Made by a program: the position numbers and the translations under genes. Positions 1-64,000 of a DNA stretch of 64,000 bases are shown here, piece after piece. Below the pieces are notes generated by a model. The model made no database searches. It was not told where the DNA came from and worked only from the letters and a program-made list of their open reading frames with translations. Positions within the stretch are counted from its first letter, which is position 1; each line of letters starts with the position of its first letter. The stretch spans positions 65,013 to 129,012 of the forward strand of contig CACYWW010000005.1 in NCBI GenBank assembly GCA_902778145.1, written 5' to 3'. The stretch is from an uncultured Ruminococcus sp. (GTDB taxonomy: Bacteria > Bacillota > Clostridia > Oscillospirales > CAG-272).

Positions 1-508
1 CGCGGGCTTCAATACAGCGGATCTGTCCGCGATGAGCGAGCCCGGGAAGATACTTATGATCGCCCTCATGCTGACGGGAGGCTCGCCCGGTTCCACCGCC
101 GGCGGTATGAAAACAACGACGGTCGCCGTACTTTTCCTTGCGGCCATCTCCGTCTTCCGCCGCCGCGACGACGTTGAAGGCTTCCGCCGCAGGATCCCCG
201 AGAACGCCGTCAGGAACGCCGGAGCGATACTCTTCATGTATCTTACGCTGTTTCTGACGTCCGCGGCGGCCATATGTCTCATTGACGGGTATCCGCTGCT
301 CACCTGTATGTTTGAAACGGGATCCGCTGTCGGCACCGTCGGCGTGACGCTCGGCATCACCGCGGCACTCAGCGCGCCGTCAAGGCTGATACTGATGATA
401 CTCATGTTTCTCGGCAGAGTCGGAGTACTGACGCTGATATACGCGGCGCTGCCCTCCGGCGCGAACACGGAATCGAGACTGCCGCAGGAAAAAATCTCAA
501 TAGGTTAA
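1..508 (+). CDS. TrkH/KtrB-family K+ uptake membrane protein, C-terminal part (5' end outside window)
   Basis: The frame of ORF 32..508 stays open to the window edge. It has a 'GGSPGSTAGGMKTTT' pore-loop-like signature and a hydrophobic C-terminus, and is directly followed by trkA. Confidence 0.8.
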   Translation, partial: AGFNTADLSAMSEPGKILMIALMLTGGSPGSTAGGMKTTTVAVLFLAAISVFRRRDDVEGFRRRIPENAVRNAGAILFMYLTLFLTSAAAICLIDGYPLLTCMFETGSAVGTVGVTLGITAALSAPSRLILMILMFLGRVGVLTLIYAALPSGANTESRLPQEKISIG

Positions 509-526
509 GATCCGGGAGGATATTCC

Positions 527-1171
527 ATGAAATCTGTTTTACTGATCGGCGCGGGGCAGTTCGGCTGCCACGTTGCGAAGATCATGAATGAAATGCGCTG
601 TGAGATCATGGCGGTGGACATCGATGAATCGAGTATAAACGATATACTGCCCTTCTGCACGAGCGCACAGATCGGCGACGGGACGAACGAGGAATTTCTC
701 CGCTCGCTCGGCGTCGGCAATTTCGACGTCTGCATCGTCAGCATCGGCGACAATTTTCAATCATCGCTTGAGATCACCGCGCTTCTGAAGGAGCTCGGAG
801 CGCAGGTGGTGATATCCCGCGCGTCAAACGACGTACAGGAAAAATTTCTTCTGCGCAACGGCGCGGACGAGGTCGTGTATCCGGAAAAACAGTCGGCGAG
901 ACGTCTTGCCGTCAAGCTGTCGTCGGACGCCATTCTCGATTTCTTCGAGCTTGACGAGAGCTATTCCATATACGAGATGGCTATGCCGCGCGACTGGGTC
1001 GGAAAGAGCGTCGTTCAGCTCGACGTACGCAGAAAATACAATATAAACGTTATTTCCATCAAAAGGGACGGCAGAGTCATGATCCCCGGAGCGGACACCG
1101 TCATGTCGCAGGACGACAGGCTGTACGTTATCGGAGACATGAAGGATCTGCGCAGATGCTTTAAATTATAA
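527..1171 (+). CDS. trkA: TrkA/KtrA K+ uptake regulatory subunit (RCK, NAD-binding)
   Basis: Rossmann motif 'LLIGAGQFG' at the N-terminus and a TrkA-C-like C-terminal half. RBS GGGAGGA lies upstream, and the gene sits between two TrkH-type genes. Confidence 0.9.
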   Translation: MKSVLLIGAGQFGCHVAKIMNEMRCEIMAVDIDESSINDILPFCTSAQIGDGTNEEFLRSLGVGNFDVCIVSIGDNFQSSLEITALLKELGAQVVISRASNDVQEKFLLRNGADEVVYPEKQSARRLAVKLSSDAILDFFELDESYSIYEMAMPRDWVGKSVVQLDVRRKYNINVISIKRDGRVMIPGADTVMSQDDRLYVIGDMKDLRRCFKL

Positions 1172-1186
1172 ACCGGCGGTCTTATT

Positions 1187-2623
1187 ATGAATTACAGGAT
1201 GTTGTTATATCTGCTTTGCGTGATACTGCTCATAGAAGCGGCGTTTTTGCTGATCCCGCTTCTTGTGGCGCTCGTATACGGTGAGTCTGTCGTTCCGTTC
1301 CTCATAACGGTCGGCGTGCTTGTCGCCGTAGCGGTGCCGGGTGTCCTGCAAAAGCCGAAAAACACGAAGATCTACGCAAAGGAAGGCTTTGTAACCGTCG
1401 CTTTGTCGTGGCTGCTCATGTCGGCCTTCGGAGCGCTCCCGTTCGTTTTATCGGGCGCCATACCGAACTATATAGACGCGTTTTTTGAAACGTGCTCCGG
1501 ATTTTCGACTACCGGAGCCTCCATACTCAGGGTGATCGAAGGATTGCCGAAGGGCGTGCTCTTCTGGCGCAGCTTTACACACTGGATCGGCGGTATGGGC
1601 GTGCTCGTATTCATGCTCGCGATCCTTCCGCAGGGCGGACACGCGATCTATCTGCTCCGCGCGGAGGTACCGGGCCCGACGAAGGGCAAGCTCGTGCCGA
1701 AGCTCCGTCACACGGCGATCATCCTTTACGGTATATATATAGTTCTCACGGTCGCTGAGGTCGTGGCGCTCCTGATCACCGGTATGCCGCTTTACGACTC
1801 ACTTGTAAACGCTTTCGGCACGGCCGGCACCGGCGGCTTCTCCGTTCTCAACGATTCGATCGCCGGGTATAACAACCCCGCCGCCGAATGGGTCATAGCC
1901 GTTTTCATGCTGATATTCGGCATAAACTTCAACCTTTACTTCTTTATACTTATCGGAAAATGGCGTGAGCTTCTGAAAAGCGAGGAGCTGCGGGTGTACC
2001 TCTCGCTCGCCCTCATATCGGTGACGGTGATCTGCATACAGACTTACAACACGTTCGATTCGTTCAGCGACTGCATCAGATCGTCCTTCTTCCAGACGAC
2101 GTCCATAGTGTCTACGAGCGGCTTCTCCACGCGTGACTTCGATCTCTGGCCCGGGCTTACGAAGATGCTACTCGTGTTTCTCATGTTCACGGGCTCCTGC
2201 GCGGGCTCTACCGCGGGCGGAGTAAAGATCTCGAGGCTTCTGATCGTTTTCAAGAACACGATGCGCGAGATAAAGCATATGCTCCATCCGCGCTCCGTGA
2301 ACACCGTGCGCGTCGACGGAGAACCCGTTCCGGAGGAGACGGTCAGATCCGCGGTCAACTACATCACGCTTTATCTCACCGTGTTCATCGTGTCTGCTTT
2401 GGCGATATCCGTAGACGGATTCAGCTTTGAGACCAATTTCACCGGGACTCTCGCGTGTCTCAACAACATAGGGCCGGGTCTCGGCAAGGTCGGGCCTGCC
2501 GGCAACTACGCCGATTTTTCGGTCTTTTCAAAGATCATCCTTTCATTCGACATGCTTTTCGGCAGACTTGAGCTTATGCCGATGATAATACTCTTCTCTC
2601 CCTCGACATGGAGGAAAAAATAA
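1187..2623 (+). CDS. trkH: TrkH/KtrB-family K+ transporter membrane subunit
   Basis: 478 aa and polytopic. Repeated pore-loop motifs ('SGFSTTGAS', 'GTAGTGGFS', 'TSGFST', 'GSCAGSTAGGVK') are typical of TrkH. Confidence 0.9.
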   Translation: MNYRMLLYLLCVILLIEAAFLLIPLLVALVYGESVVPFLITVGVLVAVAVPGVLQKPKNTKIYAKEGFVTVALSWLLMSAFGALPFVLSGAIPNYIDAFFETCSGFSTTGASILRVIEGLPKGVLFWRSFTHWIGGMGVLVFMLAILPQGGHAIYLLRAEVPGPTKGKLVPKLRHTAIILYGIYIVLTVAEVVALLITGMPLYDSLVNAFGTAGTGGFSVLNDSIAGYNNPAAEWVIAVFMLIFGINFNLYFFILIGKWRELLKSEELRVYLSLALISVTVICIQTYNTFDSFSDCIRSSFFQTTSIVSTSGFSTRDFDLWPGLTKMLLVFLMFTGSCAGSTAGGVKISRLLIVFKNTMREIKHMLHPRSVNTVRVDGEPVPEETVRSAVNYITLYLTVFIVSALAISVDGFSFETNFTGTLACLNNIGPGLGKVGPAGNYADFSVFSKIILSFDMLFGRLELMPMIILFSPSTWRKK

Positions 2624-3450
2624 TGTACGAGCTTTGTATCAACACGGGAACGGGCTTCGGCCTCGGGATCCCGGAGATGCTGCCGCATATAAAAGCCGCC
2701 GGTTTCGACGGCTTTTTCACGTCGTGGCACGAAGGCAAAACAAAAGAGATCGCCGCGTTGGCGGATAAACACGGACTTTTGTATCAGTCCGTTCACGCGC
2801 CGTTCAACGAGACGGACGCGCTCTGGGAGCCGGGCGACAAGGGTGAATACGTCAAGGAGACGCTCATCCGCTGTGTAAACGAGTGCAGGGACGCGGGCGT
2901 CCCGCGGATAATCATGCATACAGTGATCGGCATGGACCGTCATACGCCGACGGAGATCGGCTTGCAGAGATTCTGCCGGATAGTCAAACGCGCCGAGAAG
3001 ATCGGCATAGATATAGCGTTTGAGAACACGGAGGGCGCGGAATATCTCGCAGCGGTGATGGAGAGGTTCCGGTCGCTGTACGTCGGCTTCTGCTGGGATA
3101 CCGGGCACGAAATGTGTTACAATTACGGAAACGACATGACGGCGCTGTACGGCGACAGATTGAAATGCACACATCTCAACGACAATTTCGGCATGGCAGA
3201 CAGATCGGTCATGACGTGGCTCGACGACTCACACATGATGCCGTTCGACGGGACGGCTGACTGGCGGTCGATAGCGGACAGGCTCAACAGATGCGGTTAC
3301 CGCGGCGAGCTCACGTTCGAGCTTACGAGAAACAGCAAGCCCGGCAAGAACACGCACGACATATACGCAGGGCTCGACGTGGACGGTTTCCTGTCACTTG
3401 CATACGAAAAAGCCGTCCGATTCAGGAGAATGGCGGCTGCCGGATCATGA
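2623..3450 (+). CDS. sugar phosphate isomerase/epimerase (xylose-isomerase-like TIM barrel) family protein
   Basis: 'SVHAPF', 'IAFENTEG' and 'WDTGH' motifs fit AP-endonuclease-2/xylose-isomerase-like barrels. The start was moved to ATG 2623, which overlaps the trkH stop (taATG) and has GGAGGA 8 nt upstream. Confidence 0.7.
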   Translation: MYELCINTGTGFGLGIPEMLPHIKAAGFDGFFTSWHEGKTKEIAALADKHGLLYQSVHAPFNETDALWEPGDKGEYVKETLIRCVNECRDAGVPRIIMHTVIGMDRHTPTEIGLQRFCRIVKRAEKIGIDIAFENTEGAEYLAAVMERFRSLYVGFCWDTGHEMCYNYGNDMTALYGDRLKCTHLNDNFGMADRSVMTWLDDSHMMPFDGTADWRSIADRLNRCGYRGELTFELTRNSKPGKNTHDIYAGLDVDGFLSLAYEKAVRFRRMAAAGS

Positions 3451-4298
3451 GAAAATACGTTCTTCCGCTTCTTCTCTTTACCGTTTTCTCAGCCGTCGGC
3501 GTAACGCTGTGGCTTACAAAGGATAACTTATTCTATCTGTTCAACTTCGGATACATAGGCGGCGCGATCGCGCTCGGTCTTGTGCTTTTCATAAAAAAAT
3601 ACCGCCACGCGCGGCGCGTCACGCAGCTTCTCGTCGGCGGCTATATGCTTGTATATCTCGGGCTTATCTGTCGTGAGAACATGCAGCTCGAGGGCTTCTT
3701 CTATTACCTTTTCACCGGCGTCTTCGAGGCGGCGACGATCCACTACGCCGTGGCGAAGATACTCGGTCCTCTCCTGTTCGGACGCGGCTGGTGCGGCTAC
3801 GCCTGCTGGACCGCGGCTGTGCTCGATTTATTACCGTATAAGACGCCGCAAAGCCCGCGGAAAAAGCTCGGTTTTCTCAGATACATAATGTTTTCCGCAT
3901 CTCTGTTGTTCGTTTCGGCTCTGTTTCTTGCACATGTCGGAAATTTGGAGAAAATCATGTTCGCCGCTTTCATCTTCGGAAACGTTCTGTATTACGCCTC
4001 GGGCGTGATACTCGCGTTTGTAATGCGAGACAACCGCGCGTTCTGCAAATATCTCTGTCCCGTCACGGTGTTTCTTAAACCGATGAGTTATTTTTCGCTT
4101 TTGCGGGTAAGCTGTGACAAAAGCCGCTGCGTTGAATGCGGAAAATGCCGGAAGATCTGTCCGATGAACGTGGATATGACGGACAACAGCCGCCGCCGTG
4201 AAAACGGCACCGAATGCATCCTGTGCATGGAATGTGTGAAGGTGTGCCCGAAAAACGCGCTCGGCCACGGATCGGGCAAAGAAAAGACCGCACGCTGA
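3447..4298 (+). CDS. membrane 4Fe-4S ferredoxin-type protein (NapH/MauN-like)
   Basis: N-terminal TM helices, then Cys clusters 'CGYACW', 'CKYLCP', 'CVECGKCRKICP' and 'CILCMECVKVCP'. The start was moved to ATG 3447 (MRKYVLPLLL), overlapping the previous stop; the 52 upstream codons of ORF 3291 are Arg-rich overlap. Confidence 0.7.
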   Translation: MRKYVLPLLLFTVFSAVGVTLWLTKDNLFYLFNFGYIGGAIALGLVLFIKKYRHARRVTQLLVGGYMLVYLGLICRENMQLEGFFYYLFTGVFEAATIHYAVAKILGPLLFGRGWCGYACWTAAVLDLLPYKTPQSPRKKLGFLRYIMFSASLLFVSALFLAHVGNLEKIMFAAFIFGNVLYYASGVILAFVMRDNRAFCKYLCPVTVFLKPMSYFSLLRVSCDKSRCVECGKCRKICPMNVDMTDNSRRRENGTECILCMECVKVCPKNALGHGSGKEKTAR

Positions 4299-4311
4299 GG
4301 TGCGGTCCTGA

Positions 4312-5265
4312 TCATATCATTTCATGCGGGATGAGCTCAACCGTGCCGCCGCTCTCTCTGACCTTGAAGATCGAGACGTGCTCGTATGTTTCGTGCGTCG
4401 CGTTCGGCGTGTGGAACGTCATGTAAAGCGTACCGTCGTGCCCGTAGAACATCATCGAATGACCGCCGTCATAAATGAACTCCGGATTCATTTTATAGCT
4501 GTAGATCTCCCTGCTCTGATGCTTCCACTGACCCGTTATAAGACCTGTTTCCGAATATGATACGCCGACGGCGTACGCGTTTTTCTCGTATCCGGGCATG
4601 AAGTTCGACCACGTCATGATCATCCTTCCGCTGTCCGTGATACCTATGAACGGTCCGTCCGTCACTCCGCGATCGGTCCAGTCAGGTTCATTCGCGAGAA
4701 AGAGCTGCACAGGCTCCGATATGAGATGCGTCAGATCCGGCGAGAGCTTTGCCGCCGCCATCGCGCCGACACCGTCCGGCATACAAGTCCACTCGTGTAC
4801 GAAAACGAGCCAGGGCTGACCTTCCGGATCGACGTAAAGCGTACCATCGATGCAATCCCATCCGCTCGGGGAGACGCAGTAACCGGCGATATCCTCAAAC
4901 GGCCCGAGCGGACTGTCCGCGCGGTAGACAGAAATGCTCCTGTGATTTATCATTTTATTGAATGTTGACGTGAAAATATAGAATTTTCCCATATAATAGT
5001 GGCATTCCGGCGCCCAGAAAAAGTCCTTCACCCCGGGATGATCCGCCGGCTTTTCATATACGAGCAAGGGATCCGACCAGTTTTCAAGATCACGGCTGAC
5101 GAGAGCCTCGATACCGCGCTCATGAGCTGATCTGTAAAGGAAGTAGTCGCCGCCGGCGGGCAGGATGAACGGGTCGCGGCAGTAGAGTTTATCAGACAGC
5201 CTGTTCGGGAACTCTTTTATAAACGACGTATCGATCCCCGGTACGTTCATATTTGATATTTTCAT
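4312..5265 (-). CDS. glycoside hydrolase family 43-like (beta-propeller arabinofuranosidase/xylosidase type)
   Basis: 'RDPFILP', 'FWAPECHYY..GKFYIF', 'IDGTLYVD' and 'VHEW' blades are typical of GH43. No signal peptide. Confidence 0.75.
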   Translation of the reverse strand: MKISNMNVPGIDTSFIKEFPNRLSDKLYCRDPFILPAGGDYFLYRSAHERGIEALVSRDLENWSDPLLVYEKPADHPGVKDFFWAPECHYYMGKFYIFTSTFNKMINHRSISVYRADSPLGPFEDIAGYCVSPSGWDCIDGTLYVDPEGQPWLVFVHEWTCMPDGVGAMAAAKLSPDLTHLISEPVQLFLANEPDWTDRGVTDGPFIGITDSGRMIMTWSNFMPGYEKNAYAVGVSYSETGLITGQWKHQSREIYSYKMNPEFIYDGGHSMMFYGHDGTLYMTFHTPNATHETYEHVSIFKVRESGGTVELIPHEMI

Positions 5266-5365
5266 AACATGCTCCTTTTTTTACTGATTGTATCACACCC
5301 GTTCCCGATTGTCAATCATAAAAACTCAACTTCATGTTAAATACGCTTTCAAGCGGAGGTTCGAT

Positions 5366-6544
5366 ATGGTTTTAGCCGGCATAGACAGGATAGACGAGGA
5401 GGACGTCGCGTCAAAGCTCAGAGGCAAACGCCTCGGAGTCATATCATCGACGTCGGGGCTTTCGTCGGATCTCAGATATCCGATGGACGTACTGAATGAA
5501 AAATACAATACAACGGCGCTTTTTGCGCCGGAGCACGGCCCGCGCGGTGTGGCAGGCCCAGGTGAAAAGATCTCGGGCGGTATCGACCGAACGACGGGGC
5601 TTCCCGTTTTCAGTCTTTTCGAGGACTTCCTCACCTCAGCTGACCCCGATGAAAAGGAGCGCGCGTACGCGCCGGCTGACGAGGCCTTATCCCGGATCGA
5701 CATGATGGTGTTCGATATGCAGGACGCGGGCTCCCGCTATTTCACCTACGTTTCAACACTTTTCTACGTCATGCGCGCCTGCGGCAGACGCGGCGTTCCG
5801 CTCACCGTACTCGACCGCCCGAATCCGCTCGGCGGCAAAGTCGAGGGATGCCTGCCGGACGAAAAAAATCTGTCGTTCATAGGTCTGACCCGCGTTCCGA
5901 TCCGCCACGGTATGACGGTCGGGGAGCTCGCGCGCTTTTACAACGGTGAATACGGCCTCGGCTGTGAGCTGACGGTCGTGACGATGCGCGGCTGGGAACG
6001 TGATATGTACTTTGACGATACCGGGCTTCCGTTTATACGTCCGAGTCCCAATCTTCCGACGATGCAGTCCCTTCTCGCCTATAACGGCACTTGCATGCTC
6101 GCCGGGACGAACGTCTCCGAGGGTCGCGGTACGACGGAGCCGTTCACACTCATAGGAGGCGAATTCATAGATCCCGACGCGCTTTGTCAAAGGCTCAGAT
6201 CGAAGGATCTGCCCGGAGTCAGGTTCAGCCCGGCGTATTTCCGTCCGGAATTTTCAAAGCTCGCTCACAGGACGCTGTACGGCGTTCGCCTTCACATATA
6301 CGATAAAAAAGCGCTTGAACCGGTAAGACTCGGAGTCGTCATGATAGACACGATACGGGAGATGTATCCCGATGATTTCGAGTTCACAAAGCCGAAGACA
6401 GAGGGCGGCAGATACCACATAGATCTTTCCACCGGCAATTCCGATCTGCGTGACGGAGTTCTTGACGCCGACGCCATAATGGAAAAGTGGAACGCCGACA
6501 GCGTCAATTTCTATCCGATATACGAAAAATACAGACTTTATTAA
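5366..6544 (+). CDS. DUF1343 family protein (YbbC/NamZ-like exo-muramidase family)
   Basis: 'LFAPEHG', 'MVFDMQDAGSRYFTY' and 'VLDRPNPLGG' match conserved DUF1343 blocks. Start chosen at ATG 5366 (MVLAGIDRI). Confidence 0.75.
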   Translation: MVLAGIDRIDEEDVASKLRGKRLGVISSTSGLSSDLRYPMDVLNEKYNTTALFAPEHGPRGVAGPGEKISGGIDRTTGLPVFSLFEDFLTSADPDEKERAYAPADEALSRIDMMVFDMQDAGSRYFTYVSTLFYVMRACGRRGVPLTVLDRPNPLGGKVEGCLPDEKNLSFIGLTRVPIRHGMTVGELARFYNGEYGLGCELTVVTMRGWERDMYFDDTGLPFIRPSPNLPTMQSLLAYNGTCMLAGTNVSEGRGTTEPFTLIGGEFIDPDALCQRLRSKDLPGVRFSPAYFRPEFSKLAHRTLYGVRLHIYDKKALEPVRLGVVMIDTIREMYPDDFEFTKPKTEGGRYHIDLSTGNSDLRDGVLDADAIMEKWNADSVNFYPIYEKYRLY

Positions 6545-6568
6545 AACGCTTGTTTCAAGCGTTTTTTT
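6544..6568 (+). terminator. intrinsic terminator after the DUF1343 gene
   Basis: Stem acgctt/aagcgt followed by TTTTTTT immediately after the stop codon. Confidence 0.7.
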
Positions 6569-6795
6569 GTATTTTTCCGTGATACCGGCGCATAATACCG
6601 TCGTATGAAGAGAAAAACACTATTATTCGTGCCGGCTCTTTCGGCGCTTTTGTCTGAGCTGTGCCGGGCGTCGTATCTGCCTTATCGGGAGCCGCAAACA
6701 AGGACCGTGCCGGCGTTCGCCGGCACGGTCGATCTGAAATTCATTTGTCTTGCCGCGATCACGGTGATCGCCGCTTCTCTGCCGTTCTTTTCGGG

Positions 6796-7734
6796 TCACG
6801 ACGGGAACGGGAACGCCTGAGACGACGTAATCCGCCGCCACGCTCCTCCGTGAAGCTTGAACGCGCCCGCGTCATTGTAATAGGCGTATGATACCGACCC
6901 GTCGCGGTATACGAGCGCGATTATATACGTCACGCCGGAGGCCGGGTCCGCTGTATCCTCGCCTGTGTTCACGCTTTTGAGAAAATCCGTGATCCTTGTG
7001 ATATCTTCCTCGTCTGTATACTTCACGTTTTTGTCCGCGGTGCTTATGATGATCCTTGAGATATCCGTGTATTTAAGCTCCGATACCGTGACCTTCGCTC
7101 CGCTGTCCGGGCTGAAGACAGGCACGCCTCCGCCGCAGGTCACGACACCGACATTGCCGACGGCGACGCAGCCGAGATCGGCGGGATTGCCGCGGAATTC
7201 GGTGACGGTCACGGCAAGAACGGAATACACGTCCGGCATATTCTCGCCGGCCTGCTGACGCGAAAGATACAGTCTCAGCTCACCATCGCCTCTGAAAACG
7301 GATGTGGAATATCCGAGGATCCCGCTGTAGCAGCCTATACCGTACGTGTCCGTCGCGTCGTCCGCGTACGTAAAAAGTATATCGTCCGTTATGCCGTTGC
7401 CGTCCGCGTCGCACAAAACGGCGCTGATCAGTCCGGGCGTGCCGGAGATATCCACGTACGTATAGCTGTAGCCGGGATAAAGCGCAACGGTGTAGCCCGT
7501 CTCCGACGATTTGAACAACGATATTCCGTTGAAGTCATCCGGCGTCACGTTATATGTCGTCTTTTTCGTGAAGCCGTTTTCCTTGAGCTCCGGGTTCTCC
7601 TTGAGAAGCTCCGCGACGCCGTCCTTTGTGCAATTGTTCGTCATATATCCGCTTCTGTCCGGTTTACAGGAAGAAACGGAAAAAATAAGTACCGCCGTGA
7701 TCAAAAGCACGGCGGTCAACTTGATTTTTTTCAT
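6796..7734 (-). CDS. putative lipoprotein, function unknown
   Basis: Signal peptide with lipobox 'IFSVSSC'. The mature part has no recognisable catalytic motif. Confidence 0.6.
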   Translation of the reverse strand: MKKIKLTAVLLITAVLIFSVSSCKPDRSGYMTNNCTKDGVAELLKENPELKENGFTKKTTYNVTPDDFNGISLFKSSETGYTVALYPGYSYTYVDISGTPGLISAVLCDADGNGITDDILFTYADDATDTYGIGCYSGILGYSTSVFRGDGELRLYLSRQQAGENMPDVYSVLAVTVTEFRGNPADLGCVAVGNVGVVTCGGGVPVFSPDSGAKVTVSELKYTDISRIIISTADKNVKYTDEEDITRITDFLKSVNTGEDTADPASGVTYIIALVYRDGSVSYAYYNDAGAFKLHGGAWRRITSSQAFPFPS

Positions 7735-7792
7735 ATTATCCGCCCTGATCTTTTTTTATAATTATAACAGGGCGCCGGTTGTTTGTCAAGAT

Positions 7793-8413
7793 TCAGTTGA
7801 ATTTATTTTCAAGTCTCTCAAGCACCGGCAAAAGCGCGGAATACGCGAGCACGGCGATCAGCGTCAGAAGCAGTCCCTTTCCGAGGTTGAACGGCGTGTT
7901 GAAAATAAGCAGCGCCTGCGGCAGATCCTTTATCCACGGTAAAAGCTTTACGTACGTATCGACGACGCCCTGCACCGAACCGCCGAAATATATGCGAGTG
8001 TACGCGGGATACACGACAAAGAGGTTTACGGGGTAGGCGATGACCGTCATCGCCAAAGCACCCGCGGCGCCGCCCGCAAGAAGTCCGCCCCTGCTCTTAT
8101 GTTTTTTGAATATGAGCGACGCGACGGCGACGTATGAAGCGCCGATCACGAAATTGGCGATCTCACCGACGCCTCCCGTACTTCCCATCGGGATATGGAT
8201 CAGGTTTTTGATCAGGCAGACGAGCACGCCCCAGAGCGGACCGGCGGTTATCCCCGTGAAAAGTCCCGGGAAGTCCGACAGATCGAGCTTGATGTACGGA
8301 GGCATGAACGGCAGCATGATCTCAAACACCGGAAGCATCAGTATGACCGCAATCGCGGACATTATTGCAGTTATAACGAGCTTGTAAAGGATCTTTTTGT
8401 TTTTGCTTTTCAT
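7793..8413 (-). CDS. ribU: ECF-transporter S component, riboflavin-type (RibU-like)
   Basis: About 206 aa with about 6 TM helices, directly downstream of an FMN riboswitch. Start moved to ATG 8413 (MKSKNKK), because the longer ORF would run through the riboswitch terminator. Confidence 0.8.
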   Translation of the reverse strand: MKSKNKKILYKLVITAIMSAIAVILMLPVFEIMLPFMPPYIKLDLSDFPGLFTGITAGPLWGVLVCLIKNLIHIPMGSTGGVGEIANFVIGASYVAVASLIFKKHKSRGGLLAGGAAGALAMTVIAYPVNLFVVYPAYTRIYFGGSVQGVVDTYVKLLPWIKDLPQALLIFNTPFNLGKGLLLTLIAVLAYSALLPVLERLENKFN

Positions 8414-8606
8414 TATAAAACCAAAGCCCCCGATCGCTCGGGGGCTTTTCAAACCTTTCTTACGGCGCGTGTGACGCGCCATTATTTTCTCTCATCCGGA
8501 CTTTACCGTCGGTGCAGGAGTTTCACCTGCTCGGCAGCTTGCGCTGTTAGTGGACTGTACCACCGGTTTGGAATTTCACCTGAGCCGTAAACGGCTCCCC
8601 CGAAAA
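8414..8606 (-). promoter_or_regulatory. FMN riboswitch (RFN element) with terminator-type expression platform
   Basis: The minus strand reads ...TTCGGGGGAGCCG...GGTGAAATTCCAAACCGGTGGTA.AGTCCAC...GCAGGTGAAACTCCTGCACCGACGGTAAAGTCCGGATGAGAG, which is the conserved RFN core. It is followed by hairpin AGCCCCCG/CGGGGGCT (8425-8446) plus a U-rich tract before ribU. Confidence 0.85.
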
Positions 8607-8637
8607 TAATTATATTCAGTTTTGGAGTTTTTGTGAC

Positions 8638-9843
8638 TTATCCGTCTATTTCGGTAACAACGCCGGAACCGACGGTTCTGCCGCCTTCACGGATAGCGAA
8701 GCGGAGACCTTTTTCGATAGCGATCGGGGTGATGAGCTCAACGTTCATGACAACGTTATCACCCGGGCGGCACATGTCAACGCCTTCGGGAAGGCTGATA
8801 ACGCCGGTAACGTCAGTCGTTCTGAAATAGAACTGGGGTCTGTAGCCGGGGAAGAACGGTTTCTGACGGCCGCCTTCTTTTTCGGTCAGAACGTAGACCT
8901 GGCCTTTGAATTTGGTGTGCGGATGAATGGAACCGGGTTTGCAAATGACCTGGCCTCTTTCGACCTCTTTCTTCTGGACGCCGCGGAGAAGCAGACCGAT
9001 GTTGTCGCCTGCCTGAGCCTGGTCAAGAAGCTTTCTGAACATTTCAACGCCGGTAACGACGGTGGAACGCTTTTCATCGGAAAGACCGACGATCTCAACG
9101 GTATCACCCATTTTAACGGTGCCGCGCTCTACTCTGCCGGTAGCGACCGTGCCGCGGCCGGTGATGGAGAATACGTCCTCAACAGGCATCAGGAAGGGCA
9201 GGTCAGCCTTTCTGTCAGGAGTGGGGATGTAGTTGTCGACAGCATCCATAAGCTCGTATATAGGAGCGTATACGGGGTCGTTCGGGTCGGTGGAAGTGGA
9301 TTCAAGAGCTTCACGAGCTGAGCCTCTGATTATCGGGATCTCGTCGCCCGGGAAATCGTACTCGTTAAGAAGATCTCTGATCTCCATCTCGACGAGTTCG
9401 AGAAGTTCGGGGTCGTCAACGAGGTCGGTCTTGTTCATGAAGACGACTATCGCGGGAACACCGACCTGACGGGCGAGCAGGATGTGCTCACGAGTCTGCT
9501 GAAGAGGACCGTCGTTACCTGCAACGACCAGGATGGCGCCGTCCATCTGAGCAGCACCGGTGATCATGTTCTTGATATAGTCGGCGTGCCCGGGGCAGTC
9601 AACGTGCGCGTAGTGACGCTTGTCAGTCTCATACTCAACGTGTCTGGTGTTGATTGTGATACCTCTGGCCTTCTCTTCGGGAGCGTTGTCTATCTGGTCG
9701 TACGCCATGAATTCAACGTTGCCGTTCTTGAGACCGAGAGCCTTGGTGATAGCGGCGGTAAGGGTGGTCTTACCATGGTCAACATGGCCTATAGTACCAA
9801 TGTTAACGTGATCTTTGGTTCTGTCGAACTTCTGCTTTGCCAT
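8638..9843 (-). CDS. tuf: elongation factor Tu
   Basis: '[10 protein letters not shown]', 'DCPGHADY' and 'NKTD' motifs, with full-length similarity to EF-Tu. Confidence 0.97.
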
Positions 9844-9926
9844 TGTTATTTCCTCCTTAATGTGAAACTTCGTTTCATATTATAAATTTAATAGGTTTTG
9901 TTTTTATTATTCCCTTATAAGAGGAG

Positions 9927-12005
<2,079 letters not shown>

Positions 12006-12025
12006 TTACTAAACAACTCCTGAAA

Positions 12026-12496
12026 TCAAACTCTGTAATGTGCGAAGGCTTTGTTCGCCTCAGCCATTTTATGCGTGTCTTCTCTCTTCTTGACGGCGGA
12101 ACCGGTATTGTTCATGGCGTCAAGAATCTCGCCTGCTAAGCGAGCGGCCATCGTTCTCTCACTGCGTTCTCTCGAATATCTCGTGAGCCAGCGGAGACCG
12201 AGCGTTCTCTGTCTTTCGGGGCGTACGTCCATAGGAACCTGGTACGTGGAGCCGCCTACACGACGAGCCTTTACTTCCAGCTTCGGCATGATATTCTCAA
12301 GTGCCGCCTGGAACGCTTCGAGAGGATTCTTTCCGGATTTTTCTTCAACGATCTCGAACGCGTCGTAAACTATCTTCTGAGCAACGCCTTTTTTGCCGTC
12401 CAGCATTATGTTGTTGATAAGCTTTGTTACGAGCTTGGAATTATAAAGCGGATCCGGCAGAACGTCTCTCTTTGATATTTGACCTCTTCTCGGCAT
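12026..12496 (-). CDS. rpsG: 30S ribosomal protein S7
   Basis: [20 protein letters not shown]... is the canonical S7 N-terminus. Start at ATG 12496 with AGGAGGGAAG upstream. Confidence 0.95.
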
Positions 12497-12652
12497 TATG
12501 CTTCCCTCCTTCATATAGATTTATGATATCATAGGTACTCGAAAAATAAGATCCGTAAATGCGGCGGTCAAACGGTAAAATAAAACATTTCCGTATGATT
12601 TATGCCGTCATATATAGAATACTTTCCTGTACTCTCTCACTTCGGCGTGAGA

Positions 12653-13069
12653 TTATTTGGTTTTGGGTCTCTTTGCTCCGTAGAGCGAGCGGCCCTGCAT
12701 TCTCTTGGCGACGCCCTGAGTATCGAGCGTACCGCGGATGATGTGGTAACGTACACCGGGAAGGTCACGTACTCTGCCGCCGCGTATGAGAACTACGCTG
12801 TGCTCCTGCAGGTTGTGGCCGATACCGGGGATGTAGCACGTTGCCTCAAGACCGTTGACGAGCTTGACTCTCGCGATCTTACGGATAGCGGAGTTCGGCT
12901 TCTTAGGTGTAGCAGTGGTGACTTTGGTGCAGACGCCTCTCTTCTGGGGAGAGCTCTGATCCGTAGCGCGTTTCTTCAGCGAGTTGTAGCTCTTCTGAAG
13001 CACGGGAGCCTTGGATTTGTATACCTTTTGCTGACGGCCGTTTTTAACGAGCTGATTGAATGTCGGCAT
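12653..13069 (-). CDS. rpsL: 30S ribosomal protein S12
   Basis: [12 protein letters not shown]...PKKPNSA.RK..RV.L is canonical S12. Confidence 0.97.
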
Positions 13070-13145
13070 GGATTTCCTCCTTTCATACGGAATATGTTTT
13101 ATACCGAAGGCGGCGGCACCGGAAATACCGCCGCACGCAGTACCG

Positions 13146-13397
13146 TTACTGTTTGCGGCTCACACAAACGGCGCACCCCACGTCTATACCGCAGGCGGCG
13201 CCGAGCTGCGCCATCGTTTTGCTCTCATCGATCACGGCGTCGGACCCGGCGGCGGCTTCCATGACCGCTTGCCTGATATGTCCGGCACAGTCGTTCGCGA
13301 GATACACCGTCTTTGCGTTCCCGCCCCTGATGAGCTTTAAAGAACTGTTGAGACCCACCGTCAACTGCCTTTGCGGGCGGTGTCCGTCAGATTTCAT
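13146..13397 (-). CDS. ribosomal L7Ae/L30e-family protein (YbxF-like)
   Basis: 83 aa with '[22 protein letters not shown]...'. It occupies the usual Firmicute position just upstream of rpsL. Confidence 0.8.
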
Positions 13398-13464
13398 CTC
13401 ATTCCCTTTCTTTGCGCTATATTTTCACCGCCGCAATACGCGGTTTATATACGCAATTGCTGTC

Positions 13465-13493
13465 AGTATACCACAAGATGATCGTTTTGTCAA
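13465..13493 (-). promoter_or_regulatory. sigma-70-type promoter for the L7Ae-rpsL-rpsG-fusA-tuf operon
   Basis: Minus strand: TTGACA, 17 nt, TATACT preceded by TGg (extended -10). Confidence 0.55.
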
Positions 13494-13540
13494 CAGTCAA
13501 ATATAAAAATTTTATTAAAATATATGTGTGCGCACGATGA

Positions 13541-15940
13541 TCAGGCGCTCTCTTTCCTCTTTTTGCGGCTGAGGACGCCGAGCAGAACGAGTCCGCCGGC
13601 TATGACGACCGCGGCGCCCGCTACTATCAGCGCTGCGAGCGTGCCGTCCGAGCCGGGGTCATCGGGTCCGTCTGTCTCCGGCTGACCGGGCTCCTCGGAT
13701 ATACTGAGCAGACGTGAGCAGATATAGTACTTTTCACCGTTCTCCGCGGTCTGCGGACAGATCACGGCGAAGCTGCCGCTTCCCGTCGCCGCGCCGCCGG
13801 AAACGGTGACGTCTCCGGACGATACCGCGGCGGTACAGAGCGCCGTCACGTCGAGCTTCGTCCCGTCGCAGTATACGAGCATCGCGCTGATCCTGCCGTC
13901 GGCGTCGACCGACGCTTCAAGCGACGACGGAAGCTTTGCGGCGGAACGGAAATCGGAGGTCATATATCCATCGTATCCGGAAAACATCGCCGACTCTCCG
14001 TCGTCCGCAGCGGGATACACGCCGATGCCGTGCATCGAAAGCATACGCGGGAACCTTTCCGGCGGAAGCAGCGTGCATACGGAATTGAAGGACGTCAGCG
14101 TGCGGCAAAGCGAATGAAGCGACGCGTCGGCGTCACGCCCGTCAAAAACGTTCCAGAGGCCTGTGTATACAGCTGCTGCTCCGGCTTCGTTCGCCGCCTT
14201 CACCGCGGCGGCGGAATCAGATAAGATCACGCATCTCTCCGTCATATCATAGGAGCGCGCGATACCGTGAACGGCAGATACAGCGGCCTCATCGGCGACG
14301 TTTATATCGAACACGACGTCCGTATGCTCGCGGCTGAAGGTCTCGAAAAGCTCCTCGAGCGAGGTGATCCTGTCGTCGCGGCTCATGCGGCTGTCTGTGT
14401 ACGTCAGCGTCTGAAGCGAGGCGTACGCGGATTCCCGGATCAGCGGATCCGACGACATGCCAGACACCCTGTCGCCGCCCGAAAGAACGGGGACTCCGTC
14501 CTTCGTCAGCCTGACCGTGACCGCGATCGCGCGGGCGCCGGAATCGGCAGCGGACAGAATGCTTTTCAGCGTGTTCGCAGGCGCCGCCGCGGTGTCGCCT
14601 CCGTCGCAGATAACGACCTGCCGTCTTATGACGGAGCGGTCGGTGATGCCTTCAAAAGCCTCGATAACGTCCTCGGGATCAGGCGTGACGACGGCGTCAG
14701 CGCCGCAGACAGCCGCGTCGAACGCGGGCAGCGCTCCGGTCTGGGCGACGACCCATACCGATATGAAACGCTTGTGCAGCTCGTATACCGTATCGGGATC
14801 AGCCGCGGATGACGAGAGCATGACGGTTCGCAGACCGTTCGAATAAAGCATCCTGTAAGTTTCGGCGACGTCAACGCTGTCACGCGAGGAAAGGTCCATA
14901 ACGCGTCTTATATACCCGTTTTCCGCGAACTGCGCCGCAAAGGAGGAACGGGAAAAGATGACGAACGCGTCGTCGATGGTGTTCTCCCGGCAATACGCGG
15001 ACAAAAGCTCCGCGCTCTGCTGATCCGTGACGTAAAGCGCCGGGAGCGCAAGTCCGCCGAGTCCGGATATCCTCTCTCCGAGAGGTCCGAGATCGGTCGT
15101 CCCGTCGTAGCAGCGAAGCTCATTGCCCGCGGCTTTGACGGTCATCATAACGGCGCCGGGGCGTCTGTCGTCGGCGGTATAGACGCGCCTTCCGCTCCTG
15201 TCGCGTTCTATTATCAGCGGAACGGACGACGCGGCGGTCGCGACGGTGTAAAGCTCCGAGCGGAACGAGCCGCCTCCACCGGCGCTTTTCGGCACGGTCA
15301 TCGTCACTCTGACGTTGTCGACCGTGAACGTCACTCCGCGTCCGTTTACGCCGATGTATCCTTTGGCGCCGTTCACCGCCCTGCACTCGCAGACAAGCTC
15401 TCCGTCGACATATCCGTAAGCCGCGCCGCCCGTTACGGCGACCGCGAGTCTGAATTCCGAATCGTCGGCGAGCTCGCCGGAAACGAGCTTCCCGGGGTCG
15501 GTATGCGCGGCCGCGCTCAGCTCCGTCCACGAGGACGCGCCTCTCTTTTCAAGCATCGAGACGGCGCCCGCGCAGTCCACCGTGAACTGAATCAGATGAT
15601 CCTCGCTGCCGGCGCCGAAGCAGAGCGCGAACCACGAATTCGCAGAAAGGTGCGATTCGAGCTTTATATCACATTCGAAGAAAAACGTATCCGTGTCGGG
15701 AGCGAACGGGAACAGCGCCGTCGTGACCGGAGGATAAGTATCGGACGCCTCCACGACCATCACGCCGTCCTCCGCGTAAATGCTGCCGTCATCACCGAAG
15801 GTGACGTCGGTCCCGCGCGGCAGCTCTCCGTTCCGGAAATCAGCCTCGAACAGGACGGTCCCCTCGCCGGGTTCCGCTTTCACGTACAAGCCAGGCAAAA
15901 GCAAAAGTACGAGCAAAAAACACGAGATTTTCTTAAACAT
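13541..15940 (-). CDS. secreted, C-terminally membrane-anchored multidomain protein (LamG/ConA-like N-domain; GDPD-like segment)
   Basis: Signal peptide MFKKISCFLLVLLLLPG. The C-terminus is TM plus 'SRKKRKE'. The central '..ANTLKSILSAADSGARAIAVTVRLTKDGVPVL' resembles glycerophosphodiester phosphodiesterase folds, but the usual HR pair is not evident. Start chosen at ATG 15940 (RBS AAGGAAAG). Confidence 0.55.
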   Translation of the reverse strand: MFKKISCFLLVLLLLPGLYVKAEPGEGTVLFEADFRNGELPRGTDVTFGDDGSIYAEDGVMVVEASDTYPPVTTALFPFAPDTDTFFFECDIKLESHLSANSWFALCFGAGSEDHLIQFTVDCAGAVSMLEKRGASSWTELSAAAHTDPGKLVSGELADDSEFRLAVAVTGGAAYGYVDGELVCECRAVNGAKGYIGVNGRGVTFTVDNVRVTMTVPKSAGGGGSFRSELYTVATAASSVPLIIERDRSGRRVYTADDRRPGAVMMTVKAAGNELRCYDGTTDLGPLGERISGLGGLALPALYVTDQQSAELLSAYCRENTIDDAFVIFSRSSFAAQFAENGYIRRVMDLSSRDSVDVAETYRMLYSNGLRTVMLSSSAADPDTVYELHKRFISVWVVAQTGALPAFDAAVCGADAVVTPDPEDVIEAFEGITDRSVIRRQVVICDGGDTAAAPANTLKSILSAADSGARAIAVTVRLTKDGVPVLSGGDRVSGMSSDPLIRESAYASLQTLTYTDSRMSRDDRITSLEELFETFSREHTDVVFDINVADEAAVSAVHGIARSYDMTERCVILSDSAAAVKAANEAGAAAVYTGLWNVFDGRDADASLHSLCRTLTSFNSVCTLLPPERFPRMLSMHGIGVYPAADDGESAMFSGYDGYMTSDFRSAAKLPSSLEASVDADGRISAMLVYCDGTKLDVTALCTAAVSSGDVTVSGGAATGSGSFAVICPQTAENGEKYYICSRLLSISEEPGQPETDGPDDPGSDGTLAALIVAGAAVVIAGGLVLLGVLSRKKRKESA

Positions 15941-15989
15941 ACACTTTCCTTTACAAAAATTCAACAAACGGAAAACAACAAACAGCCGG

Positions 15990-17117
15990 TCATTGTTGTA
16001 TAATCATACGCGTATAGTCCGCGGTCGCCGCGTTGTGCAGTCTGCGTCTGAAGCGGTAAAGCCCGTCGGACTGGCGCGTATAGTGCACCCTGTTCGTCAG
16101 GAGTATGACGTACATGCCGGTCTCACGGTCAACGTACAGCGACGTTCCGGTGAAGCCGTTGTGACCGTACGAAAGCGGCGAGAAAAGATCGCCCGTGGCG
16201 TTAAGCCCGCCGACGGTCAGCTGGAAGCCCAGCCCGCGGAATTCGGGACCGTACGGCGTATGGTTCGTTATCGCGCGCTCGAACGTTTGGCGCGAAAGGA
16301 ACTGCTTTCCGCCGTACTCTCCGCGGCGGGACAGCATACAGGCAAACCTGATGAGGTCGTCGACGCACGAGAACACGCCCGCGTTGCCCGAGACGCCGCC
16401 GGAAAATCGCGCGTTCTCGTCATGCACCACGCCGTGTATATACCGTCCGAGCCTCGGCGACCACTCCTCCGTCGCTATGTCGGCGCCGTCGAACCTCGCG
16501 TTCTCCTTCGGACAGTAGCCGGTCCGGGTCATACCGAGCGGCGCGAAAACGAGCTCGTCCGCAAGCTTATCAAGTGTTTTGCCGGTGCAGACCTCCGCCA
16601 TCTTCGCGAGGAGGATATATCCCATACAGGTGTATTCCACCTTTGTCTCCGCCTCGTATTTCAGCGGATAATTCAGCACGGCGTGAGGTATATCGTACCC
16701 CTTGCCGCATTCGTTTTCAAGATTGAAGTGCGCCGTTATGCCGCTGCAGTGCGTCATCAGCTGTTTTACGGTTATCCCGCGCTTGTCCTCCGGCGCGTCC
16801 GGGAAATACCGTGAGACCGTGTCGGCAAGGGTCATCTCCCCCTCCTCCACAAGTCTGAGCACGACCATCGTCGTACCTATGAGCTTTGAAAGCGACGCCA
16901 TGTCGTACACGGTATCCGTGCCTGCTTTTATCGCGTTATCGGGAAAAGGGCCCCGGAAAACGCCCTCGGGTCTATCATCGTTCATTATAACGCGCGAATA
17001 ACCGTAAGCCTTTTTGAAATATACTCCGTTCCCGTCACCGACGGCGACGACGGCGGACGGTACGTCATAATTCCCGACCGCTTTTACGCACATATCATCA
17101 ATATTATCAAACCACAT
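15990..17117 (-). CDS. serine hydrolase, beta-lactamase/PBP4*-related family
   Basis: 'ASLSKL' SxxK motif near the N-terminus, with length and pattern of class-C-like beta-lactamase-fold esterases. Confidence 0.8.
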   Translation of the reverse strand: MWFDNIDDMCVKAVGNYDVPSAVVAVGDGNGVYFKKAYGYSRVIMNDDRPEGVFRGPFPDNAIKAGTDTVYDMASLSKLIGTTMVVLRLVEEGEMTLADTVSRYFPDAPEDKRGITVKQLMTHCSGITAHFNLENECGKGYDIPHAVLNYPLKYEAETKVEYTCMGYILLAKMAEVCTGKTLDKLADELVFAPLGMTRTGYCPKENARFDGADIATEEWSPRLGRYIHGVVHDENARFSGGVSGNAGVFSCVDDLIRFACMLSRRGEYGGKQFLSRQTFERAITNHTPYGPEFRGLGFQLTVGGLNATGDLFSPLSYGHNGFTGTSLYVDRETGMYVILLTNRVHYTRQSDGLYRFRRRLHNAATADYTRMIIQQ

Positions 17118-17177
17118 AACGGATACCTCCTTATTATATCATTATATATCATCAAAACGTATTTGTAAAGGTGTATT

Positions 17178-18050
17178 ATGTTAAAATGTTATCTTTGCCC
17201 GAAAAAATGCGGTGCCGACAGGCCCGTCCGCCGCGGTCTGTGCGGTGCGGGAGCGCTTTCCGTCGCCCGCGCGGCGGCGCATTATTATGAGGAACCGCCG
17301 ATATCCGGCAAAAACGGTTCCGGCGCCGTGTTCTTTTCGGGCTGTCCGCTGCGCTGCGTTTTCTGCCAGAACGACCCGGTATCGCACGGCGGAGTCGGCA
17401 AAAGCATCACGGCGGCGGAGCTTGCCGACATTTTCAAAAGGCTGTGCGACGCCGGCTGTCACAACATAAACCTCGTGTCTCCGACGCCGTACGTACCGGA
17501 AATAATAAAGGCGCTCGAGCTTGCGAGGCCGCAGGTGCCGGTCGTTTACAACACGTCGGGCTATGAGCGTGTCGAAACGCTGCGGATGCTCGACGGATAC
17601 GTAGATATATATCTGCCGGATTTCAAATACGTGACGCCCGCCCTCTCCGAAAAATATTCCGGCGCCGCGGATTATCCCGCAGTCGCCGCCGCCGCGCTTC
17701 ACGAAATGCTGAGGCAGCGCGGAAAATGTGAATATTCGGACGACGGCATGATGGAGCGCGGCGTGATCGTCCGCCACCTCGTGCTCCCCTCTCACAAGGA
17801 CGAAAGCGTCGCGGTGCTGAGATTTCTTTCGGAAAATTACGACACAAGCTCTTTTCTGCTCTCTCTCATGGCGCAGTACGTGCCGATGTACGGCGCAAAG
17901 GACTACCCGGAAATAGACCGCCGCCTTACAAAGCTCGAATACAGGCGCGTGAGTGAGGAGGCGCTCCGCCTCGGATTTGAAGGATTCTTTCAGGATCCTT
18001 CGTCTCAGAGCGCGGATTACACTCCTGATTTCGACCTCACGGGAATATAA
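17178..18050 (+). CDS. radical SAM protein, PflX-like (COG1313-type activase homologue)
   Basis: 'CPLRCVFCQN' CxxxCxxC cluster preceded by an N-terminal Cys-rich 'CYLCPKKCGADR...GLCG' segment. Confidence 0.8.
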   Translation: MLKCYLCPKKCGADRPVRRGLCGAGALSVARAAAHYYEEPPISGKNGSGAVFFSGCPLRCVFCQNDPVSHGGVGKSITAAELADIFKRLCDAGCHNINLVSPTPYVPEIIKALELARPQVPVVYNTSGYERVETLRMLDGYVDIYLPDFKYVTPALSEKYSGAADYPAVAAAALHEMLRQRGKCEYSDDGMMERGVIVRHLVLPSHKDESVAVLRFLSENYDTSSFLLSLMAQYVPMYGAKDYPEIDRRLTKLEYRRVSEEALRLGFEGFFQDPSSQSADYTPDFDLTGI

Positions 18051-18098
18051 AAATACCCGGTGCGGGAGACCCGTGCCGGGTATCATATCATTTCAGGC

Positions 18099-19997
18099 TT
18101 ATTTTACTTTTTTCTCTTTCTTTTTCCCGGTCTTCGCCAAAACGAATATACCTATGCCGGCAAGCGCGAGCAGCAGTACCGAGATCACGGCGACAAGCGC
18201 GATGACGAGCACGCCGGGGCCGGTCTTGCCGGTCTTTTCGCCCTGTGTTCCGGGGGCTGTGTCTGCCGCGGTGCTCTGATCGACGCTTTGAACCGGTATC
18301 ACCTCAATGATCTCGACCTTCAGCGGTCCGAGCAGCCGGACATCGCTGTCGTGTTTGCCCTCGACGGTGTTTCTTACGGCGCACAGGCAGTAAATCACGC
18401 CGGTCTTGGACGTGTCGGGAGAGAAGGTATTCTTATCGTTGTTTTCGACGTTGGAAATGAAATTGCCTTTTTCGTCGCATAACGCCCACTGATAATGGAT
18501 CGTACCGCCGTCGTTCACTTCCGCGTTGACGGTGATAGCGAAATCTTCGTCCTTGTGTACCGTATAAGAATCCGGAACAAAGCCGAGGATCGTCGGGATC
18601 TCCGCTTTCTGCAGATCCTCTACGGTGAGCAAGGCGTTTCTTGTTCTGAATTCCCAGCCGTCCGGGGACGCGATCCGGCAGTAAAACGCGCATCCGTCAA
18701 GCCCGGGTATCGCTGTCACGGTGAGCGTATCCGTCGTCGCTCCGCTCACGGTTATACCTGAGGCGCTGTCAAGCGGGACGGGTGTACCGCCGTCCGCCGG
18801 GACAAGATACCAGAGATAGCTCGCCGCGTTCTCCGCCTGTACGCTGAACGTCACCTCATCGCCCGCCTTCGCGATCGTGTTGAAGGGCTCCTTCACTATT
18901 TTGACGGGCTTGACGCCGGTGAATATGACCTTGACGTAAGGCTTGTCGTCGATCGAATTGTCGAACTCGAAATCGTCGCTCGTCTTGTTCGTCACAACGC
19001 AGGTGTAGTACTCGATCCTCGGCGTGTCGTTACCGTTGAGAGTGATATTCTTTCCGTTCTCGCCGGGTATTTTTATGTTGATGTCCGCGGGGTTCCCGCC
19101 CTTATACCACTGATACGAAAGCTCGCCCGTGTCCTTCTCCGGGTCGATTCTGACGTTCATGTTTATCGTCACGTCCTCGTCTTCGAAAACGCGGACCTCA
19201 TTCTGATCGAAGCTGATGATCGTCTGCGGGTCGTATACTCTCATATGCGTCACGCCGGTCTCATAGTAGAAATCGGTGATGCCGTATTTGACATATATCT
19301 GACAGTAGAAGGAATGGGGACCGGGCGTGGTCGCGTACGCGTCAGCCATGAGGACGGGGTCGTGCTCGTCGAGCGCAACACCGCTTTCCTTCGTTCCGTC
19401 CGGAGTCTTATACCAGTTGAATTCAATGTCGTCGAACGTATATCCCGAGGCTTCCGGAACGTACGCAGTAGCGGCGAGCTTTACGAGCTTGAAGCGTCTG
19501 ACCGAGAATTCGGCGATCAGCTCCACAGTCAGCTGTTCGGGAGCGTTGACTGACGTGTAGATCGTCGCGGGATCGCAGTTTTTCGCTCCCGCTTTGTTCG
19601 CCACGGTGCAGGTCGCGACCGCGCCGTAGTTGAATTCACGGATATTATCTATTATGAGCTGATGTTTCACTCTGCCGTTTTCAAGCGTTTCCGTCTTGAA
19701 CGTGACCTTCATCTTGCCGGTGCCGTCAAGCGCCTCGAAGCCCTTGACGCCCGCGTCCTTTGAAAAATCGAAGGTGCGGTCCTCTCCGCCCTCGCTTGTC
19801 TGCATGAGCCAGCTGAAGACGAGATCTTTACCCTCAGCCGTAACGCTGAGAACAGCTCTTTTCCCCGTTCTGACGGTACACGTCATGGGTTCATATATAA
19901 GAGTCGGAAGGTCGTCGTCCGAGACGGCGACGGACGACACGGAAAAGCAGGACATGATCATGACTGCCGCCATCAGCAACACGATGATTTTTTTCAT
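18099..19997 (-). CDS. cell-surface protein with repeated Ig-like beta-sandwich modules, C-terminal TM anchor
   Basis: Signal peptide, about 6 repeated ~90-aa modules (recurring '..Y.W(Y/F)...' and 'Y.C.V.N' patterns), then 'VLVIALVAVISVLLLALAGIGIFVLAKTGKKKEKKVK'. Confidence 0.6.
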   Translation of the reverse strand: MKKIIVLLMAAVMIMSCFSVSSVAVSDDDLPTLIYEPMTCTVRTGKRAVLSVTAEGKDLVFSWLMQTSEGGEDRTFDFSKDAGVKGFEALDGTGKMKVTFKTETLENGRVKHQLIIDNIREFNYGAVATCTVANKAGAKNCDPATIYTSVNAPEQLTVELIAEFSVRRFKLVKLAATAYVPEASGYTFDDIEFNWYKTPDGTKESGVALDEHDPVLMADAYATTPGPHSFYCQIYVKYGITDFYYETGVTHMRVYDPQTIISFDQNEVRVFEDEDVTINMNVRIDPEKDTGELSYQWYKGGNPADINIKIPGENGKNITLNGNDTPRIEYYTCVVTNKTSDDFEFDNSIDDKPYVKVIFTGVKPVKIVKEPFNTIAKAGDEVTFSVQAENAASYLWYLVPADGGTPVPLDSASGITVSGATTDTLTVTAIPGLDGCAFYCRIASPDGWEFRTRNALLTVEDLQKAEIPTILGFVPDSYTVHKDEDFAITVNAEVNDGGTIHYQWALCDEKGNFISNVENNDKNTFSPDTSKTGVIYCLCAVRNTVEGKHDSDVRLLGPLKVEIIEVIPVQSVDQSTAADTAPGTQGEKTGKTGPGVLVIALVAVISVLLLALAGIGIFVLAKTGKKKEKKVK

Positions 19998-20187
19998 TGT
20001 TTACGCACCTTTCTTGACTAAATTATTGTTTATTCAATTTTAACACGGGCAAAAGCTCATTTCAACACTTATTTTATAATGAAATAAGAACGAATTGTAT
20101 CTCATCAAAGACATTATTTATTCGCCGCGGCTATTGACTTGTCGAAAAAAAGGTGATATAATAAGAAAAAAAAGGAGATGCGCTGCC

Positions 20188-20598
20188 ATGAAAATGAGAG
20201 TGATTTATTTTTCCAAAAAGAAAAAAATGATCGATCTTGCGGAGTATCTATCGAAGAACTCCGATGAATACAAGCCGGATATGATCCCGCCGGATTATTC
20301 GCTCGACAAGGAGAAGCTGCTCGTCCTCGGCATGTCTCAGCTCGTGAAGCTGCCGGACGACGTGCGCCGCTTCTGCACCAACTTCAAGCCCGGGATCGTC
20401 AAGAACGTCGCGCTTTACACAGACAGGCCGGAAAGCGAGGCAAAGGCTTTCATCGACATGGTGCGTGAAAACGGCGGGAACATACTTGACGATGTGTACT
20501 ACGTGAAGAGCGAGTTCCTCCCGTTCAAAAAAGCGACCGAAGAGGAGAAAAAGGGCGCGGACGAATGGTTCGAAAGGATCCTGCCGAAGCTCAGATAA
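20188..20598 (+). CDS. hypothetical protein (flavodoxin-like alternation of beta/alpha segments)
   Basis: Start moved to ATG 20188 (MKMRVIYFSKKKK). No diagnostic motif. Confidence 0.45.
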   Translation: MKMRVIYFSKKKKMIDLAEYLSKNSDEYKPDMIPPDYSLDKEKLLVLGMSQLVKLPDDVRRFCTNFKPGIVKNVALYTDRPESEAKAFIDMVRENGGNILDDVYYVKSEFLPFKKATEEEKKGADEWFERILPKLR

Positions 20599-20645
20599 AA
20601 TTCCCTGTCGTCATACATAAAAAAACCGAGAAAGCTCATAATAAG

Positions 20646-20671
20646 ACCGCGGGCGGAAAGTCCGCGGTTTT
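20646..20671 (+). terminator. intrinsic terminator
   Basis: Stem accgcgg/ccgcggt followed by TTT. It lies between the 20188 gene and paralog 1. Confidence 0.55.
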
Positions 20672-20686
20672 AGAAGGAGCTTTTTT

Positions 20687-21310
20687 ATGGTTTTGAAGAA
20701 AATTACCGCGATCGTTTTCACGGCGGTCGCGGCGCTGGCTCTCGCGGTCGGCGTATCCGCGGTGGGTCACACGTCCGCGGATCAGGTCTTCGGCGCCGAC
20801 GGCAGGACGGATCTCGCGTCCGTCGGTCAGAACGACGTGACGGGGACCTCTCTCGGCACGATCACGGATGATAAGCTTACGTTATGGGGCTGGTACGCGG
20901 ACGAGCAGAAGATATCGGAATTCGGCTACCGTTACGGTGACAGCGTCACTCTCGGCTCGCCCAAATACACGGGCGGAGCCGACGATGAGACGATAGCGGG
21001 TCAGGCGGGCGCGCTCGGCTACGCTGACGGTGAATCCGTCCGCTTCAGGATAGAGAACATCCCCGTCGTCAAGGGCGACAACGTAGAGCTTTACGCCGTG
21101 GCGAAGCTTGAGAACGGCGAGACCGTGGACATCTGGCGCATCACGTATTCGAGCGCCGGCGGCATCGACATGCCGGGCGGACAGACGTCCCCGGGTGCGC
21201 ATCCCGCGCCCGAAAATCCGCAGACGGCGGACGCGTCCGTCGTCGCGGTGGCGGTCGTCTCCGCGATCTCTCTCGCCTTCACGGCAATCACAAGGAAGAT
21301 CAGGCTGTAA
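20687..21310 (+). CDS. secreted surface-protein paralog 1 (module B; C-terminal NPQTAD-TM-basic tail)
   Basis: Signal peptide. The 'LWGW...EFGYRYGD..LGSPK...ESVRFRIE' module is shared with paralog 4. The C-terminus is 'ENPQTADASVVAVAVVSAISLAFTAITRKIRL'. Confidence 0.8.
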   Translation: MVLKKITAIVFTAVAALALAVGVSAVGHTSADQVFGADGRTDLASVGQNDVTGTSLGTITDDKLTLWGWYADEQKISEFGYRYGDSVTLGSPKYTGGADDETIAGQAGALGYADGESVRFRIENIPVVKGDNVELYAVAKLENGETVDIWRITYSSAGGIDMPGGQTSPGAHPAPENPQTADASVVAVAVVSAISLAFTAITRKIRL

Positions 21311-21315
21311 GCCGG

Positions 21316-21360
21316 GGCGGGAACGCCGGGAGGTCTTTAGACCTTCCGCGTTCCCGTTTT
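21316..21360 (+). terminator. intrinsic terminator after paralog 1
   Basis: Long imperfect hairpin gcgggaacgc...gcgttcccg followed by TTTT. Confidence 0.6.
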
Positions 21361-21413
21361 CCGACAAACGCGCCGTTTTTATCCGGCGGCGGTCATTTTT
21401 TTATCGAACATTA

Positions 21414-21442
21414 TTGACAAACGCGGTTTCATATGATATAAT
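21414..21442 (+). promoter_or_regulatory. promoter of paralog 2
   Basis: TTGACA, 17 nt, TATAAT with TGa extended -10. Confidence 0.6.
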
Positions 21443-21491
21443 GCGGCTAAAGCTAAAGGCTGAATTTCAATATCATAAAAAGGAGAAAGAA

Positions 21492-22613
21492 ATGAAAAAG
21501 ATCATTGCAGTACTGCTTTCAGTCGTAATGGCGGCAGCTATGTTCACTGCGGCAGTAGTCGTCAACGCTGACGACGTGACCGCGAAGGTCGTTATCGGTT
21601 CCGAAGCAAAGACTTCGACTCCGAACGGCAATCAGGTCGAAATGTCCATGAACGGTTCCAACCTCGTCGTCAAGACGAACGAAGGCGCAAACGACCCGTG
21701 GATCTCCATCCCGCTCGACAGCGTCGACACAAGCGTTTACAACGCTTTCACGGTCAAGTTCAAGGCGGACAAAGCCATCAGCACGAACAACACCTACCTT
21801 ATGGATACCGAGAAGAACCCCGGTTATTCCGCAACGGCCGGCACATGGGTACCCAACGGTATGGGCAGCCTGGCGGACGGTCAGTGGCACGAGCTCACTT
21901 ATGAGATCACCAGCTTCTCCGTCATGGTCGGAACGAAGCTTACCGGCGTCCGTCTCACGATGTGCGTTGAAGGCGGCACGTTCGAGCTCGAATCCGTGAC
22001 CTTCTCCAAGGTCACCCCGAAGGATCCCGATCTGTGGCTCTGCAAAGCGGGCAGCCAGAACGTAGCTCCCGGTTACTGGATGAACGATCCGTATGACAGC
22101 ACCAGAAACATAGACATCACCCTCACCTCCACCTCCGCTTTCAACGGTCTTTGCGCGATGATGTACGCGAATAAGCCCGCCGATCCCGAGCCCTGCGTCG
22201 TACACATCTCTCTGAAGGACGGCGACGGCAAAGAGCTTGAAGCTCAGGATTTCCAGGTCTCTCAGGATGACAAAGGCGACGGTGTTTACAGCGTCTACTT
22301 CAAGAATACCCACAACGCGGGCAAGTACACCATCTCCATCACTCCGGGCGGCAAGGGTAAGTATTTCGTACTCGGCGGCTCCGAGAAGGGCGACATTGAC
22401 GTTACCGTGGAAGGCAACTTCGGTACCGCGGATCAGTACATACATGACGCTCCCTGCGCGTTCCTTATAGGCGCGGCTCCCGTCGATGAGACTCCCGCCG
22501 ACGATCCCACTCCCACCGACAACCCCGGTACCGCTGACGCTTCCGTCATCGCTATCGCCGCTGTCGCCTGCATCGCTCTTGCCGGCGTCGTAGTTGCGAA
22601 GAAGGTCAGATAA
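21492..22613 (+). CDS. secreted surface-protein paralog 2 (modules A + C; NPGTAD-TM-KKVR)
   Basis: ATG 21492 (MKKIIAVLL) has AGGAGAAAG upstream; the longer ORF 21108 is an Arg-rich run-in. Module A is shared with paralog 3 and module C with paralog 6. Confidence 0.85.
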   Translation: MKKIIAVLLSVVMAAAMFTAAVVVNADDVTAKVVIGSEAKTSTPNGNQVEMSMNGSNLVVKTNEGANDPWISIPLDSVDTSVYNAFTVKFKADKAISTNNTYLMDTEKNPGYSATAGTWVPNGMGSLADGQWHELTYEITSFSVMVGTKLTGVRLTMCVEGGTFELESVTFSKVTPKDPDLWLCKAGSQNVAPGYWMNDPYDSTRNIDITLTSTSAFNGLCAMMYANKPADPEPCVVHISLKDGDGKELEAQDFQVSQDDKGDGVYSVYFKNTHNAGKYTISITPGGKGKYFVLGGSEKGDIDVTVEGNFGTADQYIHDAPCAFLIGAAPVDETPADDPTPTDNPGTADASVIAIAAVACIALAGVVVAKKVR

Positions 22614-22628
22614 TTCAATTTGAATTTC

Positions 22629-22655
22629 AAAAAACCGCCGTACGGCGGTTTTTTG
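22629..22655 (+). terminator. intrinsic terminator after paralog 2
   Basis: aaaaaCCGCCGtacGGCGGtttttt. Confidence 0.85.
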
Positions 22656-22718
22656 AAGTTTTCCGGCAGTTATATAGTCATTTTTTCAAAAACAAAAGCA
22701 CAAATTTGAAAAACAGTC

Positions 22719-22747
22719 TTGACATTTTTCGGCGATTATGATAGAAT
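22719..22747 (+). promoter_or_regulatory. promoter of paralog 3
   Basis: TTGACA, 17 nt, TAGAAT with TGa extended -10. Confidence 0.6.
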
Positions 22748-22782
22748 AGCATAGCAGGATTAATTTTATCAGGAGGTAAATT

Positions 22783-23436
22783 ATGAAAAAAATTCTTGCT
22801 ATGGCAGTCGTCATCGTTATGATGTTTGCCGTATGTGCCGCTACGGTATCGGCCGAGTCCGATCACATCAACATCGACATTACCGCCGCTACCGGCAGCA
22901 GTGTTGAGCTTACGGTCGCTGACGGCAAAGTAGTCGCAAAGACGAACGGCGGAGACCCGTGGGTATCCATCCCGCTCAACGAAGTTGACACTTCCGTCTA
23001 CACCTACTTCACCATCCTTTACAGAGCCGACAAAGAGATCGGTTCCAACAACACCTATCTTATGGACACTTCCGTTAACCCGGGTTACTCCGGAACGCAG
23101 GGCACGTGGACAGGTCACGGCATGGCGGGTACCGCCGACGGCGAGCTCCATACCAAACAGTACAACATCGCGGACTTCCCGGCGATGGCCGGCACCAAGC
23201 TTACCGGCGTACGTTTCACCGCCTGCGGTGATGTCGACGGTCAGTTCACCATCGAAGGTCTCGTCTTCTCCTCTGTCCCGTACGATCAGATAAGCGGTGA
23301 TGACGAGCCTGCCACTCCCTCCGACAACCCCACTCCCGCCGACAACCCCGGTACCGCTGACGCTTCCGTCATCGCTATCGCCGCTGTCGCCTGCATCGCT
23401 CTTGCCGGCGTAGTCGTTGCGAAGAAAGTCAGATAA
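22783..23436 (+). CDS. secreted surface-protein paralog 3 (module A; NPGTAD-TM-KKVR)
   Basis: MKKILAMAVV signal peptide. 'DPWVSIPLNEVDTSVY..F...YRADKEIGSNNTYLMDT..NPGYS' parallels paralog 2. Confidence 0.85.
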   Translation: MKKILAMAVVIVMMFAVCAATVSAESDHINIDITAATGSSVELTVADGKVVAKTNGGDPWVSIPLNEVDTSVYTYFTILYRADKEIGSNNTYLMDTSVNPGYSGTQGTWTGHGMAGTADGELHTKQYNIADFPAMAGTKLTGVRFTACGDVDGQFTIEGLVFSSVPYDQISGDDEPATPSDNPTPADNPGTADASVIAIAAVACIALAGVVVAKKVR

Positions 23437-23453
23437 TTCAGACTGAATATCAG

Positions 23454-23477
23454 AAAACCGCCGCAAGGCGGTTTTTT
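23454..23477 (+). terminator. intrinsic terminator after paralog 3
   Basis: aaaaCCGCCGcaaGGCGGtttttt. Confidence 0.85.
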
Positions 23478-23527
23478 GATCTCAATTGGTTTTTTATGGC
23501 GACTCAATATTTTTTATTCAAAAAGTA

Positions 23528-23556
23528 TTGACAATCCTGCAAAAACATGATACAAT
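23528..23556 (+). promoter_or_regulatory. promoter of paralog 4
   Basis: TTGACA, 17 nt, TACAAT with TGa extended -10. Confidence 0.6.
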
Positions 23557-23591
23557 ACAACCGGCATGAATAAAAATATAGGAGGTATACC

Positions 23592-24227
23592 ATGAAAAAA
23601 ATTCTTGCTATCGCAGTCGTAGCTCTTATGACTGTGGCTCTCTGCATCAGCGCAAGCGCTCTGCATCACACCTCTCCCGACCAGATCCTGGCAGGTTCTG
23701 ACGGACACGATCTCGCATCTGTCGGCAACAACAACGCAGCAGGCACCGATCTCGGCGCCATCACCGAAGAGAGCTTCTTCTTCTGGGGCTGGCACTCCAC
23801 CGAAGTTGAAGGCGGCATAACCGAATTCGGTTACCGTTACGGCGACGTTACCGTACTCGGTTCTCCGAAATTCTACCATGACAACTCCAACGATGCCGGC
23901 AAACAAGACAACGATACCATCGCTTCTCAGTGCGGCGGCGTAGGCGAATCCGTTCGTTTCAGAATCGAGGTTCCGGTACTTAAGGGCGAACAGGAAGTCG
24001 TTGCTGTCGTTAAGCTTGCTGACGGCACCGTCGAAGACATGTGGACCGTCAAGTACTCCGCCGAAAACGGCAAGACCCTTGAGGATATCACCCCCAAGGC
24101 TGACGATCCCGCTCCCACCGATCCGACTCCTTCCAACCCCGATACCGCTGACGCTTCCGTCATCGCTATCGCGGCTGTCGCCTGCATCGCTCTTGCCGGC
24201 GTAGTCGTCGCGAAGAAAGTCAAATAA
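23592..24227 (+). CDS. secreted surface-protein paralog 4 (module B; NPDTAD-TM-KKVK)
   Basis: MKKILAIAVV signal peptide. Module B is homologous to paralog 1. Confidence 0.85.
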   Translation: MKKILAIAVVALMTVALCISASALHHTSPDQILAGSDGHDLASVGNNNAAGTDLGAITEESFFFWGWHSTEVEGGITEFGYRYGDVTVLGSPKFYHDNSNDAGKQDNDTIASQCGGVGESVRFRIEVPVLKGEQEVVAVVKLADGTVEDMWTVKYSAENGKTLEDITPKADDPAPTDPTPSNPDTADASVIAIAAVACIALAGVVVAKKVK

Positions 24228-24242
24228 TTCATACTGAATTAC

Positions 24243-24270
24243 AAAAAACCGCCGCAAGGCGGTTTTTTGT
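24243..24270 (+). terminator. intrinsic terminator after paralog 4
   Basis: aaaaaaCCGCCGcaaGGCGGtttttt. Confidence 0.85.
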
Positions 24271-24271
24271 C

Positions 24272-24300
24272 TTGACAAAACTCACTCAACATGATATAAT
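24272..24300 (+). promoter_or_regulatory. promoter of paralog 5
   Basis: TTGACA, 17 nt, TATAAT with TGa extended -10. It abuts the preceding terminator. Confidence 0.6.
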
Positions 24301-24332
24301 TGCTCCAGCATGAATAAAATCAGGAGGTAACT

Positions 24333-24956
24333 ATGAAAAAAATTCTTGCTGTTATTCTCGCAGCGGTATTCTCCGCCGCTCTTTGTGTTGCCGCGTCTGC
24401 TCAGTTCAGTCTCGACAGACTCAACATCAACGCCAACACTCTGACCACCATGCCCGACGATCCGATCAAAACCGCGGACGAAGTCAAGATCGCGGTCGGC
24501 GACAAGCTTTATATCCTCGGCTGGGCGATGAACACCGAGACGAATTCCAACCTCAAGGAAGTCGTTTACACAATCGACGGAGCTGAAAAGAAATGCGCCG
24601 ACAACTACAGAGACAGACCCGGTCTTTGCGAATACTTCGGAATGGCCGATAACTCTCTCAACCGTCACGCCGGTTTCGGCACTGACGAAAGCGCCTTAGA
24701 GCTCACCGGTATCGATAAGCTCGGCGACGGCACATACAAGATGGCGATCATCGCAAAGTATGAAGACGGAACGACCGAAGATCTCAAGCCCGAATTCACA
24801 CTCGTCGTCGGTACCGGTGAAAACAAGGCTGAGGATCCCACTCCCGCCGATCCGACTCCTTCCAACCCCGATACCGCTGACGCTTCCGTCATCGCTATCG
24901 CGGCTGTCGCCTGCATAGCTCTCGCCGGCGTAGTCGTTGCGAAGAAAGTCAGATAA
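24333..24956 (+). CDS. secreted surface-protein paralog 5 (divergent B-like module; NPDTAD-TM-KKVR)
   Basis: MKKILAVILA signal peptide, 'LYILGWA....EVVYTIDG', and the same C-terminal 30 aa. Confidence 0.85.
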   Translation: MKKILAVILAAVFSAALCVAASAQFSLDRLNINANTLTTMPDDPIKTADEVKIAVGDKLYILGWAMNTETNSNLKEVVYTIDGAEKKCADNYRDRPGLCEYFGMADNSLNRHAGFGTDESALELTGIDKLGDGTYKMAIIAKYEDGTTEDLKPEFTLVVGTGENKAEDPTPADPTPSNPDTADASVIAIAAVACIALAGVVVAKKVR

Positions 24957-24973
24957 TTCAGACTGAATATCAG

Positions 24974-24997
24974 AAAACCGCCGCAAGGCGGTTTTTT
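24974..24997 (+). terminator. intrinsic terminator after paralog 5
   Basis: aaaaCCGCCGcaaGGCGGtttttt. Confidence 0.85.
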
Positions 24998-25030
24998 CAA
25001 CTTGCAGACAAAGTTTTTATTCTTTATTCT

Positions 25031-25127
25031 ACTCCTTCCGTCACGACTGAACGTCGTGACACGCAAAACAAGGCTCCTCCCTTGGGGGAGCTGTCATCCG
25101 GGAAGCTTCCCGGATGACTGAGGGAGT
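25031..25127. other. orphan multi-hairpin segment (three hairpins closed by a 5-bp outer helix), function unknown
   Basis: Hairpins are gtcacgac/gtcgtgac (25040-25060), gctcc..ggagc (25073-25091) and a perfect 26-bp palindrome gtcatccgggaagcttcccggatgac (25093-25118). The outer pairing is actcc (25031-35) with ggagt (25123-27). Confidence 0.4.
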
Positions 25128-25142
25128 TTGTCTTCACTCTGA

Positions 25143-25167
25143 GAAAACCGCCGCAAGGCGGTTTTTT
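25143..25167 (+). terminator. extra copy of the family terminator with no gene in front
   Basis: aaaaCCGCCGcaaGGCGGtttttt, identical to those after paralogs 3-6. Confidence 0.7.
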
Positions 25168-25309
25168 GATCAAACGCGCAATGATATACGAAGCGGACGC
25201 CGAAACGGCTCTCTCCCGGCTCTCGCTCAACACCGGTCATTTTCGGTCCGTATCCCGGGAAACACACCGGTTTTGAATAAATAAAAAGCTCAAAAAAATA
25301 AAAAAACTA

Positions 25310-25338
25310 TTGACAATATACAACAACTGTGCTAAAAT
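25310..25338 (+). promoter_or_regulatory. promoter of paralog 6
   Basis: TTGACA, 17 nt, TAAAAT with TGc extended -10. Confidence 0.55.
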
Positions 25339-25378
25339 AAATCAGCATGAATTATACAATATATACAGGAGGTATAAC

Positions 25379-26506
25379 ATGAAGAAAATTCTTGCTATTG
25401 CGATAGCGGTCGTTATGACTGTCGCTCTGTTCGCTGTCACGTCGACAGCTGCTGACGCGAAGTGCCTCATCACGGCTGAACAGCTTTCCGCTGAGACCAA
25501 CACAACGAAAAGCGGCGTAAGCTTTGAGCTCAAGGAAGAAGGCGGAGAGAAATTCGCCAGATTCACAGCCGTGGACCTCGATCCGCACCTTTATCTCTCG
25601 CCCGACGTCACGACGGACGTTGCCAATCACTTCGCGGTCATAAAATACAGAACGACCTCCGAAGCCGCTACGATCGACGCTTATATGGCAGGCGCAGAGC
25701 CGCACACGGTATTCACGAATATCGAAAACGACGGCAACTGGCATATGTGCTACGGCGATCTTGAGCAGTCCGGCGCTAACTGGACCGGCAAGTTCAGCCG
25801 TCTTGACCCGCTGAACAACGGCAGCCTCAAGGAAGGCGACACGATCGACATCGCCTGGATCGCTCTGTTCGCATCCGAGGATGACGCGAAAGCCTACACC
25901 GGCCCCGCTGCCGGCGAGACTCCCGTCGCTCCCGAACCCGAGAAATCCGCAGACCAGTGGCTCGGCGGCAGCGAACCTGCCGGTCACTCTACCGGTTGGT
26001 GGATGAACCCCATCGCCGAGGGCTGCGACAAATACATCAAAATAGGCTTCACGGCTGCCGGCAACTTCAGCGGCATCCACGGCTACTACCTCTGCAACCC
26101 GACCACGTCCAACGAAGGTCCGACCGTAGTTAAGGCTCAGATCCTCAAGGGCGACACCGTTCTTGCGGAAAAAGAGATCCCCGTAGACGGCGACGCCTGG
26201 TACGACACCGATTTCGGCAAGACCATCCCCGCCGGCGACTACACGCTCTCCTTCCTGCCCGTTTCCGGTAACGGCGGCTGGTTCGTTCTCGGTTCTTATG
26301 ACGGCCAGGGCGATTGGACGATAGACACCAACTGCGCGACAAACGACGCCACCAAGACTCATCCCGAGATCATGCTCATCGGCGCCGCTGCTGCAGCCGA
26401 TCCTCAGCCCTCCAACCCCGGTACCGCTGACGCTTCCGTTATAGCCATCGCGGCTGTAGCCTGCGTAGCTCTCGCCGGCGTTGTAGTCGCAAAGAAGATC
26501 AGATAA
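25379..26506 (+). CDS. secreted surface-protein paralog 6 (A-like + C modules; NPGTAD-TM-KKIR)
   Basis: ATG 25379 (MKKILAIAIA) with AGGAGGT upstream. Module C ('GWWMNP', 'FVLGS', 'LIGAAA') parallels paralog 2. Confidence 0.85.
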   Translation: MKKILAIAIAVVMTVALFAVTSTAADAKCLITAEQLSAETNTTKSGVSFELKEEGGEKFARFTAVDLDPHLYLSPDVTTDVANHFAVIKYRTTSEAATIDAYMAGAEPHTVFTNIENDGNWHMCYGDLEQSGANWTGKFSRLDPLNNGSLKEGDTIDIAWIALFASEDDAKAYTGPAAGETPVAPEPEKSADQWLGGSEPAGHSTGWWMNPIAEGCDKYIKIGFTAAGNFSGIHGYYLCNPTTSNEGPTVVKAQILKGDTVLAEKEIPVDGDAWYDTDFGKTIPAGDYTLSFLPVSGNGGWFVLGSYDGQGDWTIDTNCATNDATKTHPEIMLIGAAAAADPQPSNPGTADASVIAIAAVACVALAGVVVAKKIR

Positions 26507-26520
26507 GCTGACTTAATATC

Positions 26521-26546
26521 AAAAAACCGCCGCAAGGCGGTTTTTT
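26521..26546 (+). terminator. intrinsic terminator after paralog 6
   Basis: aaaaaaCCGCCGcaaGGCGGtttttt. Confidence 0.85.
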
Positions 26547-26647
26547 GAATTCATATTCCCGCCCGCAGATCACGAAAATTTACCGCCAATACACCAAATA
26601 AAAGAAAAGATAATATATAATAAGTTAAAACGGGAGCGGAGGTTATT

Positions 26648-28351
26648 ATGGATCTGACATTTTCAAAAAACACAGTACACGTTTTTTCCGCGTGGTTCGG
26701 AAGGAATTCAAACGTACAGAGCTTTGTCGCGGAAGAAAAAAGAAGACCTCCTTACCCGTGCCGCACACCGGACGCTCTTCCCGCGGCCGATCCCGAGGAG
26801 GTCGGTATCGAAAGCGGCAGGATAATGAAGTTTTACAAACGTCTTGCCCGCGAGGATTCGATAAAGATGCAGACCGTGATCATAGCCCGGAACGGGCACG
26901 TCATATCACGCGCTCATTTTTATCCGTACTCGACCGATATCTGGCACGTCTCTCACTCCCTCGCAAAATCGCTGACCGGGCTCGCGGTCGGTCTGTTGTT
27001 TGACGACGGGCTGATCTCGCCTGACGACAAGCTGCTCGACTTTTTCAAGGACGCGCCGCCCGCCGCGAGGATCAATCACAAAAACACGACAATCCACCAC
27101 CTTCTGACGATGCAGACCGGCGTGTTCTTCAACGAAGCCGGCGCCGTCACCGATACAGACTGGGTGCGCGCTTATCTTGAATCCGGCGTGAAATTCCGTC
27201 CGGGAACTCAGTTCGAATACAACAGCATGAACACGTATATCCTCTCCGCTATCGTAAAGAGGATATCCGGAAAAGGTACCCTGCAGCTTTTGAGGGAGCG
27301 TATTTTCGAGCCGCTCGGTATCCGTGACATATTCTGGGAAAAATGTCCGCGCGGCATCGAAAAAGGCGGCTGGGGCATCTATTACTACCCCGACGACATT
27401 CTGAAGATCGGTCAGCTTTACCTGAATGGCGGAGTATGGGAGGGCAAGCGCCTGCTCTCGGAAAAATGGATAAAAGAATCGACGAAGAAGCAGATCGACA
27501 CCCCGGATGAGACCGGTATCTACGGTTACGGCTATCAGGTCTGGTGCAAGGAGGACAGGAGCACGTTCCTGTTCAACGGGATGTTCGGTCAGAACCTGAT
27601 CGTCTTTCCGAGGACGAACATCATGATAGCGACGACGGCGGGCATAGACGAGACGTTCCAGAACAGCGCGCTTTACTCGATCGTCGAGGAATATTTCGGC
27701 ACGCCGTACCGTCCGCGCGCGGGGCTGGCAAAGGATCCCGCGGCGCTTGCGGCGCTTAGGGCGCTCGAGCCGTCTCTTGTGATGCACAACAGCGACGCGT
27801 ACAAATACGGCGGCTCCTCTTCCCTTCCCGCGCTTGACGGCGTTTACGAGATACAGGGGAACGACGGCTTCGGTCTTTCGATCCTGCCGGAGCTATATCA
27901 AGCGGTCCACAACAACTTTGCGGAAGGGCTGAAGCGGGTCACTCTCAGCGTGAACGGCGGTGAGGGCGAGCTCACGACGCTCGAGGGTGAGACCGCGCAC
28001 ACGGTAAAATTCGGCATCGGTCACGAGGTCCCCGGCTGTATCGAATACGGCGGCGAATCCATACTGACGTCCGCGCGCGCGTATGACGCGGGCGGCGGGA
28101 AAATGAAGATAACGATCACGTTCCCGGAGCTGCCGAATATCAGATATATAACGCTTGAAAAGACGGAGGACGGCGTTTCCGCAAAGTGGGAGGAGGCGCC
28201 CGGATACGACTTTTTATATAAAATGATGGACAGATCGTTTCTCGGAAAGCTGATGCTCGGCGACAAAAAGAAGGCGGTCGACGCCGATTTCATCACTCGC
28301 CGCGTCAAATATTTCCTGCAGCCGACTGTCAAAATGAAGAAAGTACGGTAA
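26648..28351 (+). CDS. serine hydrolase, beta-lactamase-fold family with C-terminal extension
   Basis: 'SHSLAKSLTG' SxxK motif, 'YNSMNTY' (YxN-like), and a ~200-aa C-terminal domain. Confidence 0.75.
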   Translation: MDLTFSKNTVHVFSAWFGRNSNVQSFVAEEKRRPPYPCRTPDALPAADPEEVGIESGRIMKFYKRLAREDSIKMQTVIIARNGHVISRAHFYPYSTDIWHVSHSLAKSLTGLAVGLLFDDGLISPDDKLLDFFKDAPPAARINHKNTTIHHLLTMQTGVFFNEAGAVTDTDWVRAYLESGVKFRPGTQFEYNSMNTYILSAIVKRISGKGTLQLLRERIFEPLGIRDIFWEKCPRGIEKGGWGIYYYPDDILKIGQLYLNGGVWEGKRLLSEKWIKESTKKQIDTPDETGIYGYGYQVWCKEDRSTFLFNGMFGQNLIVFPRTNIMIATTAGIDETFQNSALYSIVEEYFGTPYRPRAGLAKDPAALAALRALEPSLVMHNSDAYKYGGSSSLPALDGVYEIQGNDGFGLSILPELYQAVHNNFAEGLKRVTLSVNGGEGELTTLEGETAHTVKFGIGHEVPGCIEYGGESILTSARAYDAGGGKMKITITFPELPNIRYITLEKTEDGVSAKWEEAPGYDFLYKMMDRSFLGKLMLGDKKKAVDADFITRRVKYFLQPTVKMKKVR

Positions 28352-28358
28352 TATTTAT

Positions 28359-29642
28359 TTGCAATACGAAAGCCACAAAATAAAAGACGGCGTTGAGCTT
28401 TGCGTCATCGTCGACAAAAAATTCAAAACAAACACGGTAAGCATTACCTATATCGGAGACACGGGCTCTCGCGCGGCGTCCGATTACGCGCTGCTCTCCG
28501 GCGTTCTGTCGCGCAGCTGCCGGGCTTATCCGAGTCTTAAACAGCTGAATATCGCGCTTGACGGATTATACGACGCGCAGCTGTCGGCGGACACGTCACG
28601 CTGCGGACTTTCCCAGCTCGTAACGTTTTCGATCCGCTCGCTCGACAACAGATATTCGATAGACGGCACCGACATCACGTCAGGCGCCCTTGACGTTCTT
28701 TACAGCATCCTGTTCGATCCGGATGTGAACGGGGAAAGCTTTTCCGCAGAGGTGTTTCAAAGCGAGCGCGAGCAGCTGAAGGATGCGATAAACGGGATAA
28801 GAAACATGCGTCAAAGCTACGCGGTGATGCAGTGCACAAAGGAGCTTATGCGGCGCGAGCCGCGCTTCTCACCGCGTCTCGGCACGGTCGCGGACGCTGA
28901 CTCCGCAACGCCCGCGGAAATTTACGAGGTATACAAAAACATACTTTCCGCGTGTCCCGTGAGGATATGCGCGGTATTGTCCGACGGCGCAGACCGCGTA
29001 AAAGAATTCGCCTGCAAGGTCGCGGAAAGGATAGGAGAACTCAAAAACGGCAACGCCGTAACGCCGGACTTCTCCGCGCCGCCGAAGAGGCTTCGCAGGA
29101 TAACCGAGGATGCTCCGATCAAGCAGGACGTCATATGCGTCGGCTGTGATCTCGACTGTGACGAGAGCGACGGCAAGGAAGCCGAAAGAGCGCTGTTCAA
29201 CGAGATATTCTTCCAGAATCCGACGTCGCGGCTGTTTGAAAACGTGCGCGAAAAGCTTTCTCTGTGTTACTACGTTTCCGCGTCTCCAATGACGGATCTG
29301 AAGAAATACGTGATCTACGCGGGTGTTGACGGAAAAAACGCGAAAAAAGCGGAGAGCGAGATACGTTCGCAGCTCGAGCTGATGAAGCGCGGAGTAAGCG
29401 CGGAAGAGCTTAAAAGATGCAGACTGACGCTTAAAAACGATCTTCTGTCGATAAAGGACTCGCCGTCGCGGCTGTCGAGATGGTATCTGATAAGAGCCTT
29501 ACGAGGTCTTCCCGCGGAGTCCGTCGACGAATATATTTCAAGGCTTGACCGCGTTACGGCGGATGACGCGGCGCGCGCCGCCTTCTCCGTTCTGCCGGAT
29601 ATGGTATACCACCTGAAGGGAGGCGCCGCAAATGAAATATGA
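28359..29642 (+). CDS. M16-family peptidase-like protein lacking the HxxEH zinc motif (non-catalytic partner)
   Basis: Pitrilysin-like length and pattern but no HxxEH. It overlaps the next M16 gene by 11 nt. The start is uncertain (TTG in the ORF track). Confidence 0.65.
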   Translation: MQYESHKIKDGVELCVIVDKKFKTNTVSITYIGDTGSRAASDYALLSGVLSRSCRAYPSLKQLNIALDGLYDAQLSADTSRCGLSQLVTFSIRSLDNRYSIDGTDITSGALDVLYSILFDPDVNGESFSAEVFQSEREQLKDAINGIRNMRQSYAVMQCTKELMRREPRFSPRLGTVADADSATPAEIYEVYKNILSACPVRICAVLSDGADRVKEFACKVAERIGELKNGNAVTPDFSAPPKRLRRITEDAPIKQDVICVGCDLDCDESDGKEAERALFNEIFFQNPTSRLFENVREKLSLCYYVSASPMTDLKKYVIYAGVDGKNAKKAESEIRSQLELMKRGVSAEELKRCRLTLKNDLLSIKDSPSRLSRWYLIRALRGLPAESVDEYISRLDRVTADDAARAAFSVLPDMVYHLKGGAANEI

Positions 29643-30921
29643 ACTGACCCGGCACGTACACGAGCCGTCCGGCGAAAGCTACGTCTCCTTCCGCCACAAA
29701 AGCGGCGTAAAGGTGCTCGTTTCACCGAACGGATACACGTCCGCGTGCGCCGTCTATTCCTCTGATTTCGGCGGCGCCGATATGCGCTTCTCGGTCGACG
29801 GCAAAGTCGTCGAAACGCCTGCCGGCGTGGCGCATTTTCTCGAACACAAGCTGTTTGAGACAGAGGACGGAGGCGACGCGTTCCGCCTGTTTTCCGAACT
29901 CGGAGCCGATTCAAACGCCTTCACGTCACATACGTCGACTTCGTTTACGTTCAGCTCGCCCATGGACGTGTTCTACGAATCGCTTTCGATACTGCTCCAT
30001 TTCGTCCACACGCCGCATTTCAGCCGTGAATCGGTAGAGCGCGAGCGCGGGATCATAGCCGAGGAGCTGAACATGTACGAGGACGACCCGGACAGCCGCT
30101 CCTTCAACGAGCTGATGAAGTGCATGTACCGCAAAAACGGCGTCAGATACGACGTCGGCGGCACGGTCGAGTCGATCGGCAGGATCACACCCGAGCTTTT
30201 GTACTTATGCCATACGGCGTTTTACCGTCCGGAAAACATGACGCTCGTCATAGCGGGCGACGCCGATCCGGAAAGGATCGCCGGGATCATGGACGAGCAG
30301 ATACCGGAGGGCAGATACCCGTCGGTCATAAAGCTTCCGCCGAAGGAGCCTGAAAAGGTCTGCCGCAGACTGAGCCGGATACAAATGGATATATCCGAGC
30401 CTCTGTTCTCGTTCGGTATTAAGGATTCTCCGTCGTCCGATCCCGCCGGTATGAGGCGGCGCGGCGCGGCGCTGTCCATACTTTGCAGTATGCTTTTCGG
30501 CGCAAGCTCCGCGTTTTACTGCGACTGCTATGAAAAAGGCCTTATTTCGGGTGACACAAACGCCTATTACAACTACGGCGGCGACACCGCATATCTGACG
30601 GTCACGGGCGAAAGCAGACACCCGTTCACCGTCAAAAAAAGAATAATCAAGGTCATCGAGGACGCACTGAAAAACGGCGTTGACGAATCGGAATTCGAGC
30701 GGACGAAAAAAGTGTTCTATGCAAATTTCATCTATTCGCTGCAAAGCAGCAGCTCCGTCGCCTATTCTCTGCTTTCGTTTGAGCTGCTTCACGACGATAT
30801 GCTCGCTTATCCCGATCTCTTATCGTCGCTTGACTGCGCCTCGGCGCTCGGATATCTCAGATCTCTGTACAGCAAGGACCGCTGCGCGTTCACCGTAGCG
30901 GAACAATATAAGGAGGAATAA
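29632..30921 (+). CDS. M16-family zinc peptidase (insulinase/pitrilysin type)
   Basis: 'GVAHFLEHKLF' contains the inverted zinc motif HxxEH, and a downstream 'E' region 'RERGIIAEELNMYED' is present. Confidence 0.8.
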   Translation: MKYELTRHVHEPSGESYVSFRHKSGVKVLVSPNGYTSACAVYSSDFGGADMRFSVDGKVVETPAGVAHFLEHKLFETEDGGDAFRLFSELGADSNAFTSHTSTSFTFSSPMDVFYESLSILLHFVHTPHFSRESVERERGIIAEELNMYEDDPDSRSFNELMKCMYRKNGVRYDVGGTVESIGRITPELLYLCHTAFYRPENMTLVIAGDADPERIAGIMDEQIPEGRYPSVIKLPPKEPEKVCRRLSRIQMDISEPLFSFGIKDSPSSDPAGMRRRGAALSILCSMLFGASSAFYCDCYEKGLISGDTNAYYNYGGDTAYLTVTGESRHPFTVKKRIIKVIEDALKNGVDESEFERTKKVFYANFIYSLQSSSSVAYSLLSFELLHDDMLAYPDLLSSLDCASALGYLRSLYSKDRCAFTVAEQYKEE

Positions 30922-30922
30922 A

Positions 30923-32038
30923 ATGTATCACGTAACGTTCAAAGGGCTTGAGAACGTATCGTTCGAATTTTCGCCCGTCGCCTTCACGGTATTCGGAAAG
31001 CCGATATACTGGTACGGCATCGTTATCACCATAGGTATCATCCTCTCCGCGCTTTACGCGTTCTGGCGTGCAAAAAAGCTCGGTATCAAGATCGACGACA
31101 TGTATGATTACGCAATATTCATAGTGATATTCGGCGTCATCGGAGCGCGGCTCTATTACGTTCTGACGAATTTGTCCGATTACCGGACCTTTAAGGACGT
31201 TATAGCCATTTGGAACGGCGGACTTGCGATATACGGCGGCATAATTGCCGGCGTGATAACCGTGATCGTCGTATCAAAGGTAAAGAAGATAAAGGTACTG
31301 CGCGTCCTTGACGCGATTGCGCCGTCCGTGATGATCGGTCAGATCCTCGGCAGATGGGGCAATTACTTCAATCAGGAGGCGTTCGGCTGCAATACGACGC
31401 TTCCGTGGGGCATGAGATCGTACGTCGTCCAGGGCACCGGCATCGGCGAGAACCTTCAGGGTACTGTTGAATACCTCGGTGAATACGTACAGAAAAAATC
31501 GGACGAGATACAGGCGCTCGGCATGAAGATAGATCCGCAGGGCTTCGTCCACCCAACGTTCTTATACGAGGGCATCTGGAACCTTATCGGGTTTATCATA
31601 ATAAATATATTCTATAAAAAGCGCAAATTCGACGGGCAGATGTTTCTCATGTATATCACCTGGTACGGACTCGGACGCGGTTTCATTGAAATGCTGCGTA
31701 CGGATTCGCTTTTCATCCCGGAAACGCATATAAGGATCTCGATGGCGGTCGGCTTCCTCTGCTTTATCGCGGGGACCGCGCTTCTGATCGCGCTTGCCGT
31801 AAGAGCCGGAAAGGATCCCGAGGCTGTTTCGTCCTGTGCGTACTACGACGAAAAAGCCGAGAAAATGAAGGCTGAAGCCGAAGCCAAGGCAAAAGCGGAA
31901 GCAGAAGCCGAAGCTGAAGCAGAAACAGAAACAGAAACGAAAACAGAAACAGAAGCCGAGCCCGAAGCGGAAGCGGAAGAAGAAACCAAGCCCGAAGCCG
32001 AGAAAACACCGGAGGACGATCATGGCAATGATAATTGA
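30923..32038 (+). CDS. lgt: prolipoprotein diacylglyceryl transferase with acidic low-complexity C-terminal tail
   Basis: 'YGIVITIG', 'GARLYYV', 'GGLAIYGG' and 'GRWGNYFNQEAFG' are hallmark Lgt blocks. The last ~70 aa are an (A/E/K/T/P) repeat. Confidence 0.9.
   Translation: MYHVTFKGLENVSFEFSPVAFTVFGKPIYWYGIVITIGIILSALYAFWRAKKLGIKIDDMYDYAIFIVIFGVIGARLYYVLTNLSDYRTFKDVIAIWNGGLAIYGGIIAGVITVIVVSKVKKIKVLRVLDAIAPSVMIGQILGRWGNYFNQEAFGCNTTLPWGMRSYVVQGTGIGENLQGTVEYLGEYVQKKSDEIQALGMKIDPQGFVHPTFLYEGIWNLIGFIIINIFYKKRKFDGQMFLMYITWYGLGRGFIEMLRTDSLFIPETHIRISMAVGFLCFIAGTALLIALAVRAGKDPEAVSSCAYYDEKAEKMKAEAEAKAKAEAEAEAEAETETETKTETEAEPEAEAEEETKPEAEKTPEDDHGNDN
31858..31995 (+). repeat. GAA/GCC-rich hexanucleotide-type low-complexity repeat encoding the Lgt tail
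   Basis: gaagccgaagccaaggcaaaagcggaagcagaagccgaagctgaagcagaaacagaaacagaaacgaaaacagaaacagaagccgag... Confidence 0.8.
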
Positions 32039-32870
32039 CGGAAAAGCGATCTCCGGACAGATCCGAGAGGAAATAAAAGAGAAAGTCACCGGCTTTATAT
32101 CGAAGTACGGCAAAGCGCCGTCTCTGACGGTCATCATCGTCGGCGAGGATCCCGCGTCGCAGGTCTACGTCAGAAACAAGGCGCGCGCGTGTGAGCAGGT
32201 CGGGATAAGATCCGAGGTAATAAGGCTTCCGGAAGATACGGATGAATCGTCTCTCGTTTCGCTGATAGAAAAGCTGAACGGCGAAAGCGGCGTGAACGGA
32301 ATACTCGTGCAGCTGCCGCTCCCGCGCGGGATCGACGAGAAAAAGATCATACTGGCGATCGACCCGAAAAAGGACGTGGACGCGTTCTGTTACGAAAACG
32401 TCGGCAGGATACTGACGGGAGATTACGATCTTCTTCCCTGCACGCCCGCCGGCGTGATGGAGCTTCTGAGGCGCTCCGGTATAGAAGTTTGCGGAAAGGA
32501 CTGCGTAGTTGTCGGCAGGAGCAATATCGTCGGCAAGCCGATGGCGGCGCTTCTGATGCACAAAAACGGCACGGTCACCGTCTGCCACTCGAAGACCGCG
32601 GATCTCGCCTCACATACAAGGAGAGCGGACATAATCGTCGCGGCGGTCGGCAAGCCCGGTTTTATCACGGCGGATATGATAAAGGAAGGCGCGGTTCTGA
32701 TAGACGTCGGCATCAACCGCACGGCGGACGGGAAGCTGAAGGGCGATATTGACTTCGACGGCTGCTTTGAAAAGGCGGCGGCGATCACCCCGGTACCCGG
32801 CGGAGTCGGCCCGATGACGGTCACGATGCTGCTTCAGAACACTCTGAAGGCGGCTGAAAAGCAGATTTAA
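32022..32870 (+). CDS. folD: bifunctional methylenetetrahydrofolate dehydrogenase/methenyl-THF cyclohydrolase
   Basis: 'IIDGKAI', 'VGEDPASQVYVRNK', 'GILVQLPLP', 'VVVGRSNIVGKP' and 'PVPGGVGPMT' motifs. Confidence 0.95.
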   Translation: MAMIIDGKAISGQIREEIKEKVTGFISKYGKAPSLTVIIVGEDPASQVYVRNKARACEQVGIRSEVIRLPEDTDESSLVSLIEKLNGESGVNGILVQLPLPRGIDEKKIILAIDPKKDVDAFCYENVGRILTGDYDLLPCTPAGVMELLRRSGIEVCGKDCVVVGRSNIVGKPMAALLMHKNGTVTVCHSKTADLASHTRRADIIVAAVGKPGFITADMIKEGAVLIDVGINRTADGKLKGDIDFDGCFEKAAAITPVPGGVGPMTVTMLLQNTLKAAEKQI

Positions 32871-32902
32871 CATATTGTTTACAAATACATTTCCTGCCGG
32901 GA

Positions 32903-32931
32903 TTGACAAATCCGGCGGAATGGGTTATAAT
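32903..32931 (+). promoter_or_regulatory. promoter of rplU-prp-rpmA
   Basis: TTGACA, 17 nt, TATAAT. The ~85-nt leader that follows may correspond to an L21-type ribosomal leader (not verified). Confidence 0.6.
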
Positions 32932-33014
32932 GTTTTGCCGCATGAAATCAGGTCATAAATATCCGGAACGGATTACCTGCGACAGCGAGTCTTATGGAAA
33001 GTGAGGATACAATC

Positions 33015-33326
33015 GTGTTTGCTATTATCGAAACAGGCGGAAAGCAGTACAAGGTAGCCGAGGGTGATTCCATCTTCGTTGAAAAGCTCGAGGTCGAGGC
33101 AGGCGACAGCTATACCTTTGACCGTGTACTTGCCGTATCTACAGATGCCGGATTCGTAGCCGGAGCTCCCACGGTGGAAGGCGCAACCGTCACCGCTACC
33201 GTTGAGAAGAACGGAAAATCGAAGAAGATCTACGTCATCAGATACAAATCCAAGAAAAACGAGAAGAAGAAACAAGGCCACAGACAGCCTTACACCAAGC
33301 TCAAAATAGAAAAGATCAACGCGTAA
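33015..33326 (+). CDS. rplU: 50S ribosomal protein L21
   Basis: (V)[13 protein letters not shown] is the canonical L21 start. GTG 33015 has GTGAGGA 7 nt upstream. Confidence 0.93.
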
Positions 33327-33685
33327 TGACCAAAATTACCTTCTATAAAACGGAGGACGGGATCTATTACGGCTTCCGCGAAACGGGTCATTCCGGTTAC
33401 GAGGACGCGGGCAAGGATATTGTCTGCGCCGCGATATCGGCGATGACGATGCTTATCATCAACACTGTTGAAGTAGCGCTCGCTTCCCCGATCGATTATA
33501 CGATCGACGAGGAAAGCACGGATATAGAGGTCGTGGCGAAGGGCGCTCTCCCGAAATACGAGAGCGACAAAAAGAAAAACTACGCCATAGCGTCTCTGTT
33601 TCTCGGTTACTATCATCAGCTGCATGATATGCTTGAGGATTATTACGAGTACCTTGATGTAGACGAGCAGGTGAAGCAAATCTGA
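33326..33685 (+). CDS. prp: ribosomal-processing cysteine protease Prp
   Basis: '[20 protein letters not shown]' His/Cys dyad context. It sits between rplU and rpmA. Confidence 0.9.
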
Positions 33686-33705
33686 ATGCAGGAGGAAAAA
33701 AAGCA

Positions 33706-33984
33706 ATGTTAAAACTCAGCTTGCAGTTTTTCGCGCATAAAAAAGGCGTCGGTTCTACCAAGAACGGCCGTGACAGCCGCGCTCAGAGACTCGGCGTCAA
33801 AAAGAGTGACGGACAGTCTGTCCTTGCCGGCAACATAATAGTTCGCCAGCGCGGAACACACATCCATCCCGGCCTGAACGTCGGCCGCGGTTCCGATGAT
33901 ACGCTGTTCGCATTGATAGACGGCACCGTCAAGTTTGACATAGCCGTCGGCGGCAAGAAGCGCGTAAACGTATACGCAGAATAA
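33706..33984 (+). CDS. rpmA: 50S ribosomal protein L27 with N-terminal propeptide
   Basis: '[24 protein letters not shown]': a Prp cleavage-type extension ahead of AHKKG. Confidence 0.95.
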
Positions 33985-33993
33985 AAGAGATCA

Positions 33994-34025
33994 CGCACCG
34001 CTTTCGCGGTGCGTTTTCTTTTTTC
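33994..34025. terminator. bidirectional intrinsic terminator (rpmA / SGNH gene)
   Basis: Stem cgcaccgc/gcggtgcg, flanked by an A-rich 5' side and TTTTCTTTTTT 3' side. Confidence 0.75.
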
Positions 34026-34740
34026 AGTTTTGCACGGTCAGCGCCGGATAATTCTGCATTATGAAGCGGTAGAACGACGCGGCGATCAGCGTCTGTCCTT
34101 TTTTTGTCGGATGGATCCCGTCGTCGCACATCAGCCTGCCGTAGTTCTTTTTGCCGAGGAACGGTATGCGGCAATCGCATACGCGGCAGCCGGTCTTTCT
34201 CGCGACAGCCTCGTTCACGCTCGAATAAAGCTCCTGCCAGCGTGCGATGAGCTGCGGATCGCCTCCCATCCAGCGCACGATATTTTCCCTGCTCAGTCCG
34301 TTTTTTACAATATGGTTCAGGTATTTTTCCGCGTCGATCGGCGGTATCGTCGCTATTATCGGCGTTATTCCCCGCTCTTTTATGAATTTGATGAGCGAAG
34401 TGAGCTTCTCCTCGTACTCATATATCCCGATCTTCGGCAGGTGTCTGCCGTCAGGATCCGCGGAGATCTTCGCCCAGTCGTAATCGCAGTCGTTTCCGCC
34501 TGTCTCAAGCACTATGATATCACAGCCGTAGCCCTTGTTGAGATCCGATATGATCAGCCGTCTTATGTCGTCGACCGTAGCGCCGAATTTTGAGAAATTT
34601 CTGATATCGAGCGAAAACCGATCCTTTATCGCGTTGAGCGCCGTCCCGTGTCCGGGGACGTATTTGCCCTTTTCTGGATCGTAAAGCACACCTTTCAGAA
34701 CAGAATCGCCGTAAACGTTAACAGTATATTTCTTTCCCAT
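34024..34740 (-). CDS. SGNH/GDSL-type hydrolase
   Basis: 'VYGDSV' block I (GDS), 'ETGGND' block III and 'DDGIHPT' block V. Start at ATG 34740. Confidence 0.8.
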
Positions 34741-34889
34741 ATCACTACACCTCACAATACTATTTATATCATCTGGTTTTCGATACCATTATAACACATA
34801 GTTTTGATTATGTCAAGGCTTTTTTCGCTATTGACAAATGAATTTTTTTATGATATAATGGGGCATGATAAAAAAAGAGAGGCAGTAAA

Positions 34890-35420
34890 ATGGAAGATAT
34901 AGAAAAATTCAGATCGTTCAGTTGCCCGCGCTGGGAGGCGCTGCCGGAGATCGAGCTTTATATGGATCAGGTGCTGACGCTCGTATCAAAGCATTTCGGC
35001 ATCTTCATGAGCGCCGACGGGATGACGGCGTCGATGATAAACAACTACGTGAAAGCGTCGGTCGTGCCCTCTCCGAAAAAGAAAAGATACGGCAAGGAGC
35101 ATATTTCCCGTATCTTCATCATATGCGTACTTAAGCGCGTGCTTTCGATATCACAGATCGGCGCGCTCCTTGAGCTCCTTCAGAGCGATATGGACGCGGA
35201 AGCGTTATACACTCTTTTCTGTGAGAAGCTTGACAGATCAGTCAGGTATATAAGCACGATCCTGTCGGGCGCTGAAGGCAGTTATCCCGTGGAATCGGAC
35301 AAGACAGGCGCGGAGCTTGCGCTTCAATGCGCCGTCGACGCCTTCTCCAACTGCGTCCTCGCCGACGTTGTCCTCGGCAGTACGCCGAAGCGTGAGGAAG
35401 TCCCCGAGGAAAAGCAATAA
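34890..35420 (+). CDS. DUF1836-like protein
   Basis: 'LPEIELYMDQV...MTASMINNYVK...PSPKKKRY' is a pattern I recognise from DUF1836 proteins. Function unknown. Confidence 0.6.
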   Translation: MEDIEKFRSFSCPRWEALPEIELYMDQVLTLVSKHFGIFMSADGMTASMINNYVKASVVPSPKKKRYGKEHISRIFIICVLKRVLSISQIGALLELLQSDMDAEALYTLFCEKLDRSVRYISTILSGAEGSYPVESDKTGAELALQCAVDAFSNCVLADVVLGSTPKREEVPEEKQ

Positions 35421-35435
35421 AATCATGGTATTATA

Positions 35436-35485
35436 AAAACACGGCTGATACGGAGGAGCCGATCCCCGTTTCAGCCGTGTTTTTA
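35436..35485. terminator. bidirectional terminator-like long hairpin
   Basis: aaaacacggctga ... tcagccgtgtttt stem, sitting between convergent genes. Confidence 0.55.
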
Positions 35486-35491
35486 TATCAT

Positions 35492-36628
35492 TTATCTTTT
35501 TTCAAATACTCCCGCGACATCCCGCAAAAGATCGCGGATCCCGAGATGCTGAGGGCAAACGTGCTCACAGCCGCCGCAGCCGATACAGTCGGACGCTTTT
35601 CCGTGATCCTTCGTCAGCGTGCTGTGATAATACATCTTCGTATTCCAGCTGTGGAAGACGCTGTAAGCGTTGTAAGCCGAGAAAAGCTCCGGTATCACTA
35701 TATCAACAGGACACTGATTTTCTTCTATGCAGTACCTGCACGACGTACATGGGATACCGCCCATCTGTCTGAATATGGCGCAGACCCGGCCGACGGCTTC
35801 GAGCTCGCTCTCGTCAAGCGGTCTGAAGTCGCACATCGACGACAGATTGTCCTCCATCTGTTCCATACTGCTCATGCCGGAAAGCACCATCGCGACGTTG
35901 TCGAAGCTTCCGGCGAAGCGCAGAGCGTAAGAGGCGTTGGAGCCGCCGCCGAGCGCTCTCAGCACGTCGTCAGCCTCCTTCGGCAGATTAACGAGGTTTC
36001 CGCCCTTTACCGGCTCCATGACGATGACCGGCTTGCCGTGCTTTGCGCAGACCTCGCGGCAGAGGCGGCTCTGCACCGAAGGATCCTCGTAGTCGACGTA
36101 ATTGAGCTGTATCTGGACGATCTCGATCTCCGGATGCTCCGTGAGTATCATGTCGAGCACGTCGGCGCTGTCATGGAATGAGATTCCGAGATGGCGGATA
36201 AGACCTTCCTTTTTCAGCTCCGAGCAGATCTCGTACGCGCGGCAGGCTTTGAACTTCTTATAGTTTTCCCTGTTCTGGGCGTGCATGAGATAGAAGTCGA
36301 AATAATCGACTCCGCAAAGTCTGAGCTGTTCGTTGAAAAACGGTCTTATGTCCTCTTCGCTGTTGAAATACGGCTCGGTGAGCTTGTCTGTCAGCAAAAA
36401 CTCTTCTCTTTTATGTCGTTTTGAAACGCAGTCGCGTATCGCAGTCTCGCTCTTGCCGTTTATGTATCCGTGCGCCGTATCGAAATAATTGAGTCCGGAG
36501 TTGATGAAGGCGTCAGCCATACGGCAGAACTGCTCATAATCGACCTCGTCCTCCTTCATCGGCAGGCGCATGCATCCGAAGCCGAAATTACCGTTGATTT
36601 CGGGAAAGAATCTGCTTTTTTCCATCAT
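35492..36628 (-). CDS. aldo/keto reductase fused to a C-terminal 4Fe-4S ferredoxin-type domain
   Basis: AKR blocks 'GFGCMRLP', 'FDTAHGY' and 'LGISFHD', then 'CTSCRYC...C' and 'CIGCGGCEHVCP'. Confidence 0.8.
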   Translation of the reverse strand: MMEKSRFFPEINGNFGFGCMRLPMKEDEVDYEQFCRMADAFINSGLNYFDTAHGYINGKSETAIRDCVSKRHKREEFLLTDKLTEPYFNSEEDIRPFFNEQLRLCGVDYFDFYLMHAQNRENYKKFKACRAYEICSELKKEGLIRHLGISFHDSADVLDMILTEHPEIEIVQIQLNYVDYEDPSVQSRLCREVCAKHGKPVIVMEPVKGGNLVNLPKEADDVLRALGGGSNASYALRFAGSFDNVAMVLSGMSSMEQMEDNLSSMCDFRPLDESELEAVGRVCAIFRQMGGIPCTSCRYCIEENQCPVDIVIPELFSAYNAYSVFHSWNTKMYYHSTLTKDHGKASDCIGCGGCEHVCPQHLGIRDLLRDVAGVFEKR

Positions 36629-36819
36629 ATGATCTCCGTTCTTTGTACTGCATGATCATTATAATACATCTTTTTTAACTTTTCAAGTACATGATACGAT
36701 AAAAGCCGGCTGAAAGGCTGGTTATCATAAAGATGATAGAGAACCAGCCGATTGGGAGAAAAACGACAAAAACCGAACCACCCATAAGAGAACAGCCATA
36801 ATTATCTGGCTGGTTTTAA

Positions 36820-37644
36820 TCAAATTGTTTTTAACGGTATAAAATCAATATTGCGTTCATTCATGTTTTTTATAACTGAACGAACTTTTTGTGATACAAT
36901 AAAAACTTGTTGACCGTGTTCGCAAAATTTGTCTTCAGTCATAAACGCATCGACGTTTTTAGGCAATTTATCTTCAATAACTCCCATCATATACCATAAC
37001 GTTGTAGGCATATTAAGATGTGTCAATTCTTCTCCGCAGATTCTGCAGCAGGGATGTACAAATCCTCTTGGGAAATACAGCGCTTCTCTGATTAATTTTT
37101 CTGTAAAAAGCATTTGATAGACGTCGTCACGTGCCGTACCGTCTTTTCGATTGACAACTCCGAAATCAATTCCAATGATATTGTTTTGCTTAAACTGACT
37201 TACGGCTTCAGGGCTGCAAAAGATATCGTCACCCCCGCCAAATGCAGAATAAAAATTATTTTTAGGCTTCCACTTTACCCTGCTTGTAAAAACATACGGA
37301 TTAATTTGTCTTTTGTAGTGATATATGTTTTCGCTTTTGGGGCACATATCGAATTCAAATGTATCAACATCCTCATTGATATCAAATTTTTTGCATTTGC
37401 TGTCCATATATAGCCATTTTGCAGAATCAAGCTCTTCATTGGAAAACCCATATCTTGTCATTCCGATCATACAATTTTTCAGTTCAAATGCTCTTTCAAA
37501 ATACTCATTATCGCTTGATACTTCAAAGCTTAAATATTCTTTATTGTCATACCCGGTGAAAAACTTATAATCGATTGAAAAATGGTCTAAATCTTTCTTA
37601 TTTTCAGGTATATTGTCACAATATAACGTAGATAATATTTGCAT
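36820..37644 (-). CDS. hypothetical protein in an AT-rich islet (single CxxCG motif; immunity-protein-like guess only)
   Basis: The 274-aa ORF has strikingly lower G+C than all neighbours. It has RBS GGAGGATAA upstream and a 'CCRICGEE' motif. No signal peptide or TM. Confidence 0.6.
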   Translation of the reverse strand: MQILSTLYCDNIPENKKDLDHFSIDYKFFTGYDNKEYLSFEVSSDNEYFERAFELKNCMIGMTRYGFSNEELDSAKWLYMDSKCKKFDINEDVDTFEFDMCPKSENIYHYKRQINPYVFTSRVKWKPKNNFYSAFGGGDDIFCSPEAVSQFKQNNIIGIDFGVVNRKDGTARDDVYQMLFTEKLIREALYFPRGFVHPCCRICGEELTHLNMPTTLWYMMGVIEDKLPKNVDAFMTEDKFCEHGQQVFIVSQKVRSVIKNMNERNIDFIPLKTI

Positions 37645-37838
37645 AAAAATTATCCTCCAAACAGTGTTTTTCGAGCAGCTTCAAGCAAATCGGGAAAACA
37701 CCCTTATGGGAACCAGCGTAATACCGGCTTTTTCTGTTTATGTCCCGTATTTTGTGAGCGTACGCGCGGCGTCCTCACCGAGCGCTTGAAGCTCTTTTGC
37801 CCGGAGCGTTTTTTGACGCATGATCTCATGCGCCGGTT

Positions 37839-38933
37839 TCATTTCACGAGCAGCGTCTTTACGTTTTTGCCGGCGAGCGCATCTTCAAACGCACGGTTCA
37901 CGTCGCTTACCTTGTAATATGTCCCGAGTGAAAGGATCGTTTCATAAAGCTCTTCATGAGCGCAGAGAAAATCGAGATAATCACGCACGTCGATCATGGA
38001 ATACTGCGACGATCCGATCATCTGCAATGCCTTGAACGTGATCAGCTGCGGCTCGACGTGTACTCCGCCGTTGTTGCTGTATTGTCCGGGGATGAGATAC
38101 GCTCCGCGGTTCCTGAGCATGTTCATGCCCTGCGGGACGGCTGAGGGCGCGCCGGAGGCTTCAAAGCATAGATCCGCGCCGAGACCGCCGTTTTCGGACC
38201 GTATCTTTTCGGTGACGCGATCCTTGCCGTCACGGTCGAGATTCAGGACTTCGTCGGCACCGAGTCTGTAAGCGAGCTCTTCTCTGCTTTTATTGTCACC
38301 CGCGGTTATCGCGTACAGCTTTTTGACGCCGAGCGTTTTCAGATACATGACGGCGAAGGTGCCGACCGGACCGAGCCCCTGAACGACCGCGGTAGTATCC
38401 CCGTCTATGCGTATATTCGCCTGTTTCGCAAGCCTGACGGCGTGTATCGCGGTAGGCCCGGGACACGCGAACATGGCGGCGATCTTCGGGTCGAGCCCGT
38501 CCGGGATCTTCACTAGATTTGTAAGCGGCGTGTAATTCACCTCGGCGTAGCCGCCAAAGAGATACGGAGGCTCATATATGCTTCCGCCGTTCGTCACGGA
38601 CATATTGACGCAGTTGGCGTCGTCTCCGTTTCTGCAGAGCAGACATTTTCCGCACGGGACGGCGATATCGGCGATCACGTTGTCGCCCGCCTTCAGTCCG
38701 TACGCCGCCGCCTCGTCCGGATCACAGTCGACAAGACGTCCTACGAATTCATGGCCTATGACGGTGGGAGTGCCGACGGAGAGCGTGCCTCTGTAAAAAT
38801 GAAGATCGGTCCCGCAGACTCCGCTTGCGATAAGCTCTGATCTGCCGTAGCCGGACGGCGTTTCCGTCACCTCGAATTCCCTGACCTCGAACGGTACGCC
38901 CGCTCCGTTGAAAACCGCAGCTTTTGCTTTCAT
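37839..38933 (-). CDS. zinc-dependent medium-chain alcohol/polyol dehydrogenase
   Basis: 'GVCGTDLH', 'GHEFVG', structural-Zn Cys cluster 'CGKCLLCRNGDDANC', and 'VVQGLGPVG' Rossmann motif. Confidence 0.85.
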   Translation of the reverse strand: MKAKAAVFNGAGVPFEVREFEVTETPSGYGRSELIASGVCGTDLHFYRGTLSVGTPTVIGHEFVGRLVDCDPDEAAAYGLKAGDNVIADIAVPCGKCLLCRNGDDANCVNMSVTNGGSIYEPPYLFGGYAEVNYTPLTNLVKIPDGLDPKIAAMFACPGPTAIHAVRLAKQANIRIDGDTTAVVQGLGPVGTFAVMYLKTLGVKKLYAITAGDNKSREELAYRLGADEVLNLDRDGKDRVTEKIRSENGGLGADLCFEASGAPSAVPQGMNMLRNRGAYLIPGQYSNNGGVHVEPQLITFKALQMIGSSQYSMIDVRDYLDFLCAHEELYETILSLGTYYKVSDVNRAFEDALAGKNVKTLLVK

Positions 38934-38942
38934 ATGATCCTC

Positions 38943-39707
38943 CTATTCAATGTTTGTTTCCAGATATTCATTGTATATTTCCGCCGCGTGCGCCATCGTA
39001 TCCTTTGACGGCGGCTTTACGTCTTTATACGCGTATTTGAGTCCGAGCGCAGTGTACTTTGAGCTTCCGAGCCTGTGGAACGGCAGAAGATCCGCTCTGC
39101 GGGCGCCCGCCCGCACAAGCAGGCGGCAGATCTCGCGGCAATCATCATCCGAAGAGTTGAAGCCGGGTATGAAAGGTATCCTGACCCTGACGTCGGCGCC
39201 GGACGATAAAAGCTTTTGAAGATTCTCCGCAATGAGCGTAATGTCGCCGCCGATCGACGCGTATTTAACGGGATCCGCGGTCTTTATATCGAAATAGTAC
39301 AGTTCTATGAACGGCAGAACGGACTGAAACGCCCGCCACGGCACGCATCCGGCGGTATCGGCGAGCACGTCTATCCCGCGCCCGCGCAAAAGCGACGAAA
39401 GCTCCGCGGCGCCCTCGTACTGCAGAAGCGGCTCACCGCCGCTCAGAGTCACGCCTCCGCCGCCCGCGCGGTAGAATTCGATGTCCTCGGATACGTCGTC
39501 CGCGATCTCACCGGGCGTCATCATCCTGCCGTACGAAACAGAGACGCCGCCGGGATAGCTGAGCGTCTGAGGCTTAGGCGACAGCGTCTCCGGATTGTGA
39601 CACCACGGACAGCGCAGGACGCAGCCCTTGAAGAAAACCGTTGTGCGGATGCCGGGACCGTCACCCGTTGAAAAGCGCTGGATATTGCTTACGTTGATCT
39701 TCGTCAT
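38943..39707 (-). CDS. glycyl-radical enzyme activating enzyme (radical SAM)
   Basis: 'DGPGIRTTVFFKGCVLRCPWCHNPE' is the canonical PflA-type N-terminus. It overlaps the GRE stop by 4 nt. Confidence 0.9.
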   Translation of the reverse strand: MTKINVSNIQRFSTGDGPGIRTTVFFKGCVLRCPWCHNPETLSPKPQTLSYPGGVSVSYGRMMTPGEIADDVSEDIEFYRAGGGGVTLSGGEPLLQYEGAAELSSLLRGRGIDVLADTAGCVPWRAFQSVLPFIELYYFDIKTADPVKYASIGGDITLIAENLQKLLSSGADVRVRIPFIPGFNSSDDDCREICRLLVRAGARRADLLPFHRLGSSKYTALGLKYAYKDVKPPSKDTMAHAAEIYNEYLETNIE

Positions 39708-41806
39708 AGCTCGTCGTGCTGGGTGCGGCTCAGGATATCCTCCTGTACCTCGGGCGAGAGCGTGACGTAATAAGCCGAAAAGCCCGACACGCGGACGACG
39801 AGCGACCGATACTGTTCGGGATGGACTCTCGCGTCCTCGAGCACCTTTCTTGAGGTTGAGTTTATCTGTATCTCCTGACCGCCGCGGCTGAAATAAACGC
39901 GTATCAGCTGCGCCAGCTTCTCACGCTTGCCGTCTTTGAAGGCGGACGGGGAGAATTTCTGATTTACGACGGTGCCGCAGGCGCAGCGCGTGTAATCCGG
40001 CTTCGATACGCTCAGAAGCGTAGACGTGACGCCGCGGACGTCGCAGCCGTACGTGGGGGACGCGGCGTCGGATAACGGTTTGTTCGCAAGTCTGCCGTCC
40101 GGCGTGGCGCCGAGCTCATGGCCCGCGTATATATTTGAAATGTTTGCCGCCATAGCGGTATAGACCGCGCCGCCGTCGTTCGTCCTGTATCCGTCGAAGA
40201 TATCCGAAAGATGCGACGTGTACCATACGGCGTACTTATCCGCGTATTCGTCATTGTTGCCGTATTTCGGAGCGGCGAGCACGAGCGCTCTCAGTTCATC
40301 ATATCCTTCGAAATCCGCCCTGAGCGCATCAGCAAGCTCCGACAGCGTAACCGCGCGGCGGTCGAAAACGACGTCCTCGATCGCTGAAAGCGAATCGCTC
40401 ACGGTTCCGATGCCCATGAGGACCGCGCCGTGTACCGACGGATATTTCGCTCCGCCCATATTTATATCGAGCCCGCGCTCTATGCAGCAGTCGCAGAAGC
40501 AGGACATGAACGGAGACGTCATTGACGAAGGATCTTCAACGTATGAAACAGCGTGCATCCACGCGGCGTACTGCGCGGCGCCCTCCTCAAGCTTTTTCTC
40601 GTACAGCCGCATGAATTCATCCATGGATCCTATCGAATCGAGCGTTTCCGCGTCGGAATCGCGCAGGATGGATTCGAGATATCTGATCGGATCGAATCTG
40701 CCGTCTACCCACGGCGGCTGTTTTCCCGTTATGAAATTCTCGATGCAGCCGACCATGCAGTAATTGCGTACGTCCTTTATATCGTATCCTTTGCGGGAAA
40801 GCGCCGCCATATTGACGGTATCGTTCATGAGCGCCGGATATCCGAGACCGGTGCCGATGACCTTCAGACACTCGTCAAGAAAGCTGTCGGGACAGTCGGG
40901 CGTTATGCGGGCTGAGAGGTTAGGTCCGGGCATATTTACGTCTCGCACAGCGTGCAGCGTGCAGTACGACAGCCCGTTCACTGAGCAGTTCCCGTCCTCG
41001 TCAACGCCGCCTATGCAGATGTTCACAACGTCGTCGCCGCCTTTGTATCTGCTCTCGCAGATCTTGACGAACGCGTTTGAAAGAAGCGATTCCGCGAATT
41101 CATCCGTAAGCGTGCCGTTTTCAACGTCGCGCCTGTACAGCGGGTAAAGATACATGTCAATCCTGCCGAGAGCCATCGCATATCTGCCCTCAAGCACGAA
41201 GCAGCTGTGTATCATCCAGACGAGCTGCAGTCCCTCGGCAAACGTAGCAGGCGCCCTTTCGGTCAGGGCACGGCAGTTATTTTCTATAAACGACAGCTTT
41301 TCCGTGTCGTATCCGTCTTTTCCGATCAGGGAATGAGCGGCGTCTGCGTAATTTGAAAGTCTCTTTGAGAGGGCGCGGACGGTCTTTTCCATACTGTGCA
41401 GAAAAGACAGCTTTTCGGGCTCTTCCGCGTGCGCCCCGATCGATTCATTTATCTTTGCAAGAAGTCCCGGCACTCCCTCTTTAACGGCTGTGAAATAATC
41501 CGCCGCAAAGTGGTCGCCGTTGCGGCCGAAACCGCGTTCGGGATATTTCGATACCGTCTCCGCGGCGCTCTGCCTTCCTTCCGGCGAAGCCTCCGCGAAA
41601 ACGTCCCGGATGCTTCCGGCGATCAGGTCATTTTTATAAATGAACGGCGACGGAAGGCTGAAAAGCGCGGCGATACCGTCGGCACGCGCGCCGTGGTCAG
41701 ACTCGCTTTCGCTTTCCGCGTATCCGCGCGCCCGGAAAAGCTCCGGTGAAAAAACGCCCGCCGGTCTGTTCTTCATCTCGTTTTTAAGATCGTTTATGAC
41801 GCTCAT
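39704..41806 (-). CDS. glycyl radical enzyme, PFL2/dehydratase-like, about 700 aa
   Basis: The C-terminal 'LVVRVSGFSAYYVTLSPEVQEDILSRTQH' is the glycyl-radical motif, and a Cys loop 'MVGCIENF' is present. Start moved to ATG 41806 (MSVINDL, RBS AAGGAGCC); the 60 upstream codons of the ORF cross the divergent promoter region. Confidence 0.85.
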   Translation of the reverse strand: MSVINDLKNEMKNRPAGVFSPELFRARGYAESESESDHGARADGIAALFSLPSPFIYKNDLIAGSIRDVFAEASPEGRQSAAETVSKYPERGFGRNGDHFAADYFTAVKEGVPGLLAKINESIGAHAEEPEKLSFLHSMEKTVRALSKRLSNYADAAHSLIGKDGYDTEKLSFIENNCRALTERAPATFAEGLQLVWMIHSCFVLEGRYAMALGRIDMYLYPLYRRDVENGTLTDEFAESLLSNAFVKICESRYKGGDDVVNICIGGVDEDGNCSVNGLSYCTLHAVRDVNMPGPNLSARITPDCPDSFLDECLKVIGTGLGYPALMNDTVNMAALSRKGYDIKDVRNYCMVGCIENFITGKQPPWVDGRFDPIRYLESILRDSDAETLDSIGSMDEFMRLYEKKLEEGAAQYAAWMHAVSYVEDPSSMTSPFMSCFCDCCIERGLDINMGGAKYPSVHGAVLMGIGTVSDSLSAIEDVVFDRRAVTLSELADALRADFEGYDELRALVLAAPKYGNNDEYADKYAVWYTSHLSDIFDGYRTNDGGAVYTAMAANISNIYAGHELGATPDGRLANKPLSDAASPTYGCDVRGVTSTLLSVSKPDYTRCACGTVVNQKFSPSAFKDGKREKLAQLIRVYFSRGGQEIQINSTSRKVLEDARVHPEQYRSLVVRVSGFSAYYVTLSPEVQEDILSRTQHDEL

Positions 41807-41891
41807 ATATAAGGCTCCTTCATAAAACTCATTACATCGTAAGTATACCACGTACAGCGCCGCTTTTACAATGGATAATATAGAAATAATC

Positions 41892-41920
41892 TTGACATTT
41901 TTAAGATATTGTTGTACAAT
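41892..41920 (+). promoter_or_regulatory. promoter of the AraC-family regulator
   Basis: TTGACA, 17 nt, TACAAT. Confidence 0.5.
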
Positions 41921-41938
41921 AGATCCGGAGGTGACGAT

Positions 41939-42715
41939 ATGGACGACAATAGACTTCCCGATCTTCCGAGGATACTTTTCGCTCACAGGTTCGCATCCGA
42001 CAGATACGCGGCAGCGCTTCCCTGCGCGGACGGCAGGATCGAGATAACATGTATAACAAAGGGCTCGTTTTCCGTGCGTCAGGGCGACGTTTCGGGAAAC
42101 GCCGCGGCGGGGGACATGGTATGCAATTTCTTCGGCTCGCCGCTTAAGATCGACGCGCCGTTACCTCATGAGCATCACACGGTATGTTTTTATTCTCCGG
42201 AGGGGTTTTCATATCTGCACAAAATTCCGCTGATCGTCAGATCTCAAAGGATCTTTCAGAGATGCCGCCGGCTGATAGACGAAACGATACGCGTCCATAC
42301 CATGTACCCGACGGACACGCTGCGCGTCGCCGGGCTGTTTTTCCAGATCGCGGGGGAGCTTTTGTCGGATAACCCGGCGGAAGGCGCGGCACCCTCCGAC
42401 CGGCTCTACGCCGAAAGGGCGAAAAACTATGTTTACGAGCATATTTACGAGATGCAGGACCAGCGCGCGGCGGCAAAGAGCCTCGGTATAACTCCGGAAT
42501 ATCTTTGCGCCGTATTCAGAAAATCGGAGGGGAGATCGCTCATCAGATTCACGAACGAGCTGAAGCTCGAAAACATTCTCGAGCTGATGCGGTCAAAGGG
42601 CGTGACTCTCGCTGAGGCTTCGGCGCAGTACGGCTTCTCCGATCCGAATTACGTCAGCCGTCTTTTTAAAAAATATTTCGGTGAAAACATAACTGAAACA
42701 CTCAAAAAGCCGTGA
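41939..42715 (+). CDS. AraC-family transcriptional regulator (cupin-like N-domain + HTH)
   Basis: C-terminal 'AAAKSLGITPEYLCAVFRK...FSDPNYVSRLFKKYFG'. It is divergent from the GRE operon. Start at ATG 41939 with GGAGGTG upstream. Confidence 0.85.
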   Translation: MDDNRLPDLPRILFAHRFASDRYAAALPCADGRIEITCITKGSFSVRQGDVSGNAAAGDMVCNFFGSPLKIDAPLPHEHHTVCFYSPEGFSYLHKIPLIVRSQRIFQRCRRLIDETIRVHTMYPTDTLRVAGLFFQIAGELLSDNPAEGAAPSDRLYAERAKNYVYEHIYEMQDQRAAAKSLGITPEYLCAVFRKSEGRSLIRFTNELKLENILELMRSKGVTLAEASAQYGFSDPNYVSRLFKKYFGENITETLKKP

Positions 42716-42743
42716 TTTATTTACATTTTTTGTGTATTTTATA

Positions 42744-42772
42744 TTGACTTTTCGACGCAGTTGAATTATAAT
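42744..42772 (+). promoter_or_regulatory. promoter of the 174-aa ORF / RT module
   Basis: TTGACT, 17 nt, TATAAT. Confidence 0.6.
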
Positions 42773-42813
42773 GGAAAAAAGGTTCCTATATAAAAAAACA
42801 AGGAGATTGGGAA

Positions 42814-43338
42814 ATGGGATTTTTATCTAAACTGTTCGGCGGCAGCAAAGACGCCGAAAAAACAGCTCTCGATCTGCTCAAGAATCTTATGAATTCCGAT
42901 AAAAAGGAAGATCGTAAAGAGGAAAAGAAGCAGGAAGAAGCGCCCGCGCCGGCGCAGGACCCGAGCCCCGTTTATGACAGCACCGATTCCGGCCCCTCCG
43001 GTTTTTCATGGGGTGAAAGAATGCCCGCGGAAGAAAACCAGTACAACTACAACGGCACCTACAGAGAATACTTTGAGCATATCTTCCGCGACGACTTTTC
43101 ACAGTATCAGCTCAAAGCCGAGCCTCAGCCCGGCGGCAAGCGCATAGTGTACACGCTGTTCGACCTCGGGCGTACCGTTTGCGTCGTGGAGGTCATGCAT
43201 CAGGGCAGCGACTCAAAGAAGCTGCGCGAGAAGTGCCGGAGAAACGGTATAGGCTACTGCCGTTTCTACCACAACCATGACGGCTGGTGGAACACGCGTG
43301 AATACGTAGTCACCCGTATCAAAGAAGCCATAGGCTGA
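42814..43338 (+). CDS. hypothetical protein: disordered K/E/P-rich N-half, compact C-terminal domain (weak PD-(D/E)xK-like pattern)
   Basis: RBS AAGGAGA. The C-terminus is 'YFEHIF..F..Y.L....IVYTLFDLGRTVCVVEVMHQ.....KLREKCRRNGIGYCRFY'. Confidence 0.6.
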   Translation: MGFLSKLFGGSKDAEKTALDLLKNLMNSDKKEDRKEEKKQEEAPAPAQDPSPVYDSTDSGPSGFSWGERMPAEENQYNYNGTYREYFEHIFRDDFSQYQLKAEPQPGGKRIVYTLFDLGRTVCVVEVMHQGSDSKKLREKCRRNGIGYCRFYHNHDGWWNTREYVVTRIKEAIG

Positions 43339-43347
43339 CAAAACACA

Positions 43348-43489
43348 GAAAAAAGCGGAAAGAGAACGCCACGTGCGCCTGCGGAGGACCAGGCACGGAC
43401 GATAACGGAGCTTCGCAGGCAGCCCGTCCGTGTACGGCCCGGTACATCCCGTAATTATACGGGCTTTAAAGTCTTCTCTTTCCGTTTTT
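43348..43489 (+). other. inverted-repeat-bracketed structured spacer immediately upstream of the RT (candidate ncRNA)
   Basis: gAAAAAAGCGGAAAGAGAA (43348-43366) pairs with TTCTCTTTCCGTTTTT (43474-43489), 16 pairs with one bulge. The 107 nt between are GC-rich and contain hairpins, for example cccgta-atta-tacggg (43448-43463) and cacggacg/cgtccgtg (43394-43401 / 43425-43432). Confidence 0.35.
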
Positions 43490-43501
43490 ATATTTTTGAA
43501 A

Positions 43502-44689
43502 ATGTCACTGCTCGACAAGCTGAGAGATCCCGCAGTATGGGAAAAATTCTACGAATATAAATCCGGGCTCTCATGCCCCGGATCATACCTGAAGGAGCTG
43601 CGCGGCTTCATCGACCGGGCGGGTTATCTGCCCGTCTGCGATACGATCGATTCGGGCGGCGTTTTTCCGCTGCCGAAAAAAAGCGTTATAAGCAAGGTCG
43701 GCTCCGAAAAAAAGCGCACGGTCTACACGTACCCGGACGACGAGAACACGACCCTGAAGCTGCTCACGCATCTTCTCCTCCGCAGGTACGACGGACTTTT
43801 CTCCCCCGGCCTCTACTCCTTCCGTCCCGGAAGGACGGCAAAGGACGCGGTGCGGCGGCTGAGAAGGATTTCCCGCGGGATGTACAGCTATAAGACCGAC
43901 ATACACGATTATTTCAACTCAATACCGCTTGACAGATTTATCCCGCTTCTCCGCTCGGTGACCGGGGAAGACCCGCGTTTGTTCTCTTTCCTCTCTTCTC
44001 TTTTGCTTGAAAGCCGCGTGACAGACCGCGGCAGGGTGACGGAGGAACAAAAGGGGATCATGGCGGGAACGCCGCTGTCCGCGTTTTACGCGAATCTTTA
44101 CCTTTCGGAGCTCGACCGTCATTTCGACGGCGTACCGTACGCGCGGTATTCAGACGACATCATAGTCTTCGCAAAGGACAGGAACGAGCTTGACGGACAC
44201 GTTGAATACATAAATTCCGCGCTCTCCCGCGCGGGTCTCACGGTCAACCCGAAAAAGGAGACGTACGGGGAGCCGGACGAGGGCTTCGTTTTTCTCGGCT
44301 TCATCTGCTCGGACGGCGTGACGGACATCGCGCCGGTGACCGTTGTCAAGCTGAAGAAGAAAATGCGGCGCAAGGCGCGTTCGCTCGTCCGCTGGTACAA
44401 CAGGACGGACTCCGATCCGGAGCGAGCCGCCGCCGCTTTCATCCGTGTCTTCAACCGCAAGCTCCTCGACGACCCGCAGGGCAACGAGCTCTCCTGGAGC
44501 CGCTGGTTCTTCTCAGTCATAAACACGGACAAAAGCCTGCACGAGATCGACCTTTACGCTCAGGACTGTATACGGTACATAATATCCGGTTCGCGTAAAA
44601 AAACGCGCTTCCGTGTGACGTACGACGACATGAAGGCGCTTGGGTACAGAAGCCTTGTGCACGAATACCATAAGGATTCAAAATCATGA
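43502..44689 (+). CDS. stand-alone reverse transcriptase (RNA-directed DNA polymerase), class unresolved
   Basis: RT motifs are 'YSFRPGRTAKDA', 'TDIHDYFNSIP', 'GIMAGTPLSAFYANLYL', catalytic 'YSDDIIVFA', 'GLTVNPKKE' and 'GFVFLGF', followed by a ~130-aa basic thumb-like tail. The start is uncertain: ATG 43502 has no obvious SD, and GTG 43430 is the alternative. Confidence 0.85.
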   Translation: MSLLDKLRDPAVWEKFYEYKSGLSCPGSYLKELRGFIDRAGYLPVCDTIDSGGVFPLPKKSVISKVGSEKKRTVYTYPDDENTTLKLLTHLLLRRYDGLFSPGLYSFRPGRTAKDAVRRLRRISRGMYSYKTDIHDYFNSIPLDRFIPLLRSVTGEDPRLFSFLSSLLLESRVTDRGRVTEEQKGIMAGTPLSAFYANLYLSELDRHFDGVPYARYSDDIIVFAKDRNELDGHVEYINSALSRAGLTVNPKKETYGEPDEGFVFLGFICSDGVTDIAPVTVVKLKKKMRRKARSLVRWYNRTDSDPERAAAAFIRVFNRKLLDDPQGNELSWSRWFFSVINTDKSLHEIDLYAQDCIRYIISGSRKKTRFRVTYDDMKALGYRSLVHEYHKDSKS

Positions 44690-44729
44690 ATGATGAATTC
44701 AGAATTCTTCATTAATGTCCGGTATTGTG

Positions 44730-44758
44730 TTGACAAAACGCGTTTTCGGGGTTATAAT
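44730..44758 (+). promoter_or_regulatory. promoter of the alpha/beta hydrolase gene
   Basis: TTGACA, 17 nt, TATAAT (perfect consensus). Confidence 0.65.
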
Positions 44759-44783
44759 TATAAAAAATCAGCGGGAGAAAGTC

Positions 44784-45638
44784 ATGAGATCATTTGACGG
44801 AAAAGAGCTTTACACATACCTTTGGGACGACGTGAAGGATCCGGTCGGAGTCGTACAGCTCTGCCACGGCATGTGCGAACATCTGGGCAGATACGACGGC
44901 TTTGCGCGGTTCCTCAATAAAAACGGATACATAGTTTTCGGTGACGACCACAGAAGCTACGGCAAAACGGACAACAACTCGGGCTACTGCGACGGCGAAT
45001 ACGTGGGCGACACGGTCAGAGACCTCGTATTCATAAACGAATACCTCAAGAAGGAATACGGTCTTCCTATCACGTTCATAGGCCACAGCTACGGAAGCGT
45101 ACTGGGTCAGAGGTTCGTACAGCTCAACACGGGGATAAAGAACGCCGTGCTTACCGGAACGCTGACGATACCGCACGCGCTCTGCCGTCTCGGACAGGGC
45201 GTCATGGCGCCGGTAAAGGCGATAGCGCCGCATGCGGGCGTCGCGCTTTCGAGCGCGAAATTCCCGGACGAGGACGAGGCACCGGATTCGTTCCTCACAA
45301 AGGATACGGAGATCAGACGTCAGTACGCCGAGGATCCGCTCTGCGGCGGAAAATCGTCGATGAGATATTACTACGGCTTTATAAAGCTGATGGGTGACGC
45401 GACAAAAAAGGCGAACGTCAAGGCGATCCCGGACAGTCTTCCGATAGGGATATTCAGCGGCAAAGACGACGGTATCGGGCATTTCGGCAAGGACCCGCGA
45501 AAGGTGTATGAGACGTACAAAAAGTACGGCAAGAACGCGTATCTGAAGCTCTACGAAAACGACCGGCACGAGATCCTGAACGAGACTGACAAGGATCGCG
45601 TGATGAACGACATCCTCGAATTCATAAAAAACAACTGA
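44784..45638 (+). CDS. alpha/beta hydrolase (lysophospholipase / monoacylglycerol-lipase-like)
   Basis: 'CHGMCEH' oxyanion region, nucleophile elbow 'GHSYGS', and C-terminal 'DRHEILNE' His. Start at ATG 44784 with GGGAGAAAG upstream. Confidence 0.8.
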   Translation: MRSFDGKELYTYLWDDVKDPVGVVQLCHGMCEHLGRYDGFARFLNKNGYIVFGDDHRSYGKTDNNSGYCDGEYVGDTVRDLVFINEYLKKEYGLPITFIGHSYGSVLGQRFVQLNTGIKNAVLTGTLTIPHALCRLGQGVMAPVKAIAPHAGVALSSAKFPDEDEAPDSFLTKDTEIRRQYAEDPLCGGKSSMRYYYGFIKLMGDATKKANVKAIPDSLPIGIFSGKDDGIGHFGKDPRKVYETYKKYGKNAYLKLYENDRHEILNETDKDRVMNDILEFIKNN

Positions 45639-46012
45639 AAAAAACGCGGTCTTGCGGTGTACTTCGTAAGGAAGTACACCGCAGCTAAATTCGCTTCGCG
45701 AGCTAAATTATGCTTCGCATAGCTAAATTCGCCTTGCGGCGAGCTAAATTGGGCTTCGCCCAGCTAAATTTGCTTCGCAAGCTAAATTCGGCTTTGCCGA
45801 GCTGAAAAAGGCGAATTTAGGGACAATTTAGCTATCGAACGCAGTGAGATAATTTAGCTGCGAGCAACTGCGAGCAATTTAGCTGTTTTCAAAATCATTC
45901 TTAATATCAAAGCGATTAGAACAAGCTGAAAGAGAATAACCCACTATAACACTTTCAATAATAGAAAGATGTCAGAGTGGGTTTGTTTCTTCCTTACGCA
46001 GCCTCTCCCTTG
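45638..46012 (+). repeat. composite structured repeat element, copy 1 (GNRA hairpin + opposed AGCTAAATT/mini-hairpin arrays + AT-rich tail + terminal hairpin)
   Basis: 12-bp hairpin gcggtgtacttc-GTAA-gaagtacaccgc (45654-45682). Six exact AGCTAAATT at 45683, 45701, 45721, 45742, 45762 and 45780. Three exact AATTTAGCT at 45825, 45851 and 45876. Terminal hairpin aacccact.../...agtgggtt plus a T-rich tract (45938-45993). Confidence 0.9.
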
Positions 46013-46022
46013 CCGCGTTTTT

Positions 46023-47699
<1,677 letters not shown>

Positions 47700-47733
47700 T
47701 CATTATGCGGACGCTTTTTCACCTGACGGGGTG

Positions 47734-47762
47734 ATTATACACCATAAAATGCAATTTGTCAA
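47734..47762 (-). promoter_or_regulatory. pyrG promoter
   Basis: Minus strand: TTGACA, 17 nt, TATAAT (perfect consensus). Confidence 0.6.
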
Positions 47763-48095
47763 TACAGTATCCTGCATTTTTTGAAAAAATTCGTCGTACC
47801 GGGCATCGGAGCTCTCCGCCTACGCGCAGACTCTCCGCTTACGCGCAGAAAGGACAAAAGCTTTTTTTCAACGGGGCAAAAGCATGTATAATTTTTCAAT
47901 GTGTATTCGTGAAAGCATACATTTGTTTTTTTTTGCACAGTATTAACATTATGATCATATTTATTCAACAAATTCCGTGTTCGATCAATGTATAATAATT
48001 ACCGCGGGAGTCTCCGCAAGCCGGAATCGGATCCGATCCGATCGCTTCGATCCGGCGTTCGGATCAAAAATACAAACGATCAAGGATGTCAAAAA

Positions 48096-49211
48096 ATGAA
48101 AAGAACAGTCGTTTTACTGATCATCGCAGTTTTCATACTCACTTCATGCGTCACAAATGATCCACGGCACAGCGGATCCGATATTACGACGACGGCAAAT
48201 ATCACAACGTCCGAAGATCCGTCACTTCAGGGCGATCTCACGGACGGTAAAGCCGCCGGGACTTCGGAAAGCACGAACGCCGCAGACGATATAACGGACG
48301 ATCCGATCAGAAATCCTGATCAGATCGACGTCACCTCTCTTTCGGGATATAAAGCCTTCATCACCGGGTTTGAAGGTACACTCGGAACAAAGTTTCCGTT
48401 CAACCTGATATCCGAATTTGAATATCCGGTCGGTATAAAAAGCGAAAGAGTCGTACTCGACGGCGATGACATCGAAAAGGAAAAGACCATAGAATATAAC
48501 GGTAAGGTCATCGATCTGCGGTATCAGAATTCTTTTATCGGCGATAACGGTCATCAGTACCATTATTATACATATATAGATTACGATTACGTCAATCAGG
48601 TTTTCGGACACGAAAGATCCGCACCGTGTGAATGCAGCGTATGCTTTGATGAAAACCAAAACATCTGCTATTTTCAGGGATCAGCGATCGGGCGCGTCGA
48701 AGTCGATAATTTCGAAGACGGCGAGGCGCTCAAAAAAGCCGTGACGGATTATCTCGGCGACAGGCTCTGCTTTGATAAATTCAACGGATTCAAATGCTCT
48801 TATCCGATCGGGATCGGGCGCTGCGACCTCAGATGGTTTTATGAACCGACCGAGGGGATAGCGTTCAACGACAACTGGATCCAGGTATCCGTATTCGATA
48901 CCGGATATATAGGCTACTACACATATAGATATGAAGAAGAAAATGATCATTCAGGAATTGATTATCCGTTTACGTATGAAGAGACCGTGGCAATAGCACA
49001 GAACAGGATATTCAAAGCGGTGGAAGAAGCGGGATGGTCCGTCAGAGGATGGTACACAGGCCATATGGTCAATACGGTCCTCGCGTTTATGCACGAGGGA
49101 AAGCCGGCTGTATACGTCGGGCTTTCGCTCAAACTCACGGATCCGGACGGCGCTGCGCTGCCATACGCGGTAGGTATCGGCGCGGTCGTGATGCCGGATG
49201 ACGGCAAATAA
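48096..49211 (+). CDS. putative lipoprotein, function unknown
   Basis: MKRTVVLLIIAVFILTSC lipobox, followed by a T/S/D-rich linker. Start moved to ATG 48096. Confidence 0.6.
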   Translation: MKRTVVLLIIAVFILTSCVTNDPRHSGSDITTTANITTSEDPSLQGDLTDGKAAGTSESTNAADDITDDPIRNPDQIDVTSLSGYKAFITGFEGTLGTKFPFNLISEFEYPVGIKSERVVLDGDDIEKEKTIEYNGKVIDLRYQNSFIGDNGHQYHYYTYIDYDYVNQVFGHERSAPCECSVCFDENQNICYFQGSAIGRVEVDNFEDGEALKKAVTDYLGDRLCFDKFNGFKCSYPIGIGRCDLRWFYEPTEGIAFNDNWIQVSVFDTGYIGYYTYRYEEENDHSGIDYPFTYEETVAIAQNRIFKAVEEAGWSVRGWYTGHMVNTVLAFMHEGKPAVYVGLSLKLTDPDGAALPYAVGIGAVVMPDDGK

Positions 49212-49247
49212 AAGCAAAACAGAGCGGCAAAAACCGCTCTTGTTTTA
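49212..49247. terminator. bidirectional intrinsic terminator
   Basis: agagcgg-caaaaa-ccgctct, flanked by A-rich and T-rich tracts between convergent genes. Confidence 0.7.
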
Positions 49248-49252
49248 TGCCG

Positions 49253-49954
49253 TCACGCTTTCGCCGCTTCGATGAACGACGCGAACAGCGCGTCGGATAC
49301 GGGGTCCGACGAGTGCGTGAATTCGGGATGCCACTGTACAAGGAGTATGAAGCGGTCGTCAACGCTTTCAAGCGCCTCGATCATGCCGTCCGCCGCGAGC
49401 GCGGCGACGCGCAGTCCCGGCGCCGGATCCTTCACTCCCTGATGATGGAACGAATTCGTCATAAAACGCTCGCCCGAGACCGAGCGCAGGAACGTGCCTT
49501 CAAGCGTGCGCACCTCGTGCGTCGGCTCGGTCGCCGGCGCCGACTGCCTGTGACAGACGTCCGACGGGCGCTGGGACGGTATATCCTGGTACAGCGTTCC
49601 GCCCATGCCGACGTTCACGCTCTGTATCCCGCGGCAGATGCCCATGATCGGCTTGTTCGTTTTCAGAACGATCCCGAGTCCGGTCATCTCGAGCGCGTCG
49701 CGCACGGGGTCGACCTCCACGGTGTCGTTCAGTTTCTCCTCTCCGTAAAGCGACGGGTCGAGATCGACGCCGCCGGAAAACAGAAATCCGTCCGCCTTCT
49801 CGCACATCGCCTCAAGCGTTTCCGCGTCCGTGTTCATAGGTATCAGGAGCGGGATCCCGCCGTGGCAGCGCACGGCGTCCGTATATCTGACGCTCATCGC
49901 CGTCAGATCGTCTTTTCTTGTAGGGAATATAAGTATAACGGGTCTTTTCATCAT
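49253..49954 (-). CDS. class I glutamine amidotransferase, peptidase C26 / gamma-glutamyl-GABA hydrolase-like
   Basis: 'GICRGIQ' nucleophile Cys and 'VQWHPE' His/Glu. Start at ATG 49954 (MMKRPVILIF). Confidence 0.8.
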   Translation of the reverse strand: MMKRPVILIFPTRKDDLTAMSVRYTDAVRCHGGIPLLIPMNTDAETLEAMCEKADGFLFSGGVDLDPSLYGEEKLNDTVEVDPVRDALEMTGLGIVLKTNKPIMGICRGIQSVNVGMGGTLYQDIPSQRPSDVCHRQSAPATEPTHEVRTLEGTFLRSVSGERFMTNSFHHQGVKDPAPGLRVAALAADGMIEALESVDDRFILLVQWHPEFTHSSDPVSDALFASFIEAAKA

Positions 49955-50102
49955 GTTCTCCCGGTTTTTTTGATATATTCTATCACCTGCCGCGGTAAAT
50001 TTCAAGTCTTTACACGCAAATTATGATAAATGTTACACCGCCGTAATATACCCTTGCTTTTTATGCGTTACAATGGTATCGGAAAGAATGTGAGGCCGTT
50101 TG

Positions 50103-51383
50103 ATGTTTGAGTTGCCTTTTGAAATAGATCAGGTCCTCGAAAAGCTCTGTCATTCGGGATACGAAGCGTATCTCGTCGGCGGCGCCGTGCGCGACATGCT
50201 CATGGATAAGCCGGCGCACGATTACGACGTTACGACGTCGGCAACGCCCGAGGAGACGGAGCGCGTATTCGAGGGATACAAAGTGATAAAAACGGGGATC
50301 CGCCACGGCACCGTGACGGTGCTTGTCGGAAACTACCCCGTAGAGATAACGACGTTTCGCCGCGAGGGATCGTATACCGACGGCAGGCATCCGGACGCCG
50401 TGTTTTTCTCACGCAGACTTGAAGACGATCTGAGCCGCAGGGATCTCACCGTGAACGCGGTGGCGTATTCGCCCGTAAAAGGACTTTCGGATCCGTTCGG
50501 CGGAGTCGACGATATAAAAAACAGGATCATAAGATGCGTGGGCAACCCGGACGAGAGGTTTTCTGAGGATCATCTCCGTCTTCTGCGTGCGCTGCGCTTC
50601 TCCGCCGTGCTCGGTTTCGCGATCGAGCGCGGCACCGCGGAGTCGATACATAAAAACGCGGAGCTTATCAGAACGGTCTCCGCCGAGCGCGTCTTCTCCG
50701 AGCTTTGCCGCCTCGTATGCGGCGACGGCGCGAGGATGATACTCGAAGAATACCGCGACGTGATAACCGCGGTGATACCGGAGCTTTCCGCGCTCGACGG
50801 CGACGCGTACGCTCATACCGTCGGCAGTCTGTCGTACACGGAGCCGTTCCTGCATCTCAGGCTCGCCGCGCTTCTGCACGACACGGTCGCCGCACCCTCC
50901 GGGCGTGACGACGTCTGCGTGATACGCGACACGGCGGCGAAAAACGCGCTCGTATGTCTGCGCTGCCCCACAGCGCTGTGCGACAACGTCTGCCGCATCA
51001 TCCGTTACTGCGGCTCAGACGTCGACCCGTCAGACAAGATCAGCCTCAAGCGGCTGGCCTCGAAGACCGGCATAAAGATCCTGAAGGACGTCATAAAGCT
51101 CAAGCGTGCGGACGTCCTCGCCGGAGATCCGCGGCTGTATCACAGGCTGACCGATCTGAACACGGCGTACGACACGCTCTGCGAGACAGAGGAGAACGGC
51201 ACCGCGCTCGACGTGCGCGACCTGGCGATCAACGGCAACGACGTGAAGGGGCTCGGGGTCCGTCCCGGTCCCGCTGTCGGCGAGCTTCTGAGATACGCGC
51301 TCGACGGCGTGATATCGGATCGCGTGGAGAACGAAAAGGCGCCTCTTTTGGCCTATGTGGCTGAAAAAATCAGCGGAGTTTGA
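50103..51383 (+). CDS. cca: CCA tRNA nucleotidyltransferase
   Basis: 'GYEAYLVGGAVRD..........DYDV' head-domain motif and 'RD.T.NA'. Confidence 0.9.
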   Translation: MFELPFEIDQVLEKLCHSGYEAYLVGGAVRDMLMDKPAHDYDVTTSATPEETERVFEGYKVIKTGIRHGTVTVLVGNYPVEITTFRREGSYTDGRHPDAVFFSRRLEDDLSRRDLTVNAVAYSPVKGLSDPFGGVDDIKNRIIRCVGNPDERFSEDHLRLLRALRFSAVLGFAIERGTAESIHKNAELIRTVSAERVFSELCRLVCGDGARMILEEYRDVITAVIPELSALDGDAYAHTVGSLSYTEPFLHLRLAALLHDTVAAPSGRDDVCVIRDTAAKNALVCLRCPTALCDNVCRIIRYCGSDVDPSDKISLKRLASKTGIKILKDVIKLKRADVLAGDPRLYHRLTDLNTAYDTLCETEENGTALDVRDLAINGNDVKGLGVRPGPAVGELLRYALDGVISDRVENEKAPLLAYVAEKISGV

Positions 51384-51532
51384 GGCTTTTAAAAAATTTC
51401 AGATTTTTTTTGATTTTGTATTGCTTTTTTCAAACGTTTGTGATATAATAACTCTGCTTATCCGGTTGCGGGGCTTTTTTAAGTCCGCTTTCGGCTTGAT
51501 ATTTTACGAAGATATTACCTTGGAGGAGAATA

Positions 51533-51952
51533 ATGGAGATCTTAAATATCATACTTGCAATACTTCTTATCGTTCTTGCGATAGCGCTTATCGTTTTCGT
51601 CCTTTTCCAGACCGGCGGAAGATCCAATAAGCTTTCTCAGGCTATTTCCGGCGGAAGCCCCGAAAACTACACGGGAAAGAACAAGCAGCGTTCCAAGGAC
51701 AAAAAACTCGCCAAGATCACTACGGTCATCGCGATCGCGTTTGCCATCGTAGTCATCGTTTTCTGGCTGCTCATGACGTATCAGAGCAAGCATCCGAAGA
51801 CGAGCACCGACACGACTCCCGAAACGACCGCGGCGGAAGTGACCGACACCGATACCGACTCTGCCACAGCCGCAGACGTCACGACGGAAGCCGATGCCAC
51901 AACGGAGGCTGACGCAACGACCGCAGCGGACGTTACGGCCGAGGCTGAATAA
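51533..51952 (+). CDS. secG: preprotein translocase subunit SecG with T/A/D/E-rich C-terminal extension
   Basis: Two TM helices flank 'LFQTGGRSNKLSQAISGG'. The tail is 'TTEADATTEADATTAADVTAEAE'. Confidence 0.85.
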   Translation: MEILNIILAILLIVLAIALIVFVLFQTGGRSNKLSQAISGGSPENYTGKNKQRSKDKKLAKITTVIAIAFAIVVIVFWLLMTYQSKHPKTSTDTTPETTAAEVTDTDTDSATAADVTTEADATTEADATTAADVTAEAE

Positions 51953-51969
51953 AAGAAAACATACAAGAC

Positions 51970-51990
51970 CGGCGCCGAGGCGCCGTTTTT
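51970..51990 (+). terminator. intrinsic terminator after secG
   Basis: cggcgcc-ga-ggcgccg followed by TTTTT. Confidence 0.75.
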
Positions 51991-52008
51991 GTATATACGG
52001 GATAAAAT

Positions 52009-54024
52009 ATGAAAAAAAACCGCAATAAAAGAATACTGAAAAAATTCGATTCAAAGAACAGAGAAAAGAAAAAACGCGGCGGGAAGGTCTACACGGGCGT
52101 CTTCTCCGCTTCGCGTGACGGGTACGGATTCATAACCGCGGATCCGGATCAGGGTGATTTCACGGCGGACGTTTTCGTTCCTGCGAGATTCGTGAAGGAC
52201 GCCGTCTCGGGCGACCGCGTCAGGTTCACGACCGAGACGCACGACGGAAAGCTTGAAGCGCACGTCACCTCTGTCGCCGCACGCTCCACCGTCACGTTCA
52301 CCGGGACGTACAGATATATAAGCCGCCGTGAGGGCAACAGGCTGACGGTGAAGCACCTCGTCATCCCGGACGACAAAAAGCTCAGCTTCGACACGCTGAT
52401 CTCACCGAAGCATCTCTCGGGCGCAGTCGACGGCGACAAGGTGTTGTGCGAGATAGTGACTTATCCCGACACGACGAATCAGAAGCCGGCGTACGGGAAC
52501 ATAATCCGTACGTACGGCAGCGCGGAGGAGCTTTATCCGAACGTTTTCGCCGCGCTTGACGGCGCCGGGATCAGGACCCGGTTTCCCGACGAGGTCACGG
52601 CGGAGGCGGAGACGCTTTCGAAGCGGCGCGTACTGAAGCGCGACAGGCTCGATCTGCGTGAGGAAAAGATCTTCACGATAGACGGCGCGGGATCAAAGGA
52701 TATGGACGACGCGATCTCCGTAAAGCGCAAGGGTGACGGATTCGAGCTCGGCGTCCACATCGCGGACGTTTCCGAATACGTGAAGCACGGCTCTCTGCTC
52801 GACGATGAGGCGTTTCTGCGCGGCACGAGCGTTTATTTCGCCGACCGCGTGATACCGATGCTCCCGCAGTCGCTTTCAAACGGCGCCTGTTCTCTCAATC
52901 CCGGCGTCGGCAGATACACGCTGTCCGCGTTCATCGACGTTGACCGCAGCGGCGAGATCACCGGGTGCACCGTACGTGAAACCGTGATCAGATCGCGCGT
53001 AAGGGGCGTTTACTCCGAGGTGAACGACGTGATCGAAAACGGCGAAAAGAGCCGGTTTTACAAAAAATACAAGCCCGTGTTCGAAAACGGCGGGCTTGAG
53101 GATCTTATATCGCTTTACGAAGTGCTCGATTCAAAATCGAGACGCCGTCACGCGCTGCAGCTCGATTCCGCGGAGACCGGCTTCACAGTCGCGCCGGACG
53201 GGACGGTGACGGACGCTTTCATTGAGGAGCGCGGCGTGAGCGAGCGTATGATCGAGCAGTTCATGCTCGCCGCGAACGAGGGCGTTGCGACGCTTCTGAA
53301 GGGGCGCGGGCTGCCGTGCGTTTACCGCATACACGAGGCGCCGGATCCCGAGAAGATAAAGTCGCTCAGATCGTTTGCCGAATCGATCGGCGTTGACGCG
53401 TCGGCGCTCGACCGCGATGAGATCACGCTTCAGGCGACCGAGAAATTTCTCGAAGCGGCAAGAGACGCGGGCAAGGGCGAGGTTATGTCGTATATGGTCC
53501 TCAGATGTATGATGAAGGCGAGATACGAAAGCACACAGTCGCCGCATTACGGGCTCGGCGCCGAATGCTACTGCCACTTCACCTCACCGATCAGGCGTTA
53601 TCCCGACCTTGTTGTCCACAGGATCATAAAGACCCTGCTCCTGCACGGTGAGAACGACCGCGAGCGCGCGCTCAGGTCGTATACGCAGAAGGCGGCGGAA
53701 CGGTCCACCGAATGCGAGGATACGGCGACGAAGCTCGAGCGCGACATGGACAGCCTTTATATGGCGGCTTATATGAAGGACAAGATAGGATCTGTACACG
53801 ACGCCGTGATAACCGGCGTCACGCAGTACGGCTTCTTCGCGCGTATCGGCTGCGGCGCGGAAGGCTTTGTCCGGCTCGGCGCTGTCAACGTCGAGTTCAT
53901 CCCGTCGATATACGCTCTCATAACGCCGAAAAAAACGTACCGCATGGGCGACCCCGTCACCGTCCGCGTGACCGACGTCAGTCTTCCCGACAGACGGATC
54001 GATTTCGAACTTGTCAGGGATTGA
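52009..54024 (+). CDS. rnr: ribonuclease R
   Basis: Cold-shock-like N-domains, RNB core ('DGAGSKDMDDA', 'HYGL....YCHFTSPIRRYPDL') and a C-terminal S1 domain. Confidence 0.93.
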   Translation: MKKNRNKRILKKFDSKNREKKKRGGKVYTGVFSASRDGYGFITADPDQGDFTADVFVPARFVKDAVSGDRVRFTTETHDGKLEAHVTSVAARSTVTFTGTYRYISRREGNRLTVKHLVIPDDKKLSFDTLISPKHLSGAVDGDKVLCEIVTYPDTTNQKPAYGNIIRTYGSAEELYPNVFAALDGAGIRTRFPDEVTAEAETLSKRRVLKRDRLDLREEKIFTIDGAGSKDMDDAISVKRKGDGFELGVHIADVSEYVKHGSLLDDEAFLRGTSVYFADRVIPMLPQSLSNGACSLNPGVGRYTLSAFIDVDRSGEITGCTVRETVIRSRVRGVYSEVNDVIENGEKSRFYKKYKPVFENGGLEDLISLYEVLDSKSRRRHALQLDSAETGFTVAPDGTVTDAFIEERGVSERMIEQFMLAANEGVATLLKGRGLPCVYRIHEAPDPEKIKSLRSFAESIGVDASALDRDEITLQATEKFLEAARDAGKGEVMSYMVLRCMMKARYESTQSPHYGLGAECYCHFTSPIRRYPDLVVHRIIKTLLLHGENDRERALRSYTQKAAERSTECEDTATKLERDMDSLYMAAYMKDKIGSVHDAVITGVTQYGFFARIGCGAEGFVRLGAVNVEFIPSIYALITPKKTYRMGDPVTVRVTDVSLPDRRIDFELVRD

Positions 54025-54044
54025 CGATGTTTATTCAACTGAAA

Positions 54045-54090
54045 AAAACGGTCGGAGAAGGAATACGATCCTTGCTTCGACCGGTTTTTC
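54045..54090. terminator. bidirectional terminator between rnr and yigZ
   Basis: aaaacggtcg...cgaccggtttt long hairpin. Confidence 0.6.
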
Positions 54091-54122
54091 TTGCTTTTAA
54101 GGCGTTTTTCGGTTATGCTGTT

Positions 54123-54752
54123 TTACGCGTGCATTTCGGTGCCGGCGCGGATGATATCCGCTTTACCGGCGGTGAGCTCGGTGAGGCGGGCGATCAGGTG
54201 ATCCGTTTTTTCCTCCGGTACGAGGAGGCGGAAGGTGACGCTTTCCGAGTAGTCGACGTCATATTCGGGCAAGCCGTGCTTCGACAGCTCGTATCTGACG
54301 CGCTCCGCGTCGGAAAACGACACGTTCACGTTTATCCGGCTGTACGGTCTTACAGTAACGACGCCCGCCGCCTCAACGCCGTCCGCCGCCGCCTTCGTAT
54401 ATGCGCGTAAAAGTCCCGCGGCGCCGAGCAGGACGCCGCCGAAGTACCGCGTCACAACAACGGCGACGCCGTAAAGCTCCTGCTTTTGCAGGACTCCGAG
54501 CACCGGCAGGCCTGCCGTGCCCTTCGGTTCCCCGTCGTCGCTGTAGCGCGTCATGCCGTCGAGCGTAAGATACGCGTAGACGTTATGCCTCGCGTCGGGG
54601 TATTTTTTCTTTACCGCCGCGACGAACTCACGCGCCCGGTCATCGTCGTCCACAGGCGACACCGTCGCTATGAAGCGCGATCTTTTTTCAACGTACTCCG
54701 CCGCGGCGCCGTGCGCGACGGTCTTATACGGTTTATTATCCATTTCAGGCAC
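54123..54752 (-). CDS. yigZ: YigZ/IMPACT-family protein
   Basis: 'KRSRFIA', 'ARHNVYAY', 'DDGEPKGTAG.P' and 'VVTRYFGGVLLG' motifs. Confidence 0.88.
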   Translation of the reverse strand: MPEMDNKPYKTVAHGAAAEYVEKRSRFIATVSPVDDDDRAREFVAAVKKKYPDARHNVYAYLTLDGMTRYSDDGEPKGTAGLPVLGVLQKQELYGVAVVVTRYFGGVLLGAAGLLRAYTKAAADGVEAAGVVTVRPYSRINVNVSFSDAERVRYELSKHGLPEYDVDYSESVTFRLLVPEEKTDHLIARLTELTAGKADIIRAGTEMHA

Positions 54753-56016
54753 CGAGCATCTTCCTCACGGCGCCGAGCGTCTTCTTATCGAGTGTGGCGC
54801 TGACGGTCGTGTCCGCGTCCCCGTATTCGACCGAAAGGACGGTTGCATTCGCGTACAGATAGCTGAGTACGGCGCCCTTTGTCTGCGGGATCTTCAGTGT
54901 TTCGGTCGTTTTGCCGTCGTTTGCGGTGCGGTCGAGCAGCGCGGCGAGCCCTTCCATCCCCTGCCCCGTGAGCGCGGATATGCAGACTCCCTCTCTGTTC
55001 CTCATCCCCGCTGGCATGGTGAAGCCGTCTTCGCGCGCGTCACATTTGTTGAACGCGTAGATCACGGGCTTGTCAGAGGCGCCGAGCTCGTTTATCAGCT
55101 GCTCCGTGACGGCGAGCTGCGCCGCATATTCGGGATCCGAAATATCGGCGACGACGAGTATCGCGTCGCAGTATATCACCTCTTCGAGTGTGGATCTGAA
55201 CGCTTTGATCAGCTGCGTCGGCAGATTTCTGATAAATCCGACGGTATCCGTGAGGAGCACCTCGGTACCGGACGGGAGCTCGAATTTGCGTGTAGTCGGG
55301 TCGAGGGTGGCGAAAAGCTTGTCCTCCGCGAGTATCCCGGCGCCGGTCAGATAATTCAGAAGCGTTGATTTCCCCGCGTTTGTATATCCCGCCACGGCTA
55401 TGCGGAAAATTCCGCTTTTATCACGTTTCTCACGTTGGGTCTTTCGGTTTTTCTCCATCTCGAGGATCTGCTCCTCAAGCGCGGCGATACGGCGTCTGAC
55501 ATGGCGGCGGTCGCTTTCGAGCTTTGATTCACCCGGGCCTCTCGTACCGATGCCGCCGCCGAGACGCGACATCTCCGTGCCGTGTCCGGAGAGCCTCGGT
55601 ATCGTGTATTTGAGCTGTGCGAGCTCGACCTGAAGTTTTCCCTCGCCTGTTCTTGCGTGCAGGGCGAATATGTCGAGTATCAGCATCGGACGGTCGATGA
55701 CGGTAACGTCGCCGATCGCGTCCTCCGCGTTTTTGATCTGCGCCGGAGACAGCTCGCCGTCGAAAATGACGAGCCCGGCTCCTGTGCTCTCACAGATATC
55801 TCTTATCTCGGCGAGCTTGCCCGAGCCTATATACGTCCTCGGATCAGGGGACTCCCTCAGCTGCACGACCTCCGCGCAAAGCTCTCCGCCCGCCGTTTCA
55901 AGCAGTCTTCCGAGTTCCTCAAGGCTCGCCTCGCACTCATGCTCGTCATCCTTTGAGGTACGGACCGAAACGAGCACCGCTTTTGTTATTTTCTCTTTTT
56001 CAAAAAGTTTTTCCAT
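54745..56016 (-). CDS. hflX: GTPase HflX
   Basis: HflX N-domain 'DRPMLILDIFALHA', 'GGIGTRGPGE', G1 'GYTNAGKST' and G3 'DTVGF'. It overlaps yigZ by 8 nt. Confidence 0.93.
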   Translation of the reverse strand: MEKLFEKEKITKAVLVSVRTSKDDEHECEASLEELGRLLETAGGELCAEVVQLRESPDPRTYIGSGKLAEIRDICESTGAGLVIFDGELSPAQIKNAEDAIGDVTVIDRPMLILDIFALHARTGEGKLQVELAQLKYTIPRLSGHGTEMSRLGGGIGTRGPGESKLESDRRHVRRRIAALEEQILEMEKNRKTQREKRDKSGIFRIAVAGYTNAGKSTLLNYLTGAGILAEDKLFATLDPTTRKFELPSGTEVLLTDTVGFIRNLPTQLIKAFRSTLEEVIYCDAILVVADISDPEYAAQLAVTEQLINELGASDKPVIYAFNKCDAREDGFTMPAGMRNREGVCISALTGQGMEGLAALLDRTANDGKTTETLKIPQTKGAVLSYLYANATVLSVEYGDADTTVSATLDKKTLGAVRKMLGA

Positions 56017-56086
56017 ACAGTCTCCCGAAGATAAAACAAAAAGGACAAAACGATACCCGATCGTCCTGTCCCGTTTGCCTCTGTGC

Positions 56087-56293
56087 TTATTTGACTTTTG
56101 CGTTCAGACGGTTCTTGAACTTATCAACGCGTCCGCCGCTGTCAACAAACTTCTGCTTGCCCGTGAAAAACGGGTGGCACTTGGAGCAGATCTCAACACG
56201 CAGATTGCCCTTGGTCGATCTGGTCTTGACAACTTCTCCGCAAGCACAGGTGATCGTGCATTCCTGATAGTTAGGATGGATTCCTTCCTTCAT
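56087..56293 (-). CDS. rpmE: 50S ribosomal protein L31 (Zn-ribbon type)
   Basis: MKEGIHPNY...C.CG...CSKCHPF.TG. Confidence 0.95.
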
Positions 56294-56406
56294 TTTTATG
56301 ACCGTTCCTTTCTTTCGGTACCCGTATCCCGTGGTCGGGGCATTCAGACTGCCTTATACACGAAACTTCCGGTATACCTCTGAACTGATTTAAAATCGTA
56401 CAGTAA

Positions 56407-56435
56407 AGTATATCACAAAACTTCCGTTTTTGCAA
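56407..56435 (-). promoter_or_regulatory. rpmE promoter
   Basis: Minus strand: TTGCAA, 17 nt, TATACT with TGa extended -10. About 110 nt of leader follow. Confidence 0.5.
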
Positions 56436-56474
56436 GGCATTTTCGGAGATTTTTTTAAATTATTTGTAAACAAC

Positions 56475-57188
56475 TCAAAGACTGTTCTCTATCCGCTCCT
56501 TCAAGCGCTCGATTATCTTCTTTTCGAGGCGTGAAATATACGACTGTGAGATCCCGAGCATATCCGCGACTTCCTTCTGCGTCAGCTCCTGTCCGCCGCG
56601 CAGTCCGAAGCGAAGCTCTATTATCTGCCTCTCCCTCTCCGGCAGCTCGCCCACAAGACGCTTGACCATCGTCCTCTCCTCGTTTTCCTCTATGTCCTTT
56701 GAAACGCTGTCCGGATCTGACCCGAGCACGTCCCCGACGAGCAGCTCGTTCCCGTCCCAGTCGACGTTTATCGGCTCATCGAGCGAGACCTCGGCTTTCA
56801 GATATGTGTTTTTCCTTATATACATGAGTATCTCGTTCTCGATACAGCGCGAGCAGTACGTTGCAAGCTTTATGTTTTTTTCGCCGTCATACGTGTTCAC
56901 ACCCTTGATCAGGCCGATGGTACCGATAGAGATGAGGTCCTCGAGTCCGACGCCCGTGTTTTCAAATCTTTTCGCGATATATACGACGAGCCTGAGATTA
57001 TGCTCGATCAAAAGCTTTCGCTTTTCCGGGTCGCCGTGCATCAGTCTTATCGCCTCCGCCTCCTCATCCGCCGGAAGCGGCGGCGGCAGCGTCTGCGGGC
57101 CGTTTATGTAAAAGATGAGCTTATCGGCGTCAAGCTCCGCGATCTTATCTGCGCGGAAGAGCTTTTTAATGAAAATCAGAAGCTTCAT
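56475..57188 (-). CDS. sigE: sporulation sigma factor SigE (pro-sigma-E)
   Basis: Near-colinear with Bacillus SigE: 'LPPPL', '[16 protein letters not shown]', '[10 protein letters not shown]', '[14 protein letters not shown]' and '[12 protein letters not shown]'. It has an N-terminal pro-sequence and sits directly after spoIIGA. Confidence 0.92.
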
Positions 57189-57204
57189 ATGTATCCTTTC
57201 CTGA

Positions 57205-58047
57205 TCAGCAAAGCGACGACGGGACTATGCCGTCATAATTTCCGTAATCCGTATTCTCCGTGACGGCGATGACCGCCGTGCGGCTGACTCCGTCGATCTC
57301 AACGCGAAGCGGCAGAAACCCGGGCAGCACAGAGCTGCCGTTCACACCGCCGCACGGTATCAGGCGCATACCGTCCGCCGCCTTTGAAAGATCCGCACAG
57401 GCGAGCGCGGAATAAAGCTCCGGGTCAAGACAGTCTCTCACCGCGGAAAGCTCCGCGAATATCACGGGCGAGCCCGAGAGCGGTTCCCGCGCGAGCGCGC
57501 CGCTGTCGGACAGGCATGTGAGCGTCACGGCGCCGGCCGCGCCCGTGATCTTCACCTTCACCTCGTGTTTTCCGCTCTGACGTCCGAAGATCCTGCCGGT
57601 GACGTAAGCGAGCGCCATGCTTACCGCGCCGAGTATCAGAAATGTGCCGAGCGGTATATCAGACATGAGCGGATACGCGTACGAGTCCGACGCTATACCG
57701 TGCCCGAGCTTCGACAAAAGCAGATACGAGGCGACGATACCGCCTCCCAGAAGGACGGAAAGCCCATAGAAAAGCGCCGTACACTTGAGCAGGATTAGCC
57801 TGCCGGCGCGCGGGAACGCCAGAAAGCACAAAAGATAAGCCGCCGCGGCGTTACAGACGAGCGTCAGCACGGTATTGCCGATAAACAGCGCCGCCACGCC
57901 GTACGCTCCGCCGAGCGCCGCCGATATCAGAAGACGCTTTGCCGACGCTCTCAGATGCATAATTTTCGACGTACTGAAAAGCAGCAGGAAATCCATTGAA
58001 AAGTTTATGAGAAACAGCACGTCGCCGTATACAGTCACACCGTTCAT
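57205..58047 (-). CDS. spoIIGA: sigma-E processing peptidase SpoIIGA
   Basis: Polytopic N-half beginning '[18 protein letters not shown]', and a C-terminal 'LSDSGA' aspartic-protease-like motif. Start at ATG 58047. Confidence 0.85.
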
Positions 58048-58139
58048 CCCCTCACCCCGGTATATGATATCACGGACAGTCTGCATAAAAGCGCGAAAAA
58101 AAGACCCGGCTGAGCCGGATCTGTGTATGCCGCATGAGT

Positions 58140-60032
58140 CTATTCAGACACGATGCGGAAAAGCGTTGTGATGTCCTTGTTGTTCACGGTCCCGTCTCCG
58201 TTCACGTCAGCGGCGGAAACGTCGAATCCTTCATACGCCTCGCCCGAGAGATAACGGAAGAGGACGACAACGTCGCGGTTGTTGAGCGCGCCGTCGCCGT
58301 TCACGTCGCCCTTGAGGGGCTCGTCCTCCTGCGGGACAGCCTCCCACAGCGCGTACAGCGTTACGTTCCCGCTCCCGTGAGCCTCACGCAGCGCCCCGAT
58401 CGTTACGGGCGCGCCGTCCGGAGTCTCCGACCAGCCTTTGAATTCCATGCCGGAAAACTTCAGTCCGAGATCGTCGTGGTCGAGCAGGGACGAGTCGCCG
58501 TCTATTATCTGCTCGAGCCGCTCGCCGGTCGACGTGACGTATATATCCGATCCGTTGCCGCCGAGGCAGTAAACTCCGCCGTTTATCTGTTCAACGATGC
58601 TGCAGAAGTCCGACACCGCCGACCACCCGGTGTATTCGCCGAATTTTACCTTCGCCCAGGTATATCCGCCCTTTTCCACTTTCGCGGTACTGTCGTAAAC
58701 GTCGAAAAGACTGTCCGCCTTCATCGTTACGATCTTTTTGTTTTCCGTGCCCGGCGCCTCGCGGATTATCAGTCCGTCGTACGCCGTTACCTTATATCTG
58801 TCTCCGAGCCTGCCGCTTTCGGTATATCCGCCGTTGGCGTTATAGCTGACAGTCAGTCTTTCGGGATCGGGATCTGCTCCCGTATCGCTCCCCTGCTCTT
58901 CCGGCGGATCCTTTTCCTTTACCGCATAGAGCACGACGCTCTTTCCCGAGTACGAGTTGAAAAGCTCCTCGGTCGAAACGGGATCTCCGTCCGGCGATAG
59001 CGACCATCCGACAGCGTCCTTATCATCGAAATGAAGTCCCATGGACGCGGGATCGTCGGGCGCCGCACCGTTTTCAAGCGTGCGTATCAAAAGTTCGCCG
59101 TCGGATGACGTACGTATCAGCGACGTTTCCGAATCGACGAAACGATCCGTGTCGTAAAGCGGGCATTTTACCCGGCAGAAATCGGGATCGGAGACGGCGG
59201 ACCAGCCCTCGTACTCTCCGAAGACGACCTTTGCCCACGTATATCCGCCGACCTCCGGGCGCTCGTATCCGTCCGGTGCGTGGAATATCGAGCCGTATCT
59301 CATCGTCGTTATCTTGTTCGCCTGAGTACCGGGTGCGTCCCTTATTATGAGTCCCTCGGCCGTCACGACCGAGTAGACGTCTCCGGTGCGTACGCAGTCA
59401 ATCCGTGCTCCGTTCGCGTTGTACGACACGGATACGGTGTCATCCGGTATCTGCTCCGGCTCGTCGTCCCAGTATTTATAGTGTGCGACAAAGCCTATAT
59501 AGTTCGAATCGCTTTCGAGCGCGCGGTCTATCCTGTCCGTCAGCTTTTCCCAAGTCATCTGAGCGTTGTGGCGGACGGTGTTCCGATGATCGTTGTTCGC
59601 GTCCGAGAAATAAACGTATCTGTCATCCATACCGGTGATGAAGATCGAATGATCGGCAGCGGCGGAGCTTCTGTATCTGACGACATCCCCGATATGAAGA
59701 CTTGCGAGCGCCTCAGATCCGCGGTTTATCTCCCAGTTGTTCGAATACAGCTTTTTACCTGACCCGTACGCCGTAGGGAACGACCCGAATATGTATTTTG
59801 AGATCTGATTTGCAAAGCCGAAGCACTGTGAGCCGCGGTACTCGGGTACATTGTCCACGTACGTCGACCCGTTCGCGTAGACGTTTTCACGAAATGACGC
59901 AAGCCTTTCTTCAAAGAGAGACTTCGTCATATCGGATGACGCGGCAAAAACGCCGTAAGGCAGCGCCGTCATGACGAGCAGGACAGCGGCGAAAACGGCT
60001 GTTATCCTTATTCCGAATTTTTTGTTTTTCAT
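58140..60032 (-). CDS. secreted dockerin-containing protein with papain-like (Cys/His) N-domain and two SH3b-like-containing repeats
   Basis: Signal peptide, then 'GSQCFGFANQ' ... 'DHSIFITG'. 'GGYTWAKV(V/K)FGEY(E/T)GWSAVSD' is duplicated. The C-terminal dockerin pair is 'DVNGDGALNNRDVVVL' and 'DVNGDGTVNNKDITTL'. Confidence 0.8.
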   Translation of the reverse strand: MKNKKFGIRITAVFAAVLLVMTALPYGVFAASSDMTKSLFEERLASFRENVYANGSTYVDNVPEYRGSQCFGFANQISKYIFGSFPTAYGSGKKLYSNNWEINRGSEALASLHIGDVVRYRSSAAADHSIFITGMDDRYVYFSDANNDHRNTVRHNAQMTWEKLTDRIDRALESDSNYIGFVAHYKYWDDEPEQIPDDTVSVSYNANGARIDCVRTGDVYSVVTAEGLIIRDAPGTQANKITTMRYGSIFHAPDGYERPEVGGYTWAKVVFGEYEGWSAVSDPDFCRVKCPLYDTDRFVDSETSLIRTSSDGELLIRTLENGAAPDDPASMGLHFDDKDAVGWSLSPDGDPVSTEELFNSYSGKSVVLYAVKEKDPPEEQGSDTGADPDPERLTVSYNANGGYTESGRLGDRYKVTAYDGLIIREAPGTENKKIVTMKADSLFDVYDSTAKVEKGGYTWAKVKFGEYTGWSAVSDFCSIVEQINGGVYCLGGNGSDIYVTSTGERLEQIIDGDSSLLDHDDLGLKFSGMEFKGWSETPDGAPVTIGALREAHGSGNVTLYALWEAVPQEDEPLKGDVNGDGALNNRDVVVLFRYLSGEAYEGFDVSAADVNGDGTVNNKDITTLFRIVSE

Positions 60033-60183
60033 ATCCCCATCTGTTTTTCCGCGTACTTTTCGCGGTGCGAGAGCTTGTCGGTTTTTGTCGCTATATTACA
60101 TTTATAACATATTTTTTACGAATTGTCAACCTTTTCCGGGGTAAAAAGACGCGCGTGAGGGCAAAAAACGGCGGTATTTTTTC

Positions 60184-60604
60184 AAAAAACGCCGACTTGC
60201 GGTGTACTTCGTAAGGAAGTACACCGCAGCTAAATTCGCTTCGCGAGCTAAATTATGCTTCGCATAGCTAAATTCGCTCCGCGAGCTGAATTCGGCTTCG
60301 CCGAGCTTGCAGGCAAATTTAATTTAGCTGAAGCCGTGAGGCTTCAATTTAGCTATACGCCGACAGGCGTATAATTTAGCTGCCGCAAAGCGGCAATTTA
60401 GCTGCCGCAAAGCGGCAATTTAGCTATCGATGGCAGTGAGATAATTTAGCTGCGAGCGACTGCGAGCAATTTAGCTGTTTTCAAATTCATTCTTAATATC
60501 AAAGCGGTTAGAACAAGCTGAAAGAAAATAACCCACTATGACACTTTCTCTATTCGAAAGATGTCAAAGTGGGTTTGTTTCTTCTTTACGTCGCCTCTCC
60601 CTTC
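60184..60604 (+). repeat. composite structured repeat element, copy 2
   Basis: Same 12-bp GNRA hairpin (60199-60227). Three exact and one 1-mismatch AGCTAAATT (60228, 60246, 60266, 60284). Seven exact AATTTAGCT (60321, 60346, 60373, 60395, 60417, 60443, 60468). Same AT-rich tail and terminal hairpin plus T-tract (60530-60588). Confidence 0.9.
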
Positions 60605-60671
60605 CGGCAAATTTTTGCGCCGGACGTATGATAAATATTTTCAATACGGGCAAGTTTTTTTTGAAATACTA

Positions 60672-60700
60672 TTGATTTTTTTCATTTTATGTGATATAAT
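60672..60700 (+). promoter_or_regulatory. promoter of rimP-nusA-ylxR-ylxQ-infB
   Basis: TTGATT, 17 nt, TATAAT with TGa extended -10. The leader contains hairpin gggtgtgg/ccacaccc. Confidence 0.6.
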
Positions 60701-60763
60701 ACATTGACAGTATGATAGAAGGAGGGTGTGGTTCGGTGCCACACCCTATTATAATGGAGGAGC

Positions 60764-61252
60764 ATGAAAAAGAACATCACACAGATCTGTGAGGAGCTTG
60801 CGGAGCCTGTTGCGGAAAAGCTCGGCTATGTCATATGGGACACGGAATACGTAAAGGAAGGCGGCAGATACATTCTCCGCTACACGATAGACCGTGACGG
60901 CGGCGTCGGCATAGATGACTGCGAAAGGTTCCACCGCGAGATAGATCCTCTGCTCGATGAGGCGGATCCGATCGAGGAGAGCTACACGCTTGAGGTATCC
61001 TCCCCGGGTATCGAGCGCGAGCTGAAATACGAATGGCATTACGAATGCTGCACGGGTGACACGGTCGAGGTCCACCTTTACAAGCCGTACGAGGGCAGCA
61101 AGCTTTATATCGGCGAGCTTTTGCCGCTCGACGAAAACGTGAATATAGAAGCCGACGGAAAGAAATACTCTTTTCCGAGAAGCTCCGTCTCAAAAGTAAA
61201 CATATATTTTGATATCAAATCGATAAACCAGGAGGAAAACGGAAAAAAATGA
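60764..61252 (+). CDS. rimP: ribosome maturation factor RimP
   Basis: 'LEVSSPGIEREL' hallmark and its position upstream of nusA. Confidence 0.9.
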   Translation: MKKNITQICEELAEPVAEKLGYVIWDTEYVKEGGRYILRYTIDRDGGVGIDDCERFHREIDPLLDEADPIEESYTLEVSSPGIERELKYEWHYECCTGDTVEVHLYKPYEGSKLYIGELLPLDENVNIEADGKKYSFPRSSVSKVNIYFDIKSINQEENGKK

Positions 61253-62271
61253 ACGCGGAATTATTCAGCGCGCTTGACGCTTTGGAAAAAGAAAAGGGCA
61301 TATCGAAGGAATATATGCTCGATAAGGTAGAAACGGCGCTCATCAACGCATTCACGAAGGCGTTCCCCGGCGGAGACATCAGAGTCCTGCTCGATCCGGA
61401 AAAGAAGGAATGCAAGGTCTTTCGCGTAAAGACGGTCGTCGCCGAGGTCGAGGATCCCGAAAAAGAGATCAGCCTTGAGGAAGCCAAGAAGATCAGCCGC
61501 AAGCACGTGCTGGGCAGCCTCGTCAAGGAAGAGATAAAGACGAAGAACTTCAGCCGCACGGTCGCACAGTCCGCAAAGCAGGTCATAATCCAGGGCATAC
61601 GCGAGGCGGAGCGCGGCAAGCTGTTCGACGAGTACGAAAAGAAGCGTGAGGAGATAATCAACGCCACGGTCGAGCTCGTAGACCCGGATACCGGTTCCAT
61701 CATCGTGAACCTCGGCAACAGCAACGCCGTACTGATCAAAAACGAGCAGATCCCCGGCGAAACCTACGAGCCCGGCGATCACATCAAGGTCTTCGTCACC
61801 GAAGTAAGCAAAGAGGCGAAGGGCAGGCTCGTAACGATATCCCGCGTACACCCCGGTCTCGTCAGACGCCTGTTCGAACTCAACGTGCCCGAGATCGCGG
61901 ACGGCACGGTAATAATCAAGAACATCACCCGCGAGGCGGGTTCAAGGACAAAAATGTCCGTATATTCACGTGATGAATCGGTCGATCCGATCGGCGCCTG
62001 CATAGGCAACAAGGGCGCGCGTATCGCGGAGATAGTGAATGAGCTCCACGGCGAAAAGATAGATATAATCAAATACTCGGAGGATCCCGCCGAATACATT
62101 TCCGCGGCGCTCTCCCCCGCCACCGTCAAGAGCATAGTGTTCGACGGTGAACGTTCGGCTAAGATAACGGTCGCTCCCGATCAGCTTTCGCTTGCGATAG
62201 GCAAGGAAGGACAGAACGCGCGTCTCGCCGCCAGGCTCACCGGCTGCAAGATAGACATAAAGGCGGAATAA
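61249..62271 (+). CDS. nusA: transcription termination/antitermination factor NusA
   Basis: NTD, S1 ('GD.I...V') and KH1/KH2 ('DPIGACIG.KGARI', 'LAIGKEGQNARLA'). Confidence 0.95.
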   Translation: MNAELFSALDALEKEKGISKEYMLDKVETALINAFTKAFPGGDIRVLLDPEKKECKVFRVKTVVAEVEDPEKEISLEEAKKISRKHVLGSLVKEEIKTKNFSRTVAQSAKQVIIQGIREAERGKLFDEYEKKREEIINATVELVDPDTGSIIVNLGNSNAVLIKNEQIPGETYEPGDHIKVFVTEVSKEAKGRLVTISRVHPGLVRRLFELNVPEIADGTVIIKNITREAGSRTKMSVYSRDESVDPIGACIGNKGARIAEIVNELHGEKIDIIKYSEDPAEYISAALSPATVKSIVFDGERSAKITVAPDQLSLAIGKEGQNARLAARLTGCKIDIKAE

Positions 62272-62272
62272 C

Positions 62273-62542
62273 ATGGAACCGAAAAAGCCTCCCATGAGGC
62301 ACTGCACCGGATGCGGCGCGGAGCTGCCGAAAAAGGAGCTCATCCGCATCGTCCGCTCGCCGGACGGCGTGATATCGGTCGACGGCAACGGAAAAAGCTC
62401 CGGTCGCGGCGCGTACATCTGCAAAAAGGCGTCGTGTCTTTCGAAGGCGGCGAAGACTGGCAGGCTCGGCAGATCGCTCGGGGTACAGATCCCGGACAAC
62501 GTTTACGCGCTTCTCTCACAGGAGATCGGCGGAAATGAGTGA
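62273..62542 (+). CDS. ylxR: YlxR/RnpM family protein (DUF448)
   Basis: 'R.C.GC....K.ELIRIV', 'GRGAY.C' and its position after nusA. Confidence 0.88.
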   Translation: MEPKKPPMRHCTGCGAELPKKELIRIVRSPDGVISVDGNGKSSGRGAYICKKASCLSKAAKTGRLGRSLGVQIPDNVYALLSQEIGGNE

Positions 62543-62846
62543 CAGGATACTCTCCTGCGTCGGCCTCTGCAGGAAAGCCGGGAAGCTGATCGCCGGGACG
62601 GAGCTGACGGTCGAGGCGATAAGGGGCGGAAAAATAAAGCTTGCCCTGCTCTCGTCCGACGCGTCGCGCAACACCGAAAAGCGGATCGGCGACTGCTGCT
62701 CGTACAGGCAGACAGAGCTTATCAGGCTTCCGTATACGTCGGAGGCGCTCGGCGCCGCGGTCGGCAAAGCAAGCACGGCGTCAGCCGGAATCACCGACGT
62801 CGGTTTCGCTGAAATGATAAAGAAAGCACTTCAAGAACAGCACTAA
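62535..62846 (+). CDS. ylxQ: L7Ae-family RNA-binding protein YlxQ
   Basis: 'GLCRKAGKL..G' and its position between ylxR and infB. Confidence 0.85.
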   Translation: MSDRILSCVGLCRKAGKLIAGTELTVEAIRGGKIKLALLSSDASRNTEKRIGDCCSYRQTELIRLPYTSEALGAAVGKASTASAGITDVGFAEMIKKALQEQH

Positions 62847-62901
62847 TTCATATGAAAGGAGCCGCATGCGGTCAGGACCGCGGCGCGGCAAGGGGACATA
62901 T

Positions 62902-64000
62902 ATGATCGCAAACGCAAAATACAAGATCAACGCAATAGCCAAGGATCTCGGGCTCAAGGCAAACGATCTGATAAACATACTGAAGGCTCATCCGGGTGAG
63001 GGCGCGGTACACACCTCGGCGATAGACGAGGAGGATTTTGCCGTTATCTTCTCCGCTCTGACCGAGGAAAATCAGATCACCGGTCTTGAGGACTATCTCG
63101 CCGGCCGCGTAGACGTCGCGCCGGAGCACCGTCCGGCGCCGAAAAAGAAGCCGGAGCCTCCGAAGAAGGAGGAGGTCGCGGAAACGAAGCCCGAGGAGCA
63201 TAAGAAGCAGCCCGAAAAGGCGGCGGAGCCCGTAAAAACGGAAAAAGAGGAGAAAAAGCCTCAGCAGAACAACGCTCCGAAGAAAGAAGAACAAAAGCCG
63301 CAGAACCGTGTGGATCAGTTCCGCAATCAGCAGCAGAAGCAGCAGCAGAAACAGCAGCAGAAGCAACCCGACAAAAAGCGCGAGAACAGACCGAACGAGA
63401 AGGAGCGTCAGTCGAAGATCATCACGCAGAGCGGCGGCGGTCACGGTGAGAGCACTCCCGTAAAGCAGAAGACGAGGATAATCGACACGAGGTCCGCGAA
63501 CGTCGAGCTCGGCAAATATGACGAGCATCTGGACACGTTCGTATCCGAGCGCGACAGCAGCAATTACAGCAAGGACCGTCAGAAGATAAAGAAGAAGAAC
63601 GAAAAAGGTCCGGAAAAGGGCACCAAAGCGAAGACCGAGCGCGATAAAGAGCTTGAGCGCAAGGAGAAGAAGAAGCGCGAGGTGTTCGAGAACGCGAAGC
63701 ACGCGCAGCTCCACGTACAGATCCCGGACGCCATCACCGTAGGCGAGCTTGCGTCCCGTCTGAAGGTAACGGCGGCGGAGGTCGTGAAGCGTCTTATGAT
63801 GATGGGCTCCATGCTCACCGTCAACGACGTCGTCGACTACGACACCGCTTATCTCATAGCGGACGATCTCGGCGTCGCGGTATCGAAGGAGGTCGTCGTC
63901 ACGATCGAGGAGAAGCTCTTCGACGAGACGGAGGACAAACCGGAGGATCTCAAGGAACGCGCTCCCGTCGTCTGCGTCATGGGTCACGTCGACCACGGCA
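62902..64000 (+). CDS. infB: translation initiation factor IF-2, N-terminal part (3' end outside window)
   Basis: It is not in the ORF track because no stop occurs before the edge. ATG 62902 follows AAGGGGA. A K/E/Q/P-rich linker leads to 'ITVGELA..L', and the sequence ends at the G1 motif '...VVCVMGHVDHG'. Confidence 0.92.
   Translation, partial: MIANAKYKINAIAKDLGLKANDLINILKAHPGEGAVHTSAIDEEDFAVIFSALTEENQITGLEDYLAGRVDVAPEHRPAPKKKPEPPKKEEVAETKPEEHKKQPEKAAEPVKTEKEEKKPQQNNAPKKEEQKPQNRVDQFRNQQQKQQQKQQQKQPDKKRENRPNEKERQSKIITQSGGGHGESTPVKQKTRIIDTRSANVELGKYDEHLDTFVSERDSSNYSKDRQKIKKKNEKGPEKGTKAKTERDKELERKEKKKREVFENAKHAQLHVQIPDAITVGELASRLKVTAAEVVKRLMMMGSMLTVNDVVDYDTAYLIADDLGVAVSKEVVVTIEEKLFDETEDKPEDLKERAPVVCVMGHVDHG

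Follow-up and report, generated by a model that had tools for sequence, protein, structure and literature searches.

Two short arrays of a 9-nt repeat lie in direct orientation in the 64-kb stretch of DNA analysed here (the window), raising the question of what kind of element they form, whether and how it moves, and which protein it works with. The repeat AATTTAGCT, counted together with its complement, has 19 exact occurrences in the window, where 0.36 would be expected by chance. All of them are confined to 45683-45884 and 60228-60476, inside copy 1 (45654-46011, 358 nt) and copy 2 (60199-60603, 405 nt with a 2-nt duplication included). The same count had been given in an earlier note made from the sequence alone, and our alignment agrees with the likeness described there: the 29-nt head hairpin is identical in both copies, the first two modules are shared verbatim, the last two reverse modules are common to both, and the tail of about 125 nt is about 90% identical. 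A recount also returned the module numbers of the note, with three exact and one degenerate forward linkers and seven reverse linkers in copy 2, and six exact forward linkers, a split linker-like centre, and three exact and one degenerate reverse linkers in copy 1. The tandem module duplication it had seen at 60373-60416 is exact and 22 nt long (60373-60394 equals 60395-60416). The neighbouring genes are likewise those it had named, an alpha/beta hydrolase and pyrG around copy 1, and a dockerin protein and rimP around copy 2. Beyond the fact that both are similar terminators, the flanks of the two copies are unrelated, and the copies do not bound an island. No gene lies inside either copy; a listed ORF at 45969-46391 that overlaps copy 1 runs antisense into pyrG and was taken as spurious.

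The boundaries had to be redrawn. Copy 2 had been given as 60184-60604, with the shared flank aaaaaacgc.g.cttgc as part of the element, but this flank is a host A-run, left stem half and loop that are also present in element-free alleles, and the true insertion is 60199-60603. On the plus strand, to which all coordinates refer, the left half of the host target (60184-60198) lies outside the element and consists of an A-run, the stem half CGCCG and the loop bases ACTT, the last two of which (60197-60198) are the first copy of the duplicated TT; it is unchanged in the empty alleles L119-L128. The element begins with the head hairpin (60199-60227), GCGGTGTACTTC-GTAAG-GAAGTACACCGC, of which the first 21 nt are the imperfect terminal inverted repeat of the left end. 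When the right end of copy 1 (45989-46009) is reverse-complemented, it agrees with this repeat at 14 of 21 positions; the inner 10 nt, CGTAAGGAAG, agree throughout and the outermost bases poorly. Within copy 2 itself we read a match at nine of the ten positions of this inner motif. As a query for long elements the inner motif returned mostly noise, and a longer motif worked. In the forward arm (60228-60303) the linker is AGCTAAATT at 60228, 60246 and 60266, and takes the degenerate form AGCTGAATT at 60284. After every linker comes a mini-hairpin, whose loop reads TTC or TCC on the plus strand and GAA or GGA on the minus strand. The centre lies at 60304-60320, where the linker is split as AGCT-TGCAGGC-AAATTT; its position is conserved in nearly all two-armed elements and sets the polarity of the element. 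The reverse arm (60321-60476) carries the seven AATTTAGCT linkers and includes the 22-nt duplication. Its hairpins have the loops GTGA, GACA, AAA and GCA, and two of them contain tandem G.A pairs. The AT-rich tail (60477-60601) includes a long hairpin (60530-60575), which is followed on either strand by T-rich runs, and the right imperfect terminal inverted repeat (60581-60601). The second TT (60602-60603) completes the 2-bp target-site duplication, the empty site having a single TT, and the right half of the host target follows outside the element (60604-60616, stem half CCGGC and a T-run).

Copy 1 has the same layout. The head hairpin (45654-45682) is followed by six forward linkers from 45683 to 45788, a centre at about 45800-45824, reverse linkers at 45825, 45851 and 45876 with a degenerate one at 45814, a tail hairpin at 45938-45983, the right end at 45989-46009 and the TT duplication at 46010-46011. 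Here the host target is the bidirectional terminator of the hydrolase gene and pyrG, with its left half (A-run, CGCGG and the loop TCTT) at 45638-45653 and its right half at 46012-46023. In the predicted RNA fold of copy 1, the two halves of this terminator pair around the entire element.

Both copies are recent insertions; strains with near-identical flanks are empty. Contigs with about 99% identical flanks lack the element at the rimP-side site of copy 2 (L119-L128) and at the site of copy 1 (L148, which reads CGCGG-TCTTG-CCGCG, L143 and L146), and at the hydrolase/pyrG site of another strain (L145) a different module set is found. Target duplications of 2 bp were seen at nine independent sites, four of them TT and the others TC, TA, TA, TA and GC; only the five non-TT sites are diagnostic. 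Presence/absence polymorphism and target-site duplications, which the earlier note had proposed as a check, are both found. Both window copies interrupt a terminator-like hairpin at its loop; such a hairpin has a GC stem and loop, with an A-run before it and a T-run after it. Other element sites, too, have flanking stems, specific to the site, together with runs of A and T. The element inserts into intrinsic-terminator-type hairpin loops and duplicates 2 bp. Some gene-linked arrays, however, begin right after an intact terminator and outside any loop, and therefore either the target rule is not uniform or the terminators preceding these arrays belong to the element.

The same arrays are found at at least 108 loci (at least 115 array clusters outside the window) in rumen and gut Clostridia, many of them MAGs. 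There are often several in one genome, and contig ends are a frequent position. The parts conserved across loci are the head hairpin and the tail. Together with the empty alleles and the variant in L145, this bears out the idea of a dispersed family whose arrays expand and contract while its ends are constrained. Among viral contigs there were 14 pattern matches, with real hairpin arrays only in L135, L141 and perhaps L139; the other viral matches, and the matches in non-Clostridial genomes, are unrelated tandem repeats.

A RAYT-like or other HUH nuclease had been suggested as the partner of the element, but none adjoins the roughly 200 related loci. The only recurrent neighbour, at 9 of 118 array loci, is a four-helix-bundle gene of the PF05635/TIGR02436 family encoding 113-122 aa, which follows closely on the reverse arm and shares its orientation. 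A search from the protein side gave 80 loci, and nearly all close homologues were found with AGCTAAATT arrays. The usual composition of a gene-linked array is 4 + 4 linkers. Other clades of the family have other linkers in the same layout, so that the linker changes with the protein clade. PF05635/TIGR02436 is the family of S23p, or IVS protein, and of Avd, and its members are also found inside 23S rRNA intervening sequences. It is a very large family with solved structures, whose function is to our knowledge understood only in diversity-generating retroelements (DGRs), and we know of no catalytic or sequence-specific nucleic-acid-binding activity for it. Our search of the literature on PF05635, TIGR02436, S23p or Avd with arrays or mobility found no description of such a system, and a search for the 9-mer returned primers and similar only. 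The assignment is clear for the protein at L050, which scores 99.3 bits against Pfam PF05635 (cut-off 33.8) and 113 bits against TIGR02436 (cut-off 24), and matches PDB 2RLD with an E-value of 4e-31. The entries 2RLD and 2GSC each hold five deposited chains, and the Xanthomonas S23p structure has been reported as a homopentamer (PMC4990558).

Five full-length relatives (L166, L162, L159, L165 and L242) have the head hairpin and tail of the window copies with the gene inside, between the right arm and the tail, which makes the window copies internally deleted, MITE-like derivatives. The organism that carries L242 is closely related to that of the window, the first three reverse-arm modules of copy 2 are those of L166 in the same order, and the tail of copy 2 is homologous to the 3' end of the full-length elements. 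These elements encode the PF05635 protein with or without an unclassified ORF2 of 148 aa, and a transposase is absent in all five. ORF2 accompanies the PF05635 gene in the lineage of the window itself. It has no match in Pfam, NCBIfam, PDB or PADLOC and one weak match to a PHROG family without an assigned function, and it could be the real effector. No gene of the Avd/PF05635 family was found within the 64-kb window. Further afield, the Bacteroides homologues of 2RLD are flanked by inverted arrays of a 7-mer, with no hairpins in the arrays, and in related species the same operon junction is without them.

The structure of the arrays is regular. An invariant 9-mer linker alternates with mini-hairpins whose stem sequences vary freely while pairing is kept. 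Of 297 distinct spacers, 63% are perfect end-to-end hairpins, compared with 3% of shuffled spacers. Read on the strand where the linker is AATTTAGCT, the spacer loops include GAA (35), GCA (18), AAA (16) and GTAA (10), and are never TTC; the GNA/GNNA loops thus fall on the minus strand in the left arm and on the plus strand in the right arm. On the GNA-loop strand there are 20 G.T mismatches against 5 A.C mismatches, a signal that is arm-specific with small counts per arm (5:1 and 6:0). The head hairpin covaries; in relatives it is 95% paired, with four compensatory pairs. Several familiar kinds of array could be set aside on these features. A CRISPR-like array was dropped on account of the 9-nt repeats and palindromic "spacers", and a DnaA-box or iteron cluster on account of the unphased spacing and the spacers that are hairpins with strand-specific loops. 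A group IIC intron was also dropped, as we read no intron-type domains and the element has no Rfam group II intron match.

The explanation that we favour, and that we consider probable, is that the window copies are ORF-less, internally deleted MITE-like derivatives of a small mobile element whose PF05635 protein binds the arrays and whose module numbers drift. We infer that the arrays are the binding platform of this protein. The arms would be multivalent, two-fold-symmetric putative platforms for the cognate protein, with each unit of linker and hairpin read in single-stranded or extruded form; between extruded DNA hairpins and RNA as the active form we lean slightly towards DNA. Protein bound to both arms might draw the ends together, and breaking and joining at the target hairpin loop would be carried out either by an activity of the element (the PF05635 protein or, in this lineage, ORF2) or by a host or trans-encoded enzyme. 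For the gene-less copies the protein would be supplied in trans. As the element would need no more than its ends and a minimum of modules, tandem duplications and deletions could let the module number drift. Two features may make the insertion tolerable, the two-way terminator-like hairpin that the element brings along and the ability of the host stem to close again around it.

It is also conceivable, although we regard it as unlikely, that the element is an ordinary MITE moved by a DDE-type transposase encoded elsewhere, with the arrays and the four-helix-bundle gene as passengers; for example, a self-regulated DNA-binding protein and its operator arrays could have been captured by a transposon. 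Imperfect 21-nt inverted ends with a 2-bp duplication are what a conventional DDE transposase leaves, PF05635 has no enzymatic activity that we know of, and several loci have either a -10-like box overlapping the last linker or a clear promoter beyond the array, which would be expected of an operator. The window copies are in themselves MITE-like in being short, without coding capacity and multicopy, and in showing target duplications and insertion polymorphism at both sites. The pneumococcal BOX element has the composition boxA-boxBn-boxC. The resemblance to BOX is one of architecture. MITEs and BOX share with the window family a short, gene-less, multicopy and intergenic form, ends that are conserved while the number of modules between them varies, ends that are inverted, though imperfectly here, with a target duplication, and a longer relative that has the same ends and a gene. 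The difference is that the longer relatives here (L166, L162, L159 and L242) encode the PF05635 protein, with or without the 148-aa ORF, and no recognisable transposase, that the target is a hairpin loop, and that the modules are linkers and hairpins with strand-specific loops. Against a passenger role, a transposase is found at none of the roughly 200 related loci. The Bacteroides elements and other variants have no content besides the gene, which the inverted arrays enclose on either side as transposon ends would, and the array architecture tracks the protein across clades with different ends. Foldback, CACTA and Ac/Ds elements have subterminal protein-binding repeats in two unequal inverted arms, and their deletion derivatives keep the arms. 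The window elements are comparable by analogy in having two inverted arms of many short repeats in unequal numbers, although those elements belong to another domain of life, use other enzymes and have no hairpin spacers.

The nearest known family of the window arrays is Gut-1 (RF01706), an orphan ncRNA motif described from human gut metagenomes (Weinberg et al. 2010, PMC2864571). Its model aligns to 60227-60297 on the plus strand with 31.1 bits and an E-value of 2e-4, below the gathering score of 50; at the gathering threshold Rfam gives no match on the element, and at the E-value threshold only this weak one. Gut-1 likewise alternates a short constant linker (GUGAAAU) with variable hairpins, whose loops are YUUCR on the modelled strand, and the model alignment and spacer statistics give the window array a constant linker with three or more variable hairpins. 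The Gut-1 linker is unlike that of the window, which explains why the window scores 31 bits and not 50. As published, Gut-1 has no gene association, reverse arm or mobility. True Gut-1 matches of 50-77 bits, however, lie directly upstream of sister-clade PF05635 genes (L213, L214, L216, L230, L211, L203 and L219), and AGCTAAATT arrays are also found directly upstream of PF05635 genes.

This kinship raises the question whether the arrays are chiefly a structured ncRNA of the Gut-1 kind, transcribed as a 3' UTR or tRNA-operon spacer, with mobility as a secondary matter. Such an RNA might possibly act as a multivalent sponge or scaffold for the four-helix-bundle protein, as a 3'-end stabiliser, or as a two-way terminator or insulator. 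We consider this reading rather improbable, but it draws on several observations besides the sub-threshold match. Stem covariation is strong with an excess of G.U, and the surplus of G.T over A.C is compatible with RNA no less than with DNA. The predicted RNA folds are very stable (z -7 to -10), and the host terminator stem closes around copy 1. One array lies between tRNA genes and must therefore be transcribed. Avd binds RNA in DGRs. Curators of Rfam have read Gut-1 as RNA, and it is as RNA that the 23S intervening sequences act (PMC4990558). Against this reading, the two arms carry their structure on opposite strands, so that any one transcript can have only one arm in good form. Most gene-linked arrays are preceded by a terminator and followed by the promoter of the PF05635 gene. 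Copy 2 is between divergent genes, and promoter and terminator scans of both copies gave only chance-level sites and rimP's own promoter, downstream of the element; by eye, no convincing promoter was found in the element centre. The Bacteroides arrays are wholly without hairpins. Finally, GNA triloops closed by C:G are a hallmark of stable DNA mini-hairpins and not of RNA; Hirao and colleagues reportedly found that they give such hairpins.

If the arrays do serve a mobile element that works with a PF05635 protein, two other settings of the same family invite comparison. The intervening sequences with an S23p ORF in 23S rRNA of Coxiella and Leptospira lie in helices 25 and 45 and are cut out by RNase III (PMC4990558). 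They resemble the window elements in their insertion into the hairpin loop of a transcribed structured region, in the complementary ends that close the insertion, in having a gene of the PF05635 family as their sole gene and in a sporadic, selfish-looking distribution. Hairpin arrays and target duplications are undescribed there, whereas the window copies are without the gene and both sit in intergenic mRNA terminators, not in helix 25 or 45. DGR targets require a DNA hairpin or cruciform in which the GC stem is free in sequence and the loop is a specific 5'-GRNA (PMC3240598). The parallel to the window arrays lies in the fold family of the protein and in the hairpin with its sequence-free GC stem and strand-specific G..A loop, which in DGRs is required for function and extrudes from supercoiled DNA. 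Avd may contact the DGR hairpin, and the DGR set of reverse transcriptase, Avd and template/variable repeat pair is absent here. A reverse transcriptase does lie nearby (43430-44689), group-II-intron-like and with RT-5 RNA. Since it and the hydrolase gene are also beside the empty site L143, we rejected a link between it and the element.

It is very improbable that the arrays are REP/BIME-like repeats mobilised by a transposase of the RAYT type (HUH, Y1), as first suggested. The arrays do resemble REP/BIME in being intergenic, with hairpins in both orientations and a variable number of units, and single-strand-specific signals would suit an enzyme that acts on single-stranded DNA. Within one genome, however, REP hairpins have a conserved sequence with a 5' GTAG, while here the stems all differ, the linker is constant and GTAG is absent. 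HUH elements do not make a 2-bp duplication with inverted ends, and no HUH or IS3-type gene was found near the roughly 200 related loci. IS1397 and ISKpn1 insert into REP loops and show that the loop of a palindrome can be an insertion target, but those hairpins are conserved and there is a 2-bp duplication here. PATEs, which derive from IS200/IS605, have subterminal hairpins, no inverted ends, no duplication and an insertion 3' of a fixed tetranucleotide; the window elements have hairpins at both ends, but with a 2-bp duplication that varies with the site. A segmental duplication or chance repeat, to which only the presence of two copies lends itself, is refuted by the unrelated flanks, the precise junctions with empty alleles at both sites, the enrichment of the 9-mer and the more than 100 loci in other genomes.

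The main new result is the link of the arrays to the PF05635/TIGR02436 protein. We tentatively suggest that PF05635 proteins may be element-encoded synapsis or mobility factors of a hitherto unrecognised class of small elements, which have inverted, protein-specific repeat arrays as ends, with mini-hairpins in Clostridia, and which home in on stable hairpins, at their loop or at their foot, as found in terminators, tRNA 3' flanks, operon spacers and 23S rRNA helices. The elements break short-read assemblies of rumen and gut Clostridia and alter terminators beside core genes such as pyrG and rimP-nusA-infB. Their arrays are a natural design in which structurally identical but sequence-diverse hairpins alternate with an invariant linker and carry strand-specific GNA loops, a principle that may be of use for multivalent nucleic-acid platforms. 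The Gut-1 motif, an orphan since 2010, and the PF05635/TIGR02436 family are now found in one setting, with the testable relation that each protein clade has its own linker. The empty and filled alleles, the 2-bp duplication and the full-length and deleted forms give a handle on how S23p-bearing intervening sequences reached hairpin loops. If the suggested class is real, then the Gut-1 motif, the ORF-bearing 23S intervening sequences, thousands of orphan four-helix-bundle genes and the gene-less copies would all be parts of one system.

The two element copies in the window are built from modules, each consisting of a constant 9-mer linker and a variable mini-hairpin. Copy 1 (45654-46011) lies between a hydrolase gene and pyrG, and copy 2 (60199-60603) between a dockerin gene and rimP. 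The linker AATTTAGCT and its complement have 19 exact occurrences in the 64-kb window against a chance expectation of 0.36, all confined to 45683-45884 and 60228-60476. Copy 1 has six exact linkers in its forward (left) arm, a split linker-like centre, and three exact and one degenerate linkers in its reverse (right) arm; the forward arm of copy 2 has three exact and one degenerate linkers and its reverse arm seven. Alignment confirms most of what the earlier note had read in the two copies: the 29-nt hairpin is identical in both, as are the first two forward modules; the last two reverse modules are also common to them, and their tails of ~125 nt are ~90% identical. Their interiors differ in linker counts, and a 22-nt module is exactly repeated in tandem (60373-60394 and 60395-60416). 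The motif aaaaaacgc.g.cttgc was mistaken for the element's conserved flank and in fact belongs to a terminator-like hairpin of the host, of which it comprises the A-run, the left half of the stem and the loop. The predicted folds of both copies are far more stable than those of shuffled controls (z -7 to -10).

Comparison with unoccupied sites shows that both window copies are recent insertions. Many public contigs encoding the window's exact rimP protein have a dockerin gene-rimP spacer of 326-327 nt versus 731 in the window, and the alignment is otherwise ~99% identical. The empty allele reads ...AAAAAACGCCGA-CTT-CCGGCAAATTTTT..., and in the window CTT is followed by the insertion at 60199-60603 (GCGGTGTAC...CCTCTCCCTT) and then CCGGC. 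At the hydrolase/pyrG site the empty allele is AAAAAACGCGG-TCTTG-CCGCGTTTTTT in L148 (L numbers denote database contigs, with their own coordinates), and L143 and L146 have an empty allele with the same stem and the loop TTCGG. This site is filled in the window and in L145, where the module set is different and the tail resembles that of copy 2. This terminator loop can thus be found in three allelic states in near-identical strains (empty TCTTG, empty TTCGG and filled). The filled state holds different variants (45654-46011 in the window, 1312-1700 in L145), which implies either repeated insertion or conversion between copies.

The element sits in the loop of a host terminator-like hairpin. 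Other family members likewise lie within an inverted repeat that is particular to each site and comes with an A-run and a T-run; its left and right stem halves are GCAGCC and GGCTGC in L111, GGACCGC and GCGGTCC in L077, ATCCCGCA and TGCGGGAT in L084, CCGCCTCA and TGAGGCGG in L096, GCGTC and GACGC in L166, and CCCGC and GCGGG in L159. The dinucleotide preceding the left end always recurs as the closing dinucleotide of the right end (TT at four sites, TC in L077, TA in L032, L166 and L242, GC in L159). The third base has no match, so the target duplication is 2 bp. At this boundary the ends form an imperfect 21-nt inverted repeat, in which GCGGTGTACTTCGTAAGGAAG and the reverse complement of the right end GGGAGAGGCTGCGTAAGGAAG match at 14 of 21 positions and the inner ten are identical. 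Many gene-linked arrays are preceded by a complete terminator, frequently one belonging to a tRNA gene, and their forward arm begins right behind its T-run (...TTTTTC followed by AGCTAAATT). Arrays that start in this way, without loop insertion, include L045, L050, L154, L155, L168, L170, L173, L196, L220 and others, and represent either a second target mode or a terminator serving as the head hairpin.

Besides loop insertion with a 2-bp duplication and conserved ends, the family has inverted linker-plus-hairpin arms with arm-specific strand signals. Among 297 distinct spacers between consecutive linkers in 118 loci, 63% are perfect end-to-end hairpins versus 3% of shuffled spacers; the stem sequences vary from module to module and the linker is invariant. 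Loops and mismatches were scored on the strand where the linker reads AATTTAGCT. The loops on this strand are GNA triloops and GNNA tetraloops (GAA 35, GCA 18, AAA 16, GTAA 10, GTCA 8, and similar), none of the 297 spacers has a TTC loop, and single stem mismatches are G.T in 20 cases versus A.C in 5. Some of the less obvious spacers form hairpins that contain tandem G.A pairs, such as gcgagc-N4-gcgagc and atcgaacgcagtgagat. When elements are oriented by their asymmetric centre AGCT-N7-12-AAATTT, the structural strand is minus in the left arm and plus in the right arm, so that the arms point outward from the centre. Such two-fold symmetry is what the ends of a transposon, or the half-sites in a symmetric complex of protein and DNA, would be expected to show, and it fits poorly with a single transcript. 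The head hairpin is structurally conserved (95% paired, four pairs with compensatory change), and the tail contains a long hairpin, which on each strand gives way to T-rich runs.

A three-linker pattern scan of bacterial genomes, one per species, matched at least 118 stretches. At least 108 loci are genuine, all of them from rumen or gut Clostridia among the matches listed (Ruminococcus, Oscillospiraceae, Faecousia, Ructibacterium, Acutalibacteraceae and Congzhengia), and module sets differ among copies and alleles. This supports the earlier note's inference of a dispersed element family with drifting arrays. A single MAG often has several loci, and matches are frequently at contig ends. Window-type heads and tails are found only in about ten close relatives, and the widely conserved part is the linker arrays. 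The PF05635 gene described below, or a fragment of it, lies near ~11% of the genuine array clusters; the remainder are gene-less. Module number drifts among the gene-less copies and between alleles of one site. Extreme one-armed arrays in L041 (3626-3876, 13 reverse), L024 (2554-2740, 8 forward) and L184 (2925-3240, 16 reverse) consist of few alternating module types and illustrate the range of expansion. Ten non-Clostridial matches were discarded as unrelated tandem repeats whose spacers lack hairpins. In the Bacteroidota MAGs L026, L028 and L065 a 14-nt palindrome, AATTTAGCTAAATT, is repeated at intervals of 31-33 nt and its spacers form no hairpins; these repeats are of another kind and contain the 9-mer by chance. 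Most viral-contig matches were also unrelated tandem repeats without hairpin spacers: two IMG/VR contigs carry genuine AATTTAGCT arrays with hairpin spacers (L135 10245-10291, L141 260-306) and the other twelve are unrelated, with L139, one of whose two spacers is a hairpin, as a doubtful case.

When all ORFs of the 118 loci were clustered, the only recurrent family apart from an ABC transporter was a protein of 113-122 aa, whose gene lies 25-110 nt past the reverse arm in constant orientation in nine different MAGs. It belongs to PF05635 (23S_rRNA_IVP, E 1.8e-28) and TIGR02436 ('four helix bundle protein', E 7.7e-33), and its closest solved structure is 2RLD (five chains, E 4e-31). A metagenome scan that started from the protein gave 80 loci. 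Nearly all close homologues have AGCTAAATT then AATTTAGCT arrays adjoining the gene, typically with 4 + 4 linkers. Distant PF05635 clades show the same layout with a different linker, namely AGTGATAT, ATATAACT, ATGATAT, TGATATT, ATGAAAT, GTGAAAT, GGTAAAT, AGCGATGT, TGAAATA or GTTCCCG. The order is terminator (often a tRNA gene's), forward arm with TTC-type loops, centre, reverse arm with GNA loops, and gene; in some variants (L183-L185) the gene lies between the arms. Linker and protein clade change together, in an almost one-to-one correspondence, and no second consistently adjacent gene was found among the neighbours in the protein-side loci.

Full-length parents, located by a longer end motif in L166, L162, L159, L163, L165 and L242, encode the PF05635 protein and are ordered as window-type head hairpin, arms, centre, PF05635 gene, window-type tail and right end. 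L166, L159 and L242, with both ends on the contig and consistent, lie within A-run/stem...stem/T-run hairpins with 2-bp duplications. The two junctions of L162 disagree (TC versus TA), and this contig may therefore be recombinant or chimeric. Copy 2 and L166 have common modules in the same order (gaagccgtgRggcttc, atacgccgacaggcgtat, gccgcaaagcggc), and ~860 nt holding the genes are missing from copy 2. The window copies are thus deletion derivatives of gene-bearing elements. The 48-kb contig L242 represents a close relative of the window organism. Its hydrolase and that of the window belong to one 90% cluster, and the convergent hydrolase/pyrG pair is likewise present, with no such insertion at that site (75-nt spacer). 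In full-length elements of the window's own lineage a further frame of 148 aa, ORF2, starts overlapping the PF05635 stop: in L162 (2875-3321), L163, L166, L242 (3360-3806), L243 and L244; it is also found in L245-L246, cut off by the contig end, is internally deleted in L159 and is absent in L165. ORF2 has no match in Pfam, NCBIfam, PDB or PADLOC, and only faint ones to pyroglutamyl-peptidase I (E 0.07) and phrog_7915 (E 0.002). ORF2 may supply the missing enzyme or may simply be carried along.

Arrays with the linkers GTGAAAT and ATGAAAT score as true Gut-1 RNA (50-77 bits, cut-off 50), a motif that was published as an orphan non-coding RNA only from human gut metagenomes (PMC2864571). The window's forward arm reaches 31 bits against this model (cut-off 50) and is not a member by the Rfam criterion, but it has the same build and setting as true members. 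L082 carries true Gut-1 arrays (1439-1526 and 2057-2137) flanking a small gene, antitoxin-like by eye, with its own strong promoter, and also a AGCTAAATT array (3162-3340), so one genome can hold several linker families. In L230 two Gut-1-type arrays (883-957 and 1165-1240) lie 3' of a 23S-5S rRNA operon. The first, which has no gene, lies between two tRNA genes and must be co-transcribed with them since no terminator precedes it; the second is followed by a PF05635 gene. In Bacteroides, 2RLD-type PF05635 genes (L232-L237) lie in short operon spacers, araD/araA and aminotransferase gene/DAHP synthase gene. Both sites have inverted 7-mer arrays without hairpins, (TTGACAA)n upstream and (TTGTCAA)n downstream, with repeat numbers varying among strains, and araA directly follows araD in related Bacteroides (empty junctions L238, L241). 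The inserted arm-gene-inverted arm arrangement is thus general for the PF05635 family.

We propose that the PF05635 protein recognises its own linker in the mini-hairpin context. The two arms would be its binding platforms, the ends would be brought together by the protein-bound arms, and gene-less copies would rely on protein encoded elsewhere in the genome. Solved homologues have five chains per entry, and a homopentameric toroid has been reported for Xanthomonas S23p (PMC4990558). The main rival to this proposal is that a transposase encoded elsewhere does the cutting and joining. Operationally the window element qualifies as a MITE in all but one respect: no recognisable transposase is encoded in its full-length partner.

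For the active form we favour DNA, extruded or single-stranded, somewhat more than RNA. The structural strands of the two arms are opposite, most gene-linked arrays are preceded by a terminator and followed by the promoter of the gene itself, and the genes on either side of copy 2 are divergent, a promoter scan showing no promoter-like site upstream of the element or within it. The C-GNA-G triloop type, a classic ultra-stable DNA mini-hairpin, points in the same direction. So do DGRs, which use the related Avd protein and whose targets need a DNA hairpin or cruciform, formed in supercoiled DNA, in which the GC stem is free in sequence and the 5'-GRNA loop is strand-specific (PMC3240598). An RNA form is less favoured, although it would fit the array between tRNA genes and the G.U tolerance. 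The RNA fold predicted for copy 1 has the host terminator stem halves paired around the entire element, and such a self-closing fold would keep the host terminator working; 23S intervening sequences, with the same gene family, are also self-closing and then excised by RNase III (PMC4990558).

Several known classes were rejected: the hairpins are variable, GTAG is absent and no HUH gene was found next to any of ~200 related loci (REP/BIME, and with it the RAYT/HUH partner suggested earlier), the element makes a target duplication (IS200/IS605-derived), and the location of the window copies is wrong for a 23S intervening sequence; membership of a DGR was also rejected. Directly upstream of the window hydrolase, an RT-5 RNA (RF03026, 87.7 bits, 43373-43477, + strand) runs into a 419-aa RT ORF (43430-44689, + strand) with an RVT_1 match, a best NCBIfam match to group II intron RT/maturase far below cut-off, and weak Drt3a and Drt2 matches. 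A link to the element was rejected, as the RT and hydrolase pair also adjoins the empty allele in L143. The window also holds an FMN riboswitch (RF00050, 80.8 bits, 8480-8596, - strand).

The full-text literature, as far as its incomplete coverage goes, held no description of PF05635-linked arrays or of mobility of such units. The window element is a MITE-like derivative, built like Gut-1. Its parent system is a hairpin-loop-seeking element whose sole conserved gene is of the S23p/Avd family and is accompanied by clade-specific repeat arrays. This system appears to be undescribed so far, and it is open to direct testing.
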